NCBI GenBank assembly: GCA_964385055.1
Contig: CAYLMH010000005.1
Location: 2,801 to 66,800 of the forward strand
Length of the DNA stretch: 64,000 nt
Source of the DNA: an uncultured Methanosarcinales archaeon
Lineage (GTDB): Archaea > Nanobdellota > Nanobdellia > Woesearchaeales > DSVV01
Direction: 5' to 3'
The position numbers and the translations under genes are program-made. Of this stretch, positions 1 to 64,000 are shown one piece after another. The notes below the pieces were generated by a model, which was given only the letters and a program-made list of their open reading frames with translations, did not search any database and had not been told where the DNA came from. Position 1 is the stretch's first letter. Each line of letters opens with the position of its first letter.

Positions 1-1
1 C

Positions 2-100
2 AAAGTAAATGTTGACGTCAATTATTATACCGCAACATCCTCCAGCGCGTTTGGTCACACGGTCAGTGGAGAATTATTCTCAAACGTTGAGACGGGTTAG
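2..100 (+). CDS. 3' end of an ORF truncated by the window edge (hypothetical)
   Basis: Own translation of frame 2 gives KVNVDVNYYTATSSSAFGHTVSGELFSNVETG, then TAG at 98-100. No family recognised. Confidence 0.3.
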   Translation, partial: KVNVDVNYYTATSSSAFGHTVSGELFSNVETG

Positions 101-152
101 TTTTCTATTTTACTTTTTTATTTTCTTTTTCATTAATAGTCTCGTCATTTCT

Positions 153-210
153 AATCGCCTCACTCTTTTATTCGCCTGATGAGCTTTTGAATCCCTAATC
201 TTTTTTATTT
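153..210 (+). repeat. Hairpin-less variant of the intergenic module (AATCGCC ... TTTTGAATCCCTAATCTTTTTT)
   Basis: Near-identical in its core to 31055-31107 (AATCGCC..CT..TTTTGAATCCCTAA.CTTTTTT). Confidence 0.45.
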
Positions 211-436
211 TTAATAAAGGATAAATTGTGTAGGTGGACTTTACTGAGCGAATATTTGAAGCAAAAAATGCTTAAATGGAAACAGGACGCGAACAAAACA
301 AACAAGAAAACCTTCCTCAGTAGCAACTTTTATATACTGGTTCCACCTATGATATAATGGGGTGTAGATGCGGTATTTTGTGCTACTCTGTATACGACTA
401 TAGTTCTATACAGCGAATTGCCAACACCGCGGGACA

Positions 437-847
437 ATGGTTATCTTATTTGACATCTTTAATTTGCCAGAAGATATCTATGAAGTTATTTTCGCGACAC
501 CGCAGCAAAAAATAGTAGGTAAACTTCTTATCAAAATGATGAAAGAAAAAGGCGGAGAGATTACAAAAACAGAAATGTCTCTGTTTGCGATGCAGTTGCA
601 CGACGGCACGTTTGTCGCAGAGCTAGATGAACCAGAATATAAAAATAAGAAAGTAAAATTAAGCTACAATAAACGCCAATTCTATGATAGAATCCTCACT
701 CCCATGAAAGGCATGGGGCTTATCGACTACGACCTCTACAAAAAAACGTACAAAATTTCTGACAAGTTTAACAAAGCGTTAATTAAAATTGGACTTATGT
801 GGGTCAGAGAATATAGAGAAGTAGAAGCGATGTTGAATAAGAGATAA
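437..847 (+). CDS. Hypothetical protein
   Basis: 136-aa ORF with no competing frame. No motif recognised. Confidence 0.5.
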   Translation: MVILFDIFNLPEDIYEVIFATPQQKIVGKLLIKMMKEKGGEITKTEMSLFAMQLHDGTFVAELDEPEYKNKKVKLSYNKRQFYDRILTPMKGMGLIDYDLYKKTYKISDKFNKALIKIGLMWVREYREVEAMLNKR

Positions 848-887
848 GGTAGTAAAAAGTTAAAGAAATAATTAACGGATAATATGT

Positions 888-1259
888 TTAACGTTTCATC
901 CGTACATCAATATCTTCTGCGATTTTCCGTAATGTCGCGCAGGTTCGTTTCATATCTTCTTCCAATTCATCGATAAGTGCAGAAAGATTATTGACGCGAA
1001 GCATATATCCTTTTTTCTCATAGACCACAAGCCCTGTCTCCATGAGTTTGTTGATGTGATGCACAACAGTTCCACGAGTCAACGTAAGTCGTTCAGCAAG
1101 TTCATCGCTCGTGATGCTTCTGTTTGTTTTTGTTGCTTTCAGCAACTCTATAAAAATGCGAAAGCAGCTTTTGTCTTTGTCGCGAAGATTAAACAAGCCA
1201 AGAGAAGAACCAAACCACTGTAACTCTTCGTTGAGCGAAGGCGTCTCCGGCCGTCGCAT
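888..1259 (-). CDS. Winged-helix (ArsR/MarR-like) transcriptional regulator
   Basis: HTH segment ITSDELAERLTLTRGTVVHHINKLMETGLVVYEKKGY. ATG at 1259 sits about 50 nt downstream of a TATA-like GTTTAAATAAA on the minus strand. The ORF track extends to 1364. Confidence 0.6.
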   Translation of the reverse strand: MRRPETPSLNEELQWFGSSLGLFNLRDKDKSCFRIFIELLKATKTNRSITSDELAERLTLTRGTVVHHINKLMETGLVVYEKKGYMLRVNNLSALIDELEEDMKRTCATLRKIAEDIDVRMKR

Positions 1260-1402
1260 GCGAATAATAGTAATCCTCTGTTGAATTAATGCCATAAAGA
1301 AAAGATGGAGAAACCATTTATTTAAACTTTGTGGAGAGAAAAATAGAATCCAATTTTTTTCCAATGTTTGATCCTATTTTAAAAATTGCGCAGCAAAGAA
1401 AA

Positions 1403-1478
1403 ATACACGCACCCAACGCATGAACGCGTTGGGGACCCAATTGACCACGTCAAAGAAGGACGTGGTCAATTGGGGTCT
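1403..1478 (+). repeat. Intergenic hairpin module, copy 1
   Basis: ATACACGCAC box at 1403-1412. GGGGACCC is followed by a 16-bp stem CCCAATTGACCACGTC/GACGTGGTCAATTGGG and then GGGGTC. Confidence 0.7.
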
Positions 1479-1584
1479 TTATTAGTAAAAATAATATGTG
1501 ACAATCCAGAAATCAAGAAAAGCTAAAAAGATAAAGAAGAGGGAAACAAACAAGAAAAAATAAAGATTATAAGAGAATTGTATT

Positions 1585-1839
1585 TTAACAATCAACCCAT
1601 TTTGTACAGGTTCCATCTTGATCTTTCCAATCGCAACACTGTGCAGAATTTACAGAGGGAGAAATAGAATTTGTAGATGAAGATACTGAGCCCATCTTTG
1701 TAACTTTGATTGCCTGACCAGTCACATCACCCAAACTATTCTCAGCACCTGCATTCAATAACAATACAACTATTGCAACAGCAGCAACAATACCGACAAG
1801 TACGACCAAAGACAGATTTGTTTTTTCCTCTTTACCCAT
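1585..1839 (-). CDS. Small membrane-anchored protein with Cys-rich C-terminus
   Basis: N-terminal hydrophobic helix LSLVVLVGIVAAVAIVVLLL. The C-terminus carries 4 Cys (QCCDW..CTKWVDC). Confidence 0.5.
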   Translation of the reverse strand: MGKEEKTNLSLVVLVGIVAAVAIVVLLLNAGAENSLGDVTGQAIKVTKMGSVSSSTNSISPSVNSAQCCDWKDQDGTCTKWVDC

Positions 1840-1875
1840 ATTAACACCTCTATTATATAACTATAAAATAACCTA

Positions 1876-2292
1876 TTACTGCGCCCAGCTTGGAAGCATT
1901 GGTGTGATGCTTGGTCCAACAAGATCCCAAGCGTACGGAGCAACAATGATCAGTACACCAATAATGAGTGTATGATACCATTTTTCGCCGATACGACCAA
2001 CAATTGCTGCAGCGCTACCAATTTTGACCATTGCAACAATGCCAATAACAATACGAACACCAAGGTCAACCCAAAGAGTTTCTGTAAGCGCGAGATTGAG
2101 CAGCCCGAAAACAAAACTAATGTTCATGCTGACAAAAACGAAGAACATCGTGAAAGGCAGCGCGTGCATTGCATGCATGAACCAACCCATCCCTACTTCA
2201 TCTTCATGAACAAAGAAAATTTCAACAAGACCTATAATAATTCCAACGACCAATGCAGGGACTAAAACAATTCCTTCTAATGCCATGAACAT
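1876..2292 (-). CDS. Integral membrane protein (hypothetical)
   Basis: Four or more hydrophobic segments. Start placed at the internal ATG (MFMALEG). The ORF track extends to 2361. Confidence 0.55.
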   Translation of the reverse strand: MFMALEGIVLVPALVVGIIIGLVEIFFVHEDEVGMGWFMHAMHALPFTMFFVFVSMNISFVFGLLNLALTETLWVDLGVRIVIGIVAMVKIGSAAAIVGRIGEKWYHTLIIGVLIIVAPYAWDLVGPSITPMLPSWAQ

Positions 2293-2421
2293 TTTTGAGA
2301 AAGAGATATATATAAACCTTACGATTAAAAAATAGTCAAGAAATTCTAAACACGACAGCAAGCTTTATATACTGCGATTCCCTGAAAATCAAATGAATTA
2401 TCAAAAAGGGGAAAAGAAGTG

Positions 2422-3600
2422 ATGAAACACCTACAAAAATTCTCACTCACAACAGTACTGGTATTTCTGCTCAACATAACGATAGTTCACGCAGCGCTGA
2501 TGGATCCAGTCACGAGCAAGCTTCGATATATTTTCTTTAATCTCGGAACAACAGCGGCATTTTCCGTCTGGCTAAAATTTGCGTTCTTCGTCATTATTTT
2601 TGCAGTGCTTCATGGCGCTGGAATGAGAATTCCTCAATTAGCAGAAGGACCAATGAAGCGCGCGGTCGCAGTGATTGCGTTTGTTATCGCGTTAACAACA
2701 GCAATCCTTGTTCCGTACAAATTAATGCTCTACATTTTCAGAATGTATCATGCGCTGCTTGTTATTTTGTTTGCAATGCTTCCTGCAGGAATTGGATTTG
2801 TCATTAATCAAAAATTGCTCGCAGGAGACGACAGGCTGCACAGAATTCTCCGAGGCATTATTTACATTCTCATCACGATATTTATTTTCGGATTAATAGG
2901 AAATATTCAAGCAAATTCTTCTCCAGAAACACAACTCTATAGAGATTTGACAGAACCATTAATGTGGGGCGGTATTCTCGCGTTAGTCGCAGGATTTTAT
3001 AATCTGATTATGGCGTTAGGTGGCGATACAGTCGTGAGCGCAATTGGTGAACGATTGGGAAGAACACCACCTGCAGCAACGACACCCGCAGAAGCAACAA
3101 CTCCTCCTGGAGCAACCCCACCTGGAACACATCCTCCTGCAGGCGGAACAACGCACCCTCCCGCAACACCAGCAGAACGGATTGATGCGATGCGTGCATT
3201 TGGAACAAATGCGCAAGCATTGCAGGGGCATGTCACCCAAGCAGAGCAAGCAATCAATAATAATCTCATGCCGCTCATTCAACAAATTGATGCTATTACA
3301 CAACAAATTCAAGCAGGAGCAGGAATGTCTGGAGGAGTTCCTCCAAATCTTATCCAACAACGAGATCAACTTTTCCAACAAGCAAGACCAATTGCGCAGC
3401 AAATAATGCCGATTATCCAGCAAGCGCAACAGGAAGTAGCAACAGGGCAAAGTCTTATCAACACGATCATGGATGATCACGCAGCATATCAAGCAATACC
3501 GCAGCAAGTACGAAACATATTTGAGAATAATCTTGCGGGGTTCATCGACCTACAAAACAGAACATGCAGAGCATACGCAATGGCACATCAATTAATATAA
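2422..3600 (+). CDS. Polytopic membrane protein with Pro/Thr-rich linker and Gln-rich helical C-terminal domain
   Basis: Signal-like N-terminus, several TM segments, PPAATTPAEATTPPGATPPGTHPPAGGTTHPPATP linker and the motif AGAGMSGGVPP. GTG at 2419 is an alternative start. Confidence 0.7.
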   Translation: MKHLQKFSLTTVLVFLLNITIVHAALMDPVTSKLRYIFFNLGTTAAFSVWLKFAFFVIIFAVLHGAGMRIPQLAEGPMKRAVAVIAFVIALTTAILVPYKLMLYIFRMYHALLVILFAMLPAGIGFVINQKLLAGDDRLHRILRGIIYILITIFIFGLIGNIQANSSPETQLYRDLTEPLMWGGILALVAGFYNLIMALGGDTVVSAIGERLGRTPPAATTPAEATTPPGATPPGTHPPAGGTTHPPATPAERIDAMRAFGTNAQALQGHVTQAEQAINNNLMPLIQQIDAITQQIQAGAGMSGGVPPNLIQQRDQLFQQARPIAQQIMPIIQQAQQEVATGQSLINTIMDDHAAYQAIPQQVRNIFENNLAGFIDLQNRTCRAYAMAHQLI

Positions 3601-3618
3601 GATTATGAATAATAAATT

Positions 3619-5364
3619 GTGAAAAAAATGGTAGCAAAAGAAGATCATGGAAAAGATGCAGGAAAGAAGCCTGCTGAAAAAAAAGCAGAGCTTGTTCCAG
3701 TAGAGAAACTTATAGATGCACTTCAAGAAGGACTCGTGACCACAGTTACAGACGTTTCAAAGCACATGGAAGTCTATGGCGATGCAAAACCAAAGATAGA
3801 AGAAGTACTCATAGAGAGTGCAAAAATAGAAGAAGTACTAAGAAAACTTCCACGCAAAAAACCTACCGAACCAACAACAAAAGTAAAACCAAATCCGCAA
3901 GAGATTGAGAAGATAAGAGAAGTCATCAATAAATTTATTCCTTATGTCCAACAAATGCGCACACTGGGAGAGACTTTCCGCGCAGACTTTGGCAACCTGA
4001 AAGCAATGGAAGAAGGGACACAAAAAACTGAAGCAGCGCTTATGCTTGCAAATGGGATGATGAAAGCGTTTGGAGAAGTCAAAGGAGTAAATGCAGGGGT
4101 GCAAACCATTCTTAAAAATGAACAATATGGATTTGTTCCTGATGCAGAACAGAACGTGTTTGAAGAAGCGTTAGTCATTTTCTTTTCTGAGTTTATTTCC
4201 TTTACCTTTATTATAAATTACGCACTACGAAACACCGTGACAAAAGAAGAAGACAAAAAAACAGTGGATACTGCAAGAAAGGCAGTGCTTGATGAACTCA
4301 AAGCAGTTGCGGATGTCTCTGAAAAAAATATTGAAAAATTCAAAACACGAAAGAAAGATCTTGCGCAACAGATCAAAAACGCAAAAGAACTTGAAAAGTT
4401 TATCAAAGAAGAAGAAAAAGCTGAACTCGAAAAACTAAAACTCCTCCAGCAAAAAGCAGAACCTATTATTAAAGAAATAAAAGATGAAATGAAAAAGCTT
4501 CTAGACGAAATAAAGAAGCAAGATAAAGCGTTTGATGCGTTTGGAGATCTAGAAAAGATTACTGTTAAAGAATTAAGAGAACTCAAAGAAATCCCCGCAA
4601 AAATTAATGCTGAAATAGGAAAGATTAAAGCAGCTGTTGAGCAAAAGAGTCACGCAGGTGGTGGAGGAATGTCAGGTGGAGCTCCTCCAACAGGCATTGA
4701 TATAAAAAAATTAGATGCAGTAATAGAAGCAAGCAAAAAAGAAATCAAAACACAGCTTGATGCGTTCAAAACTGGCATCAGTATGGAAAAGACAATGGGA
4801 AGAAGAGAAGTTCTTAGTTTAAACACGGTCGTTAATAGTACGCAAGAAATAATCACCATTGCAAATCAGATAGAAGACACGCTCAAAGATAAACTGCTTG
4901 CGTTCTTGCAAACAGATGAAGGGAAAAAAGCATTCCCTGGAGCAAGAATAAATAACGCAACAACTGCCGCGCTTGGAGATATTAACAACCTTCAGAGAAT
5001 CATAGCAGAAGAACAAGAAGAAAGAAATATGATTGGCACCGTAGGAAGAGTCATGAAAGATCGTGCACTGAAAGAAGAAACACTAAGACGGGAAATAGAG
5101 AGAATGAAGAAGAGTGATGTAATTTTCAAAGATAATACAAATCTTTTAACGAATATGCCACGAATTGCGAATGCGTTGAAAGACGAGATAGACAGAATAG
5201 CGGGCGCAGAACAAGCATTGGTCAATGCACTCGTAACAAGCAAAGAGACCGCAAATAAAATAAAAATGCAAGTCGCTGATGTGCAAAGGACTGTTGGCGA
5301 AGTAGAAGCGCTTCTTCCTGCAAAAGGATTCTTCGCGAATTTGTTTAAGAGATTTAGAAGATAA
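3619..5364 (+). CDS. Long coiled-coil protein (hypothetical)
   Basis: 581 aa, Lys/Glu-rich heptad-like sequence with the motif AGGGGMSGGAPP. ATG at 3628 is an alternative start. Confidence 0.7.
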   Translation: MKKMVAKEDHGKDAGKKPAEKKAELVPVEKLIDALQEGLVTTVTDVSKHMEVYGDAKPKIEEVLIESAKIEEVLRKLPRKKPTEPTTKVKPNPQEIEKIREVINKFIPYVQQMRTLGETFRADFGNLKAMEEGTQKTEAALMLANGMMKAFGEVKGVNAGVQTILKNEQYGFVPDAEQNVFEEALVIFFSEFISFTFIINYALRNTVTKEEDKKTVDTARKAVLDELKAVADVSEKNIEKFKTRKKDLAQQIKNAKELEKFIKEEEKAELEKLKLLQQKAEPIIKEIKDEMKKLLDEIKKQDKAFDAFGDLEKITVKELRELKEIPAKINAEIGKIKAAVEQKSHAGGGGMSGGAPPTGIDIKKLDAVIEASKKEIKTQLDAFKTGISMEKTMGRREVLSLNTVVNSTQEIITIANQIEDTLKDKLLAFLQTDEGKKAFPGARINNATTAALGDINNLQRIIAEEQEERNMIGTVGRVMKDRALKEETLRREIERMKKSDVIFKDNTNLLTNMPRIANALKDEIDRIAGAEQALVNALVTSKETANKIKMQVADVQRTVGEVEALLPAKGFFANLFKRFRR

Positions 5365-5491
5365 ATTCTTAAGACCTATATAAACCCACATTCGAATGTA
5401 TTCGAATTATATTATGATTTTCTCTATATAGTTTGCGTGCCTACTTTCATTCATCCCGAAAGGGAGCGAGTATATTGCGGAGGGATGAAAG

Positions 5492-7048
5492 ATGAGAGGA
5501 AATGATAGAGCAGGATTAAGTGATGTAGTAAAAGAGCGTTTTGCAGAAATGAGAGCAAAACAGCAGGAATTTACAGCAACAGCAGAATTGAGAGAAGTAC
5601 TTCCTCAATTGTACACAGATGAAGCAAGAGCAGCACTAATAGAAACGCTTGCATACCAATACAACATACCTAATGGATACATCCAGCAGGCAGTGAACCA
5701 TTACATTGCGACAGACAATAGCAACGCGAAATGGCTCACCTATTTAGATACAAACAGTGAGTCTGCATTTGTTGCGGTTGAAGAACAACTTGGCTGGAAA
5801 ATAAGAAAAGAAAGTGATGACCAACGCGCAAAAAGAGATGCAATTCAAGCGCGAGTCGCGAAACCAACACGCGATCTTTCTTCAGAAGAATACGATCTTG
5901 CAAGAAAAGAGATTGATATTACTAAACTTGAAACAGATGAAGCACTGTACATCATTGACCTATGGGAACAAACGAATCGAATTGAACAAGCAGCAGAAGC
6001 GGCGAGAAAGATTGGAGTTCCAGTTCTTGGAGTGGAAATCTACGAAAGACGAGGATACTTTGAAGATGCAGCACAAACAGCAGAACAAGCAGGAATGCTA
6101 GAGAGAGCATTGCAAGATTATGAAGCATGCAACAACCATGGACAAGCGGGACAAGTCGCAGAAAAAGTAGCAACGCAAAAGAGAACAGAGCGACAAAAAA
6201 GCAAAGGCATCCAAAGTATGCTTTATGAAGCAGTTGCAGGAGCATACACCCCAGAAGAGCAAAAAATTATAGAACGAGCAATAACAAATTACGAGAAAGC
6301 AGGATGGGTTGAACAAGCAGTCTCATTAGCAGAAAAAATAAACAATTCTGAAAGAGTAATCAGCATTTATGAAAATGCAGGAAAAGCAGAAGCCGCAGCA
6401 GAGTACGCGCTAAAAAAAGGAATGACAAAAAAGTTCTTAGAAATCTGTGAGAAAGAAGGCCACTATGAAATAGCAGAAGGAATTGCAAAAGAAACACAAC
6501 AAAAAGAGCGAGCGCAGCTCTATGAAAAGGTAGACGCAATCATCAAATACGGTCATGACATGGATTTGTATAGAGAAAGAAGACAATTCTTCCTTGATTT
6601 AGAGAGTATGACTGCAGAGGCAGGGAATAATGATGAAGAGGGAGATGGTAAAGAAGAGAGAAAGAATAAAACAAGAGAACAAAAAAGAGGAGAACAAGGA
6701 ATCCTGACTTACTGCAAAAGAAGAATCGCTGAACTCAGAGATTGCATTCTTGTAGAAGGCACATACGAAGCAATCAAAACGTTGTGCGGTGTGGACACCA
6801 CAGGACAACTTATCCAAAAAATGACAATGCCCGCAATTTCTCTGATGGGGTTAGTTGGCTCATGCACCACATATATTGCTCATGATGAACCAAAACCTGA
6901 AGCGCCACAAATAGTATATGAAAGCAGAGAACAAATTCCAACGCCACCAGATATTGCTGTAGAGGAGAAATACCCGCCCCAGAAAGTTCCAGTAACGTAT
7001 CAAACACAGAAAATAGAACAGAAAATAACACGAGGCTGCAGTCATTAA
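5492..7048 (+). CDS. Helical-repeat protein with C-terminal hydrophobic segment (hypothetical)
   Basis: Recurrent Y-E-x-A-G-x-x-E-x-A helical repeats. Hydrophobic MPAISLMGLVGSCTTYI near the C-terminus. GGAGGGATG Shine-Dalgarno-like sequence upstream. Confidence 0.7.
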   Translation: MRGNDRAGLSDVVKERFAEMRAKQQEFTATAELREVLPQLYTDEARAALIETLAYQYNIPNGYIQQAVNHYIATDNSNAKWLTYLDTNSESAFVAVEEQLGWKIRKESDDQRAKRDAIQARVAKPTRDLSSEEYDLARKEIDITKLETDEALYIIDLWEQTNRIEQAAEAARKIGVPVLGVEIYERRGYFEDAAQTAEQAGMLERALQDYEACNNHGQAGQVAEKVATQKRTERQKSKGIQSMLYEAVAGAYTPEEQKIIERAITNYEKAGWVEQAVSLAEKINNSERVISIYENAGKAEAAAEYALKKGMTKKFLEICEKEGHYEIAEGIAKETQQKERAQLYEKVDAIIKYGHDMDLYRERRQFFLDLESMTAEAGNNDEEGDGKEERKNKTREQKRGEQGILTYCKRRIAELRDCILVEGTYEAIKTLCGVDTTGQLIQKMTMPAISLMGLVGSCTTYIAHDEPKPEAPQIVYESREQIPTPPDIAVEEKYPPQKVPVTYQTQKIEQKITRGCSH

Positions 7049-7068
7049 CATTCCTTCCGCAAAGGAAA

Positions 7069-7107
7069 GTGTTGGAAGAGATTTCTTTTCCAACACTTCT
7101 TTTTTTT
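7069..7107 (+). terminator. Hairpin plus T-tract terminator
   Basis: 9-bp stem GTGTTGGAA/TTCCAACAC followed by TTCTTTTTTTT, directly after the stop at 7048. Confidence 0.6.
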
Positions 7108-7118
7108 GAGGTGAAATT

Positions 7119-7481
7119 ATGGAAAAGGATAATAAAGAAACAATATTTCAAATTATTAGCGCAATTGCAACAGTTCTAGCACTCTACACAAAAGATAAGT
7201 ACATAGTAATTATCTCTTTTATAACAATAATGACTTCAGTATTTTTTTGGTATGGGGAGAATATAATTACTCCACTCAGTTTTTTACAGCAAGAAACAAG
7301 AGAGCTTCGTAAAGATTTAAATATGAGGAAAGAGATAGAAGAAGTAAAACAACAAATGAGCATAATCAATATGAGAATAACACAAACGAAGAAAGGCGGC
7401 TTAGACCCTATCTGGTTTATTATAATTATAGGGGCAATTATCATTGTAATGCTTTATCTTCAAGACAAAGGCTTCATCTAA
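7119..7481 (+). CDS. Small membrane protein (hypothetical)
   Basis: Hydrophobic segments at both ends with a charged helical middle. Confidence 0.55.
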   Translation: MEKDNKETIFQIISAIATVLALYTKDKYIVIISFITIMTSVFFWYGENIITPLSFLQQETRELRKDLNMRKEIEEVKQQMSIINMRITQTKKGGLDPIWFIIIIGAIIIVMLYLQDKGFI

Positions 7482-7520
7482 ACAAGAACGTATTTAAATC
7501 CAGTATTTTTTTTATTTTCT

Positions 7521-9365
7521 ATGAGAACAAAAAGCATGATTATCCTGATTTGTATTTTTCTCTTTTTTCTTATTCCTACCTCTGCGCAAAAAATAGGGCA
7601 TATTACTCTACTTGCAGTGTCTGAGGCAACACAAACAGGCTCAACAGCAGATTTGTATCTCCGTGTGCAGGAAGGTGGCGGTGGCGTATACATCGATACA
7701 TTTCCCTTAACAAAACTCGACACGCAACTCAGCACACGATTCGCACAACAGATTGCCTGCGATTTTCTAGATAAAGAATGCACAGACAAAGACTTTTTTT
7801 ACACTATTCGATCTGACGCAACAATAATAGGAGGACCAAGCGCAGGTGCAGCGCTCACAACGCTTACTATCGCAATGCTGGATAATCTTAAAGTCAATGA
7901 ATCTGTCGCGATTACAGGAACAATTAACGTTGGTGGTCTTATTGGTCCAGTAGGCAGTTTAATAGGAAAGATTGACGCAGCACAAGAAGCAGGTATGACA
8001 AAAGTGTTGATTCCAAAAGGAAGTAGGTATGAAGAAAAACCTGAGCATAGTTATAATGAACGACTCGCAAATATGTCTGCGGAATTTTACAGAATAAACA
8101 ATGAGACAAATATAACAGAAGTGGATCTCTTTGCGTATGGAGATACAATAGGAGTTGAAGTAAAAGAAGTAGGAACAGTGCAGGAAGCAGTATACGAAAT
8201 AACAGGAAAATGGTACGCGGCGAATGAAAAAGAGATTATTCCAGACGAATGGTATACAGAAAAAATGAAAGATATTGCAAATGACCTTTGCAGCAGAACA
8301 CAAACCACAATCAAAGAATATGAAGCAGCAAGAGAGAGTCATCCACAAGCAGAAAATGAAGAAAAAAGAAATCAAACAGAAATTTTGTATGAAGAAGTTC
8401 TCAACACCACAATTCGCGCAGAAAACGCGACAGCGTATGGCAAATATTATGTCGGAGCAAGTACTTGTTTTGGAAATAACATTAGAATCAGCTACGCAAC
8501 ATTAACAGAAACAGGAATTGACAAGAACAGAACAAAAGAAGAAGCAGGAAAGATTAATAATTCTATAGACGAAGTAAACAATATTCTAGAGAGTGAAGAA
8601 CTGGAAACAAGCACAGACTTGCAAGCATATCTTGTTGTAAATGAACGATTGGAAGAAGCAAAAGACACACTGCAACAAATCTACATAAATCTTGCGATAG
8701 ATCTTGGAAATGAAAGCGCGTATGACATCGCGTACGCGACAGAACGATTATACAGCGCACAGGCATGGGCAGGATTTTTCGAAAATAATGACAAGAAACT
8801 TGAACTGGATAATGAAGCAGTGCGAGAAACATGTATTCAGAAAATCGCAGAAGCAGAAGAGCGATATCAATATGTAAAACTGCTTAGTACAGAACCTTTG
8901 GATAACATTGTTGGATATCTGGATAGAGCAAATGAAGAATATGAAAAAGGAAATTATGTGTTATGTCTGGATATTGCAAGCAGGGCAAAAGCGAACTTGG
9001 ACATTATTCTCAGTTTATTTGGAGTGCGAGATGAATCAGAATTAACAGAGCTTGTTGAAGAGCGGCTGCGGTTGGTAAGACAGATCATCAATAAACAACA
9101 AGAGAAAGGATACTTTCCAATGCTTGGATATAGTTATTATGAATACGCGTCATTTTTGAAAGAGAGTGATCCATACTCCGCGCTTATTTACGCGCATTAC
9201 GCGTTGGAGTTTAGTCATCTGGATATGTATTTTAAAGAAAAAAAGATGGAGATTCCTTTTCCAGAAACAGAAAATGTGTTGTATTTCCTCTTTGGATTAG
9301 GAACAGGATTTTTGATTGCAAGTATCACAATTTTGAGAAAGGGCAAAAAGAATGAGAGTAAATAA
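7521..9365 (+). CDS. Secreted or membrane-anchored Lon-type (S16) serine protease domain protein without an AAA+ module
   Basis: Signal peptide. Lon proteolytic-domain motifs IIGGPSAGAALT (Ser) and GKIDAAQEAGMTKVLIP (Lys). C-terminal TM segment, no Walker motif. Confidence 0.7.
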   Translation: MRTKSMIILICIFLFFLIPTSAQKIGHITLLAVSEATQTGSTADLYLRVQEGGGGVYIDTFPLTKLDTQLSTRFAQQIACDFLDKECTDKDFFYTIRSDATIIGGPSAGAALTTLTIAMLDNLKVNESVAITGTINVGGLIGPVGSLIGKIDAAQEAGMTKVLIPKGSRYEEKPEHSYNERLANMSAEFYRINNETNITEVDLFAYGDTIGVEVKEVGTVQEAVYEITGKWYAANEKEIIPDEWYTEKMKDIANDLCSRTQTTIKEYEAARESHPQAENEEKRNQTEILYEEVLNTTIRAENATAYGKYYVGASTCFGNNIRISYATLTETGIDKNRTKEEAGKINNSIDEVNNILESEELETSTDLQAYLVVNERLEEAKDTLQQIYINLAIDLGNESAYDIAYATERLYSAQAWAGFFENNDKKLELDNEAVRETCIQKIAEAEERYQYVKLLSTEPLDNIVGYLDRANEEYEKGNYVLCLDIASRAKANLDIILSLFGVRDESELTELVEERLRLVRQIINKQQEKGYFPMLGYSYYEYASFLKESDPYSALIYAHYALEFSHLDMYFKEKKMEIPFPETENVLYFLFGLGTGFLIASITILRKGKKNESK

Positions 9366-9417
9366 AATCAAGAAATATGTCAGAATAATTATATAGTTCT
9401 TTATCTCAAGAAAACGC

Positions 9418-10344
9418 ATGGCAACAGAGCACCCTTACCTACAGAGGCTCGTTGAAGAGACAGCAGAACGAAAACTAACCCTTGTCAGTCAAGGAGGAGG
9501 GATTGGCGGAGGAGCGTATGTTGTTGGTGCGATGAAAGCGTTAAAAGCGCTTGGAGTTCTACAATACATTCAGAGAACAACCACTTCTTCTGCAGGAACA
9601 CCTGCTGTGATTTATCCGCTTATTGGAAAAGACAGATTAGCAGAACACATTTGGGTTGAAGAAGTAACAAGACCAGAAGTTGTAGACTTAAGAAGAGCAG
9701 TAACAAACAGACCAATTCTTGATATTGATTATCTTGTGGATGAAATTCTTGCAAAACATCCTTTTGAACCAAGTACATTCCATCAGCATCCTGTTGAGAT
9801 GCAGATGAGCGCAACAAGAATTGACAGAGAAAGGCAAACATTAGAACATCACATGTTCAGCAATAGGGATCCATACGATCCATTACGCATCATTAAAGCA
9901 ACAATCGCAATACCCATTGTCTATGGTCGCACAGTAATCATAGAAGGTGCAGGAGAATTTATTGATGGAGGAATTTTACGGCAAGTCTCATTCGAAGGAG
10001 ATATTCAGATTATTACAGAACCAAGAGATAAAACAGCAACAACTGGAGGGTATGGAGAAAGGCTCCTCGTAAAAAGATATGCAACAAGTGACCCTATTGA
10101 CGCAAAAATTCATGAAGCAGCGAGAGCAAGACATGGCTTATACATGGCCGAATACTTGAAAATTCTCGAAGAAATGCCTAGATCTCCTCATAAAGTGCTT
10201 ATCCAACCAGAAAAGCATGTTCCTGCAGCGCTCATTGAACGAGATTCAAGAAAAGTGGAAGCAACGATTAAGTTAGGATACGACGACACAATGAAGCGAG
10301 AAAGAGCATTGTACGATCTTCTTGAAGCGAGACTGGCTGCGTAA
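9418..10344 (+). CDS. Patatin-like phospholipase
   Basis: Oxyanion Gly-rich loop SQGGGIGGGAY, nucleophile elbow TSSAG (GxSxG variant) and catalytic Asp motif IDGG. Confidence 0.65.
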   Translation: MATEHPYLQRLVEETAERKLTLVSQGGGIGGGAYVVGAMKALKALGVLQYIQRTTTSSAGTPAVIYPLIGKDRLAEHIWVEEVTRPEVVDLRRAVTNRPILDIDYLVDEILAKHPFEPSTFHQHPVEMQMSATRIDRERQTLEHHMFSNRDPYDPLRIIKATIAIPIVYGRTVIIEGAGEFIDGGILRQVSFEGDIQIITEPRDKTATTGGYGERLLVKRYATSDPIDAKIHEAARARHGLYMAEYLKILEEMPRSPHKVLIQPEKHVPAALIERDSRKVEATIKLGYDDTMKRERALYDLLEARLAA

Positions 10345-10717
10345 AAGATTTGTGTTTAAAGACTAAATAAACTGAAAGAAGTCAATAAGGCTATCGCAAG
10401 AAGCGACAAACCCGTGCAACACCCTTCTTGCGAAGGGCATTGCTCGGGAAAAGAGGTGATTAGAAAGTAGTCTCAATTTCCCCAACTAATTACTAGTAAG
10501 TAGGAGTAAGTTATATTTAAAGGTTTTGGTCAAGTACTACTGAAGAGTGGAGTAGATAATAATCTCAAAAAAACACAAACAAACGCCCAACTAAACCTTA
10601 AAAATCACTGAGCAAAAGTCCTCATCAGAATTATCATTTTATTATTGAGTAATGTAAAATATTGAAGAAAACAAGAAGAAAGATAGAGAGAAAAAATAAG
10701 AAGAATAAAAAAAGCGA

Positions 10718-11452
10718 TTACTTCTTCGCTGCGCCGCCTGCTGCAGGAGCTGCTTTTTCAGGTGGAACAAGCTGATCGATAATAAGCTGTGGAATCTTCG
10801 CTTCGGAAAGCTTGTTTCTCTTCTGTGAGTTTGTTGCAGCTTCGCCAAGCTCTTTGAGCATACCCTTTGCGAGTGATTCGAATTCTGCGCGTCTCTTGGT
10901 AATTTCTTCCTGCATACGTTTTTTCTCAACTTCAAGTTCTTTGAGTTCTTCTGCAGAAATTTCAGTTTTTTCAGTCGCAATTTCTTGCGCGAATGCACCA
11001 TTGTCAATTGCAACAATAATTTCATGTGCTGGTTTTCCTTCAACAAGGACACCCATGGATTGGCATGTTCCAATGATTTCTTTCACTCGTTCTTTTGTTG
11101 TTTTTCCGAGGAGAGAATCTTGTTTCATTTTGGAAACTTTGATTGCCTGTTCGATTTTGATGTCTGCAACTTTTTCTGCTAATGGGTTAGAAGATCCTTT
11201 TTCAAGACCTGCTTCTTGTTTGATAAGCGCAGATGCTGGTGGCGTTCCAACAGAAACAGTAAATTCTTTTGTGTCTGTATCGACAGTTACTTTGACTGGA
11301 ACTTGCATTCCTTTGAAGCTAGAAGTTTTCTTGTTGATTTCAACAATAACTTGACCGATGTTTACGCCAAGTGGACCAAGTGCTGGACCGAGTGGAGGTG
11401 CTGCTGTTGCCTTTCCTCCTGGAACCAATGCATCAACTGTTTGTTTTGCCAT
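10718..11452 (-). CDS. rpl11: Ribosomal protein uL11 with about 85-aa C-terminal extension
   Basis: N-terminal GGKATAAPPLGPALGPLGVNIGQV is canonical uL11. Total length is 244 aa. Confidence 0.9.
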   Translation of the reverse strand: MAKQTVDALVPGGKATAAPPLGPALGPLGVNIGQVIVEINKKTSSFKGMQVPVKVTVDTDTKEFTVSVGTPPASALIKQEAGLEKGSSNPLAEKVADIKIEQAIKVSKMKQDSLLGKTTKERVKEIIGTCQSMGVLVEGKPAHEIIVAIDNGAFAQEIATEKTEISAEELKELEVEKKRMQEEITKRRAEFESLAKGMLKELGEAATNSQKRNKLSEAKIPQLIIDQLVPPEKAAPAAGGAAKK

Positions 11453-11679
11453 AATGATCGCCTATTTGATAATTGTATAATTCTGAATTTTCCAGTGATA
11501 TATAAAGGTTGTTGTTTAAGATAGAAAACGAGAGTAAGAAAGAGGCAGTAAACTTTAAAAGTACACCACTATTTGATAGTAAAATGGTTGAAAATGTTGT
11601 ACGATGATGGGCAAAAGAGCACCAATATGATGAAGATGCTATAAAATGTTATGGTCGTGGAGAACCGCGTCTTGTTGTT

Positions 11680-12549
11680 GTGGGAGAAAGGCACAATATT
11701 CAAGCGCTAAAAGAGCAGCAAATAGATCTCTGCGCTCGCTTGGGTTCAGATACTGTTGCGCACGAAATGCTTGCAAATGATGTGTATTATCCAGAGATAA
11801 GAATTCTTCGAAGAAACAGTGCATATCCAGTCCACCATGCTTCTGAACAATATCTTTCTCAATTTCTGGAAGAGCGTAAGAAGCTAAGAGAAAGAACGTC
11901 CCCTGAAGAATATGAAAAACTAATGGAAATGAGTTATGATGGACATACGCAGTTTCCTGATTGGAGAAGAAAAAATAATGTAGGCGTTCTTTTGAATCCA
12001 TTTGAAGAGCACGAGCTTTCTAGTATTTTTGGGGTGCTTGCGACGCACTCAGGGTACAATCTTTCAAGATTTCCAAAATGCGTCAAAAAAATTGTAGGCT
12101 GCTATATTGATTATGCAGAGAAAAAATACCTTATTGATTTTTATATAAAGCATGGATTAGTGAAACTCACTTTTCGCTCAAATTACTTGGCATATCTTCA
12201 TCCATACCACCACAGAAGAGAAGCACGAGCAGCGCAAGTTATTGCTGACAACGTACGTGGAACAAGAAAGCCATTAGTTGCAGTGCTTGGTGCATATCAC
12301 ATTCGTGAAGATAGAGAAGAAGAGAAAGGTCGGATTTACACGGAATGGCCAGGCGAAGATTCTTGGATTCACAAATCATTCGCTGAGATGAGAATCCCAT
12401 ACATTGTCGTTGATCAACAAAAATCAAAAACGAGTCGAGATGTTGATGAAGAGTGGAACAAGGCACAAAGAAAGAGGTATGAAGAAGACAAAGAACGCAT
12501 CAGAAAAGCAGCAGAACGATTAAAACAAGAAAAAGAACAACCGATATAA
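11680..12549 (+). CDS. Hypothetical protein, possibly TraB/Tiki/ChaN-like
   Basis: VVVGERHN ... PLVAVLGAYHI resembles the GxxH ... GxxH pattern of that superfamily (weak). The first canonical start is GTG at 11680, but the open frame begins at 11608. Confidence 0.4.
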   Translation: MGERHNIQALKEQQIDLCARLGSDTVAHEMLANDVYYPEIRILRRNSAYPVHHASEQYLSQFLEERKKLRERTSPEEYEKLMEMSYDGHTQFPDWRRKNNVGVLLNPFEEHELSSIFGVLATHSGYNLSRFPKCVKKIVGCYIDYAEKKYLIDFYIKHGLVKLTFRSNYLAYLHPYHHRREARAAQVIADNVRGTRKPLVAVLGAYHIREDREEEKGRIYTEWPGEDSWIHKSFAEMRIPYIVVDQQKSKTSRDVDEEWNKAQRKRYEEDKERIRKAAERLKQEKEQPI

Positions 12550-12554
12550 TATTT

Positions 12555-14240
12555 CTACATCTCTTCAGGCGCTTCAACACCAAGCAACCGTAACCCATTC
12601 TGAAGCACAATTTTCACAGAAGCAAGTAAATACAAACGAGCAAGCTTCACATCCTCTTCTGCTTTCAAGACAGGAACATCATGGTAATAACTATTGAATT
12701 CCTGACAAAGATCTAATAAATAACGACAGATATACGACGGTTTGTAGTGAGAAGCTGCATCCATAATAATTGCAGGAAATTTCTCAAGTATGCTCGCAAG
12801 CGCAAGCTCACGCTCTCCAAAATGAGAAAGAGAAATATCTAACGCAAGCCCCCCATGCTTTCGCAAGATGCTCGAAATACGCGCATGCGTATATTGGACA
12901 TATGGTCCTGTTTCACCTTCAAAACTCAGACTTTCTTTAGGATTATAGACCATATCTTTTGCAGCGTCAATTTTCAACATGTGAAATTTCAGCGCAGCAA
13001 TCCCAACTTGCCGGCTTCTGTGCTGTAAAATAACTGGTTCAAGATCAGGGTGACGTTTTTGAATTTCTTCTTGAGCAAGGGTTGTTAATTCAGCGATGAG
13101 TGTATCTGCGTCAACAACAGTTCCTTCACGGCTTTTCATCTTTCCTTCTGGAAGATTAACCATCCCATAACTAAGATGATAGCAGCCGTCTGCTGATTTA
13201 TGTCCGAGCTTTTTCAGGATAGCAAACAATTGCTGAAAATGCAAATTCTGCTCAGAACCAACAACATAGATCGATCTATTCAATTTATAATCTTCAAATT
13301 TTTTCAATGCAAGATAAAGATCCTGCGTGATGTAAATCGTTGTACCATCAGAACGAACAAGGACTTTGTCAGGCAAACCAAATTCCTGAAGTGAAGCAAC
13401 AATCGCTCCGTCTTTGTCAAAGAATATTTCCTTCTTAAGTCCCTCTTGCGCAATTTCTTTACCAAAAAGATAAATCTCACTTTCATAATAATATTTGTCA
13501 AAAGAAACACCGAGCTTCGCGTACGTTTGTTCAAAACCCGCATATACCCAGCTATTCATTTTTTTCCAGAGTGCAACAATTTCTTTATCTCCTTTTTCCC
13601 AGAGACGAAGCATCTCCTGCGCTTCTTGTTCAAGTTCAGGATGTTCAGCAGATTTTTTCGCGAAGAGAACATAGAAATCACCGACAAAGAAATCTGATTT
13701 TTTATCAGGATTTTTGTTGTGTCCCCATTTTTTGTAGGCAAGCATGGATTTGCAGATGTGAATCCCACGATCATTCACAAGACATCCTTTGATCACATCG
13801 TTACCAAGGAAAGAAAGAATACGAGAGATACTGTCTCCAAGAGAGATGTTACGAACATGCCCGAGATGAAGCGGTTTGTTGGTGTTTGGACTGGAAAACT
13901 CCACCATAATCTTTTCACCAGACATTTGCTGTCCATATTTTTCTTTTTGCTGCTGAATTTTGTGGAGAACGCTTGTCGAAAGATTTTTTTTATTGAGGTA
14001 AAAATTCACATACGGGCCGTTAGGCATGACTTTATCGAGAAGAGAAGAATCCATTCCGCTCAGTTTTGCGGCAAGGTCATGCGCGATAAGCTGCGGGCTT
14101 TTCTTATGAATCTTAGACAAGGCAAAACAAGGAAATGCAAAATCACCTAATGCGGAGTTTGGAGGAGTCTCCAGTTTTATATCAATATTTTCAGGAACAT
14201 GCTTTTTGAGAAGCACAATAATTGCGTCGGAATAGTTCAT
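12555..14240 (-). CDS. argS: Arginyl-tRNA synthetase
   Basis: Class I HIGH-type motif SPNTNKPLHLGHVRN, ArgRS-like layout and a C-terminal anticodon-binding region ending in M. TATA TTTTATATA lies about 27 nt upstream of the ATG. Confidence 0.9.
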   Translation of the reverse strand: MNYSDAIIVLLKKHVPENIDIKLETPPNSALGDFAFPCFALSKIHKKSPQLIAHDLAAKLSGMDSSLLDKVMPNGPYVNFYLNKKNLSTSVLHKIQQQKEKYGQQMSGEKIMVEFSSPNTNKPLHLGHVRNISLGDSISRILSFLGNDVIKGCLVNDRGIHICKSMLAYKKWGHNKNPDKKSDFFVGDFYVLFAKKSAEHPELEQEAQEMLRLWEKGDKEIVALWKKMNSWVYAGFEQTYAKLGVSFDKYYYESEIYLFGKEIAQEGLKKEIFFDKDGAIVASLQEFGLPDKVLVRSDGTTIYITQDLYLALKKFEDYKLNRSIYVVGSEQNLHFQQLFAILKKLGHKSADGCYHLSYGMVNLPEGKMKSREGTVVDADTLIAELTTLAQEEIQKRHPDLEPVILQHRSRQVGIAALKFHMLKIDAAKDMVYNPKESLSFEGETGPYVQYTHARISSILRKHGGLALDISLSHFGERELALASILEKFPAIIMDAASHYKPSYICRYLLDLCQEFNSYYHDVPVLKAEEDVKLARLYLLASVKIVLQNGLRLLGVEAPEEM

Positions 14241-14324
14241 CAATATTGTGGAGAGAAGGTGGTATATAAAAGTTTCATCGGAGTAATAAGGATCTGAACA
14301 ATTTTAGAAACGCAAAAAAAATAA

Positions 14325-14611
14325 CACAGACGCACCGCTCGTAGGGCATCCCAATCGCAGCAAGCTGCGGAGTATTGCCCACTCGCAATTCGGTGCGTCT
14401 GTGGAATTGTGAAATTGGGTCACAGCAAGCTGTGGGGTATTATTTCGAGCTATGCTCGTAATACTATGGACCTTTGGTCCAAAGTAAACCCAAATTTCAC
14501 AATAACAACAACGATGGCGGCCTACGGCCAAAACACTGGCTTCGCAACAGTATTTTGTCCTACGGGGCACTCCGAAGGAGCCAAACCACGCCCCGTTGGC
14601 GCCACGTTGTT
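14325..14611. ncRNA. Candidate structured ncRNA, unassigned (three consecutive closed helical domains)
   Basis: GC-rich island in AT-rich DNA. Closing stems are 14325-14337/14391-14403 (13 bp perfect), 14406-14420/14488-14503 and 14504-14518/14598-14611. Inner hairpins are nested. An A-run and a T-run flank it. Confidence 0.45.
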
Positions 14612-14640
14612 ATTTTTTATTATCACTGTTTTATTACCCC

Positions 14641-14705
14641 ATACACGCACGAGCAAAAGCCTTAATGTCAGGGGGACCCATTGCACTTGAGTGCAATGGG
14701 GTTAT
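14641..14705 (+). repeat. Intergenic hairpin module, copy 2
   Basis: ATACACGCAC, 16 nt, TGTCAGGGGGACCC, stem CCCATTGCAC/GTGCAATGGG with loop TTGA, then GGGGTTATTATG. Confidence 0.75.
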
Positions 14706-14785
14706 TATGAAAATTCAATGCATGAAATGTTTCTTTGAAAAACATAAGAATGAAGCAAACTAATGAAAGAATAAACAACTAAAAA

Positions 14786-15496
14786 CTAACCAACATAATT
14801 CATCTGTTTTTCTTTTGCTTCTTCTGTGACGACTTTACTCTTTTCCATAAGTTCCTGCAGCTTTTTCTCAAACCTTTCTGCTGTTTGGACTAGTGGTTTT
14901 GGATCTACTTTTAGCCCTAGATATTTATCAAGCACTTCAATTATTTTTGCCGCTGCTTTGCTATCTGGCAATTTTGAATGCGTATCCGCAAACAACGCGA
15001 CTGTATCTGTTTTTGTTTTGAGGAGCAATGCAGATGTTACGCCGACGATAATTCCTTCCTTTAATGCGTTGACTCCGAGTTTTTTGAAACTCTCGAGCTT
15101 TTTTTGATTAAGTGTATACACATATGCCTGAGATTCTGGCGCTTCAGCAGGGGCACCAACACCTTCAATAGTTATAATCTCTTTTGCGCTGAGCTGCTTT
15201 GCAACTTCATCAATGTACTCTGCGATTGCCCACTCAACACCCATGGTTCCTGTAATCGCGTGAATGATGAGAAGATTATATTCTTGATTGTAATAAAGCC
15301 CGACTGGCGGAACAAGCTCATTATCGTGAACAACAACAGTTGCAGGCATTTCTTCTATCCAGAATGTACCGATAAGCTCGCATTTCAAATGTTGAAGAAG
15401 ATATTCTGTGGTAATTGTTCCGACGAGACCAAATCCCGGGAAGCCTTCGATGATCGTCACATTCTTTGGTTTTTTTGTGAGTTGAATTTGCTGCAT
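14786..15496 (-). CDS. PAC2 (proteasome assembly chaperone) family protein
   Basis: N-terminus IIEGFPGFGLVGTITTEYL is typical of the archaeal PAC2 family. Confidence 0.55.
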   Translation of the reverse strand: MQQIQLTKKPKNVTIIEGFPGFGLVGTITTEYLLQHLKCELIGTFWIEEMPATVVVHDNELVPPVGLYYNQEYNLLIIHAITGTMGVEWAIAEYIDEVAKQLSAKEIITIEGVGAPAEAPESQAYVYTLNQKKLESFKKLGVNALKEGIIVGVTSALLLKTKTDTVALFADTHSKLPDSKAAAKIIEVLDKYLGLKVDPKPLVQTAERFEKKLQELMEKSKVVTEEAKEKQMNYVG

Positions 15497-15547
15497 ACTC
15501 TATTTTTGTGGAAAGGGGTATTTATAGATGTCGGTTTTTTTTTGAAT

Positions 15548-16144
15548 TCATTTGTGGATTCTGTTCCCGCCATACCATGTTAAAAATACATTTCTGAAAT
15601 CACCAGTATATCGTGCTCTTCTTGTTCTATCATCTATCTCCTCTTTGATTTGATGAATATTCACCCACCCTGTTGCTCTCTCGACTACTTCTTCAGGATT
15701 ATATCTAAATGGTCCTTCATATACGGCAGTTAATATTTTTGCAAGTTCATTGTTTCTTCCTCTGTCAGAATTATTTTTAATTGTCGTCCCATTTTGACTC
15801 AAGGTGAAATTTGGAGGACACTCGTCAAGTCCATAAAATATTTCTTCTTTTGCTTCACGATAGCCTGCTTCCCAATAATCTTCTCCATGACGAACATGTC
15901 CTGCAACAGAAGAGTGAAAGCAGAGACCTCCTAATTTTTTTTTTCTGCTTCGCATTGGAAGCAAAAGATCTTGAAGTGTATCATCCCTAAACACTAAAAT
16001 GTGCACAACTCTATGCCTATATCCATACAAATGCGCATTGTCGTATGATGCAATCCCTCGTACCCTATCGTCAAGTGTGACCACATCGAGATATTCAATT
16101 CCCGGTTGGAGGTTTCCTGCTCCGACAAAGCCTTTTGTACCCAT
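15548..16144 (-). CDS. NUDIX hydrolase
   Basis: Nudix box GHVRHGEDYWEAGYREAKEEIFYG (Gx5Ex7REUxEExGU pattern). Confidence 0.7.
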   Translation of the reverse strand: MGTKGFVGAGNLQPGIEYLDVVTLDDRVRGIASYDNAHLYGYRHRVVHILVFRDDTLQDLLLPMRSRKKKLGGLCFHSSVAGHVRHGEDYWEAGYREAKEEIFYGLDECPPNFTLSQNGTTIKNNSDRGRNNELAKILTAVYEGPFRYNPEEVVERATGWVNIHQIKEEIDDRTRRARYTGDFRNVFLTWYGGNRIHK

Positions 16145-16386
16145 AGATTAAGAACCGTTCTTCTCCTTTTTAATACTTCTATATAGACTATAAAGAGATT
16201 TTTGTTCTTCTTCCAAAAGGTCATAATCTTTATAAATAAAACCCTATTTCTCTGTATCGGTAGCTTTCACTATCCTTTAGATGTAAATTATCACATTTTG
16301 AAAATTCATTTGCATACATTAAAAAAGGGGGAATAAACAACAGTGGTGACAATGTCAGTCAATAGAGCGATTGCATGTAACATATC

Positions 16387-17655
16387 ATGGTAGTACTCAC
16401 ATCAGAGCAACTTGAAGAAAGATTTAATACAGAGCGACCCCTTCGTCTTGCAGACCCAATAGATAATTTTGTTCTCTTTGTTGTTGGTGCACATGCTGCT
16501 GGAAAGGATACTATTCTTGGACGAATGCAAGAATTAAGACGAGAAGAGGGTGATGTTCTTCAATATGGTGCATATAGAAAATTAGAATATTGGACCGATC
16601 GTGAACTTCGTGAAGGAGAAGGGATAGTCAGAGAACCTGGTGCAATTCATAAATCCCCTGATGAGTTCCTTGGACACTCCGGAAAATTTCTCGCATGGTA
16701 TCGAAGTAGTAATGGAAGCTTTTACGCGTTTCCTTCTGAGCTTTTTCCTCGAGACAAAGACCCTACAATCGCAATGGTGCACGTTGCGACAGACTTAGGA
16801 TTACAAGTTTGGCAAGAAAATCAAACACTTCCTCATCATATTACTGCATTCATTAATGTTCCTGGAAAAGACGATAGGAAAGCACGGGTACGGTCGCGTT
16901 TGATTGATTCCGAAGGGAATCCTCCTTCTGAAGCAACTCTTGAAGCAAGTCTTGCGGAAATGTCACGTATTAATGCTTTCTTTGTTGGGCATCCTGACCT
17001 TTATGATGTGATGTATAATAACTGTAATCCAAGTGATCGGGGTATAAGAAAAGCAATTTATGGAAATCCACAGGAAAGTGTCCAGAAAGACATTGCTCTT
17101 CGAATTAACGCACTTTGCCATCTTCATCGTGACGCGAGTTTGAGAAGGTCAGGAAATGGTATTTCAATTGCATCGCTTTGTGATCAGTATACTCGAAGAA
17201 TTTCTTCTGATCTCTTTGGTTGTGAGTTGGAAGCACTTAAGACTGATGTTCCTCTAGAGGGTCAAGTTCAGCGTGCTGTTAAAGCCTACGCAGACCAAGC
17301 GCATTTGGATTCTAATAAACTCTATCCCATGCTTGAGCCAGTTACTATTCGCAGTATTGATTTACACCCCCGAGGTTCGGAAAAAGCAGGAGTAGTTGTT
17401 GTTAATCTTACTCCTCAGCATCATATTCCTACTTCTGTTGCTCAATTACTTGTAAGGACTCCGGAGTCTCCTGATTATCATGTTCTTCGCATCCTTGGTC
17501 AACGAATTTACGGAGAAACAAAAACACGACCAGACTATCTTGTTAATAAAAATGGGAATCTTGTAGGGATTTCTTGCTCTCTTAGCGATATGCGACCAAG
17601 AGATCAACAATCAGGACAATATCATCGCTTAGAAATTCGTTTGGGTTATAACTAA
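16387..17655 (+). CDS. Guanylate-kinase-like P-loop domain fused to an uncharacterised 230-aa C-terminal domain
   Basis: Walker A GAHAAGKDT. WTDRELREGEG and FLAWYRSSNGSFYAF resemble GMP-kinase TTRxPRxGE and FLEW..YGT. Confidence 0.5.
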   Translation: MVVLTSEQLEERFNTERPLRLADPIDNFVLFVVGAHAAGKDTILGRMQELRREEGDVLQYGAYRKLEYWTDRELREGEGIVREPGAIHKSPDEFLGHSGKFLAWYRSSNGSFYAFPSELFPRDKDPTIAMVHVATDLGLQVWQENQTLPHHITAFINVPGKDDRKARVRSRLIDSEGNPPSEATLEASLAEMSRINAFFVGHPDLYDVMYNNCNPSDRGIRKAIYGNPQESVQKDIALRINALCHLHRDASLRRSGNGISIASLCDQYTRRISSDLFGCELEALKTDVPLEGQVQRAVKAYADQAHLDSNKLYPMLEPVTIRSIDLHPRGSEKAGVVVVNLTPQHHIPTSVAQLLVRTPESPDYHVLRILGQRIYGETKTRPDYLVNKNGNLVGISCSLSDMRPRDQQSGQYHRLEIRLGYN

Positions 17656-17672
17656 TAAAAAAGTTCTATTCT

Positions 17673-18641
17673 CTATTTTGCGATCTCTTTTTTCTCTTGT
17701 TCCTGAAGCGCATACGTGATTGTTGCCTCAATGTTGTGGACGAGAATTTCTAAAACACTTCTACAATAAACCACAAGCATAAGTTCTTCAGGGGAAATTG
17801 TCTTTTTTACTTGTGCAATTTCTTTTATTAGCGCGTCACGCACTTTATAGATTGTGGTTGCTTTATGATAATCAAATTTGTAAAAAAGATCATAATACAC
17901 GCGAACTGTTCCAAATATTTCACGCAATATACCAATTGTTTTTGGATGAACCTTTTTCATGGTCAAGACTTCTCGCGCAGCATATCTGAGCACGTCTCCT
18001 ATTTTATTGAGGTTCATGAGGATTGCGTACAACAAAATATTCTTGTATTTTTCCGGATACCCTATTCTGTTTAACAATCGCTCACAATATGCGATGAAAA
18101 TAAGGATATTGAAAAATTTTTGATCCATTGTTTCCAAAAGAACTTTATCGTCGTTTTCACATGCTTTCACAAACTCATCGCACGCATCCATAAGAAGAAG
18201 GAATGTTCGTCGTAACATGGATTCTAGCTCTTCAAATGATGGCTTTGAGATGCTTTTATAGACAAAATAATTTTCTTTCTGCTCAATGATTTGCATTCCA
18301 ACCCAGCGGCGGAGTTCTTCATGAAGCAATGTTGCGACTAAGACTTTCTCTCCAGTTCTATAATGCACTGCTGTTTTGTTCTTGAAATTTACTTTTATAA
18401 TATCATATCCTCTTCTGTACGCAGCGCGGAGAACGATGAATATGGATGTTCTATCAAGATCTGTGATGTCTAATGTAATTTCCTGAAGTGTATCTTCACG
18501 CTTCGTTGAAACTTCAAGCATATTGTCCTTTTCAACGACTTCTAGTTCATCGCCTTTTTTGACATTATACTTTTTCGTCCATTGTCTTGGAAGAGAAATT
18601 AATTGTGTCGAATCCGCAATCTGAATTACTTTTCGTCCCAT
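17673..18641 (-). CDS. AbrB/SpoVT-domain plus PhoU-like regulator
   Basis: N-terminus VIQIADSTQLISLPRQWTKKYNVKKGDELEV (AbrB swapped-hairpin type) followed by a helical PhoU-like repeat region. Confidence 0.6.
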   Translation of the reverse strand: MGRKVIQIADSTQLISLPRQWTKKYNVKKGDELEVVEKDNMLEVSTKREDTLQEITLDITDLDRTSIFIVLRAAYRRGYDIIKVNFKNKTAVHYRTGEKVLVATLLHEELRRWVGMQIIEQKENYFVYKSISKPSFEELESMLRRTFLLLMDACDEFVKACENDDKVLLETMDQKFFNILIFIAYCERLLNRIGYPEKYKNILLYAILMNLNKIGDVLRYAAREVLTMKKVHPKTIGILREIFGTVRVYYDLFYKFDYHKATTIYKVRDALIKEIAQVKKTISPEELMLVVYCRSVLEILVHNIEATITYALQEQEKKEIAK

Positions 18642-18736
18642 GAAGTATAGAATTGCTTACAAGTATATATATTTTGCTGTGCTTTTATATAATCCTTATC
18701 TTTTATTAACGGTCTCTTATCTACCTTATAGATTGC

Positions 18737-19747
18737 TTACACAATCCACACTTTATCGTCGATTATTGCGACAAGAACTTCTTTCTTTTCTCCTTTTTGA
18801 TATATTTCAGGATTCTCTACTTTTACGCTTTGGTATGTTTCTGGATGAAGGATTTCAACATCTGGGTATTCTTTTGTAATCTGGACTCTTCTGAACGTTT
18901 CTGGTGTTGCGCAGATTTTCATGCGCGCTTTCTCGTCAATCGTTGTTCGTTTTCCGTTTTTAAGATTTGTTCCTTGCAATTGTTTTCCAATATTGGTGAG
19001 TTTTAGGTATTTCTTTTCATACTCGACAATCGTGTTTACTTTGTACGATGGAAGTCGCACGCTTGCGTTAACCCGGTAAATGTCTTTGCTCGTTTGTCTG
19101 CTCTTGCTGTACAGTTCACCATGTGTTTTTCCTACTGCCCCGAATTTTTCGACGATTTTGTTGGTGATGATGGGAAGATATTGCTGTTTTGTGACGTAGT
19201 AATCAATGCCATTGGTGACTTCTTCCATTTTGGTTACAAACACGCCTTTTTCATTTGCGCGACCTACTTCCTGAAGAATGAATTCATGCGCTTTTTTGAG
19301 GACTTCTTTGTTTTCTCCTCGAAGTTGCAGAATTCCTTCAAAATATTCTGTTCTTGCTCGTGTGCATTTATCGCACATAATATGTTTTACTTTTATTGGA
19401 AATTCATGTTCTTCAAGGAGTTTTTGTTCATCGATCGTCGCTTCTGTCCGAAGCGTGACTGTTCCCATCTGCACTTTTCCATGCTCTGCTTTTAATTCAA
19501 TGTCTACATCAATCGCATCTGGTTGAATAATGAAATTGCAATGCTGCACCACTGCTTCTTTCATCGCTTCTTCTTCAGGTTTTGGATGCTTCCACTCTCT
19601 TTGATATTTGTAGGAACCGCAACTTTCGCAAATAAGCAGCGTATGCTCTTGATACGACTTCAATGTGGTGTGTTTTTTGCTGAAGCACTCATTACACAAG
19701 ACCGCGTTTTTCTGCTCTACTGCTTTTCCACATTGGATGCATTTCAT
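18737..19747 (-). CDS. NMD3 family (ribosomal large-subunit export/maturation) protein
   Basis: N-terminal Cys clusters CIQCGK..CNEC and CESCGSYKYQREW. Confidence 0.7.
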   Translation of the reverse strand: MKCIQCGKAVEQKNAVLCNECFSKKHTTLKSYQEHTLLICESCGSYKYQREWKHPKPEEEAMKEAVVQHCNFIIQPDAIDVDIELKAEHGKVQMGTVTLRTEATIDEQKLLEEHEFPIKVKHIMCDKCTRARTEYFEGILQLRGENKEVLKKAHEFILQEVGRANEKGVFVTKMEEVTNGIDYYVTKQQYLPIITNKIVEKFGAVGKTHGELYSKSRQTSKDIYRVNASVRLPSYKVNTIVEYEKKYLKLTNIGKQLQGTNLKNGKRTTIDEKARMKICATPETFRRVQITKEYPDVEILHPETYQSVKVENPEIYQKGEKKEVLVAIIDDKVWIV

Positions 19748-19881
19748 ATTGGTGAGTGTGCTTTGTTCCTATATAAACTTATGTTGCCTAAACTCCTTTC
19801 TCCCTGTTGCTTTTCTGTCACTACCAAATAATAGTAAATCTAGGGGAACCTTTAAATATAACCTCGAATTTAACGTTTATT

Positions 19882-20760
19882 ATGGGGTCATTAAGAAAAT
19901 TTCCTGGTTTAGAAGTACTTATGGAGGCTCTTCAAAAAGACACTGGTCTCCTTGACATGGCAATAACAGGTATTCCTGAATCACAACAAGAAATTCTGTA
20001 CACTACTCTTTTAGGGATGTCTCCAGAAGAGAGGCATAGGCTCTTGAGAATTTGCATCACGCATGGTTCTGAAGATCGTTCTTTTCTTCTTCAAACAATA
20101 GGAAATGGACTTATTGACAAACTCACTGCCGTTTATAATCGAACAAAATTTAACACTGATCTGAATGCAGCAATTGAAGTTGTTGATCGTACTTATCAGC
20201 TTCCTGCTCTCTTACAAAAAGAAAGACGATTAGAAGCGGTTTTAGGTCTTCCTCCTCGAGCATCTGCATCTCATAGTGATGTTACTCTACTCCTTCTTGA
20301 TATTGACAAATTTAAACGTGTTAATGATGTTTATGGACATCCAACAGGCGATCGTGCTCTTCAGCTCGTTGCAACAATTGCTGTTCAAAGTCTTCGCTTA
20401 GATGATCATCAACGCTTTTATCGATATGGTGGCGAAGAGTTTGCGGTTATATTACCTTATACTTCTCTTGAGCAGGGAATTATTGTTGCAGAACGTATTC
20501 GTCAGAATGTTGAGGAGAGACTCGCAGATTCACTTCCTAAAAAAGGGAGATCTCCTATTCGAGGAATTACTGTTTCTGTAGGTCTTGCAAACTATCGCGC
20601 AACAACAGCCATGGCGACTGAACTTATTAATCAGGCGGACTTTGCATTATATGCCGCAAAATATGCGGGAAGAAATTGTGTGAGAGTATACGACCAATCT
20701 CTGCTTGGAACGAAAGTGCAATCTGCCTATCTCAGAAAGTTGCAAAAAGAAGAGCAATAA
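19882..20760 (+). CDS. GGDEF-domain diguanylate cyclase
   Basis: DKLTAVYNRTKF, LLLLDIDKFKRVNDVYGHPTGD and RYGGEEFAVILP. Start chosen at ATG 19882; the ORF track begins at TTG 19807. Confidence 0.8.
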   Translation: MGSLRKFPGLEVLMEALQKDTGLLDMAITGIPESQQEILYTTLLGMSPEERHRLLRICITHGSEDRSFLLQTIGNGLIDKLTAVYNRTKFNTDLNAAIEVVDRTYQLPALLQKERRLEAVLGLPPRASASHSDVTLLLLDIDKFKRVNDVYGHPTGDRALQLVATIAVQSLRLDDHQRFYRYGGEEFAVILPYTSLEQGIIVAERIRQNVEERLADSLPKKGRSPIRGITVSVGLANYRATTAMATELINQADFALYAAKYAGRNCVRVYDQSLLGTKVQSAYLRKLQKEEQ

Positions 20761-20800
20761 AACCCAAACATTTTTAACGTTCCTTCTTTCATCTTTTTTT

Positions 20801-21427
20801 ATGCAATTTAAGGAAATACTCAAAAAAACATGGTGGTTTATCTGGGAAAGCGATAGCTGGTGGAGTTGGCCAGTAAACCTACTTCTCGCGTTTATTCTCA
20901 TTAAATTTATTGTGTATCCTGGTTTAGGGTTTATTTTTGGCACCGCGTTTCCTGTTGTCGCTGTTGTTTCTGGAAGTATGGAGCATGATGGAAGTTTTTC
21001 AGATTGGTGGCTGAGTAGCGCGTATTGTTCAGCATCTTGCTCTCAAGAGGATTGGTACGCAGGATATGGCATTACTGAGGAGCAATTTAAGGAATTCTCT
21101 TTCAAAAATGGTTTTAACAAAGGAGACATTATGGTTCTGAAAGGGGTGGAACCTAAAAATATTAAAATTGGAGATGTTTTAGTATTTCAAAGCGCGTATG
21201 GAAATGAGCCCATTATTCATCGTGTTGTCGCAATTTTTGGTGATGAAACGACTGGTTTTGTGTACCAAACAAAAGGGGATCACAATGGTGATTCTGGCAA
21301 TATTGATAAAGAAATTCAACAAGATGCAGTGTATGGAAAAGCAATATTCCGGATTCCATTCCTGGGCTGGATTAAGATTGCGTTTGTGTGGCTTTTCAGC
21401 CCGTTCATTGATCTTGTTTTTGGTTAA
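20801..21427 (+). CDS. Signal peptidase I (archaeal Sec11/S26B type)
   Basis: TM anchor, catalytic Ser box VVSGSME, IIHRV box and KGDHNGDSG. Confidence 0.75.
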   Translation: MQFKEILKKTWWFIWESDSWWSWPVNLLLAFILIKFIVYPGLGFIFGTAFPVVAVVSGSMEHDGSFSDWWLSSAYCSASCSQEDWYAGYGITEEQFKEFSFKNGFNKGDIMVLKGVEPKNIKIGDVLVFQSAYGNEPIIHRVVAIFGDETTGFVYQTKGDHNGDSGNIDKEIQQDAVYGKAIFRIPFLGWIKIAFVWLFSPFIDLVFG

Positions 21428-21457
21428 TATGTTTTATAATTATTGAGGTGGTTTACG

Positions 21458-21772
21458 ATGATGTTTTGTCCAAAATGTGGAGGATTACTTCTTCCAAAAG
21501 TAGATGGCAACAAAAAAACAATGCACTGCAAATGCGGTTATAGTACAAAGCAGGTTGACAGCGCAGTTATTTCTGAAAGAATGCAGGAAAAACAGGCAAT
21601 TAGTGTTGTAGAGAAGGAAATTGAACCACACCCGCTCACGATTGCAGAATGCCCTAAATGCAAGCATCGCAAGGCATATTTCTGGACAGTGCAGACAAGA
21701 GCTTCTGACGAACCAGAAACAAAGTTCATGAAATGCGAGAAATGCGAGCATGTCTGGCGGGATTATAGTTAG
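21458..21772 (+). CDS. tfs: Transcription factor S (TFS / RpoM-like)
   Basis: Two zinc ribbons (CPKCGG..CKCGY; CPKCKH..CEKCEH) and an acidic-loop motif QTRASDEPET. GAGGTG lies 8 nt upstream of the ATG. Confidence 0.85.
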   Translation: MMFCPKCGGLLLPKVDGNKKTMHCKCGYSTKQVDSAVISERMQEKQAISVVEKEIEPHPLTIAECPKCKHRKAYFWTVQTRASDEPETKFMKCEKCEHVWRDYS

Positions 21773-21777
21773 AACTT

Positions 21778-21800
21778 TGTTTTTTTTGTTTGCTTTTTGT
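21778..21800 (+). terminator. Oligo-T terminator
   Basis: GTTTTTTTTGTTTGCTTTTTGTT starts 6 nt after the tfs stop. Confidence 0.45.
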
Positions 21801-21881
21801 TGCAATTAAAAAAATATATAAAGCAGGTGCTACTCTATATATTTTCGAAAATAGTATAAAGATCCGTTTGGAGGTGTCTGT

Positions 21882-22076
21882 ATGGCAGGCGAAGATGACG
21901 ACAGCTTTTTAGAAGAAGATGCAGGAGATAAAGATCAACAGAACTTTGATGAGGATGTTGATAACGATGAGATCACTCCTGGAGAAGAAGGATTCTTACA
22001 AGGTTATGATTCTGCTGAAGGCGAAAGCGAAGAAAAAACAGAGAAGCCTAAAGAAGAAGAGGAAGAAGGAAAGTAA
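21882..22076 (+). CDS. Small highly acidic protein (hypothetical)
   Basis: 64 aa, Asp/Glu-rich, with GGAGGTG upstream of the ATG. Confidence 0.5.
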   Translation: MAGEDDDSFLEEDAGDKDQQNFDEDVDNDEITPGEEGFLQGYDSAEGESEEKTEKPKEEEEEGK

Positions 22077-22159
22077 GGTTTTCTTTTTTATTTTTTTATT
22101 TCTGATTATTTGATCTTTTGTATTTCTTATCATGTTAATTGTTCTAATTTTTAGTAAAC

Positions 22160-22216
22160 ACACCATTGCTGCTGCAATGGGTCCCCCTGACATTTTGCCT
22201 TTGCAGATGCGTGTTT
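22160..22216 (-). repeat. Intergenic hairpin module, copy 3a (reverse orientation)
   Basis: The reverse complement reads AAACACGCAT, 13 nt, AATGTCAGGGGGACCC, then stem CCATTGC/GCAATGG. Confidence 0.7.
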
Positions 22217-22277
22217 TGTGTTGCCTGGCGTTTGCTACTTATTTAACTGCTTCTTAATCGCCAAGATAACTTTATTG

Positions 22278-22318
22278 CCAGGGGGACCCACGCAACGCGA
22301 AGCATTGCGTGGGGTTTT
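22278..22318 (+). repeat. Intergenic hairpin module, copy 3b (no ACACGCAC box)
   Basis: TTGCCAGGGGGACCC, stem CCCACGCAA/TTGCGTGGG, then GGGGTTTT. Confidence 0.7.
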
Positions 22319-22391
22319 ATGGAAAAAGTATAGTTAAAGTGAACAAAAAGAGTAAAGAACAAAGCAAGAGAGGAAATAACAAAAAACATAA

Positions 22392-24287
22392 CTAATGAAT
22401 TCTCCTCTTATCAATTAATTCACTTACATAAAGAATTGCTGCGAGGAACACCACATAAAAGAGCAAAATAAATACATCATTGCCTGCAGAAAAGAATGAA
22501 TTTCCAAAGATCACCAACTGACGAAGAACTCCTTCACTGAGCACAAACGGATTATAGACTGCAATAGAACCAATGGTTTCTGACAAGCTTTCGATAGGAA
22601 TAAGGAACGAAGAAAAGAGCAGGAAAATACTGGAAAGTGAGATAGAAGCAAGCGTGGATGTTTCTTCAGAAACAAAAAGATACCCTATTGACATACCAAG
22701 GAGAATAAAGATAGAACCAATAATAAGGATTGCGAATAAGATAGAAAGAAAATTTGAAAAGATGGAAACACCAAACGCGAGATCTGCAATAATAAGGAGA
22801 ATCATCGCCTGGAAAAAGACAACAATAATGTTGGTGAGATAAATGCTCACTAAAAATGTAAAGTCTGGAATTGGCGTGATATAATTCCTAAAGTACGCGC
22901 GGGATTGTTTTTCAGTCATAACTATTGTAGAAGAAAGAAGAATGCTCATGAACATGATCACAAGAACAATAAGCGCAGGCATGGTATAATCAAGATACGA
23001 CTTTTTCTCAAGAATAGGTTTGATACGAGTGAGAACAGGGTTCACAATATCCTCTGCGTCGCCGACAGCCGCTGAAGACATGCTATCGCTGATTTCGCTG
23101 ATACTTTGCTGCACAGCGTCAATCGTCGCGATATTTTCATCAAGCAGCGCGATCATTGCGTCAATGTCAGCGGCGATCGCGTCCTTTTGATCGCTGATTT
23201 CGTCAATTTTCGCGGAACTGCTTTCAAGCTGGCTTTGTAGTGAGTCAAGATTTGTCTGTGCTGCCGCAAGAACAGATTCCTGCTGTGATTGCGCGGTTTC
23301 AAGCTGGCTGCGAACATCGTCAAGTTGCTCTTGGAGTTCATCAAAATCTGAACTAATACTTTCTGCTTCTGACGCAGCAGATTCAAGCGCGTCCTGCACA
23401 GAAGTGAGATCTGTGCAAGGATCAAAAGAAAGTCCTTCCACAGAACTAAAATCAAACGCGCACGCAAGAGAAGCGTACTCATCAACAGTGTCCTGAAAAT
23501 CAGTAATCTGATCAACTTGACTGCTCAACTCTTCTTCAAATGAAGAAATATAGGATTCAAGATCGTCAAGAAGCGCTTCGCCTGTCGCGGTCGTTTCTTC
23601 TGCAATGGTTCCAAACTCATCGATCTGACTACTGCTCTCGGAAATATAGGATTCAACATCACTAATCCCAAACTCGCTGCTGCTCACTTCAATACCACTG
23701 AGTTCAGCAGAAAGGGTTTCAAGACTTTGTTTCATCTGTTCTGCGTTAGCAGAAAGATCACTAATCAACGATGCTTTTTCAGAAATCTGCGCAGCGGTCG
23801 CGTTCATCTGTTCGATAAGCAGTTTCGTGTATTCAACACTCAGATCAGTAGAAATATCTTCGACTTCTCCAGTAATAACATTAAGAATCGTAAAGACTAA
23901 ATTAACTTTACTGTAATCTACATGGAAAATAATTTCACGAGCTATGGATTCTTCAGACAAACTTCCAGGAAAACTAATGCAAAGGTGCACACCACCACTT
24001 TTCACAAGATCAATACATTCTTCTTCTGTTGAAGTAGTAGTGACTGCAAAATCATTGTCCTCAAGACTCTTAAGAATTTGATCGAGTACCTCATTCTCTT
24101 CTGCTGCGTAAACACCGACACGAATGCCGTGAAGGCTCGAAGTATTAAACGCTGCGCCAATGAGAAAGATAATAAAAAAAGGACCAAGAAGAATAACAAG
24201 CGCAGAAGAGCGGGATCTAATAAGAACACGGAAATTCTTCTTAATCATCTCAAGAACAATCTTGAGATACGCAACTGGATTCATCAT
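22392..24287 (-). CDS. ABC-2 type transporter permease with a very long coiled-coil ectodomain (YhgE/Pip-like layout)
   Basis: N-terminal TM segment, then about 350 aa of Ser/Glu/Asp/Gln-rich helical region, then 5 C-terminal TM segments. Confidence 0.65.
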   Translation of the reverse strand: MMNPVAYLKIVLEMIKKNFRVLIRSRSSALVILLGPFFIIFLIGAAFNTSSLHGIRVGVYAAEENEVLDQILKSLEDNDFAVTTTSTEEECIDLVKSGGVHLCISFPGSLSEESIAREIIFHVDYSKVNLVFTILNVITGEVEDISTDLSVEYTKLLIEQMNATAAQISEKASLISDLSANAEQMKQSLETLSAELSGIEVSSSEFGISDVESYISESSSQIDEFGTIAEETTATGEALLDDLESYISSFEEELSSQVDQITDFQDTVDEYASLACAFDFSSVEGLSFDPCTDLTSVQDALESAASEAESISSDFDELQEQLDDVRSQLETAQSQQESVLAAAQTNLDSLQSQLESSSAKIDEISDQKDAIAADIDAMIALLDENIATIDAVQQSISEISDSMSSAAVGDAEDIVNPVLTRIKPILEKKSYLDYTMPALIVLVIMFMSILLSSTIVMTEKQSRAYFRNYITPIPDFTFLVSIYLTNIIVVFFQAMILLIIADLAFGVSIFSNFLSILFAILIIGSIFILLGMSIGYLFVSEETSTLASISLSSIFLLFSSFLIPIESLSETIGSIAVYNPFVLSEGVLRQLVIFGNSFFSAGNDVFILLFYVVFLAAILYVSELIDKRRIH

Positions 24288-24312
24288 TTTTATTCCTTCC
24301 TTGTATGAGTTC

Positions 24313-25551
24313 TTATGTCATTTTAATCATAACCGCATTCACGACATCTTCAGGCCAACCTTGTTGAAGTAACGTTTGCCGTGCCTGCTCTTTTGTATAA
24401 CCGCGAGCAAGTATTTTTTTGATGTAATCAACAAGCTGATCTTCGCTTGAGCCGCGGATTTTTTGTTTTTCTGTTAATGCTTCAAACACTTCGTTAAGAC
24501 TTGGCTTGTCCACGTGAACGTCAAGCAAGCGCTCACGCATCGCTTCCAAGATCAACAAAATTTTGTGCAAGACAAATTCTGCCTGAGATGTATAGACAAT
24601 AAGTTTATGATCGTGCACAGTAATGTAATTCACAGGCAATCGCTCGCGTCGAATTTCTGCGGCAATCTGCGGATATTTTCCTGGGAATGTTTCAAGATGA
24701 ATTTCTTCATCCTTGCTATACAAATCTTTGAGCTGATCAGGAGGACCAACTTTCAATAACTCTCCATGATTAATAATACCAATTCTCGTGCAGAAGTGGC
24801 CGATTTCCCCAAGCAAGTGACTCGAAACAATAATCGTTGTTCCAGTCGCGTTAATTTTGGTGATCAACTCCCACATATGTTTTCGAAGACCTGGGTCAAG
24901 TCCTGCAGTAGGTTCGTCTAAAATAAGAATCTTGGGAGAATGCATCAGCGAGCATGCAAGATCTAAGCGCCGTCGCATCCCCCCCGAGAGATTCTTTGCT
25001 TGAGCATTACGAAAATCAGTCAGTTCGACAAGGCCAAGAAGATTTTCAGCGCGTTCCTTGATTTCTTTTTGAGAAACACCATAAAGCTGACCAAAATAAT
25101 GGAGATTTTCATAGAGCGTCAATTTTTCGTAGAAACAATTATCCTGACTTCCGAAACCAAAGATTGTTCGAATAAGGTGCGGATTTTTGGAAATATCTTT
25201 GTCCTGATAAAGGATCATTCCAGAATTTATTTTGTAAAAACCGATGAGACAGCGAAGCAATGTTGTTTTTCCTGCGCCGCTTGCGCCAATGAGCCCAAAA
25301 ATTTCTCCAGGAAAGATAGATAAAGTAATGTCTCGAAGAATCAATTGTTTTTCTATTTTTTTGTAGACATTCTGAAAACTAATGAGTGGCGCATGCGCAG
25401 GAGCTATATCATGCGGAGAAGGGTTTGCAGTATTTTGAGGAGGAGCAACCTGATTTTGCAAAGGGAGAGCAGAAGCTCTCGCTGAGGAATTTCTAGGAAT
25501 CAACCTATGTAAAAGTCCTCCACCTTCAGGCGGAGAAGTGTTTGCTTGCAT
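24313..25551 (-). CDS. ABC transporter ATP-binding protein with N- and C-terminal extensions
   Basis: Walker A GASGAGKTT, signature LSGGMRRR and Walker B ILILDEP. Pro-rich 60-aa N-terminus. Confidence 0.85.
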   Translation of the reverse strand: MQANTSPPEGGGLLHRLIPRNSSARASALPLQNQVAPPQNTANPSPHDIAPAHAPLISFQNVYKKIEKQLILRDITLSIFPGEIFGLIGASGAGKTTLLRCLIGFYKINSGMILYQDKDISKNPHLIRTIFGFGSQDNCFYEKLTLYENLHYFGQLYGVSQKEIKERAENLLGLVELTDFRNAQAKNLSGGMRRRLDLACSLMHSPKILILDEPTAGLDPGLRKHMWELITKINATGTTIIVSSHLLGEIGHFCTRIGIINHGELLKVGPPDQLKDLYSKDEEIHLETFPGKYPQIAAEIRRERLPVNYITVHDHKLIVYTSQAEFVLHKILLILEAMRERLLDVHVDKPSLNEVFEALTEKQKIRGSSEDQLVDYIKKILARGYTKEQARQTLLQQGWPEDVVNAVMIKMT

Positions 25552-25616
25552 GCTACAGATTTTTGACTATTTTGTGCATATAAAGCTTCGTAGTAACTGG
25601 AGAATAGTAATCTCTT

Positions 25617-26030
25617 TTACGCAGTGCGTCTGTTATACTGCCAAAGAGGTTTTGAAGGATCATTCTTTCTCCAGAGATAGACTTCATCAGGAGAAGTATA
25701 AACACGAAGAGGATATTCTTCAAAAGGAAGCGGAGATCTCCGTGTATAATTTGGATCATAAACCAAGCCATCGCTCAGAAGAACATCATGATAAGAGATA
25801 TACGCATTCGATTCATGAATAAAAGGAAACCCACCTGCATTTGCAACAAGAATAACTGCTTCATATCCTAACTGCAAGAAATCAGCAGACATTCGCTTCG
25901 CTCTGTCACGACAACCATTAAAGTGTGTTCCACCAGTACGGCGAAGTGCAGAAACTTCATCACAATATCTCAGATAAACATCAAGAGGAGTGCGTGTAGA
26001 AATAAGGGAAGTTGGATGTGGAATAACCAT
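25617..26030 (-). CDS. Hypothetical protein (possible Cys-His-Asp papain/transglutaminase-like fold, weak)
   Basis: The order GC ... YHDVLL ... VYDP is suggestive only. Confidence 0.4.
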   Translation of the reverse strand: MVIPHPTSLISTRTPLDVYLRYCDEVSALRRTGGTHFNGCRDRAKRMSADFLQLGYEAVILVANAGGFPFIHESNAYISYHDVLLSDGLVYDPNYTRRSPLPFEEYPLRVYTSPDEVYLWRKNDPSKPLWQYNRRTA

Positions 26031-26154
26031 GAAACGCTAAAGTTGAAAATGCTATTTAAACACTCTTGACAAAAAAATTCCTAAGAGGGGAAAATATTCA
26101 CAAAAGAATAATGTAGTCAAAGATGTAGTAAAAGGAAAAGAGAGAAAAAGAGAA

Positions 26155-27444
26155 TTAAAGCACAATCTCTAAATCATGTTTTGTGCAGGTTTGTATATCA
26201 TTCTGAAGAGCAAGAAGTGTTTCAGGGATCGCAAGGACTGCAATTTCTGCGACACATTTTTCTTTTTGCTGCGCATAAGCGTCTGCTTTCTCCTTATACG
26301 TTTTAAACATATAGGCAGCCTCATCATGTTGCTGTTTCGCGAAATCTGAAGCGCATCTTTTCTCAATTTCTTTCTGTTGCTGAACAAGAACATGATGTTC
26401 AGTGAGATACAAGCGAAGATAGTCTTCAGTAAAAAGAGCAAGTTCATTGGCTGTTTTCTCTTTTTTGTCATCTTTTATTTCAAGCGCGTCGGCAAGAAGC
26501 TGTTCACGAACAAGAGCCAAGACAGAAATAAGAGAGAAAGAAGTATCCTGCTCCAACGCTGCAAGAGGACTTTCAAGATAAGGCAAAAGAAGCTGTTCTT
26601 TTTCAGGCTGTAGTTTCATAAATTTACGAAGCGCTTTATCAAGCACAGAAAAGTGAGAACGAAGAATCTGAAGATGGGCATCTGTTTTTTTAGAAGCAAT
26701 TTCCTTTTCAAGAAGCGAATGAAGATAGTGTTGATAAGAAGAACTTTCCTCTACCTTCTTCCGTTTCTCTTCAGCCTGCGTCTCCAGTTCTTTAAAGTGC
26801 GCGTAATCTTCTTCTGCCTGTTTTTGTTCAGCGAGAAGCTTTTCCTTTTGGTTGATCTTTTGCTTCACAAGGTCGATTTGTTTTTTGATGTCCGTTATTG
26901 CTTCAATGCTTTGTTTGCTGAGGAGTTGCTGGAGTTGTTTGATTACTTCATCAAGATCCTTAATGTTCTTTGCAACAGCGTACGCTTCATTGGCAAAAAA
27001 GTGCTGGAGAACTGCGTATGGTTTCAATGTCGCTGCGTGATACCCTTCAATATCTTTAAAATAGAGGGAAGCAAGAAGTTTCATGTCAACGTAGTCAAGT
27101 TTTTCTTTTGTCGTAATCGCTGAGAGTTGCGCATGAAATTGACGTGAGCGCAGGATGTAAGAACTTTTGTTGCCTTTCATGATACCAAGTTCTCGAGCGC
27201 CAACATTTTTGTTGCGAAGCTCTGCATGTTCCAGGTTCGTGAGATTTGCGTCAAGAGCAAAGAGACAGTCATCTATTTTTTCAAGAAGAGGCTGCGCTGT
27301 TTCAGTCACGCTTTTCGCGTTCTGCAAAAGCCGCTGTTCAAGCCATGCATCGAGTTCAGAGAAAGGAACAGTATGTCTGGGAAGAATGACTTCAACTTCT
27401 TCCTGCGCAAAGAATTGTTTGATTTTTTGAATAAGCTGTCGCAT
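26155..27444 (-). CDS. Coiled-coil protein (hypothetical)
   Basis: 429 aa, Lys/Glu/Gln/Leu-rich helical sequence. Confidence 0.6.
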   Translation of the reverse strand: MRQLIQKIKQFFAQEEVEVILPRHTVPFSELDAWLEQRLLQNAKSVTETAQPLLEKIDDCLFALDANLTNLEHAELRNKNVGARELGIMKGNKSSYILRSRQFHAQLSAITTKEKLDYVDMKLLASLYFKDIEGYHAATLKPYAVLQHFFANEAYAVAKNIKDLDEVIKQLQQLLSKQSIEAITDIKKQIDLVKQKINQKEKLLAEQKQAEEDYAHFKELETQAEEKRKKVEESSSYQHYLHSLLEKEIASKKTDAHLQILRSHFSVLDKALRKFMKLQPEKEQLLLPYLESPLAALEQDTSFSLISVLALVREQLLADALEIKDDKKEKTANELALFTEDYLRLYLTEHHVLVQQQKEIEKRCASDFAKQQHDEAAYMFKTYKEKADAYAQQKEKCVAEIAVLAIPETLLALQNDIQTCTKHDLEIVL

Positions 27445-27538
27445 GAAGAGGTGAGAATGCGGCAGTTTTTATATGTTATGAGAAAAAAGAGTAAAATACC
27501 CTATAAATTTTATAAACAAAGAAGCATTATTCCCTAAC

Positions 27539-27823
27539 ATGAAATATGATCTTGAGCTTGAGAAAGCAATCGAAAAAATAAAGGAAACAAACGCAAAACT
27601 TGTTTGTATCCAGCTTCCTGATGGAATTAAACCAAAAGCGCAGGAAATCTGCGATACGCTGCAGAAAGAAACAGGCGCGACAATTCTTATTTGGCAGGGA
27701 AGCTGTTATGGCGCTTGTGATTGGCCGCTGGGAATTGATAAATTAGGTGTCGATCTTCTTATTGCGTGGGGACATTCTGTCTGGAAACACGATACGTTTG
27801 AAGGGATTGCAGTGGATGAGTAG
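27539..27823 (+). CDS. dph2: Diphthamide synthase Dph2, N-terminal fragment (domain 1 only)
   Basis: LVCIQLPDGIKPKAQEI ... GSCYGACD ... LIAWGHS matches the archaeal Dph2 N-terminus, including the first Fe-S Cys. It stops after 94 aa. Confidence 0.7.
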   Translation: MKYDLELEKAIEKIKETNAKLVCIQLPDGIKPKAQEICDTLQKETGATILIWQGSCYGACDWPLGIDKLGVDLLIAWGHSVWKHDTFEGIAVDE

Positions 27824-27837
27824 ATAGGTAGTTTATT

Positions 27838-28533
27838 ATGAGTCTCGAGGATATTCTCTGGAAAACAAAAGCAGTTATTACCACAGCAAAAGAAGATTTG
27901 TGGGATAGACCTGATGAATGGATAAGAAAGCAATATCTAAAGGTCGTAACAGAAGAAAGAGAAGTTTTTCATTATGCGAACATGTTTTTAGAGGGAGGCA
28001 TATATTTAGCAATGATTATTTCTGCACCTTACTATGCGGAGGCACTGAAATATGACCATTCTGCTTTAGTACATTCACACGTATTTGCAGTAAGTTCTAG
28101 CCCTCTTCTGATATTCGAACTCGTTGCAAATCGAATATGTAAACATAATGAACACAGGAGAAACTTCGCTACTCTTGATGAAAAAGAATCAAAATCAAAT
28201 GTTTATATCCCCAAATGGATTCAAAAGACAGAACAAGCAATACGATTTCCATATATAATTGCAACTCTTTTGTATTTTGGAGAACATATGGCTACAGAGA
28301 TCATTACTATTCCAGGAGTAGGCTATTCACTCGCAGGAATAAGTATGGCAGGAGGTATTGTATCCTCGATGTATCTCAAAGACAGAGATCCAAAACAATT
28401 CCAGAAAAGACCATTCTGGGAAAGGGGTTATGATTATGTAAAAGAAAGAGTAGAAGAAATGTTACCACAACCAACGCCTATCCCAATTCCTGTAAGAAGA
28501 TATGCTTCTCTTGAACCAGCTACTTCTTTGTAA
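27838..28533 (+). CDS. Membrane protein (hypothetical)
   Basis: Several hydrophobic segments. Confidence 0.55.
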   Translation: MSLEDILWKTKAVITTAKEDLWDRPDEWIRKQYLKVVTEEREVFHYANMFLEGGIYLAMIISAPYYAEALKYDHSALVHSHVFAVSSSPLLIFELVANRICKHNEHRRNFATLDEKESKSNVYIPKWIQKTEQAIRFPYIIATLLYFGEHMATEIITIPGVGYSLAGISMAGGIVSSMYLKDRDPKQFQKRPFWERGYDYVKERVEEMLPQPTPIPIPVRRYASLEPATSL

Positions 28534-28577
28534 TTTAGAGGGAAAAATTTAAATAGATTCTGACCTATTCTCTTTTT

Positions 28578-28811
28578 ATGACAAACGAAAGAATAGTAAT
28601 TAATCCAGATGTTTTATCTGGCAAACCAATCATCAAGGGAACGAGAATTTCTGTAGAATTCATTCTCGAGTTACTTTCTTCAGGAATGAGTATTGAGGAA
28701 ATTCTAAAAGAATATCCACATCTTACCAAGAAAGATATTCTTGCTGCATTAGAATATGCAACACAACGATTGAAGCATGAAGAAGTCTATTCTATTGAAG
28801 CAGTTGCATAA
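28578..28811 (+). CDS. DUF433-family antitoxin-like protein
   Basis: GKPIIKGTRISVEFILELLSSGMSIEEILKEYPHLTKKDILAALEYA is the typical DUF433 signature. Confidence 0.75.
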   Translation: MTNERIVINPDVLSGKPIIKGTRISVEFILELLSSGMSIEEILKEYPHLTKKDILAALEYATQRLKHEEVYSIEAVA

Positions 28812-28813
28812 TC

Positions 28814-29173
28814 ATGAAATTTCTCACGGATGAAAATATTGCACTCTCAGTATTGAAAGCACTTCGCAAGCAAGGACATAACATTAAAGATGTAAAAGAA
28901 GAGAAACTACAGGGTGCTGCTGACAAGGAACTTCTAAGAATTGCACTTGCTGAAGAATGCATTATCCTAACGCATGATAAAGACTTTGCAAATCTCATTA
29001 CACAGAAGAAAGTAAATGTACCGGGGGTTATTTTGCTTCGTTTTAGAAATCAGAATTCAAAATTTATCATACCTACTCTGCTGAGTGTGCTTCAATCAAA
29101 TCTTCACGAAAAATTCTCTGGAAATCTTGTTATCATCTCTGAAAACAATGTTGTCATCGAAAAACTAAAATAA
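28814..29173 (+). CDS. DUF5615 / Mut7-C PIN-like nuclease (toxin-like partner of DUF433)
   Basis: MKFLTDENI ... ILTHDKDFANL. The gene starts 2 nt after the DUF433 stop. Confidence 0.7.
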   Translation: MKFLTDENIALSVLKALRKQGHNIKDVKEEKLQGAADKELLRIALAEECIILTHDKDFANLITQKKVNVPGVILLRFRNQNSKFIIPTLLSVLQSNLHEKFSGNLVIISENNVVIEKLK

Positions 29174-29216
29174 CACGAACCAAAACTATTTATACTCCTA
29201 TTCTTCAAATAAAACC

Positions 29217-29753
29217 ATGCCAACAGAAACAGAAGTTAAAATCAAGATTGACAATCTTGAAGTCATGAAAGCAAAAATTCTGGAAATGCGTGCAGAGTCA
29301 TTCAAAAAGAGAGTGCTTCAGGTCGACTATGCGTACGATAACAAAAACAAACTGAAGAAGAGCGGAGAATGCCTGAGAATAAGAGATAATGAAATTCTGA
29401 CGTACAAAGGTCCAAAACAAAAAGGATCAAAGATGAAGATTAGAGAAGAAATAGAAGTGATGGTGGATAATGGCAAATATCTTGCGGAAATTCTCGGAAA
29501 GTTAGAGTATTTTCCAACGCAAAGAAAAGAAAAATATAGAGAAGCGTATATTTTTCACCTCACCCAAATTTGCTTAGATGAGACGCCAATGGGGCCATTC
29601 CTCGAGATTGAAGGATCAAAAGAAGGAGTACTCGATATCGCAAAAAGACTCGGATTTAAAGAAAAAGATTTTATCAATCAATCTTATGGAGCGCTTTGGG
29701 AAGAATACGCAAAGAAAAATAAAATCAAAGGAGACATGGTATTTCCTAAGTGA
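29217..29753 (+). CDS. CYTH-domain protein (class IV adenylate cyclase / triphosphatase family)
   Basis: N-terminal ExExK motif TETEVKIKI, about 178 aa. Confidence 0.7.
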   Translation: MPTETEVKIKIDNLEVMKAKILEMRAESFKKRVLQVDYAYDNKNKLKKSGECLRIRDNEILTYKGPKQKGSKMKIREEIEVMVDNGKYLAEILGKLEYFPTQRKEKYREAYIFHLTQICLDETPMGPFLEIEGSKEGVLDIAKRLGFKEKDFINQSYGALWEEYAKKNKIKGDMVFPK

Positions 29754-29780
29754 ATAAAATAAAAACAATAAAGAAAGAAA

Positions 29781-31022
29781 ATGACAACAACAAACAAAGA
29801 TGCTAAAGCAGAGTTCATGATTGAAGCGCCTGTTCTACAAAAATTAAAACCGAAAATTCATGAACTTATAGAACTGCTTAAAAAAACATTGGAAGCAAAG
29901 CAACCAATTCTCATCAGACATCACGCAGACGCAGATGGGTACACCGCAGGAATTGCGTTAGAACGCGCGCTTCTTCCATTAATCGCTGCGCAACATCGAC
30001 GAGAGCGAGATGTTTCATATTATTACCAACGACTTCCCTCACTCACCCCATACTATGCGTATGAAGACGCGACAAAAGATATCCAGACATTTCTGAGAAA
30101 CGCAGAACAGTTTGAAATGAAAGCGCCACTCATCCTGCTTCTCGACTTTGGATCTGGAGGAGAAAGCCTTGCAGCGATCCAGAAAGTAAAAATCTATGGA
30201 GCAACAGTTGCGGTGGTCGATCACCATCCTGCTGATGAGCACATCACGCAGGCAACAGAAGTGCACATCAATCCGCATCTTGTCGGATCAACGTATGATT
30301 TCAGTGCAGGAATGCTCTGCGCAGAGATTGGACACCTTATTTACGAAGAAACAAAAAATACCCCATCCCAACACTTTTATTTTATTGCAGCAGTGTCAGG
30401 AACAGCAGACAAAGTCACGAGTGAAGAATACAAAAAGTACATGGCAATGGCTAGCCATCATGGTTTTGCGAAGGAGTTTGTCCACAAAGTTGCGAGTGCG
30501 TTGGATTATGAAGCGCATATTCTTGGCCCAACATCAGGAAGAGAAATTGTGCAGGATATTTTGGGAAGAGATGAAAAGAAACAGCACAAACTATTAGCGC
30601 TTGCGGAAAAGCAGTTGGACAAATTGTTTACCGCGCAACTAAGCGCTTGTCTTACATTCGCAGAAGTTGTCGAGAAGAAGCATTTCCTCTTTGTGAAAGT
30701 GCCTATTGAACAATTAAGCACGAGCAGAAACGCGTATCCCCCGCGAGGAAAATCAATAGGGTTAGTGAGTCAGCATTTTGCAGACCAAAACAAAAAAGCG
30801 CTCATCGTTGGAATTGGATCATCATCATTCAATTTCCGTTGTAATAAAGAGATAAAAGATTTTGATGTGAACGAATTTATCGCAATTTGTAAAAAAAAGT
30901 TTCCCTACGCGCAAGTTTCTGGTGGAGGCCATAAACAGGCAGGTTCTATTATTTTCGTCGCAGCAGCGTATAAAGAGATGTATGATACATTGGAAGAGTA
31001 TGTCAATGCGTTGGAAAAGTAA
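29781..31022 (+). CDS. DHH/DHHA1 phosphoesterase (RecJ/NrnA-like)
   Basis: Motifs HHADADGYTAG, VVDHHP and GGGHKQAG. Confidence 0.75.
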   Translation: MTTTNKDAKAEFMIEAPVLQKLKPKIHELIELLKKTLEAKQPILIRHHADADGYTAGIALERALLPLIAAQHRRERDVSYYYQRLPSLTPYYAYEDATKDIQTFLRNAEQFEMKAPLILLLDFGSGGESLAAIQKVKIYGATVAVVDHHPADEHITQATEVHINPHLVGSTYDFSAGMLCAEIGHLIYEETKNTPSQHFYFIAAVSGTADKVTSEEYKKYMAMASHHGFAKEFVHKVASALDYEAHILGPTSGREIVQDILGRDEKKQHKLLALAEKQLDKLFTAQLSACLTFAEVVEKKHFLFVKVPIEQLSTSRNAYPPRGKSIGLVSQHFADQNKKALIVGIGSSSFNFRCNKEIKDFDVNEFIAICKKKFPYAQVSGGGHKQAGSIIFVAAAYKEMYDTLEEYVNALEK

Positions 31023-31054
31023 AAACAGACACAAACCAATTCTCAAAGCGCCAA

Positions 31055-31107
31055 ACACACAAAAGAATCGCCCTCCTGTCTTTTTGAATCCCTAAACTTT
31101 TTTTAAT
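31055..31107 (+). repeat. Hairpin-less variant of the intergenic module
   Basis: ACACACAAAAGAATCGCC ... TTTTTGAATCCCTAAACTTTTTTT. The 5' part aligns with copy 5 (CCACACACAATCGC..TTGAAT). Confidence 0.5.
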
Positions 31108-31141
31108 TTAGAGTGAGAATAGAAATTCATAAAATAAGAGA

Positions 31142-31660
31142 TCATACTAATCCAAAGAACCATGTAATTCCATAAACAAGCACCGTCATAAAAATAAATC
31201 CTGAAAATTCTTGTGCGATGAATATACAGTTTCTCCAAAAACTCATCTTTCCAAAAGAAGAAGCAAACGAAAGGATGAACAAAGTTATTGTGAGAAGAAA
31301 AAATGAAAGCGTAAGAAAAAATGCATCCTTATCCGCACTCGCCAGAAAGAGCGTCAGTGGAGAAATATACACAAATCCACGAGAAATATCGTCTTTCTGT
31401 TCCTTTGTTCTCCAAAAAAGAAAAACATAAACCAAGAAAAGGACACAGAAAGGAAGTATTTTTTTGAAATTAGAGAAATAAAGAAAAAAGAGGACAGGAA
31501 CTAAAAGAGTGATAAATGGAAAAAGAGCAATCAAAAAATCAATTTTTTTTTTATAGAGAGGGATCTCTTCTTGTGCAAGGACAGACAAGAAAGAACCACT
31601 AAGCACTCCAAGCAGCAGCGAACTTATTTGCAACAAGAAATTCTGTAAAATGAGATTCAT
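31142..31660 (-). CDS. Integral membrane protein (hypothetical)
   Basis: Five or six hydrophobic segments. Confidence 0.55.
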   Translation of the reverse strand: MNLILQNFLLQISSLLLGVLSGSFLSVLAQEEIPLYKKKIDFLIALFPFITLLVPVLFFLYFSNFKKILPFCVLFLVYVFLFWRTKEQKDDISRGFVYISPLTLFLASADKDAFFLTLSFFLLTITLFILSFASSFGKMSFWRNCIFIAQEFSGFIFMTVLVYGITWFFGLV

Positions 31661-31710
31661 GGAATACGTACCTCGCTACAAATGAAAGAAAAGAAAAAAC
31701 AAAGAAAAAA

Positions 31711-32121
31711 CTAAAATGTTTCTTTCTTCATCAATGCGCTTTCAACGCTGAATTCTCCATTGCCGTAGACAAGGACAACGAGGAATGCACCAAAAAAGAG
31801 TAACGCAAGCTCTCCGCCATTTGCAAGGGGACTCATTCCATTCGGAAAGTGTACCATAAAATATGCAACGAGCATTTCAACAACACCAACAAGTGCTGCA
31901 AGTCGCGTGAAGAGACCAAGAATCAATGCAACGCCAATCGCGAGTTCAAGAACACCTGCAACACCCATCATGCTTGCAAGATCTATTGCTGTACCGCCAG
32001 GGATCCCAAACTTCATGAGACCGTGCATGAGGAACAATACCCCAAACACCAGTCGAAATAATAAATACAAAACACCTTTTCCTTTATCTGTATACGTTTC
32101 TAATAAACTCATCAAAACCAC
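31711..32121 (-). CDS. DoxX-family membrane protein
   Basis: LLFRLVFGVLFLMHGLMKF and four TM segments are typical of DoxX. Confidence 0.65.
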   Translation of the reverse strand: MVLMSLLETYTDKGKGVLYLLFRLVFGVLFLMHGLMKFGIPGGTAIDLASMMGVAGVLELAIGVALILGLFTRLAALVGVVEMLVAYFMVHFPNGMSPLANGGELALLFFGAFLVVLVYGNGEFSVESALMKKETF

Positions 32122-32189
32122 CCCGGTTTCTTATTTTCTTTTTTAATCTCTCAAAATCTAAGATAATGAAAGGAACACATAATGAAACA

Positions 32190-32693
32190 CTAATAATACC
32201 GCTGCATATTCAAATACGCTTTAAGCATATTGTACAAGTGCATGGTATCTTCTGCGACGAGAGAGTAAAACTTGTCTGTATTAATTTTGTAAATGTATTG
32301 ATCAAAAACAGCGCGCATAAAGAAGATAATAGGCTTTCCTTCCCACTTTCCTTCCCAATCTGTTTCAAGGTAGCCGTTAAAAGTAATCGCGACTTTTCCC
32401 TGCTGCATATTAACGCGGTGGTTGTCCTTCATAACCACAACATCCTTAATATTGGTAAAAAGAAAGACAATTTTCATAACTTCCTTTGCGTAATCGTTAA
32501 TTTTTTTCCATGGCTCAATTTCAATTTCTATTTGACGACCTTCTTTAAGGACCTGCTCAAAATTCTTTTTTTCAAATTTGTCGAATCCTTTTTCTCGAAA
32601 CCATTTATCCATTACTCTGTAGAACTCATTGACATCAACTAATCCTTGATAGTTTAATCGCAAGGTATCGACAACAATTCTTCGTTCAACCAT
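32190..32693 (-). CDS. Hypothetical protein, paralog of 32757-33338
   Basis: Shares L.Y.G..D.NE.Y..... W....G (LNYQGLVDVNEFYRVMDKWFREKGF) and overall size with its neighbour. Confidence 0.6.
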   Translation of the reverse strand: MVERRIVVDTLRLNYQGLVDVNEFYRVMDKWFREKGFDKFEKKNFEQVLKEGRQIEIEIEPWKKINDYAKEVMKIVFLFTNIKDVVVMKDNHRVNMQQGKVAITFNGYLETDWEGKWEGKPIIFFMRAVFDQYIYKINTDKFYSLVAEDTMHLYNMLKAYLNMQRYY

Positions 32694-32756
32694 TTTAGGT
32701 AGTTTTAAGAGGTTTCTTTATATAAAGCTTTTGGAGAGCCTGCTTTGAAAAAGAAT

Positions 32757-33338
32757 TTACCAGACATCGTAATGTTCGTTTCCTTTCGTCATAAAGTTCA
32801 ACGTTTCTTTGATAATGTTCATGAGTTCATAAGACTTAAAACGAAGCTTATCTTCCCAAAGCGAGTCAATTTTTTTCTTCCACATGTGCGTCGTGAGGAA
32901 AGACATCATGGTTTTGTGAAGTTTGTTCCTTCCCATACGTTCTGCAAAATCAAACTCTAAACCAGGAGTAATTCGAATAAGAATAAGCCCTCTTTGCAGC
33001 TTTTTTGTTTGACCGTCTTTGACGACCTCAATATCCATCACATCTTGAAACTGAAAGTGAATATTTATCCAATACATAACAAATTCAGTCACCTTTCTGT
33101 GCGCGTTCCAGTCAAAAGAACGTTCTTTGCCGCCTGTTTGCAGCATAATACTTTTGTATTTGGATTCGTGCACTTGATATCCTCTCGAAATAAGCCAGTC
33201 ATGAACAATCTTGTACAGTTCGTTAATATCAAAGACTCCTTTATAGCGAAGAACCTGAGAAAGCGTGTCATCTTTTGCGCCACCGATCTGCCCTTTATCA
33301 AAGCCAGGAGATCGGAGAAATCCTTCCATGCCTGCCAT
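32757..33338 (-). CDS. Hypothetical protein, paralog of 32190-32693
   Basis: LRYKGVFDINELYKIVHDWLISRGY. ATG at 33338 lies about 27 nt downstream of CCTTTATATCC on the minus strand. The ORF track extends to 33416. Confidence 0.6.
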   Translation of the reverse strand: MAGMEGFLRSPGFDKGQIGGAKDDTLSQVLRYKGVFDINELYKIVHDWLISRGYQVHESKYKSIMLQTGGKERSFDWNAHRKVTEFVMYWINIHFQFQDVMDIEVVKDGQTKKLQRGLILIRITPGLEFDFAERMGRNKLHKTMMSFLTTHMWKKKIDSLWEDKLRFKSYELMNIIKETLNFMTKGNEHYDVW

Positions 33339-33418
33339 AAACGAATTTCTGGATGATGATGGATATAAAGGTTTCTGAAACAATAGTAACACAAACAGAA
33401 AATTATGAAACTGCAAAA

Positions 33419-33650
33419 AACAACAACAATGGCACAGACGGTCTTGTCGCTTTGCTCCAAGCCCTACTCCGCGAACGAGAACACCTCACTTCGTAAGGCA
33501 ACCTCGTTCGCTCCGTCTGGCCATGTTGTTTTTTGCTTCTTCAAACCCGCCGCTGGCGCACGACGCGACGGGGGACGCCCCACCGGGGTGTCGCGTAGGA
33601 CGTGGAACGAAGTGACACGGCCGTCGTGCCGCCTGCTGCGGCGGGTGGTT
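33419..33650. ncRNA. Candidate structured ncRNA, unassigned (two closed helical domains)
   Basis: GC-rich island between two divergent promoters. Domain 1 is 33419-33534: a long terminal stem with an inner perfect 9-bp GCGAACGAG/CTCGTTCGC. Domain 2 is 33545-33646: ACCCGCCGC/GCGGCGGGT and GGCGCACGACG/CGTCGTGCCGCC enclosing two hairpins. Confidence 0.5.
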
Positions 33651-33684
33651 CAAAAGTATTAACGAATAAGGACACTATTTTACA

Positions 33685-33697
33685 ATAAATATAAAAG
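33685..33697 (+). promoter_or_regulatory. TATA box of hisS (near-leaderless)
   Basis: ATAAATATAAAAG is centred about 29 nt upstream of ATG 33720. Confidence 0.5.
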
Positions 33698-33719
33698 CAA
33701 GCGACGCATAACAATATTC

Positions 33720-35036
33720 ATGACCAAACTCACCCTCCTCAACGCAAAAGGAACACGAGACTTTCCCCCTGAAGAACAAATTCTCAGAAGTAAAATTCAA
33801 AACATCCTAGTAGAGACATTCGAACTTTATGGATTCTCCCCATTGGAAACACCAGTTCTTGAACGATTTGACATTCTTTCCAGCAAATATGCAGGAGGAG
33901 CAGAAATTCTTAAAGAAACCTTCAAACTCACGGATCAAGGGAAAAGAGAACTCGCGCTACGATATGATCTTACTGTTCCATTATGCAGATTTATTGGCAT
34001 GACTCCTTCAATCAAATTTCCGTTCAAACGCTATCAAATCGGAACAGTCTACAGAGATGGCCCTGTTGCGTCAGATCGTTTAAGAGTCTTCACCCAATGC
34101 GACGTGGATATTGTTGGCGCGAAAAGCATGGCAGCAGACGCAGAGTGCATCAAGCTCGCGGAATTTGTATTCAAAAAACTCAAAATCAAAGCAACCCTTG
34201 AACTGAATAATAGAAAATTCCTTGACGGATTATTAGAAGATCTTGATGTTCCTGAAGCAAAGTGGGTAGACTGCATTCTTGTCATTGATAAAATGAAAAA
34301 GATTGAGCAGAAACAAATGGAAGAAGAACTCAAACAAGTTGGTCTTGAAAAAGAGCAGATCAGCAGACTTCTCAAAATTCTAAAAGAAACAAAAGGAACA
34401 AATGAAGAAAAGATAAAAGCGCTCAAGAAACAACTCAAGGGCAAGCAAAGCAATGAAGGGCTTGCGGAGATAGAACAAGTTCTTGCAGCAATTCCTGACG
34501 CAGACAAAAGAAATATTTTATTCATGCCAACATTAGCGCGAGGTCTTGCATACTACACAGGAACGGTCTATGAAGCAGTGCCAATGGACAGCGACATTCA
34601 TTCTTCAATCGCCTCTGGTGGCAGATATGACAAAATGATCGGACAATTTTTAGGAACAAAACTCGAATATCCTGCAGTAGGCATGAGCTTTGGGTTGGAC
34701 CGATTATATATCATCCTTGAAGCACGAGAAAAAGATAAAATAAAAACAATTACAGAAGTGCTCGTTATTCCTATTAACGCGAAGAAAGAAGCAGAAGAGC
34801 TTGCACGAAAACTTCGGGAAGCTGGCATAAAGACAGAAACAGATATCATGGAACGCGGTCCTTCAAAAAATTTGCAGTATGCGGATTCTTTAAAAATTCC
34901 TTTTGTCCTGTTTGTAGGAGAAGAGGAAGTGAAGGCAAAAAAGTTCAAACTCAAAGAGATGAGTAGTGGAAAAGAGTATAGCGAAACTGTTGATGGGATT
35001 GTTGAGAAGATTAAAGAGCGCAGAAAAGAAGAGTAA
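33720..35036 (+). CDS. hisS: Histidyl-tRNA synthetase
   Basis: GTRDFPPEE, class II motif 2 (RYDLTVPLCRF..FKRYQIGTVYRDGP) and motif 3 (GMSFGLDRL). Confidence 0.9.
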   Translation: MTKLTLLNAKGTRDFPPEEQILRSKIQNILVETFELYGFSPLETPVLERFDILSSKYAGGAEILKETFKLTDQGKRELALRYDLTVPLCRFIGMTPSIKFPFKRYQIGTVYRDGPVASDRLRVFTQCDVDIVGAKSMAADAECIKLAEFVFKKLKIKATLELNNRKFLDGLLEDLDVPEAKWVDCILVIDKMKKIEQKQMEEELKQVGLEKEQISRLLKILKETKGTNEEKIKALKKQLKGKQSNEGLAEIEQVLAAIPDADKRNILFMPTLARGLAYYTGTVYEAVPMDSDIHSSIASGGRYDKMIGQFLGTKLEYPAVGMSFGLDRLYIILEAREKDKIKTITEVLVIPINAKKEAEELARKLREAGIKTETDIMERGPSKNLQYADSLKIPFVLFVGEEEVKAKKFKLKEMSSGKEYSETVDGIVEKIKERRKEE

Positions 35037-35182
35037 ATAGGTTTTATAAGACTAAAGAGCAGTGACTCTCTTTTCCAGAACAGAGTTCCACAAAGCTCAT
35101 AAATCTATAAGTTCTTAATTTTTATAAGGATAAAGTATAAATCATTCCTTGACTATATATCTAAAAGGGGGTAGTAAAGAAT

Positions 35183-35626
35183 ATGTCCACACAAATCAAA
35201 GATCTGATTAAGCCAATACCAATGGTGCCATACTCTATGAATATAGCTGGCATAGCAGTAACAATGGACTTGAATAAGACTCATTGTGTTCTTGTTGAGC
35301 ATGTCGATGGATCAATGGGAATTATCGCAGAAAAGGATATTATTCGAAAAGTAGTTGCGCGATGCAGAGATCCTTCGAAGATTAAAGCATATGAAATTAT
35401 GACGCAGCCTTTAGTAACAGCAGATGGAGAAACAGACATCAAGGATGCGATTGAGATTATGCGAAAATGCAATGTCCGAAATCTGATTGTCACGAGTGGA
35501 GAGAAAATTCTTGGAGTGGTCAAGCGAACCACTATTCTCAACAGCATTAAGTTTGAAGAAGAAGAGAATTGGACAGCAGAAGTGCCAATGCCGCAAGCTA
35601 CTCCAACAAGAGAGTTAGGACTATAA
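35183..35626 (+). CDS. CBS-domain pair protein
   Basis: Two CBS-like units (GIIAEKDIIRKV; ILGVVKRTTILNSI). Confidence 0.6.
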   Translation: MSTQIKDLIKPIPMVPYSMNIAGIAVTMDLNKTHCVLVEHVDGSMGIIAEKDIIRKVVARCRDPSKIKAYEIMTQPLVTADGETDIKDAIEIMRKCNVRNLIVTSGEKILGVVKRTTILNSIKFEEEENWTAEVPMPQATPTRELGL

Positions 35627-35677
35627 ACATCATCCTCAGAACAAAAGTATAAATACTTCAACAAATAGAATTCTCTC

Positions 35678-37390
35678 ATGCGCAAAAACACAGAAGTCGC
35701 AAAAATCCTGTACCATATCGCAGATCTTCTTGAAATACAGGATGTGCAATGGAAACCAGCAGCATATAGAAAAGCTGCACAAAGTGTCGAAAGCGCTTCT
35801 GAAGATGTTAGTGTTCTTGTCAAAGAAAAACGATTGCATGAACTTCCTGGTGTTGGAGAACATATTGGAACAAAGATACAAGAGCTTGTGGAAACAGGAA
35901 AACTGCAGTATCTCGAAAAACTGAAAAAAGAAACACCCATTGATGTAGAAAGTCTTTCAAGAATCGAGGGGCTTGGTCCAAAGACATTGAAACGGCTCTG
36001 GAAGCAACTGAAAATCAAGAATATCGAAGATCTCAAGAAAGCAGCAGAGACAGGAAAGCTCTCAGAAGTGGAAGGAATAGGAGAAAAGAAGCAGCAACAA
36101 ATTCTCGAAAGACTACAACGCCTCAAAACACAAGGTCCTGAACGAATGCTGCTAGGCATTGCTGCGCCGATTGCAGAAGAGATCACAAAAATACTGCGAG
36201 CAGTACAAGGAGTGCAGCAGGTGGAGATAGCAGGGTCATACAGACGAGGAAAAGAAACTGTGGGGGATATTGACATTCTTGTTGCCGCAACAGAAGCAAA
36301 GCGAGTGATGGATGTCTTTGTTTCCATGAACGGTGTTGCAGAAATACTTGCGCAAGGAGCAACAAAAAGCAGTGTGCGAATGGAGAATGGATTACAAATA
36401 GATATTCGTGTTGTCCAAAAAGAGCAATACGGTTCTGCGCTCCAATATTTCACAGGAAGCAAAGAGCATTCTGTTGCGTTACGAACAATCGCAGTAAGAA
36501 AAGGATTGACGCTCAGTGAGTATGGATTGTTCACCATAAAAGAAAAGAAACTTGTCGCAAGTAAAACTGAAGAAGAAGTCTACAAAAAATTAGGACTGCA
36601 ATATATTCCTCCAGAGATGCGAGAGAATCGTGGTGAGATTGAACTCGCGCAAAAGAAAAAAATTCCAACGCTTGTTGAACTGAAAGATATCAATGGAGAT
36701 TTCCAGACACAGACAACATGGAGTGATGGAAGTCATACAATCGAAGAGATGGCAAAAAGAGGGGAACAGCTGGGATGGAAGTTCATCACTATTACAGATC
36801 ACGTGGGGGGGATTGGAATTACAAATCCACTTGACGAAAAGCGCTTGCAAAAGCAGGCTCTGATGATTGACAAACTGAGCAAAAAGATGAATATTCATAT
36901 TTTCAAAGGAGCAGAAATTGATATCATGAAAACAGGCGCACTTGCGCTTTCAAAAAAAGCGTGCAAGGAGTTAGATGTCGTGCTCGCATCTATTCATTCC
37001 TCATTTAGAATGCCACAAAAAGAGATGACAAAAAGAATTTGCGCTGCGATAGAAGAATATCCTGTGCACATTTTAGGTCATCCAACAGGTCGTTTAATCA
37101 ACCGCAGAGATCCGTTGGATTTTGACACAGAAAAAGTATTTCAGACTGCGAAAGAGAGGGGTGTGTTTTTGGAGATCAATGGACAACCCGCGCGAATGGA
37201 TTTAAACGATGTGCATGTGCAGAAAGCAAGAGAGCTTGGCTGTTCGTTTGTCATCAGTTCTGACGCGCATGCAGTAGATCAGTTGGAGTATGTGAAGTAT
37301 GGTGTATTGACTGCGCGAAGAGGATGGTTGCAGAAGAAGGATGTGTTGAATACAAGGACTGTGACGCAGATTGAGAAAGTGTTGAGATAA
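35678..37390 (+). CDS. polX: Family X DNA polymerase with C-terminal PHP domain
   Basis: HhH repeats, the Pol-beta nucleotidyltransferase motif GSYRRGKETVGDIDILV, and PHP His motifs (TDHVGG, SIHSSF, ILGHPTGR, SSDAH). Confidence 0.85.
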   Translation: MRKNTEVAKILYHIADLLEIQDVQWKPAAYRKAAQSVESASEDVSVLVKEKRLHELPGVGEHIGTKIQELVETGKLQYLEKLKKETPIDVESLSRIEGLGPKTLKRLWKQLKIKNIEDLKKAAETGKLSEVEGIGEKKQQQILERLQRLKTQGPERMLLGIAAPIAEEITKILRAVQGVQQVEIAGSYRRGKETVGDIDILVAATEAKRVMDVFVSMNGVAEILAQGATKSSVRMENGLQIDIRVVQKEQYGSALQYFTGSKEHSVALRTIAVRKGLTLSEYGLFTIKEKKLVASKTEEEVYKKLGLQYIPPEMRENRGEIELAQKKKIPTLVELKDINGDFQTQTTWSDGSHTIEEMAKRGEQLGWKFITITDHVGGIGITNPLDEKRLQKQALMIDKLSKKMNIHIFKGAEIDIMKTGALALSKKACKELDVVLASIHSSFRMPQKEMTKRICAAIEEYPVHILGHPTGRLINRRDPLDFDTEKVFQTAKERGVFLEINGQPARMDLNDVHVQKARELGCSFVISSDAHAVDQLEYVKYGVLTARRGWLQKKDVLNTRTVTQIEKVLR

Positions 37391-38296
37391 TCACTTCGTC
37401 AAACAAACAACCACATCATCAATCAAGAATGTATGTTCTGCCTGACTGACCATGCCTTTGGAAACTTCAACAAGAGGTGCGTGTCCTTGCACATTGCCAT
37501 TCATCTTCAGCTGCCCAAGCGCCAACGAAACCTTATTCACGCCATGTTTTTCATCCAACCATCGTCGTGCAAAAGGAACGTGCTGGAATTTCTCAATATC
37601 TTGCATCATTTGTCGTGCGATTGGACTGCGCACAGGCCGATGAGAAACTTCTTCAAAAATTACTGTCTCACCAGCATCTTTAATTCGTCCTTCTCCAGAA
37701 GATGCGAAGGGTTCAATCGCGATGATCATGCCTTTTTCCAAAACAACTTTTTCTTTAGTGTCATAGTTAGGAATAGATGGCCCGGTGTGAATTTGATACA
37801 ACGCAATCCCATGTCCTGACAAATTGCGGATAGGCTGAAATCCATGCGACGTAATGGTTTCTTCAACAACGCGACCGATTTCTGCGACAGGCAAACCAAT
37901 TTTCAGAATTTTCATAGCATTTGCAAGCGCTTGCTGCGACGCTTCGACTAATTTTGTTCGCTTGCCAGACAAGTCAATGGTATACGCAGTATCGCCGATT
38001 GCGCCTTCATAGCACACACCAATGTCTACTTTGATAATTTGATCAGAAAGAACAATGGAATCGTTCAGAATAGGAGTATAATGTGCAGCTATTTCGTTCA
38101 AAGAAAGATTCACTGGAAACGCAGGGAATGCTCCTTTTTCTCGAATTTTATCTTCAATCGCGTTCGCAATATCAAGCAATTTTGCACCTGGTTTAATCAA
38201 GGATTTTGACCATTCGCGAACCTCAGAAGCGATTTTTCCTGCTTTGATCCATTTTTCTTTATCTTCTGGATTCATGATGTTTGGATATTGTTTCAT
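37391..38296 (-). CDS. map: Methionine aminopeptidase, type 2 (archaeal)
   Basis: Pita-bread metal ligands in context (DIGVCYEGAIGDTAYT, LSGHG, AIEPF) and a 301-aa archaeal-size protein. Confidence 0.85.
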   Translation of the reverse strand: MKQYPNIMNPEDKEKWIKAGKIASEVREWSKSLIKPGAKLLDIANAIEDKIREKGAFPAFPVNLSLNEIAAHYTPILNDSIVLSDQIIKVDIGVCYEGAIGDTAYTIDLSGKRTKLVEASQQALANAMKILKIGLPVAEIGRVVEETITSHGFQPIRNLSGHGIALYQIHTGPSIPNYDTKEKVVLEKGMIIAIEPFASSGEGRIKDAGETVIFEEVSHRPVRSPIARQMMQDIEKFQHVPFARRWLDEKHGVNKVSLALGQLKMNGNVQGHAPLVEVSKGMVSQAEHTFLIDDVVVCLTK

Positions 38297-38357
38297 GAAA
38301 GGAAAAAAGAAGGATTTGTTTATATGGTTTGCTGTTCGAAAAGCACAAACTATTTAT

Positions 38358-38456
38358 AGCTGACGCACGAAATAATCGTAATCTTTTGTGGTGATTTCGT
38401 GTGTCAGCTAATAAGCGAACGAACATATGAAGTTACGAAAAGTTGGTTCGTTCGCT
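38358..38456 (+). promoter_or_regulatory. Two consecutive long inverted repeats upstream of bcp
   Basis: IR1 is AGCTGACGCACGAAAT (38358-38373) with ATTTCGTGTGTCAGCT (38394-38409). IR2 is AGCGAACGAAC (38414-38424) with GTTCGTTCGCT (38446-38456). IR1 overlaps the TATA-like CTATTTATAGC. Confidence 0.55.
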
Positions 38457-38483
38457 ATAACAAAGAACAGAGAAAAGAAGCAC

Positions 38484-38954
38484 ATGAATTATCCAACAAT
38501 AAATACAAAAGCGCCAGACTTCAAATTACCAGACCAAAACAACAAATCAACATCGTTGAAAGATTTCAAAGGCAAATGGGTTGTTCTCTATTTCTATCCA
38601 AAAGACGACACTCCTGGCTGTACAGTAGAGGCGATTGATTTTACAAAAGCAAACAACCAGTTTAAAGAATTAAACGCAGTTGTTGTCGGAGTAAGTCCTG
38701 ATGATCATAAAAGCCACTGCAAATTTATTGAAAAACACAAATTGGATATTACCCTCCTCAGCGACACAGAAAAGAAAACACTCGAAGCGTATGGCGTTTG
38801 GCAGGAAAAATCCATGTACGGCAGAAAGTATATGGGTGTTGCACGAACAACATTCTTAATTAATCCAGAAGGGAAGATTGCCTTTGTGTGGGAGAAGGTC
38901 AGTGTTACAGGACATACTGATGATGTGAAGAAAAAGATTATGGAGTTGCAGTAG
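38484..38954 (+). CDS. bcp: Peroxiredoxin (Bcp / PrxQ type)
   Basis: APDFKLPDQ ... WVVLYFYPKDDTPGCT is the peroxidatic Cys motif. Start chosen at MNYPT; the ORF track begins at 38427. Confidence 0.85.
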   Translation: MNYPTINTKAPDFKLPDQNNKSTSLKDFKGKWVVLYFYPKDDTPGCTVEAIDFTKANNQFKELNAVVVGVSPDDHKSHCKFIEKHKLDITLLSDTEKKTLEAYGVWQEKSMYGRKYMGVARTTFLINPEGKIAFVWEKVSVTGHTDDVKKKIMELQ

Positions 38955-38956
38955 AT

Positions 38957-39340
38957 TCACAATGCAGAGAGTTTTTTAATAATCTCTTTTATCTTTTTCT
39001 CATTGAGAAGAATGTAATTTTTCGGGATCATGAATCCTTCATAGGAAATTCTATTTCTATACTCTCTCATTTGTTGGAGAAATAATCGAGTTTGCTCATC
39101 AAAAGCATGTTGTTTGGAAATAAAGTCTATCAATTCCTGATGTGCTCCTTCCCCTTTTACTTTAACACCTTGTTTTGCAGCAATTCCCTCAAGAAGTTTA
39201 TGAATAACATCATAATAATCAACAAGCGTGTTACTGGGATACTTTAATGGATCAAGTTCTTGCAATCTTTGCATAGTAATTTCAGCCATCTTCTTAAGCG
39301 CTTCTGCTTTCTGTATATCTGGCTGACCTTTTATAATCAT
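38957..39340 (-). CDS. HEPN-domain protein (partner of the adjacent nucleotidyltransferase)
   Basis: Helical 127-aa protein with a 4-nt overlap with the upstream NTase gene. The motif region REYRNRISYEG has Tyr where many HEPNs have His. Confidence 0.6.
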   Translation of the reverse strand: MIIKGQPDIQKAEALKKMAEITMQRLQELDPLKYPSNTLVDYYDVIHKLLEGIAAKQGVKVKGEGAHQELIDFISKQHAFDEQTRLFLQQMREYRNRISYEGFMIPKNYILLNEKKIKEIIKKLSAL

Positions 39341-39876
39341 TTATATCCCTCTAAAAATCCATGAAGAACAATACCATTGGTAATATTATTTTTTAACTCT
39401 TTTGGATAAGACGAAAAATTTTCATTAAAGTGAAGTTCTATTTTTCTTTTGAGTTTCTTCTCAAAGAGTGTAAGATGAAGATCCTCCTGTTTACATTCAA
39501 CAAAGAGATCAATGTCACTTGTTTCTATGTCCTCTCCTCTTCGATAGCTTCCAAAAAGAACAATGGTTTTTGGTGCAAGAGTATCAGCAAGAAAATCAAT
39601 AAGAGAAGATTCTAGAAGAGCAGAGAAGTTGTAAAGCATCTTTTGTTGCTGAAATTTCTTTGCATTTCTTTCTGCAGTGTAGAGGGGAAATTTCCTTTTT
39701 CCTTTTTTTTCAATAGATTCAGTAATAAAGCCATCTTTTACCAAAGCCTTCAAGTTTTGCTTGACAGAAGTATGGGCAATTCCTATTGCAGTACTGATCT
39801 CCATAAGATTATGCCCTTTGGTGGGATAGTCAAGAAAAAAGGAAAGCGTTTGTTCCATACTACTTTTTTGTAACAT
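39337..39876 (-). CDS. Minimal nucleotidyltransferase (MNT) with N-terminal winged-helix domain
   Basis: GSYRRGEDIETSDIDLFV (GS..DxD NTase motif). N-terminal HTH-like segment. Confidence 0.7.
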   Translation of the reverse strand: MLQKSSMEQTLSFFLDYPTKGHNLMEISTAIGIAHTSVKQNLKALVKDGFITESIEKKGKRKFPLYTAERNAKKFQQQKMLYNFSALLESSLIDFLADTLAPKTIVLFGSYRRGEDIETSDIDLFVECKQEDLHLTLFEKKLKRKIELHFNENFSSYPKELKNNITNGIVLHGFLEGYK

Positions 39877-39915
39877 ATATTACATTAATGTAATAAGTAA
39901 TATAAAAATGTTGTG

Positions 39916-42123
39916 TTAATTCTTTTGCCGAACTAAAGGTCGTACTTGCAATTCCTTTGTTTCATAATTCAAAGTAAGTCGGAAAGCATCTCCATTTGGA
40001 GTAAAGAGAGACAGAGAAAAGTCAAAATGTTGTTCAGGAAGTTCAGACCTACGAGCGTCACATTGTTCTGCAACAAAAGGAAGCTTATAGGCATCATATC
40101 CCGGAGCGAGAGTTTTATGTTCTCCATCCCATGCGCCTCTTCCTTCATGAATCAGAATTGTTTCATTTCCAAATCTGCTTGGAAAGATATGAATTCCTGT
40201 GTCGTAGCCTAAAGAATAGTTTTTTCTTGTAAATTGATTAGAGTAAAGCAGTTTATGTCCTATTCTATAATACAAATGATCCCAAGGAGCAAACAGTCGT
40301 TCTTTGTGTACTTCTGGTTTATAAGAATCCTGTAAGCCCCAGAGATCAACGCCTGCAGCGATTTGTGCTTCTTTGATTTTGTGATCAAATTCTTTTGCTT
40401 TCTTTTCATCTTGTCGATGAAAAATGTTTGGGTAAATTTTATCAACAACATAGCCTCCGACTAAACCAAACCATGCAGTAGGAAGGGATTCAACACCATA
40501 CTCATACAATGTATACGCAGTTGCTAAAGCGCCAATTATAGAGAATGGATGCTTTGTTGCAGCATCCCAAAGATGTGTTCCCAAAGGAATCGACTTGACC
40601 ATTAATTCAAGATTTGAAGGAACTGCAAGAGTTCTCTTTTGTTCATGCAATTTTTTAATTTCTGCGCTCTCTCCAAGAAGAGTTTCTAATTCTGTTCGTG
40701 CGGTTTCTAGCTGTCCTCTTGCGTGAGTATGTTTGTATCGATTATATGAGAGATTAATACCACCCAAAATACTAGCCGCTGTACCCAATCTAAAATATTC
40801 CCATGCTGCGTCAATTCCTGCGAGTAAAGCAGGATCAGCGCCAATAACAGAACCAAGATAATCTTTCAAAAGATCAGGAAAAGGAGTAAAACTTAGAGCA
40901 ATATGAACTGCTCCAGTAGCAAGTAAGAAATAATTAAATTTAATATTATCTAAACGTTCTTCAATATCTTTTTCATATTTTTCCATTGCGAGAGTAAGAT
41001 CAGCAACACGAAGACCTTCAGCACTATACAAGGGAATTCCTGCTTGTCGACTGCGTGCTTTTACTAAATCTCCTTTATACATCGGAAGAATTCTTTTTGC
41101 TTCTTCTGCTCGTTCAGCTTTCGCAACGTAAGAAGCAAAGCGTCCATGAGGAAAAATAATAGAAGGAATATATCCCATACGAGCAAGCGCATGATCCAAA
41201 ACCCCAAAATCCGCAAGCTCCATTTCAAGAGAAGTAATTTTCTGTTTTGTTTGTCGAACTTGAAAACCATCTTCTGTGGAAACAACCAAACCATTGCCAG
41301 CAAGATCATCCAAAACAGCACGAGCAGTTTGATGTCTTTTCACAACATCATGTTCACACATTTTCTTGACAACAGAAACTAATTGAGAACTATAATCCCC
41401 TTCAAATTCTTCAAAATACAAATTTCGCGGAGTATTCAAACCAACCATTCCAGAAGGATGTTCTCCCTTCATCAAGTAATACATCGTAAGTCCAAGGGAA
41501 TGAATATCAGAAGCAGGAGTTGGATTTCCTTGATATTGTTCTGGAGCAACGTAAAGAAGTGTTCCCATCGCAACAGTGCCTGAAAGTGTTCGTAAGGTTG
41601 CGTCTCGCGCAGCACCAAAATCAGCAATAACAACATTGCCAGAATGATCAATCATAATATTGCTTGGTTTAATGTCCCGATGCAAGACATCGCGTGCATG
41701 AACCTTTCCAAGAATAGTTGCAGATTGTAAAAGAATTTCACGAACAGCTTCTTCTGGAAGAGGACGCGTAGATCGTAATTTTTCAAGAGTCGCACCATCA
41801 ACGTAATCAGAAACAACTGCGTAATTTCTAAGCTCAAGATTTGAAACACCATGCGCAAGAAGATGAGTAACACCCGCAACATCGTCCAACTTTTGCCAAG
41901 AAATAAATCGTTCTCGCTCCGCAGAAGTCGGCCTTCGATGTAATACTTTCACCGCAACAACATCTTCTCCTCGCTGTGCTTTATACAACGTTCCTTGTCC
42001 ACCATCGCCACGTTCTTCAACAAGAGTATAAACGAGAGGTGAACCATTAATAGTAAGTGTTGTAGAAATTGCATCGCCTGGAACAACAACATCAGAAACA
42101 AGTTCTTCAAGAAGTTTGCTCAT
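39916..42123 (-). CDS. Ser/Thr protein kinase fused to a membrane-spanning and C-terminal domain of unknown function
   Basis: GDGGQGTLYKA..VAVK, HRDIKPSNIM, ADFGAAR and YVAPE. Hydrophobic segments follow and then a 200-aa C-terminal domain. Confidence 0.8.
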   Translation of the reverse strand: MSKLLEELVSDVVVPGDAISTTLTINGSPLVYTLVEERGDGGQGTLYKAQRGEDVVAVKVLHRRPTSAERERFISWQKLDDVAGVTHLLAHGVSNLELRNYAVVSDYVDGATLEKLRSTRPLPEEAVREILLQSATILGKVHARDVLHRDIKPSNIMIDHSGNVVIADFGAARDATLRTLSGTVAMGTLLYVAPEQYQGNPTPASDIHSLGLTMYYLMKGEHPSGMVGLNTPRNLYFEEFEGDYSSQLVSVVKKMCEHDVVKRHQTARAVLDDLAGNGLVVSTEDGFQVRQTKQKITSLEMELADFGVLDHALARMGYIPSIIFPHGRFASYVAKAERAEEAKRILPMYKGDLVKARSRQAGIPLYSAEGLRVADLTLAMEKYEKDIEERLDNIKFNYFLLATGAVHIALSFTPFPDLLKDYLGSVIGADPALLAGIDAAWEYFRLGTAASILGGINLSYNRYKHTHARGQLETARTELETLLGESAEIKKLHEQKRTLAVPSNLELMVKSIPLGTHLWDAATKHPFSIIGALATAYTLYEYGVESLPTAWFGLVGGYVVDKIYPNIFHRQDEKKAKEFDHKIKEAQIAAGVDLWGLQDSYKPEVHKERLFAPWDHLYYRIGHKLLYSNQFTRKNYSLGYDTGIHIFPSRFGNETILIHEGRGAWDGEHKTLAPGYDAYKLPFVAEQCDARRSELPEQHFDFSLSLFTPNGDAFRLTLNYETKELQVRPLVRQKN

Positions 42124-42672
42124 CTAATACACCACTGCAACCAAAATGCCTTGGACATCAGAAAAGCGAACTTTTTCTTTGTCAGGGATTGGGTTATTGT
42201 CACCTTTCACCACATAATAAATTCCTAATTCATCTTTCTCAATCGCAATAACGCGATGAATCACGACCCCATTTCCAGATCTATAGCTGATCACATCACC
42301 AACATGAATATCATCTTCAGAGTCTGGTTTAATTTCAATGCCATTTGCGCCAGCATCAAGCAATGGATCCATGGAATTGGTGTCTGTAAAACTGCTCCAA
42401 ACAGGATCATCAACGTCAAGCACAACATGATCATCGTACACTTTAATCTGTTCCTCAGTAATGTGATCATTCGGAGACATAATTTCAGCAGAAGAAAAAG
42501 TCAGAAAATTATTGACTTTTTCAAGAACACCATCATCCCCAGGTACGACAACATTTTCTTCCGAAGAAGCAGAAAAATCAAGATATAAGGAGTGTCCAAT
42601 CCAGCCAAGAGCGACAGCTGAAACAACAACCAAATAGATCAATACATGCCCCTTAAATAAACCCCAAGCCAT
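42124..42672 (-). CDS. S26 signal-peptidase-I-like protein
   Basis: N-terminal TM, NSMDPLL (Ser box), VIHRVI and VKGDNNPIPD. The stop abuts the kinase start codon. Confidence 0.6.
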   Translation of the reverse strand: MAWGLFKGHVLIYLVVVSAVALGWIGHSLYLDFSASSEENVVVPGDDGVLEKVNNFLTFSSAEIMSPNDHITEEQIKVYDDHVVLDVDDPVWSSFTDTNSMDPLLDAGANGIEIKPDSEDDIHVGDVISYRSGNGVVIHRVIAIEKDELGIYYVVKGDNNPIPDKEKVRFSDVQGILVAVVY

Positions 42673-42734
42673 AGGGCAAAGAAACCAAACATGCTTTTTA
42701 AAGGTTGTGAGTTTTAATGACTGGAGAGTGAAAA

Positions 42735-43133
42735 TTATCTCACTGCAAAGAGTTTCTCTTTGATGAGTTGTAGATCTGCTTGAATCATGCCTAAATTTGC
42801 ATCTAATTTAGCATCTAAAGTATCTACTTTCCGCTCCAAGTTTCCAATTCGTTGCTTCATTGGATTGAAATATATTTTCCATGATGCGAGTGCAGCCATA
42901 AATAATCCAACAATCCATTCATATTCTGCAGGAACTCCAAAATCTGCAAAAAGTGGATCCCTTGTAATGATGCCCACAAATAAGAAAGATATTCCTAGAA
43001 AAAATAAAAAAGGAAAGATTTGCTCCAAAGGAAATTTTGGAAGTATATATCTTCTAAAAAGATAAAGGATTACACAAATCAACACAATAATCCAAAATAC
43101 AGTCATAAATATCATACTACTCACCTCAAACAC
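42735..43133 (-). CDS. Membrane protein with C-terminal coiled coil (hypothetical)
   Basis: Three hydrophobic segments, then RIGNLERKVDTLDAKLDANLGMIQADLQLIKEKL. Confidence 0.55.
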   Translation of the reverse strand: MFEVSSMIFMTVFWIIVLICVILYLFRRYILPKFPLEQIFPFLFFLGISFLFVGIITRDPLFADFGVPAEYEWIVGLFMAALASWKIYFNPMKQRIGNLERKVDTLDAKLDANLGMIQADLQLIKEKLFAVR

Positions 43134-43174
43134 TTTTTCTATTTAAACTTTCTGTCGTCATGATTCCAACACAA

Positions 43175-43570
43175 CTACTCATCATAGTTCACATCATACC
43201 CAAAAGCAAAACCTCCGTTCTTCTGCATTTGCTGCATGGTATAAATTCGTGTTTCCATATACTCGTGAACATCTTCTGCGTATTGGTCAATCGCAAGGTC
43301 ATACACTCCATTAGGCGCATGTTTCAACGCAACGCGAGCGCCATCATACAATTCATTCATGTAGCGATCAGGATGCTGATCAATTTGTTGATGCACATAT
43401 GCAGCAATCGTAGAAAATTCACCCGCAGTGGTCATTGCTTCTAATTGAGAAACAGTTTCAACGTGCGTATCTTCTTGTGGCTTTCCAAACGCAGTAGTGT
43501 AGCCAACAGTCGTGCAGCTTCCTACAATAAATGCCAGAGGCAAAAGTACTTTTCCCATTTTTTGTTCCAT
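43175..43570 (-). CDS. Secreted/lipoprotein-like hypothetical protein
   Basis: Signal-like LLPLAFIVGSCTT. AAAGGTGAG lies upstream of the ATG. Confidence 0.55.
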   Translation of the reverse strand: MEQKMGKVLLPLAFIVGSCTTVGYTTAFGKPQEDTHVETVSQLEAMTTAGEFSTIAAYVHQQIDQHPDRYMNELYDGARVALKHAPNGVYDLAIDQYAEDVHEYMETRIYTMQQMQKNGGFAFGYDVNYDE

Positions 43571-43700
43571 AAATTCTCACCTTTTTGTTTTAAAAAAAAT
43601 GAGGGAGGACTGTCCACCACAGACATCGCAATGCGTGCACTGCTTGCCTCCCTTGCAAATATACTAGAACGAACTTATTAAAGGAACTTCCGACGAGTTT

Positions 43701-43797
43701 TCCGAAAATCTTACGGATCATCCGAAGGATTTTCGGATAAAGCGAATAGGTTTCGGTATTTCTATTTTTTCGCATGTTTTTTTCGGACATACCGAAA
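43701..43797. promoter_or_regulatory. Array of TCCGAA/TTCGGA-type inverted repeats (candidate operator cluster)
   Basis: TCCGAAAATCTTACGGA (43701-43717), ATCCGAAGGATTTTCGGAT (43720-43738), TTTCGGTAT (43751-43759) and TTTCGGACATACCGAAA (43781-43797). Confidence 0.45.
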
Positions 43798-43941
43798 GAA
43801 TTTGTTCGATTTCTTGCAGAAAGTTTAGTACTCATCAGTATGTTTACTGAGAATAATTATAAGAAAGACATAGGGATTCACAAGGACAGCAAGGCGATTC
43901 AAACAACAATGAAGCAAACAGTTGCTCAGTAGCAAAAGAGA

Positions 43942-44002
43942 ATACACGCACTAGAAAACCTTTTACTGTCAGGGGGACCCATTGCGTGAGCAATGGGGTT
44001 TT
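43942..44002 (+). repeat. Intergenic hairpin module, copy 4
   Basis: ATACACGCAC, 15 nt, CTGTCAGGGGGACCC, stem CCCATTGC/GCAATGGG with loop GTGA, then GGGGTTTTG. Confidence 0.75.
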
Positions 44003-44070
44003 GTTATATTTTTAATAGAACATAATGAAAAATCAGGAACAAAAAGAATATAAAAAAATCAAAAAATCAA

Positions 44071-44421
44071 TTACAACATCTTCAATTCAGCAGTGATCAC
44101 ATCAATATCCTGTTCATCAGCAGGACCTAATGCGCAGCAGGTTTCTGTTCCAGGAGCAACAACAGTGTGTCCAGCGTCAGTAATGAGCGCAGTGACAATG
44201 TCCGCGTCTTTTGCGAGCTGCATATATTTTTTCATCTCTTTCAAGTCTTTGACTTTGAGAACTATTTTTTTCATCCCTTCTGCGCGCCAGGACTTCACCA
44301 TCTCTTTATCTGAACGCAACACTGCTTCAACACACGCGTGACCAACTTGCGCGGCAAGTTTTCCTTTCGGAAGTTTCAAATCATCGCGAACAAGGATGAC
44401 TTGTTTGTATTCTTTAGGCAT
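44071..44421 (-). CDS. pth2: Peptidyl-tRNA hydrolase, archaeal type
   Basis: KQVILVRDDLKLPKGKLAAQVGHA ... DAGHT ... TCCALGP is the canonical Pth2 pattern. Confidence 0.9.
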   Translation of the reverse strand: MPKEYKQVILVRDDLKLPKGKLAAQVGHACVEAVLRSDKEMVKSWRAEGMKKIVLKVKDLKEMKKYMQLAKDADIVTALITDAGHTVVAPGTETCCALGPADEQDIDVITAELKML

Positions 44422-44524
44422 GTCCGTATCTGAACAAAAGAGCTATTTAAAGCTTTGTACACCTTAAAGAGATTTAAACAATTAGGTCATCAGGTTTAAA
44501 TAGTTCGCTTCATGAACAACATAT

Positions 44525-45148
44525 ATGGTCTACGTTGTGCAGCCGACAACAAGGATACTTTTTTCTATGGTTCTTGAAGACACAGCAGTGCAGGATTTTC
44601 TTGAAACAATGAAGAGACATCACGCAGATACTGCGCTTCACTCGAAAAGAGTAGGGGTATATACTCTGGATATATATGTCACAAAACACATGGCAACGGA
44701 AAGCGGTATAATCGTCATAACACAAGACAATCTCAGCGAAGCATTACGCTGGGGTGCTGCGGGAGTATATCATGATGCAGGAAAATTATTAACTCCTGTT
44801 GAAATATTAGCAAAGCCAGGAAAGCTCGATGAGAAAGAAAGAGCAAGAATGAATAGGCATCCTCTCCTTGGACTTCAGATTTTAGATGAGTATACAAGAG
44901 ATGAAGCAGCGTATCATGCTGCAGTAGGACACCATGAATATAAAACAGGAGCATCATATCCACGACACAAAAGAAGAGGGGAAGATGAACTTGTCGAAGC
45001 AGTTGCGCTTGCGGATTTCTACGATGCGCTGGCAAGTAAACGAGGATACAAACCGGCATTTTCAAAAGATGAAATAGAACGAATAATGCACGAAGAATTT
45101 AATGGAAACCCACAACATCTTGATGAACTTTTAAGAAGATCTGCATAA
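44525..45148 (+). CDS. HD-GYP-type phosphohydrolase
   Basis: HSKRVG, YHDAGKLLTP, RMNRHP and GHHEYKTGASYPR (an HHExxxGxxYP variant). Confidence 0.7.
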   Translation: MVYVVQPTTRILFSMVLEDTAVQDFLETMKRHHADTALHSKRVGVYTLDIYVTKHMATESGIIVITQDNLSEALRWGAAGVYHDAGKLLTPVEILAKPGKLDEKERARMNRHPLLGLQILDEYTRDEAAYHAAVGHHEYKTGASYPRHKRRGEDELVEAVALADFYDALASKRGYKPAFSKDEIERIMHEEFNGNPQHLDELLRRSA

Positions 45149-45359
45149 CACGGAAACGCCACTTACATTATGCTCGTCTATCCCATGCCTTTAGGCATGG
45201 GTTTTACGGCTTGCAAACTAATGGTGGCGTTTCCGTGGGATGTAAAATCGGCGCTTACGGAATCTCTGCGCTACATCCTCGCACTAAATGCGCAAAACTC
45301 GTTTTGCGTATATTACAAATCGCAGATTTGAAATAGTGCAAGGTTTTGCGCCGATTTTT
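45149..45359. ncRNA. Structured GC-rich element in a convergent gap (ncRNA or compound bidirectional terminator)
   Basis: 14-bp stem CACGGAAACGCCAC/GTGGCGTTTCCGTG (45149-45162/45224-45237) encloses CCCATGCC/GGCATGGG. AAAATCGGCGC (45244-45254) pairs with GCGCCGATTTT (45348-45358) around further hairpins. Confidence 0.4.
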
Positions 45360-45364
45360 CATAG

Positions 45365-46603
45365 TTATTGGAGTTCTTTATTCTTCACCACAACTTTTCC
45401 ATCAACAAGAACAGTAGAAACATTTCCGCCAGGAGTAGAATAAACTAAATGAGAAAGTACGTTTTCTTTTGAGAGAGGCCAATGATTCTCAGCAACATCA
45501 AGGCAAATAATATCCGCCTTCTTTCCAATCTCAAGAGAACCAATTTCATGACGCATACCAATCGCAGCAGCGCCATCAATCGTTGCCATATCAAGTAATT
45601 TCTGCACAGGAGCTGCTTTCGGATCCCAGCGATGGTGTTTATGCAAAAGACCGCAGATCATCATTTCTTTGAACATGTCCATGGAATTGTTTGACGCAAC
45701 AGAATCTGTTCCTAAGCCAACAACAACCCCTTCCTCAAACATTTCCATGAGCGGAGTAACGCCACCTGAAGAAAGTTTCATATTCGAAACAGGACAGTGT
45801 GCAACAGCAGATTTATGCTGTGCAATAATGCGAACTTCTCCTTTTGTCAACCAGATGCTGTGGACAAGAAGTGTTTTTTCATTCAAGAACCCAAGAGATG
45901 CAAGATATTCCGCAGGAAGTTTTTTGTGTTTGTCAAAACAATCAAAACGTTCTTTTCGTGTCTCTGCGAGATGAATAGGAGTCAAAAGATTTTTCCGATG
46001 ACAATAATATTTGATGTCCTTCAAGGTCTGTTCGTCACAAGTATAAATGGAATGTGCGCCTAAACCAAGAGTAATAAGCGGATGAGAAAACCCATCGATC
46101 AGTTTTTTCGCAGCAGTAAGTTGTTCTTTCGCGTTTCCTAAAAATCCATAAATCACAGGGCAGAGAATTGCGCGAATAGGATGTTTCTTCACGCCAGCAA
46201 GCACCGGCGCAACAGGAGTATACATTTCAACGAATGTTGTTGTTCCTGAAAGCAACATCTCTTTGCAAGCTTGTTCTGCATTTTGTTGAATCTGCTTTGG
46301 AGTAAATTTCTTTTCAGCAGTAACTACTTTATCAAGCCATGCGGGAAGTTCTTCATCATCGCAAATGCCACGCAAAGAATGCATTCCTATGTGCGTGTGC
46401 GTGTTAATCAACCCAGGCATAACAATCTTGTCAGAACAATCGATTGTTTTTTCTTTTACGTTTGTTTTACCTTTTCCTTTCAAATGCTTGCCAATTTTCG
46501 TTATCTTGTTCTTTTCTATAAGAATATCAACTGATTCAAGAACATCTCTGTTTTCGTTTTGGGTAACGACAAATCTACAATTTGTTAATAAAAGTGTTGC
46601 CAT
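45365..46603 (-). CDS. mtaD: Amidohydrolase, MtaD/DadD-like nucleoside deaminase
   Basis: Metal ligands PGLINTHTHIGMH, HLAET, VHSIW and GTDS. Confidence 0.7.
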   Translation of the reverse strand: MATLLLTNCRFVVTQNENRDVLESVDILIEKNKITKIGKHLKGKGKTNVKEKTIDCSDKIVMPGLINTHTHIGMHSLRGICDDEELPAWLDKVVTAEKKFTPKQIQQNAEQACKEMLLSGTTTFVEMYTPVAPVLAGVKKHPIRAILCPVIYGFLGNAKEQLTAAKKLIDGFSHPLITLGLGAHSIYTCDEQTLKDIKYYCHRKNLLTPIHLAETRKERFDCFDKHKKLPAEYLASLGFLNEKTLLVHSIWLTKGEVRIIAQHKSAVAHCPVSNMKLSSGGVTPLMEMFEEGVVVGLGTDSVASNNSMDMFKEMMICGLLHKHHRWDPKAAPVQKLLDMATIDGAAAIGMRHEIGSLEIGKKADIICLDVAENHWPLSKENVLSHLVYSTPGGNVSTVLVDGKVVVKNKELQ

Positions 46604-46637
46604 ACAGGTATAAAAGAAGAGGAGGTTTTAAACATTT

Positions 46638-47195
46638 CTAATCAGAAAGAGAATTTCGTTGTGCAACAGTAGATCTCAGCTCTGCTAGTAATCTTTCTTC
46701 TGCGGCTTTATGTTCTTGGCGTCTTTGTTGCAACAATCTCATTTTTTCTCTTAGAGGAACATATTTAGGATCATCCTCTTCCCTTGCTATAAAGCTCTTC
46801 ACCCCTGCAGGAGAATCATTGTATTCTGGTTTTTGTATACCTGTCAGATATTTTTCAATAAGTTCAATATCTGAGTCAGATAATAACACAGGATGATTAT
46901 AACCACTATAATATCGAGAAGAGCGATCCTCACAAGTGATATCAATGGCTATTTTATTTCCCCTATCATATAAAATAAATTGATTTGGAAAAGGGGGCCC
47001 ATAATCCATTGCAGTCATGTAACCTGTTGCTGTAGAACGCACAATAGCATAAAAGCCATCATCTTTTAATTGAGGAGGAACAGAATATTCTCCAGGAATC
47101 AGTTTTGGGATTTCTGCTTCACTCTCTAACCTTCTATCTTTTGAACTTCCAGTTGTTAAAGCAAAAAATGAAATAACAAGATCATACAATCCCAT
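46638..47195 (-). CDS. Hypothetical protein
   Basis: 185-aa ORF with no motif recognised. Confidence 0.5.
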   Translation of the reverse strand: MGLYDLVISFFALTTGSSKDRRLESEAEIPKLIPGEYSVPPQLKDDGFYAIVRSTATGYMTAMDYGPPFPNQFILYDRGNKIAIDITCEDRSSRYYSGYNHPVLLSDSDIELIEKYLTGIQKPEYNDSPAGVKSFIAREEDDPKYVPLREKMRLLQQRRQEHKAAEERLLAELRSTVAQRNSLSD

Positions 47196-47340
47196 AAAAA
47201 GAGATTATTTGAAAAGTTTATATTTTTTACTAAAACCAATACAAAAAGCATTCAAGAGTAATGTCGTGATTAATGAAGAAAATAATGATTTGTCTTAAGA
47301 AAACAGAAAAAAATTACAAAAATAATTGAAAAGAATATAA

Positions 47341-47532
47341 TTATTCTTTCTTCACATTAACTGCTTTTGATCCTCTATCTCCTTGTTCGACGTCAAAGGT
47401 AACAGAATCATTTTCGCGTAAAGTGACGCCTTCTGCGAGTGCTGATTTGTGGACAAAAACTTGTGTTCCGTCTTCAGCAATGATAAATCCAAAGCCTTTT
47501 GCTTCATTAAAAAATTTTATTGTTCCTTTCAT
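47341..47532 (-). CDS. csp: Cold-shock domain protein
   Basis: GTIKFFNEAKGFGFI (RNP1) and VFVHKSAL (RNP2-like). 63 aa. Confidence 0.9.
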   Translation of the reverse strand: MKGTIKFFNEAKGFGFIIAEDGTQVFVHKSALAEGVTLRENDSVTFDVEQGDRGSKAVNVKKE

Positions 47533-47671
47533 GTTGTTTATCTCCGTATGTTGTTTACTTGATTTTCAAAGACCAATCAACAAACTTGTTGAATAACTAA
47601 TCAACCAGTAGTTAAAAAGCCCTTAATATGGTATAGATAACAGTGTTCATTTTTAAATGCTCCTGTCAATT

Positions 47672-48220
47672 TCACTGCAACTCTCGTTTCAGCGTCTTAT
47701 GCGCGCGGTTGATCGCTTTGAATTTCTCTGTATCGCCACCATCCATGTCAGGATGATTTTTCTTGGCAAGTTCCTTATATTTTGCGTTAATAATGTCCAT
47801 GTTCGTCTCAGTAGGATCAACGCCTAAAGTAATGCGTGCTTGTTTCCGTTCTTCTTCAACATCATCTTCTTCTGAAAAAGAGCTGAAAAATTCTTCAAGT
47901 GTTTTATGACCAGAAAGATACGCATTAACTTCAAGTTCAATAACTTTGAAAACAATAGAAAGATTCTCTACATATTTGTTCGCAATTTTGTAGCTGTAGT
48001 ATAAACGACGACCATCCATGTACCACGTCGCAGACGCGGGCGCGTTCTTGAAAGCGCTGACATCTTGTGGAATATCAATATCATCTTCTGTAAGGCCAAG
48101 TTTTTTAAGTGTCAAAATAATATTGTTTTTGTATTGCACTGCTCGCCTGTCATACGAATCACGAATAGTGGGAGTATTGATATCATATCCCTTAATTCTA
48201 ATTATTGCCATTGTTTTCAA
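47672..48220 (-). CDS. J-domain protein (C-terminal DnaJ domain, novel N-terminal domain)
   Basis: INAKYKELAKKNHPDMDGGDTEKFKAINRAHKTL contains the HPD tripeptide. Confidence 0.7.
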   Translation of the reverse strand: MKTMAIIRIKGYDINTPTIRDSYDRRAVQYKNNIILTLKKLGLTEDDIDIPQDVSAFKNAPASATWYMDGRRLYYSYKIANKYVENLSIVFKVIELEVNAYLSGHKTLEEFFSSFSEEDDVEEERKQARITLGVDPTETNMDIINAKYKELAKKNHPDMDGGDTEKFKAINRAHKTLKRELQ

Positions 48221-48885
48221 ACCATCTCAAAGACATCTTCCAAGTTTACCATTGGTTTGTCTACTTTATTTTTATCATCAATCCCAATGCGAGGGCATGC
48301 GCTATTCACCCAACACTGCACAAACGGAAAATTATTCATTTGTACAAAATCAACAGTGTTGGATAAGAGTAAATATACTTTCTTTCCTTTTGCTTCGCAT
48401 TTTTCTTTAAACAATAAACAGCGTTTCATAAACTGCTGTCCTGGTTTTGTCGAAATCAAAACGCCAATATTGTCTGCTTCAAGAAATTTCATGATCGAAA
48501 CTTTGTGCTGCCGAACAGCAAGATCAATATCCTTTCGATCAAAAAGCACCATCTGCTTGGTGTAAGGATTGTAACAAAAAATAGGTTTTTCATTCTTTAT
48601 TGCGATTGCCTGCGGATGAAAAACACCATCGCCAATATAGAGAAATGCTGGCGCAGGATAATCAAGATATTCACAGCCAAGAATTTGTCCAGCACGCTGT
48701 GTATGTTTGCCTTTCAAAAGATGGACTGTAATGCCTGCATCCTTTAATTGCTGCAAAACGCCCTCGATAGAATCAATAAATTGAATCGTTGTAAAGAGTC
48801 CAAGTTCTCTTGGAAGCTGTTTAATTTGTTCAGAAGAAAGTGCTATCTCCATTGCAACGTGTGCTTCGAGGAATAATGTCTTCAT
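48217..48885 (-). CDS. dph2: Diphthamide synthase Dph2, C-terminal fragment (domains 2-3)
   Basis: GQILGCEY, FLYIGDGVFHP, CYNPYT and NSACPRIGIDD carry the second and third Fe-S Cys. It lacks domain 1. Start chosen at ATG 48885; the ORF track starts at TTG 48951. Confidence 0.75.
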   Translation of the reverse strand: MKTLFLEAHVAMEIALSSEQIKQLPRELGLFTTIQFIDSIEGVLQQLKDAGITVHLLKGKHTQRAGQILGCEYLDYPAPAFLYIGDGVFHPQAIAIKNEKPIFCYNPYTKQMVLFDRKDIDLAVRQHKVSIMKFLEADNIGVLISTKPGQQFMKRCLLFKEKCEAKGKKVYLLLSNTVDFVQMNNFPFVQCWVNSACPRIGIDDKNKVDKPMVNLEDVFEMV

Positions 48886-48966
48886 AAAGGGGTAAAAACA
48901 GAGGTTGTCTTTTAAAGGTTTGCATGAGAGAAAGAGAGAAAGCTCATCCAAAAGGAATATAAGAAA

Positions 48967-49971
48967 TCATTCCCACAATTTTTCGTTTTCATTAAGATAG
49001 GTATACGCAGAAAAGACAGCAAGAACCCCTTCCGCGACACCAGTGATTGCCTGCTTAAAGCGAGTGTCACAAACATCACCTGCTGCGTAAAAGCCAGGAA
49101 CATTGGTTTGCGCGTCTCTGTCAATAGGAACTTCTCCTTTAGCGTTTAAAGTAACGCCAATTTTCTTTGCAAGGTCTGAAAGCGCGATGTGTCCTATTTC
49201 AATAAATAACGCATCAAGTTTAAATTCTTTTTTTCCATGATAGGCTTTGTCAAAGACAACACCAGTAATATATTTCTCTCCTTTGACTTCAACAACATTA
49301 GTCGTGCTGATAATTTCAATTTTCCCTTCTTTAATTTTCTTCTCAATACGAGTCATGTTGACGGGTTCTGGTCTGATTTTTTCTCCACGGTAAATAATAT
49401 ATACTTTTTTACCCCATTGGGTTAAGAGCAATGCTTCTTTCGCAGCAGAATCAGATCCGCCAACAACACCGATAATCTTTTCTTTGTAAAATGCACCATC
49501 GCAAAGCGCGCAGGTATGCACTCCTTTGCCAAAATAATTGTCTTCTCCAGGAACACCGAGTTTTCGTGGTTTTGTTCCTGTCGCAAGCAATACTGTTTTT
49601 GCTTTGAAAGAAGATCCATTTTTTGTGGTCACGGTGAAAATATGCTTCTTTTTGTCCTGCGCAAGATCATTGACCAGTCCATCTTCAACATCAATGTCAT
49701 ATTCTCGTGCGTGTTGTTCAATGTTATCTGCCAACTGCGGACCTGTCAATTTTTTGAAACCCGGATAATTTTCAACGTCATCTGTCAGCATAATGGTTCC
49801 GCCAGGAGTATCGCCAACAATTAATGTTTTGAGTTGCATTCTGCCTGCATACATCGCAGCGCCCCAGCCAGTCACTCCTGTTCCAATGATAAGAATATCG
49901 TAGAGTTGTTTTGGATTGCCTTTGCCGACCATGGAGACATTAAACAGGGTTTCGTTTATATATTTTGCCAC
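48967..49971 (-). CDS. trxB: Thioredoxin-disulfide reductase
   Basis: FAD motif IIGTGVTGWGAAMYAGR, redox-active CALCDG, NADPH motif VVGGSDSAAKEA and GFYAAGD. Confidence 0.9.
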   Translation of the reverse strand: MAKYINETLFNVSMVGKGNPKQLYDILIIGTGVTGWGAAMYAGRMQLKTLIVGDTPGGTIMLTDDVENYPGFKKLTGPQLADNIEQHAREYDIDVEDGLVNDLAQDKKKHIFTVTTKNGSSFKAKTVLLATGTKPRKLGVPGEDNYFGKGVHTCALCDGAFYKEKIIGVVGGSDSAAKEALLLTQWGKKVYIIYRGEKIRPEPVNMTRIEKKIKEGKIEIISTTNVVEVKGEKYITGVVFDKAYHGKKEFKLDALFIEIGHIALSDLAKKIGVTLNAKGEVPIDRDAQTNVPGFYAAGDVCDTRFKQAITGVAEGVLAVFSAYTYLNENEKLWE

Positions 49972-50018
49972 TTTGTTTCTGAGAAATCTTTAAAAATAGT
50001 TCTCGATTCTTCTGTAAG

Positions 50019-50849
50019 ATGTTAGAAGAGTATCTCCATTTCAATCCAATATTTTTTGAGAAAGAAGTAAGAGGAAGAGCAGCAAGACAGTATAACGGAT
50101 TTCTTACATATCAAGAAGAAGAAATTAGTCTTTTATTTGGCCTAAATCCGCTTTCTTCTGATCCTGATCAAAAGCGAGAGATAGAGCTAAGATTTTTTCA
50201 TGTTTACGATCACTTTCAGAGATGGTGTGAAAGAGATACGCATTTGCTTGTTGCAGAGAGAAAAGGAATACACTCTCTGAGCAGAGCAAATTCTTTACAT
50301 GAGGCGTATCTTGCTGAAATCATAGCAGCAGAATCTCTCGATAGAGATAGTCTGCAAAAATACGCTTCATCAAGAACTATCGCACATCTTCATAGACTTG
50401 CACAACCATTGGGACAAATGTATGGAAGAAAATATGACCCTAAGTTAGATAGCAGAGACGAAGAAATGAGAGTATCGCATGAAAGACTGCAAAACAGTAT
50501 TTGTGAAGCATTTTCCAGAGATTTTCTAGTATATCTTGCAAAGAAACCTACAAAAGAAGCAACTGAAGTGTGGCATCAGGTAAGAGAGACTGTGGGATAT
50601 GAAGGAGAAGGAGTATTCTTTTTTTGGACAGTTGCTCCATATGTTCACCATTGCCAAAAGCAAGCAGGCATATCTCAAGAAGAAAGTATTGATAGAATCT
50701 ATTCTTGGATAAAAAGAAGCAATGCAGACACTTTTTTTAATGCACAACATCTTGTTCGCGGAGAATATGCAATTCTTGCTCCTGATCAAAGAATGCCTTC
50801 ACACTTTCAAGCACATCTTGTTGCACGGTATTTCTTAAGTTGTTCCTAA
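50019..50849 (+). CDS. Hypothetical protein
   Basis: 276-aa ORF with no motif recognised. Confidence 0.5.
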   Translation: MLEEYLHFNPIFFEKEVRGRAARQYNGFLTYQEEEISLLFGLNPLSSDPDQKREIELRFFHVYDHFQRWCERDTHLLVAERKGIHSLSRANSLHEAYLAEIIAAESLDRDSLQKYASSRTIAHLHRLAQPLGQMYGRKYDPKLDSRDEEMRVSHERLQNSICEAFSRDFLVYLAKKPTKEATEVWHQVRETVGYEGEGVFFFWTVAPYVHHCQKQAGISQEESIDRIYSWIKRSNADTFFNAQHLVRGEYAILAPDQRMPSHFQAHLVARYFLSCS

Positions 50850-50977
50850 ACGTATTTGCTTACACGCACCAGCAACGCTTCTCTGTAGTCTAGCATCGCA
50901 AAAAGTATCTTTATATTTTTATTAAAAGAAATCAAGAAAAGACATTTAAACTTCCCGAAAATTATACTTATTATATT

Positions 50978-51062
50978 GCCGGCGTGGCACAATCTGGCTA
51001 CTGCGGTGGTCTCGAAAACCACTTCTCGAAAGGGAGTCTCGGTTCAAATCCGAGCGCCGGCG
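50978..51062 (+). tRNA. tRNA-Ser (anticodon CGA), type II with long variable arm
   Basis: Hand-folded. Acceptor GCCGGCG/CGCCGGC, anticodon stem GTGGT/ACCAC with loop CTCGAAA, variable arm TCTC-GAAA-GGGA, T arm CTCGG-TTCAAAT-CCGAG, discriminator G, followed by TTTTTT. No encoded CCA. Confidence 0.85.
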
Positions 51063-51133
51063 TTTTTTCTTATCAGATTTGAACATGCACAAAAATTCTG
51101 CGAATTTTTGGCACCTCTTCGTAAACTCAGAGG

Positions 51134-51159
51134 AATCCGAGCGCTGGCGTCTTTCTTAT
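51134..51159 (+). repeat. Direct duplicate of the tRNA-Ser 3' end plus trailer
   Basis: AATCCGAGCGCTGGCGTCTTTCTTAT compared with AATCCGAGCGCCGGCGTTTTTTCTTAT at 51047-51073. Confidence 0.6.
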
Positions 51160-51194
51160 TATAATTTTATAAACCGACTATTATTTGTTCCATT

Positions 51195-51848
51195 ATGCTT
51201 GAACAAATCGCTAAAATAAAACAAAAACCATTTGAAATTCAATTTCATTATGATGACATTAATGATATTAGCACGTTATTACAAAGTGCAGGATTCATTT
51301 CTCGTTCAAGACCACAAGTAAGATTCTCTCAACCCGTAACAATATCTAATATTAGAACACCTTCTGAACTTGAAGAAATAGCAAAAAATATAGATTCTTG
51401 TTTATACAATCCTTACAAAAAAGATCAATTAGAAGCATATGCACGTTTTTTAGATGATCCTGGAGCACTCTATTTTTCGTTTAATAGTCATCCGTATGTA
51501 GGATATTTTCGATTTTATGCAGGAAAAAGAATAAAATCCGAAGAAACTGTTCTTTTTGAGGATGTATTACGAACACGAAATGTAACGCAAGAAAAGAAAA
51601 CAATAATTTACCATCCTGAATGTAAAGCAATTGTCTTAAAAATAGTAGAAGCAATAGATATGTTAGATGAAAGTTATTTATATGTTCCTTTAAGGGATGT
51701 GGACTCATATGATGGTAAGCAACTTCGTATAAGAAAAATCGGATCTTCGTTTTTCAAAAAAGGCTTTGGAGATTGGTTTTATGATGGAAGACCAACTGAA
51801 GAAGGATGGCCACGATTTGAAAATGCACGAGAATTATTAGAGATGTAA
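51195..51848 (+). CDS. Hypothetical protein
   Basis: 217-aa ORF with no motif recognised. Confidence 0.5.
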   Translation: MLEQIAKIKQKPFEIQFHYDDINDISTLLQSAGFISRSRPQVRFSQPVTISNIRTPSELEEIAKNIDSCLYNPYKKDQLEAYARFLDDPGALYFSFNSHPYVGYFRFYAGKRIKSEETVLFEDVLRTRNVTQEKKTIIYHPECKAIVLKIVEAIDMLDESYLYVPLRDVDSYDGKQLRIRKIGSSFFKKGFGDWFYDGRPTEEGWPRFENARELLEM

Positions 51849-53225
51849 CGATTCCAACCATTCTTTCTTACTTTTCATTCCATTCTTCTTCGCCAATTTC
51901 TCCAAGGCCTTGTCAAAATTACTGCCATACTGTGCAGCGATTTTCTTTCGAGAAGCAAGAGAAGAAGGAACACCCATTCGCTGAGCAACTTCCCGCAATA
52001 TTACTTTATTCTGCTCTTCATTGAGTTTATATTTCGCAGGAACAGCAAGAGAATATCGAATCAGATCATAATCCAAAAAAGGCAAACGTAATTCAACAGT
52101 ATGCGCCATAGTCACCAAATCATCACGGTACAAATCTCTATCCCAAAGCAACGATAATCCGCGCAAACATTCTTCATTGACATTTCCTTTATTTTTCAAG
52201 ACATCAAGATGTCGCTGATAGCCAGCAAACAACTCCTCAGAACCAAGTCCACTCAAGAGAACTTTATGCCCATCAGCTGCAGCCATTTGACTACAGACAT
52301 AAAACGGCAATGCAACACCAACTTTCACGACATCTGTCGTCTCAATAATGCGAACAACGTCACGCACTGCTCTTTCAGTTTCATCAAGGGTTAATATCTT
52401 TGTCTTCAAAGCAAAACCAAGTTTTTCTGCAACCTCTTGCGCCTGTAATAAATCTGGAGCGTCTCGAGTATTTCCATCTGCAAACGCAGCAGTATAACAA
52501 GTAAAGTTCTTCCCTAATTTTTTAGAAATGAACGCAAGAAGTGTGGAATCAATACCGCCAGAAAACAAAATACCAAAATGATCAATTCCTTCAAGGCGCT
52601 TTGCAACTGCGAAGAAGAGTTTTTCTTCTAGTTCTTTCACTATTTTTTCTTTGGAATCTTTTGTTTCTTTGGGAAGCGTAAAAAATACGCGCTGTTCTTT
52701 TTTGAGTTGATGCGTCGTAACATCATACAGCAAAATTTCTGTCGGCAAAAGGAAGTGAGATTTTCCATACTGCGCCAATGCTTTTCCCTCAGAAGCAAAC
52801 GCAAATGTACGATCCTCAGATACATAACATAATGATTTTTCGCCGATGATATCGCGAGCAAGATACACAATATTACCTTTTTGGTAAAAGAAAGCGTACA
52901 CCCCATCAAGTTCATGAAGAGCAGCAAGTCCTTTTTTCTCAAGAAGTAAAAACAACAATTCCGCGTCATTCCGAGCGTGCAATTTGTATTTTGCATTCAG
53001 TTCCTGCCAGTTATAGATTTCACAATTCGTCATAAATGTTGATTGACCAGAAATGAATGGCTGTTTGACATGACCAACAATCGCATGGAGACAGTGAAAG
53101 AGAGCTTTATCCTTCTCTTCTATTTTTCCAACTGCGTCTTTTCCTCTGTGGACAATCTGATCAAAGGAGCGCTCTGCCTGTTTTGGATCAATGGTATTTC
53201 CGAAAACGCCGAATATGCCGCACAT
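51837..53225 (-). CDS. asnB: Asparagine synthase (glutamine-hydrolysing) family protein
   Basis: N-terminal nucleophile MCGIFGVFG and PP-loop FSGGIDST. Confidence 0.8.
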   Translation of the reverse strand: MCGIFGVFGNTIDPKQAERSFDQIVHRGKDAVGKIEEKDKALFHCLHAIVGHVKQPFISGQSTFMTNCEIYNWQELNAKYKLHARNDAELLFLLLEKKGLAALHELDGVYAFFYQKGNIVYLARDIIGEKSLCYVSEDRTFAFASEGKALAQYGKSHFLLPTEILLYDVTTHQLKKEQRVFFTLPKETKDSKEKIVKELEEKLFFAVAKRLEGIDHFGILFSGGIDSTLLAFISKKLGKNFTCYTAAFADGNTRDAPDLLQAQEVAEKLGFALKTKILTLDETERAVRDVVRIIETTDVVKVGVALPFYVCSQMAAADGHKVLLSGLGSEELFAGYQRHLDVLKNKGNVNEECLRGLSLLWDRDLYRDDLVTMAHTVELRLPFLDYDLIRYSLAVPAKYKLNEEQNKVILREVAQRMGVPSSLASRKKIAAQYGSNFDKALEKLAKKNGMKSKKEWLESLHL

Positions 53226-53258
53226 GAAGGAGAAAAAGGGAGATGAGTTTTTTAATCT

Positions 53259-54749
53259 TTACTTCAACTTTCGTACAATTCCCTTTGTTGCGTCAACTTC
53301 AACAAGATCGCCGTCATGAAGGACTTTGGTTGCTATCTTGGTTCCAATAATACAAGGAATGCTTAATTCCCTACTTACTACTGCTGCATGTGATGTAATC
53401 CCACCTTCATCTGTCACAATTGCAACTGCCTTTTTCATTGCAAGAACCATTTCAGGTCTTGTCATAGTTGCAACAAGAACATCACCTTGAGAAACATTAA
53501 TGACATCGTGAATCTTTTGAACGATTTTAACAGGACCAGTAACTTTCCCCTGACAAGCAATCATCCCTTTAAATTCCGTCACTTCTTTTTGTTCTTCCTC
53601 AAAAACAGCACGATGAATTTTTTGAGCAAGAGCACCGCTAAACACTTCATAACCATCAAGTGTATGAATAACAAGAACATCCTCCCTTCTTTCTTCAAAA
53701 ACAGAAGTGTCTATTTTCTTACGATGTAAAAGATCCTTCAACTCATGGATATATGTATATTCCATCTGTTTTCTATCCAAATGCAACCTTTTTCCAAATT
53801 CTTGAAGAAATTTATTCTGATAATGCGTTGCAAGGAGAACATATTTTTTGCGCTCATCCTGCATATAAGCAAAAAGTTCTGTAATTTTAATAAGATAAAG
53901 TGATTCAAGAGAAAGATCTAATTTCTTAATTAATGCTTCTTTCTTCTCTTTAATAGCAACAAGCTCTTTATCTAACCGCTGAATTTCCGCTTTTGGATCT
54001 TTATTTAAGATATCACGAAGCTGCGCTTTAAAATACGCACGATCAAGACAAGTGTCCTTCGCATAATTATTTTGCATCCAGTGATATTTTTGCGCATGCT
54101 TTTCCAAAAGAGAATCTACTGCATCAATACTCATGTTGTTCTGTTTCATGAAAAGAAGAATATGAAGCAGATCTCTATATTCTTGAGTAATAAACGACTC
54201 ATCAACAGGACTAACAAGCGCAAGGTAGTATTCATCAAGAGGCTTTTCAAAGCCCTTCTCTTTTATGATCTTAGAAAAATGAGGGAAAAGAAAGTCTTGT
54301 GCATGCATAGAAAACGCATCTTGATAGCCAATAGCAATACCATACTCTGCGAGGTATGCAGCATACCATTCTTGATAGAGAGAAAGAAGCGCATCATTGT
54401 CCAGTTTTGAAAGATCAGTGGTATCAACTCGATGAGCAATTTTATTTAAAAGAACAAGCCGATCATGCCACTCTTTTTTGAGCGTATCAAGAAGAGCAGG
54501 ATTATCATGCACTTTCTTAATAAAGGATTTTCGCAAACGAATCATATCTTCGCTGCACCAATACCAATGCCCAAGATCACGAGAAAAATAAAAAACAGTA
54601 ATGGAATGTGATTCTCCAAAATACGTGTGCATGGGTTTGAGCGCCTGCTCACCAACTGCAAAAAAGAAATGGAGAATGCCATGAAACCCTTTATGTGTCC
54701 ATGTCTTGTGATCCAATGAATATTTGTTAACTATAGCACTAAAGTTCAT
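53259..54749 (-). CDS. PEP-utilising-enzyme mobile (phosphohistidine swivel) domain protein with uncharacterised N-terminal region
   Basis: The C-terminus VTDEGGITSHAAVVSRELSIPCIIG is the swivel-domain His motif. No PPDK_N-like or TIM-barrel part was recognised. Confidence 0.65.
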   Translation of the reverse strand: MNFSAIVNKYSLDHKTWTHKGFHGILHFFFAVGEQALKPMHTYFGESHSITVFYFSRDLGHWYWCSEDMIRLRKSFIKKVHDNPALLDTLKKEWHDRLVLLNKIAHRVDTTDLSKLDNDALLSLYQEWYAAYLAEYGIAIGYQDAFSMHAQDFLFPHFSKIIKEKGFEKPLDEYYLALVSPVDESFITQEYRDLLHILLFMKQNNMSIDAVDSLLEKHAQKYHWMQNNYAKDTCLDRAYFKAQLRDILNKDPKAEIQRLDKELVAIKEKKEALIKKLDLSLESLYLIKITELFAYMQDERKKYVLLATHYQNKFLQEFGKRLHLDRKQMEYTYIHELKDLLHRKKIDTSVFEERREDVLVIHTLDGYEVFSGALAQKIHRAVFEEEQKEVTEFKGMIACQGKVTGPVKIVQKIHDVINVSQGDVLVATMTRPEMVLAMKKAVAIVTDEGGITSHAAVVSRELSIPCIIGTKIATKVLHDGDLVEVDATKGIVRKLK

Positions 54750-54829
54750 AAGAGATAAAGAAAGAAAAAGGATTCTTAAAGGTTTCTAAAGCCAAACGTT
54801 TATATAACAACAATACCATAAACAACAGC

Positions 54830-55495
54830 ATGTGGCTTGGTCATTTTAGAGTCTGGCATAAAAACTGTATTTATCTTTCCAATGCGACAAAATACAATGT
54901 AGTTATATCCATGTATCCACTGAATTCGTATGTAGAGGGAAAATGGCGCTTTCACACGAATGTGAACATTCTCACAGGAAAAAAAGAAGACATTGAGAAG
55001 TTTATCAAGGCAGTAAAGAAAGATCAACGAACAATGGAATTCAAAGGAAAAGGAAACGTCTATCTTTCTCATATGCGATTTCGGGCAGATGATCACCATA
55101 CCACCAATTATTACACGCCAAAGATCTTTCTCCTAAAGCCAATAGTGCATAAGAATGGCAAAGAAGATTGGTATTTTGGCGCGTGGGACAAGGAAATTAT
55201 CAATGAAATGTTTAAAGTCTTCAAAAAACATTTCCACATTGAAGTGCTTTCTATAAAAGAAGAAGATTTCACAGAGATCTTTATGCCGCATGTCATGCCA
55301 AAAATGACAGAAAAACAAAAAGACGCGCTTCGTATGGCGATCAAAGAAGGATATTATCAATTTCCACGAAAAGTCTATTTGGAAGATCTCGCAAAAGGAA
55401 TGAAGATCTCAAGAGTGACATTTGAAGAACATCTCCGAAAAGCAGAATCAAAACTTCTCCCCGGTATTTTCGGAGAAGGATTTAATGAGCACTAA
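54830..55495 (+). CDS. Bat-type HTH_10 transcriptional regulator
   Basis: C-terminus LTEKQKDALRMAIKEGYYQFPRKVYLEDLAKGMKISRVTFEEHLRKAESKLL. Confidence 0.7.
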   Translation: MWLGHFRVWHKNCIYLSNATKYNVVISMYPLNSYVEGKWRFHTNVNILTGKKEDIEKFIKAVKKDQRTMEFKGKGNVYLSHMRFRADDHHTTNYYTPKIFLLKPIVHKNGKEDWYFGAWDKEIINEMFKVFKKHFHIEVLSIKEEDFTEIFMPHVMPKMTEKQKDALRMAIKEGYYQFPRKVYLEDLAKGMKISRVTFEEHLRKAESKLLPGIFGEGFNEH

Positions 55496-55594
55496 AATCT
55501 TCTAAAAAGCAACAAAAAGACCTACATATGTAGGCTAAAAGAACATATAGTCATAACTCCTACCAAGAGACTACATGAGAGGCATCACTACAAC

Positions 55595-56032
55595 ATGGAA
55601 CAACAAATAAAGAAAATAGAGATTATAAGCGAAAAGAAGATTCAGATTATTGATCTCACTGGAGAAATAAATAAAATCATTCAAGAGAGTAAAATGAAGC
55701 AGGGAATAGTCTGTGTTTTCACAAAGCATACAACAACAGCGCTCTGTGTCAATGAAAAGGAAAAGCGGCTTCTGGAAGACGTACAAAAAAAACTAGAAGA
55801 GATTGCACCAACAAAAGCAAAGTATTTGCATGATGATATTCATTTAAGGGAATGTCCAGTAGATGAGCCTCTAAACGGACATGCGCATCTGAAAGCGCTC
55901 ATACTCAACGCATCAGAGAGTATTCCTTTTGAAGAAGGAAAGCTTTCTTTAGGCAAATGGCAGTCTGTCCTTTTCTTTGATCTTGATGGACCAAGAAAAC
56001 GAGAGCTTAGCATCCATATTATGGGTGAATAA
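55595..56032 (+). CDS. YjbQ/UPF0047 family protein
   Basis: Family-typical GIVCVFTKHTTTALCVNE and NGHAHLKA. Confidence 0.7.
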   Translation: MEQQIKKIEIISEKKIQIIDLTGEINKIIQESKMKQGIVCVFTKHTTTALCVNEKEKRLLEDVQKKLEEIAPTKAKYLHDDIHLRECPVDEPLNGHAHLKALILNASESIPFEEGKLSLGKWQSVLFFDLDGPRKRELSIHIMGE

Positions 56033-56387
56033 AATAAAAGCAAAAAAATTATCGACTCTTGAATTCAAACCGAGATATACCTACAGCAAAGATGTGCCTT
56101 TTACAGAAAAAGATCTACGCTGCTCTGGCGCGCTATTTCAAGTCGTCAAATTTCAGCCACAAACCTCTATAAAACCGCACGTCCACAAAAAAACAGTAGA
56201 AGTGTTCTATGTGAAAAGCGGAACAGGAATAATTAAAATGAACAACAAAGAATTTCGATGTAAGCCAGATGATTTCTTTCTCTGTGAACCTGGCGATGTT
56301 CATGAGTTTATCAATGACACGAACGAAGAGTTTGTTATTTTAATTTTCAAGACAAACGAGAAAGATGAAGATATCTATTGGACATAA
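55986..56387 (+). CDS. Cupin-domain protein
   Basis: Cupin motifs PHVHKKTVEVFYVKSG and GDVHEF. The start is uncertain (TTG 55977, ATG 55986 or GTG 56025) and the gene overlaps the yjbQ end. Confidence 0.6.
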   Translation: MDQENESLASILWVNKIKAKKLSTLEFKPRYTYSKDVPFTEKDLRCSGALFQVVKFQPQTSIKPHVHKKTVEVFYVKSGTGIIKMNNKEFRCKPDDFFLCEPGDVHEFINDTNEEFVILIFKTNEKDEDIYWT

Positions 56388-56410
56388 GAAATTATTAAAA
56401 AAAAAAGAAA

Positions 56411-58744
56411 TTAAAACTTCTCATCTCTTAAAAAGTCCTCATCAATATCATCGTACACTGCCTTCTCTTTTTCTTTTTCGAGAGCAGACGGTTCTTTGAC
56501 AGGATTCTTCGCAGGGAATGATTTTTCATCAAGACCTGCTGTTGAAGGCGGACTCCATGTACTGAATCTATTAATTTTCTTGCCAGTCATAGGGTCAATC
56601 TTCGCTTCCATCACCGGTTTCTTTAGAGTAGGTTTTGGCTGCGCGAGTGCCTGCGGAGACTTACCGAAAGTAGAGAATTTATTTTCTCCATAACGAGCAG
56701 CGCCAACAGTCGTAGATGTTGTTTGACGAGCAGCAGTGTCAAACATGATAGTGGGCGTTCCCGGTTTCGCAGTAACACGAGCAGGTGCTGGTTTAGCAAC
56801 AACTTCTTCAGTCTTACTAACAGCAGCACTCACTCCTTGAGATGCAAGTAATTGTGCAACCTGATCTTCAGAAATATCGCCATCATTGCTTTCTTCAGCG
56901 CCTTCATGTTTCATAGTAGACAAAAAGCCGCCTTCTTCTTCTGCTTTTTGTTTGATCTTTTTTTTGTAATTTTCATATGCCTGTTGAATCACTGTTCTGT
57001 GCTGGTAACCATACAATCCAAGCAAACCACCAAAGATGAACAAGATAAGCAATAAGAACCACGGTGTAACGCTTCGATCATAACTGCTTAATGTTGTTGC
57101 GCCAGTAACTGTAGACAAGCCCTGATCTACTTTTGTGCCAAATGGTCTGTTATCGTCGCTAAAAGGAACATCTGAATAAACAGCTGCCCCAGTCATGCTT
57201 TCAAGACCTGAAACATAATCCGCAAGTTCTGCGTCTTCAAGAGAAGAAAGATCTGTTTCTCCATCATCAACAAGGATAGTATATTGTCCTTCAGGAACAT
57301 CATAGGACAAATCAAACGTTTGTTCTTTTCCTGGTTCAAGCGCGACATCTTTCGCAAGAACATAATAATATTTTTTGCCATCTTCTTCTTTCACGAGGAT
57401 GAGATCAACACGATCATCATAAGGAACGTTTCCATCATTGACAATCGTTATCTTTTCTCCATCAAGAGAAGAACTCACGCCAGAGACAGACGCGACAGTG
57501 ACGCGATCAGTGTCTTCAAGATTTTTTGCTGTATAAGTTGAAGTGATCACATATGTTCCAGGCGTGCTGTATTTTCCAAATTCTAACTCAATCTGCTGAC
57601 CAGTATTGACAACACCATTATACAATGTTGCGCCAGATGGATCTGTTATCTTCACAGAGACAGAAGCGGACATGGATTTGTCTGATTGATCAAAGAGATC
57701 CACTTCAAAAGAGAGTGTCTCTCCAGGATTATAACTTGTTTTACTCATATCGTTGACAATTTTTGTAGGAATTTGTTTGACAGTAAGAATGAAATCATCG
57801 CTTCCTGTGTTCCCATAGGAATCACTCACACTCACGCCAAGCGTATAATCTCCAGATTTCATATTCTTTGGAACAAAGAATCTGTATTCAAAATTTTGCC
57901 CTGACGGTTTTGTCGTATAACGAAGAGTGTCAAATGTAATGACCACATCAAGAGTGGACGTATCAACACTACTGTCAATGTCTCCACTGATAACGACTTC
58001 TTCTCCTGGTTCATATTGATATTTAGAAGAAGACGCGCGAATAGTGAGAAGTGTATTAATGGTAAAATAATCAACATTTTCAAAATACTGGCTGTTGCCA
58101 ACACCGTCAATAACTTTAACATCAATGTAGTAGGTTCCATATTCTAAGTTGGAAAGTTGTTTAGAGTAGGAAAGTGCGCCATTCGTCACCGTCGCAGTAT
58201 CAAGCTGCGTAGGATAAGATCCTTGCTTTTTGAGATAAATGGTTGCAGTGCCACTAACATCAGATCCATCAAGTTTAAACACAATACCTGAAAGAGTCAT
58301 CGTATCGCCAAGTTGATACGTATCAGCGCCCACTTCAAATGATCCGAGAAGATCATTCAGGACAGTGAAGGAATCGGAGTTCGCGGATTCGCCGTTGAAT
58401 GTTGCTTCAACGTCGCAAACTCCTTCAATATCGCTTGGAAGCAGGAAACTTGAAATGCCAAGAGAAGTAAACGTGACTTTCTGTCCTTTGTTTATTTTCA
58501 AGTTCACCGAGTTCACTTTGGAATATCCAGGACATTGAAGTTCAAGAGAGAACATTGCGTCAGCAGTAGTTGCTGCGACAACATATCCATCAACAGTAAC
58601 AGTATCACCGAGGTTGTACATATCTTTGAAATTGTTCAGAATAGTGATCTTCGCAGACGCAAACGGCATGAGAAGCAGCACGAGCAATATGCTTATGCTG
58701 ATTGTAGCTAGAATACTTCGAAACCCACTTTTTTTTCCAACCAT
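56411..58744 (-). CDS. Large surface protein (signal peptide, beta-rich ectodomain, C-terminal TM anchor and cytoplasmic tail)
   Basis: Signal ILLVLLLMPFASA. Thr/Ser/Val/Asp-rich, Ig-like-looking segments. TM WFLLLILFIFGGLLGLYGY. Confidence 0.7.
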   Translation of the reverse strand: MVGKKSGFRSILATISISILLVLLLMPFASAKITILNNFKDMYNLGDTVTVDGYVVAATTADAMFSLELQCPGYSKVNSVNLKINKGQKVTFTSLGISSFLLPSDIEGVCDVEATFNGESANSDSFTVLNDLLGSFEVGADTYQLGDTMTLSGIVFKLDGSDVSGTATIYLKKQGSYPTQLDTATVTNGALSYSKQLSNLEYGTYYIDVKVIDGVGNSQYFENVDYFTINTLLTIRASSSKYQYEPGEEVVISGDIDSSVDTSTLDVVITFDTLRYTTKPSGQNFEYRFFVPKNMKSGDYTLGVSVSDSYGNTGSDDFILTVKQIPTKIVNDMSKTSYNPGETLSFEVDLFDQSDKSMSASVSVKITDPSGATLYNGVVNTGQQIELEFGKYSTPGTYVITSTYTAKNLEDTDRVTVASVSGVSSSLDGEKITIVNDGNVPYDDRVDLILVKEEDGKKYYYVLAKDVALEPGKEQTFDLSYDVPEGQYTILVDDGETDLSSLEDAELADYVSGLESMTGAAVYSDVPFSDDNRPFGTKVDQGLSTVTGATTLSSYDRSVTPWFLLLILFIFGGLLGLYGYQHRTVIQQAYENYKKKIKQKAEEEGGFLSTMKHEGAEESNDGDISEDQVAQLLASQGVSAAVSKTEEVVAKPAPARVTAKPGTPTIMFDTAARQTTSTTVGAARYGENKFSTFGKSPQALAQPKPTLKKPVMEAKIDPMTGKKINRFSTWSPPSTAGLDEKSFPAKNPVKEPSALEKEKEKAVYDDIDEDFLRDEKF

Positions 58745-59152
58745 ACGCAACAACCCTCTTTTTTTATAATAAAAATAATGAATAATCGCAACACACTTGT
58801 CTTTTTCCGTAATTTATGGGTATATATACTTTGTGTTTTATGTCACTAAAATATAGAGGGAAAAGTGAAACTTGATGGTTGTGAAAAAAAAAGAAGTCGC
58901 ATTTATTTTTTCAAAATCAAGCACTAAGAAAGAAAAAGCAAGTAATATTTCCTAAACCTCAAGTAGTAACAAAATTCTTGCACAACCTTTAAAAAAGAGC
59001 CGTGCTTCCACAGAACAAGAGAAAACAATCGCTCAACAGCCGACAAAACACGCACCCGCAAAGATCTACTACACAATTTAACCTTTTATTAATTAGTGTA
59101 AAATAATATCAGAAAATAACAAAAAACAAGCGAACGAAACGAGGTAACAACA

Positions 59153-60772
59153 ATGACACAACAGCAAGTACAACCAATCTATATTCTTCCAGAAGGATCA
59201 CAACGAACAACAGGAAAAACCGCGCAGCAGAATAATATTATGGCAGGCAAACTTGTTGCAGAAACCATCCGCACGACATTAGGTCCAAAAGGAATGGACA
59301 AAATGTTAGTAGATTCATTAGGCGACATCATCGTCACCAACGACGGCGTTACGATTCTGAGAGAAATGCAAATCGAACATCCCGCAGCAAAAATGATTGT
59401 TGAAATCGCGAAAACACAGGAAACTGAAGTCGGCGATGGAACAACAACTGCAGTGATTATTGCAGGAGAACTTCTCAAAAAAGCAGAGAGCCTTTTAGAA
59501 AAAGAAATCCATCCAACTATGATTACAAAAGGGTACAGACTTGCGGCGCAGAAAGCGCAGGAAGTGCTCCACAATATCGCAAAAACAGTGCAACCAAATG
59601 ACAAAGAAGAATTAACAAAGATCGCGACAACTGCAATGACAGGAAAAGGTGCGGAATCGTCTAAAGATCATCTTGCAGCGTTAACAGTCGAAGCAATTGG
59701 CGCAATCGCAGAACAGCAGCCAAACAAAATGGTTATTGACTTGAACAATGTCAAGATCCAAAAACGCACAGGCGCAGCGATTGAAGATTCTCAACTCATC
59801 AAAGGCATTGTCCTTGACAAAGAACGCGTGCATAATAGCATGCCGAAAATCGTCAAAAGCGCAAAGATAGTACTCATTGATTGTGCGATTGAAATCAAGA
59901 GCACAGAAACAGACGCGAAGATCCAAATTAATGATCCCATGCAAATGCAGGCATTCCTCGACCAAGAAGAACGAATGCTCAAGAAAATGGTAGACAAGAT
60001 TGCAGAAATTGGAGCAAATGTTGTTGTTTGTCAGAAAGGCATTGACGATCTTGCGCAGCATTTCCTTGCGAAGAAAGGAATTTTCGCAGTCCGGAGAGTA
60101 AAGAAATCTGATATGGACGCGCTCAGCAGAGCAACAGGCGCAAAAACTGTTTCCAATATCGAAGACTTAAACGCAACTGATTTAGGCACAGCAGATGTTG
60201 AAGAACAAAATGTCGGCAATGAAAACATGACGTTTATTGAAAACTGTAAAAATCCAAAGGCAGTGACATTGTTGATCCGCGGAAGTACAGAGCATGTGAT
60301 TGATGAAGTCAAGCGTGCGGTGGAAGACGCGCTTGGGGTAGTCGCTGCGACAGTTCGTTCTGGCAAAGTCGTTGCTGGAGCAGGAGCTCCTGAAATAGAG
60401 CTTGCAAAAGAATTACGAAAGTTTTCAGAATCATTACGAGGAAGAGAACAGCTTGCGGTGCTTGCGTTTGCAGAAGCAATGGAAGTAATTCCACGAACAC
60501 TCGCGGAAAACGCAGGTCTTGATCCTATTGACGTGATTGCGGAATTAAAAGCAGAGCATGACAAAGGAAGCAAGTGGGCAGGCATTGACGTCTTTTCAGG
60601 AAAAGTCATGAATGCTCTTGAAGCGAATGTCATTGAACCATTGCAAGTGAAAACGCAGGCAATAAGTTCCGCGGCAGAAGTCGCGATTATGATTTTGCGC
60701 ATTGATGATGTGATTGCGGCAGGCAAGAAAGCGCCTGAAGCGCCACATGATCATGGAATGCCGGAGATGTAA
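59153..60772 (+). CDS. ths: Thermosome subunit (group II chaperonin)
   Basis: [20 protein letters not shown] and [14 protein letters not shown] lies upstream of the ATG. Confidence 0.95.
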
Positions 60773-60840
60773 TTTTTTTACTATTTTATTTCTTCTTATT
60801 CTTTTTTTTCATACCACCACGTTTTTCTAGTTTAAAGTCC

Positions 60841-60905
60841 ACACACAATCGCTTAGTTTGCTTGAATGTCAGGGGGACCCAATTTACCAAAGTAAATTGG
60901 GGTTA
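60841..60905 (+). repeat. Intergenic hairpin module, copy 5
   Basis: ACACACAATCGC variant box, AATGTCAGGGGGACCC, stem CCCAATTTAC/GTAAATTGGG with loop CAAA, then GGGGTTATTATG. Confidence 0.75.
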
Positions 60906-60958
60906 TTATGAAAAGAAAATGCAAAATAATAAATGAAAAAGAATAAACAAAAAAGAAA

Positions 60959-61615
60959 TCAAAGTCCTCGCGGATCCTTATGAGGAACATAAATCCCAGT
61001 AAAATCCATATCAATGAGAACACGTGATATCCTTTCTGCCACTTCATTATTGGATCTATGTCTTGCTGATGAATTATAGAGTACACCATCTTCAAGATCA
61101 AGAATAACACTCAGTACTTGAGATCCCCAAGGCATTGGCTCAAGAGCAGCAAGTTCAACAACTTCAAAAGGATCAAGATGGTAAAGAGTTTCAAAAAGAG
61201 GAAGAAGCGTATGTTCTGAAATTCCCTTCCAACCACCAACAATCCGCACCTGATAAGGTCCTGGACTATTAAATTTCTTGAGATCATGAGCAAGTTTTAG
61301 AAGAAAATGTGGTTCCCGATCATTAGGATGTGGTTTAATTCCCTTACGATTATCCAAATGCGCAATGCAACCAACCTTTGTTTTCGGATCATAAACAGTA
61401 AGACCTATGCAAACACTAAGACCTAAGGTTTCAAGATATCGAGTATAGTGAGGATCTCCTCCGCGCGAGAAAGAGTACATGCGCTGTGGAACACTCACAA
61501 CAGCGTCATCACAAGGAAGAGGATCAAGATACATTCGAGGAACCGGCTGATTTGGAGCATAGCGCTTCATGTACTGATCTACCCGTGCTGCAAGTTCTGT
61601 TGTTACTACTTCCAT
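60959..61615 (-). CDS. CheD-like (chemoreceptor glutamine deamidase family) domain protein with N-terminal extension
   Basis: TLGLSVCIGLTVYDPKTKVGCIAHL aligns position-for-position with my recollection of the CheD core (roughly TLGLGSCVAVCMRDP..VG..AH), including the Thr, Cys and His triad positions. A later IVGGW matches the CheD GG motif. Confidence 0.5.
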   Translation of the reverse strand: MEVVTTELAARVDQYMKRYAPNQPVPRMYLDPLPCDDAVVSVPQRMYSFSRGGDPHYTRYLETLGLSVCIGLTVYDPKTKVGCIAHLDNRKGIKPHPNDREPHFLLKLAHDLKKFNSPGPYQVRIVGGWKGISEHTLLPLFETLYHLDPFEVVELAALEPMPWGSQVLSVILDLEDGVLYNSSARHRSNNEVAERISRVLIDMDFTGIYVPHKDPRGL

Positions 61616-61663
61616 AAGGTAAAGAAAAGAAGAAATGTTTATAAAAGTTGCTCAGAAAATGAA

Positions 61664-61918
61664 TTAAACCCTAATCTTCACGACCCCGTTCTTAATCTCT
61701 GCTTGGCAGCATAATCGAAAGGGTCCTGTTGCGCCCATTGCTTCTTCGCGTTCGTTTGGCACGGAAAGATTTTCAATTCCTTCGAGAATTTCTGTTTGAC
61801 AGGTTCCGCACATCCCATGACGGCAACCAAACATCACACCCAGTTCATCAGCAGCAAGCTGAATAGGAGAACCATCTGGAACTTCGATTTCTTTTGTTTC
61901 TGATTTCAGTATTGCCAT
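61664..61918 (-). CDS. [2Fe-2S] ferredoxin-like protein
   Basis: CRHGMCGTC (Cx4Cx2C) plus a distal RLCCQ. Confidence 0.7.
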   Translation of the reverse strand: MAILKSETKEIEVPDGSPIQLAADELGVMFGCRHGMCGTCQTEILEGIENLSVPNEREEAMGATGPFRLCCQAEIKNGVVKIRV

Positions 61919-61941
61919 GAAGAGAAGTAAAAGGAATTTGT

Positions 61942-62409
61942 TTATATGTTTTTTCTCCGAACATAATGAAATCCACCGCCAAACTGCAGTAATTTTCCCT
62001 GCAATGGAATATCATCTTCTTTTATTCGTTCAACAAGAATCTTTACCCGTTTCATGAAATAGTCATGTTCAAATGGTTTTGTCAAATACTCATCAGCGCC
62101 AGCGTCAATTGCAGGCTGCAAATCAGCAAGTTGATGCTTTGCAGTTAAGACCATGATAGGAATATGTTTTGTCACAATGCTGCTTTTGAGTTCTTTGCAA
62201 AACGCGTATCCATCAAAATTTGGCATCATAATATCAAGAATAATGAGATCAACAGATTCGTGAAGAACAGTATGTGCTTCGATAGCAGATTCTGCTTTGA
62301 TGACATCATAATCATCTTCAAGTAATGTTTCGAGGAATTCGCGAAGAGGATATTGGTCATCAATAATAAGGACTTTTTTCTTTGGTGCTGTAGCTGCTTC
62401 GGTTATCAT
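61942..62409 (-). CDS. Single-domain response regulator receiver (CheY-like)
   Basis: IIDD, phospho-acceptor context LIILDIMMP, VLTA and TKPF. Confidence 0.8.
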   Translation of the reverse strand: MITEAATAPKKKVLIIDDQYPLREFLETLLEDDYDVIKAESAIEAHTVLHESVDLIILDIMMPNFDGYAFCKELKSSIVTKHIPIMVLTAKHQLADLQPAIDAGADEYLTKPFEHDYFMKRVKILVERIKEDDIPLQGKLLQFGGGFHYVRRKNI

Positions 62410-62518
62410 AACAGATGGAGAACAGAGTAAGTATATATGATTTTAGGGAAAAAAGAGCACAACTGTCACCCCTTTATAGAAACAAACTTTATAAAACAAC
62501 AGCCGTTTCTTCAATAGT

Positions 62519-63619
62519 ATGAGCATCGCATTAACAACACTTGTCCTCAGTTCATCACTTGCTTTTGCGCAGGATGAAGACTGGAGAATTGAAAAAGATG
62601 AGAGAGGACAATATATTTGTTCTTCTGATCAATTTGAATATGGATATGCACGCAAAGCAATAGGAGAGACAAGAATCCAATTGTCAAGATATGGTTCAGA
62701 AGATGATATCTGCTTCTTAATTCCAAAAGAACTTATATCGACAACGTCCACAGAAAGTAAAATTATGATTGAAGTAGGATATAAAGCTGAAGAGCGCTCT
62801 GGATATTATCGTGATGGGTATTATGTCCCAATTCCTAAAACAACACCTAGAACACATTTAAGTTCATGGTCTGTTGATGTATATACACAAAATGGTTCTG
62901 TCTCTCTAAAATCATCTTCGTGGGAAATCAGAGAAGAAACGAAAGACTGGGAGAGAAGGTTAGGAAAAGACAAAGAGAATGAAGCAGAAGTAGTAGAAAT
63001 TCCACCACATCTTGAATATCAACTCTGCATTGCGCGAGCAGTAGAGCGAGCAGAAGTCACGTATCAGCGACCAGATAAACAAGTAGATTATATCACACTT
63101 AAAAAAATTGAGTCAGATAAACTTAACCCAGAAACATGCTTTGTAATTGATAAACTTCTTGTAGGAATGGATGGTATCTTCACAGTACGTGGGCATTATG
63201 CTCCAAGAAATGAGTTCGCAGAACCTGAAAGCATTGTCCCATTCCCTGTCTTCACAAAAAACGGTTTTGTTGCATTGAAACCAATTTCTGAGGATGTAAA
63301 AAATGAACCAAACCATTACTACAGTAAAACGCCTCCTGCAAATGAATGCATAAGAAGAAGTGATGATCATGCGACTGTTCATTTTGAAGATAGAGATGCA
63401 AAACATATGCAAGCATATGCAACTCGGAAAGGCGAAGAAACTCGATTAGAACTCATTGGAAATGCAAGTCCACAAGATGCATCATTTTATGTTCCAGGGT
63501 ATATTGCAAGAGGATATGGATTTATTGTGTACGCACAGGATGCAGAAGGAAATAGATCAAGGGAATTTGCATTAACTAAAGATACAGTAACTAGAAAAAT
63601 GATTCCTACTTGTGAATAA
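62519..63619 (+). CDS. Secreted hypothetical protein
   Basis: Signal-like MSIALTTLVLSSSLAFA, 366 aa. Confidence 0.55.
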   Translation: MSIALTTLVLSSSLAFAQDEDWRIEKDERGQYICSSDQFEYGYARKAIGETRIQLSRYGSEDDICFLIPKELISTTSTESKIMIEVGYKAEERSGYYRDGYYVPIPKTTPRTHLSSWSVDVYTQNGSVSLKSSSWEIREETKDWERRLGKDKENEAEVVEIPPHLEYQLCIARAVERAEVTYQRPDKQVDYITLKKIESDKLNPETCFVIDKLLVGMDGIFTVRGHYAPRNEFAEPESIVPFPVFTKNGFVALKPISEDVKNEPNHYYSKTPPANECIRRSDDHATVHFEDRDAKHMQAYATRKGEETRLELIGNASPQDASFYVPGYIARGYGFIVYAQDAEGNRSREFALTKDTVTRKMIPTCE

Positions 63620-63637
63620 AATTCTCTTTAAGAATAA

Positions 63638-63853
63638 TCAAAGTAAATAAGTAACATTCCCTTCTTGTACGCGAGGTTTAAAAGAATAGTTTTGCGGTCC
63701 AAAAAACATTGCTTCATAAGTCGCAGCAGCTTCATGGAGTGGTCGAACAAGAATGCCATAAGTAGAAGGAGTAGTTCCTTGAGGAGGCATATAATGATTC
63801 AAAAAAGCTCTACGAGCAACTCTGAAATCTGCAATGCGTTCAACGAGACTCAT
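63638..63853 (-). CDS. Hypothetical small protein
   Basis: 71-aa ORF. Its ATG lies 2 nt after the stop of the upstream partial ORF. Confidence 0.4.
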   Translation of the reverse strand: MSLVERIADFRVARRAFLNHYMPPQGTTPSTYGILVRPLHEAAATYEAMFFGPQNYSFKPRVQEGNVTYLL

Positions 63854-63855
63854 GA

Positions 63856-64000
63856 TTATAACCTGAAATCAGCTACATCAACAGAATGTTTTCTTGGATG
63901 AAATGTTGCTGTATACATACTCATACCAACAAGAGCAGTTTCACGAGCAACTCGAATTGCATATGATCTTCCTGCATCAGAACGATGCCCTAAAGGATGA
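63856..64000 (-). CDS. 3' end of an ORF truncated by the window edge (hypothetical)
   Basis: Own translation of the minus strand gives ...HPLGHRSDAGRSYAIRVARETALVGMSMYTATFHPRKHSVDVADFRL, with stop TAA at 63856-63858. Confidence 0.35.
   Translation of the reverse strand, partial: HPLGHRSDAGRSYAIRVARETALVGMSMYTATFHPRKHSVDVADFRL

Follow-up and report, generated by a model that had tools for sequence, protein, structure and literature searches.

The GC-rich island that precedes hisS in the DNA examined here (a stretch of 64,000 nucleotides, hereafter the window) consists of two inverted, head-to-head copies of a multi-copy structured repeat unit and forms the core of a block recently inserted at this locus. 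The family to which they belong, apparently not described before, is probably one of REP/BIME/MITE-like repeats that are structured and non-autonomous. As a structured repeat family it is well supported in Woesearchaeota-like archaea, and no description of it was found in the literature searched.

The source organism is a DPANN archaeon, whose top hisS matches in the genome collection are Nanoarchaeota/Woesearchaeota MAGs with no more than 56% identity. The island separates a gene for a 193-aa protein without Pfam match (minus strand) from hisS (plus strand). As a GC-rich structured region at 33419-33650 it was correctly predicted from the sequence. The GC content in 200-nt windows is 0.56 at 33419-33650 against 0.30-0.45 in the surroundings, the peak in 80 nt (0.75) is the highest of the 64-kb window (0.387 overall), and the fold of 33415-33655 has an energy of -109.5 kcal/mol on the plus strand (z -4.76) and of -115.7 kcal/mol on the minus strand (z -5.89), each against 200 dinucleotide shuffles. 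The helices described are present as well. A repeat finder returned the perfect inner 9-bp stem of domain 1 (33471-33479/33503-33511) and the outer stem of domain 2, ACCCGCCGC/GCGGCGGGT (33545-33553/33638-33646), together with a 20-nt terminal inverted repeat (33406-33425/33524-33543) that stretches domain 1 to 33406-33543; the T6 run of domain 1 lies at 33529-33534, and domain 2 is indeed Y-shaped. The island was also rightly placed between two TATA-like boxes, both of which are kept in relatives, and outside either flanking mRNA as normally drawn. There is no credible ORF in the 296-bp block that contains it.

The original prediction of one two-domain element was right in that the element is structured, non-coding and composed of two domains, but it is not a single RNA gene, because the domains are inverted copies of one unit; being inverted relative to each other, they cannot both be given in the folded sense by one transcript. 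A covariance model (R1), built from ten domain-1-type units (metagenomic homologues), matches both domains of the hisS locus, on opposite strands, and a third copy at 14495-14623 of the window. The suggested affinity to an SRP S domain was not confirmed: no SRP model of Rfam matched at a threshold as loose as E<=10, the nearest relatives have an empty site, several copies of the unit exist, and AGGACGUGGAACGAAGUGAC, which had been compared with an SRP motif, belongs to the repeat family, where it spans the conserved GUAGG junction and hairpin A', and is not SRP helix 8. The reading of 33419-33650 as an SRP-like or otherwise unique RNA gene does not hold.

Graded relatives were gathered by hisS protein search. 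The closest ones that keep the same upstream gene are L081/L082 (hisS 93% identical) and L087/L088 (87%), in which the spacer between that gene and hisS is about 88 nt long and uninterrupted, with the sequence ...GGATATAAAGGTTTCTG(T/A)AACAA(T/A)A(A/G)ATATAAAAGC... at the empty site. The L081 sequence, ...GGATATAAAGGTTTCTGTAACAATAAATATAAAAGCAAGC...ATG, is found split in the window, as ...GGTTTCTGAAACAATA / 33386-33681 / ACAATAAATATAAAAGCAAGC.... The inserted block therefore measures 296 bp and has a 6-bp direct repeat, ACAATA, on both flanks, while L081/L082 contain a single ACAATA copy (...CTGTAACAATAAATATAAAAGC...). MAFFT placed the gap slightly differently; the junction is nonetheless unambiguous because of a 21-nt identity on the right side, where the L081 empty site matches window 33682-33702 (ACAATAAATATAAAAGCAAGC) at every position. 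The block is absent beside either flanking gene in L083 (81%) and L085 (74%), and the element was found neither in the first 80 hisS loci by BLAST/nhmmer nor in 33 archaeal hisS neighbourhoods by model R1. By this comparison, the block was inserted recently between two divergent promoters, which it would have pushed 300 bp apart. Because of the duplicated ACAATA the hisS TATA box would still be preceded by the same bases, and with both TATA boxes intact the consequence of the insertion at the hisS locus was probably neutral. The features of this locus, and the third family unit of the window, are as follows.

33361..33371, minus strand: TATA-like box of the 193-aa gene, outside the insert (GGATATAAAGG kept in L081, L087 and L088)
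33380..33385, no strand: left ACAATA direct repeat (target-site duplication or recombination core), single copy in L081/L082
33386..33409, no strand: AT-rich left arm of the block (GTAACACAAACAGAAAATTATGAA), missing from empty sites
33410..33542, minus strand: repeat unit 1 (domain 1), three-way junction; model R1 137.9 bits, E 5e-32, the unit being part of the model training
33529..33534, plus strand: T6 run, 3' strand of the outermost A-run/T-run helix of unit 1, pairing with A6 at 33415-33420
33542..33646, plus strand: repeat unit 2 (domain 2), in the opposite orientation to unit 1; R1 score 31.7 bits, E 1.3e-5, the unit being outside the model training
33647..33681, no strand: AT-rich right arm of the block, missing from empty sites
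33682..33687, no strand: right ACAATA direct repeat, abutting the hisS TATA box (by comparison with the L081 empty site)
33685..33697, plus strand: TATA-like box of hisS, outside the insert (ATAAATATAAAAG in L081; GATATAAAAG in L088 and L083)
14495..14623, minus strand: third family unit (unit B), in the region upstream of argS; R1 score 35.0 bits, E 2e-6

Two further observations concern the DNA upstream of hisS. In some distant DPANN relatives a tRNA is encoded directly upstream of hisS on the same strand (L009, 3893-3964; L018, 3895-3966; L060, 3911-3982; L028, 3892-3965), which in L009, L018 and L060 is tRNA-His with anticodon GUG; the window and its close relatives have no tRNA at this place, and the block contains none. 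Moreover, the conserved spacer CUGGAUGAUGAUGGAUAUAAAGGUUUCUGA (window 33345-33380, present also in L081, L087 and L088) includes a C-box-like UGAUGA and a D-box-like CUGA, and gave weak C/D snoRNA matches (E 1.4-4.9). This spacer and the TATA box of the 193-aa gene overlap, and it is probably nothing more than promoter sequence.

In unit 1, a terminal helix (33406-33441 with 33514-33543) encloses hairpin B' (33471-33511) and hairpin A' (33440-33463), and CCTAC at 33463-33467 is the junction, GUAGG when read on the minus strand; the unit folds with -66.4 kcal/mol on the minus strand against -53.0 on the plus strand. Its homologues include L215, L216 and L227, and covariation is seen. Unit 2 is formed by an outer helix (ACCCGCCGC/GCGGCGGGT) and an inner one (GGCGCACGACG/CGTCGTGCCGCC), followed inwards by hairpin B' (about 33566-33594), GUAGG (33595-33599) and hairpin A' (33598-33623). 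The two units are on opposite strands, head-to-head, with their 5' ends 10 nt apart, and this inverted-copy arrangement explains why the two domains share a 9-nt complementarity and why an alternative long-range fold exists. At the ends of the complete block there are no terminal inverted repeats. No further copies of its AT-rich arms were found, the right arm being without another copy in the window; a piece of the left arm, ACACAAACAG, was found again on the same side of a unit in L246, and a (C)A(A/G)TAGTA-like motif is recurrent on the left-arm side of many units. The 6-bp direct repeat ACAATA, a candidate target duplication, flanks the sole insertion with both junctions defined, and no direct repeats are evident around single units at other loci.

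Unit B and domain 1 share their ends, AACAACAAC(G/A)ATGGC...GCCA(C/T)GTTGTT, with 6 matches against 0.21 expected. When metagenome contigs were scanned with the paired end motif, 47 loci were obtained, about 24 of which are clear GC-rich homologues in contigs of 29-40% GC; 12 homologues come from 8 contigs (29-257 kb) of one single metagenome. Archaeal markers, namely CTP-dependent riboflavin kinase, archaeal-type riboflavin synthase and DUF655, are located near units. Model R1 yielded 32 units, located in the window, in the contig of one relative and in metagenome contigs of low GC, several of which have archaeal marker genes; the copies counted for the source genome are those within the 64-kb window. 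The pair arrangement of the hisS locus recurs in L251, where a second unit with the ACCCGCCGC/GCGGCGGGT outer helix comes after a domain-1-type unit, and L227 also holds an inverted pair; many other units are single.

Read along the better-folding strand, a unit consists of the 5' strand of the terminal helix, hairpin B', (G/A)UAGG, hairpin A', the 3' strand of the terminal helix, GUUGUU and a U-run, with a length of about 100-135 nt (95-99 nt in the miniature units of L211). The terminal helix, 25-35 bp long, has a conserved core (AACAAC-AUGGCC-AGACGG / CCGUCU-G-U-GCCAU-Y-GUUGUU), an A-run at its outer end and one or two extrahelical bases in its 3' strand. Hairpin A' is characterized by a purine-purine mismatch near the base, tandem G.A pairs (GA/GA) and mostly a C-GAA-G triloop, and in 30 of the 32 units single-stranded (G/A)UAGG stands directly 5' of it.

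The common fold is evident from the comparison of the copies, which points to selection for it. Among the 32 units, aligned by fitting to the model so that the pairing figures lean towards structure, standard pairs occupy 95% of cells and 35 of 48 pairs have changes on both sides; none of 500 shuffles reached any observed pairing measure, and only 40-60% of cells were paired when the 3' partner was slid. An independent run, RNAalifold on a MAFFT alignment, gave compensatory changes for 18 of 48 pairs. Even the outermost A/T-rich helix covaries (GCAAAAAATAAC/GTTATTTTTTGC, GAAAATTTTAAC/GTTAAAATTTTC, GGAAAAATCC/GGATTTTTCC). The fold is also strand-specific. On the GUAGG strand, G.U occupies 74 cells in 20 columns versus 13 cells in 5 columns for A.C (9 of these 13 from one doubtful pair), and all 32 units are more stable on the GUAGG strand than on its complement, the mean difference being -8.2 kcal/mol when RNA parameters are used and -3.05 for DNA parameters; owing to shared ancestry the 32 units are not independent trials, but the direction is uniform across subfamilies.

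Two observations at single sites may be added. The near-identical orthologous units L220 3960-4064 and L236 2821-2925 have the apical loop of hairpin A exactly inverted (GTTGCGAAGCC vs GGCTTCGCAAC), a flip-flop of the kind that hairpins or cruciforms in DNA typically undergo; the event took place in a hairpin at the DNA level. At window 45145-45238, a 14-bp terminal helix (CACGGAAACGCCAC/GTGGCGTTTCCGTG) surrounds the hairpin CCCATGCC-TTT-AGGCATGGG; model R1 matches it weakly (14.5 bits, E 0.25).

The units are always intergenic and are found in divergent, convergent and tandem settings, in either orientation; in tandem settings, 8 of 12 are sense and 4 of 12 antisense to the flanking genes. 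No TATA-like box was found at a fixed distance upstream of units. At the hisS locus each unit lies upstream of the TATA box of the gene it faces, and since the 5' ends are only 10 nt apart there is no room for a promoter at either unit. L211 670-9628 has four miniature units within 9 kb of a 30% GC archaeal contig; small units are placed between consecutive riboflavin genes in both orientations, touching stop and start codons, and two of them tightly flank a riboflavin-synthase-type gene in the riboflavin operon, with a short tandem repeat, aattaagaataaattaaacaaaatt, beside one unit. The 162-aa ORF between inverted L211 units, considered as a transposase, is this riboflavin-synthase-type protein, and the 438-aa ORF adjoining a unit in L246, considered as hisS, is not hisS.

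A second polymorphic locus is that of argS (window 12555-14243, minus strand). The region upstream of it, about 14313-14620, is GC-rich and contains three structured domains (fold z -7.6 and -7.9): unit A (14325-14403), a plus-strand GUAGG unit without hairpin B'; a middle domain (14406-14502) enclosing three hairpins; and unit B, whose homologues are L229, L220 and L236. The hairpin UC(G/A)CAGCAAGCUG(C/U)GG(A/G)GUAUU occurs twice in the region, with one compensatory change. In the relative L258 (90%) the DNA upstream of argS carries a domain-1-type unit (121.9 bits) of another subtype, in the orientation to argS opposite to that of unit B, and in L259 and L260 (81-82%) there is no unit upstream of argS. 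Presence and absence of units thus vary at two loci, hisS and argS.

REP, BIME and REPIN elements are bacterial, GTAG-tagged repetitive extragenic palindromes mobilized by RAYT transposases of the Y1-HUH type. They (PMC3733652) are the closest known kind, beside repeats of the ERIC/Correia type. The archaeal family shares with them the multi-copy, GC-rich, intergenic palindromic nature, an unpaired (G)UAG(G) directly 5' of a GC-rich hairpin with a mismatch, frequent inverted pairs and mosaics with other hairpin modules, a location between and inside operons in either orientation, a strand-specific fold with G.T/G.U pairs, and presence or absence among close relatives. (G/A)UAGG immediately precedes hairpin A' in 30 of 32 units, although this hairpin is embedded in a much larger three-way-junction unit, and head-to-head pairs comparable to the inverted dimers of REP/REPIN-RAYT systems are found at window 33410-33646, L251 and L227. 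Unlike REPs, which are single hairpins of 20-40 nt, the archaeal units are 100-135 nt long, with a three-way junction in a 25-35-bp helix; their host is an archaeon (DPANN), no RAYT was found among the best 25 of 54 Pfam families or by motif scan in 64 kb of genome, and the one defined insertion has a 6-bp direct repeat.

ERIC (IRU), Correia (NEMIS) and other MITE-like palindromes of 100-160 bp are similar in size, and have in common with the family the long terminal inverted repeats giving a long hairpin, the intergenic location including promoter regions, the insertion polymorphism and the direct repeat at the insertion. Each unit has inverted termini of 25-35 nt with a conserved core, whereas the whole 296-bp block has none, and the family is multi-copy (32 units), non-coding and polymorphic at the hisS and argS loci. 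It differs from the MITE-like palindromes in that its outer terminal helix covaries between copies, which argues for pairing and not for a fixed transposase-binding terminal inverted repeat, in that its interior is a conserved two-hairpin junction with strand asymmetry, and in that no parent IS with the same ends is present among the retrieved loci. On account of its REP/ERIC-type likeness, the lack of a prior description in the literature searched and the failure of the attC and known-RNA tests, the family is therefore filed among the small structured intergenic repeats, a known kind.

On this reading as mobile repeats, the units would be non-autonomous DNA moved in trans, the folded single strand serving as the substrate of a trans-acting recombinase or transposase, with insertion at A/T-rich, CAATA-like sites. 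The conserved, bulge-bearing terminal helix and the UAGG junction are likely to be protein recognition features. A mini-hairpin of the d(GCGAAGC) type is exceptionally stable in DNA; because the C-GAA-G triloops match it, and because no promoters are found, the folded form is more likely to be ssDNA than RNA. Searches for the enzyme gave no transposase or integrase among the best 25 of 54 Pfam families for the 56 window ORFs, and a crude (regex) scan for Y1/HUH motifs in the window and most retrieved loci was empty. Nor was there an autonomous IS with the ends of the family: every end-motif match in the retrieved DPANN-like loci was a small unit, and the few matches with one mismatch, in unrelated viral loci, seem fortuitous. 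Phage and plasmid collections, searched by BLAST, returned chance fragments only, while IMG/VR scans gave chance matches in GC-rich phages for the outer domain-2 stem, and one chance coding match or nothing for the family end motifs. One survey counts a Woesearchaeal genome among the archaeal genomes with the highest MITE density (PMC11602168).

Several points speak against this explanation. No transposase or recombinase was linked to the family within the searches made, only one insertion has both junctions defined, single units are without visible target duplication, and the inserted block is without terminal inverted repeats of its own. In addition, the units are 3-4 times larger than REPs and more elaborate, and the compensatory changes of L229 vs L220/L236, together with the conserved strand asymmetry, would be just as compatible with an RNA function in the host.

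The last point leads to a different and rather unlikely explanation, namely that the units are multi-copy small structured RNAs or cis-acting RNA modules, with GUAGG in the sense strand. They might be protein-binding scaffolds, or stabilizing, processing or termination elements for neighbouring transcripts, in which case an inverted pair would supply one sense copy for either direction of transcription. The strand-specific fold with G.U pairs, G.A tandems and some GNRA-like loops, and the strong covariation, seen also between orthologous copies, are what such RNAs would present; the A-run/T-run ends could serve as archaeal oligo-T terminators both ways, and 8 of the 12 units in tandem context are sense. 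However, the other 4 are antisense, no promoter is conserved at a fixed distance, and at the hisS locus, which is empty in the closest relatives, the units are upstream of the TATA boxes, with 5' ends 10 nt apart and no promoter room. The inversion of the hairpin-A loop between L220 and L236 would also be hardly tolerable for a sequence-specific RNA loop.

It is likewise fairly improbable that the family represents a new kind of element in DPANN archaea that folds strand-specifically and is marked by a three-way junction with a sequence-conserved, bulge-bearing terminal helix, by the UAGG junction and by C-GAA-G mini-hairpins. As such it could be a mobile structured RNA with a host function, or else ssDNA recognized by an archaeal HUH or tyrosine recombinase system of a novel sort. 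Such a recombinase system would be an archaeal counterpart of REPIN-RAYT acting on a much more elaborate substrate.

Integron attC sites carry R'' and R' boxes (RYYYAAC and GTTRRRY) and form arrays of sites in the same orientation after cassette ORFs. That the units are ssDNA-folded recombination sites of this type, or relics of gene cassettes, might be suggested by their size (95-135 nt), their ends (AAC...GTT), the ssDNA-type imperfect palindrome with extrahelical bases on one strand of the terminal helix, and the variable, branched tip; integrons and attC clusters are on record in Nanoarchaeota (PMC9668308). This explanation is very improbable and was rejected on consensus and context. The ends AACAAC/GTTGTT fall outside the consensus boxes, the units stand alone or as inverted pairs between housekeeping genes and do not form same-orientation arrays at cassette ORF ends, they are mid-block rather than at the end of the inserted block, and their interior with the UAGG junction is conserved. 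No integrase was seen among the best 25 of 54 Pfam families for the window ORFs.

Virtually no likelihood is left for a single-copy essential RNA gene (SRP S-domain-like, RNase P, 5S rRNA or an unusual tRNA-His) missed by standard models in DPANN, which is refuted for practical purposes in spite of the GC-rich island in an AT-rich genome, the Y-shaped topology with a GGAA-containing hairpin, the tRNA-His(GUG) exactly upstream of hisS in several distant relatives, and the 5S-like three-way junction with GGAGUAGG on the minus strand of domain 1: there is no Rfam match at E<=10 and no tRNA with relaxed ARAGORN, the nearest relatives are without the element at the site, the unit is multi-copy with highly variable hairpins, and both domains are inverted copies of one family. 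The Rfam check that had been proposed, with SRP, RNase P and other models, gave no relevant match: Rfam 15 had none for the whole window at the gathering score, and at E<=10 with permissive filters the region 33300-33760 gave no SRP, RNase P, 5S or tRNA, but only the weak C/D snoRNA-like matches in the promoter region. The one tRNA that ARAGORN found in the window is a tRNA-Ser at 50977; when introns were allowed and thresholds lowered, it found no tRNA or split tRNA-His at the locus, its sole call being an implausible tRNA-Met with an 82-nt intron. 5S rRNA was discarded for the minus strand of domain 1 (three-way junction, GGAGUAGG, GAAGUG) for want of an Rfam match and for its multiple copies and variable hairpins, and SRP RNA as a single conserved essential gene because the site is empty at 93% and 87% hisS identity and the family is multi-copy. 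What the element has in common with the archaeal SRP S domain is a long helix around two hairpins, one with a GGAA-containing tip; it differs in having no covariance-model match, in not being conserved in relatives and in its copy number. It is the GUAGG junction of the family, with the GA...GA hairpin, that recalls the helix 8 motif.

A false lead is thereby removed: the island at the hisS locus does not represent an SRP or RNase P RNA missing from a DPANN genome. The family now has a covariance model, a pair of empty and filled sites, and at least two companion hairpin families. Repeats of this kind can confound GC-based searches for non-coding RNA in AT-rich genomes, break assemblies and mark recent genome rearrangements, and should a dedicated enzyme be found, the family would provide an archaeal analogue of the REPIN-RAYT relationship.

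The companion hairpins, which together with the units form a mosaic recalling bacterial BIMEs, are of two kinds. The first is a second repeat family of about 70 nt, composed of ACACGCAC, 20-25 nt, GUCAGGGGGACCC, a variable covarying stem-loop and GGGGUU(A/U)U (in another rendering, ACACGCAC...CAGGGGGACCC-hairpin-GGGGUU). Its 16-mer has 8 matches against 0.28 expected. Six copies are in the window, including an inverted pair at 22.2 kb:

1403-1483 (plus strand), 14640-14712 (plus), 22140-22215 (minus), 22265-22325 (plus), 43944-44005 (plus), 60838-60912 (plus): second-family copies; also L258 150-225

This second family is linked to a first-family unit both in the window and in the relative L258. 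The third module, absent from the window, comes directly after a unit in L216, L250, L256, L246 (two sites) and L215, and consists of the hairpin CGCACAAG(G/A)(U/C)CGAAC...GUGAG(A/G)(C/U)CUUGUGCG, followed by the hairpin GACGCGAGCAUUUGUCGAGCGUC with tandem G.A pairs and by a T-run.
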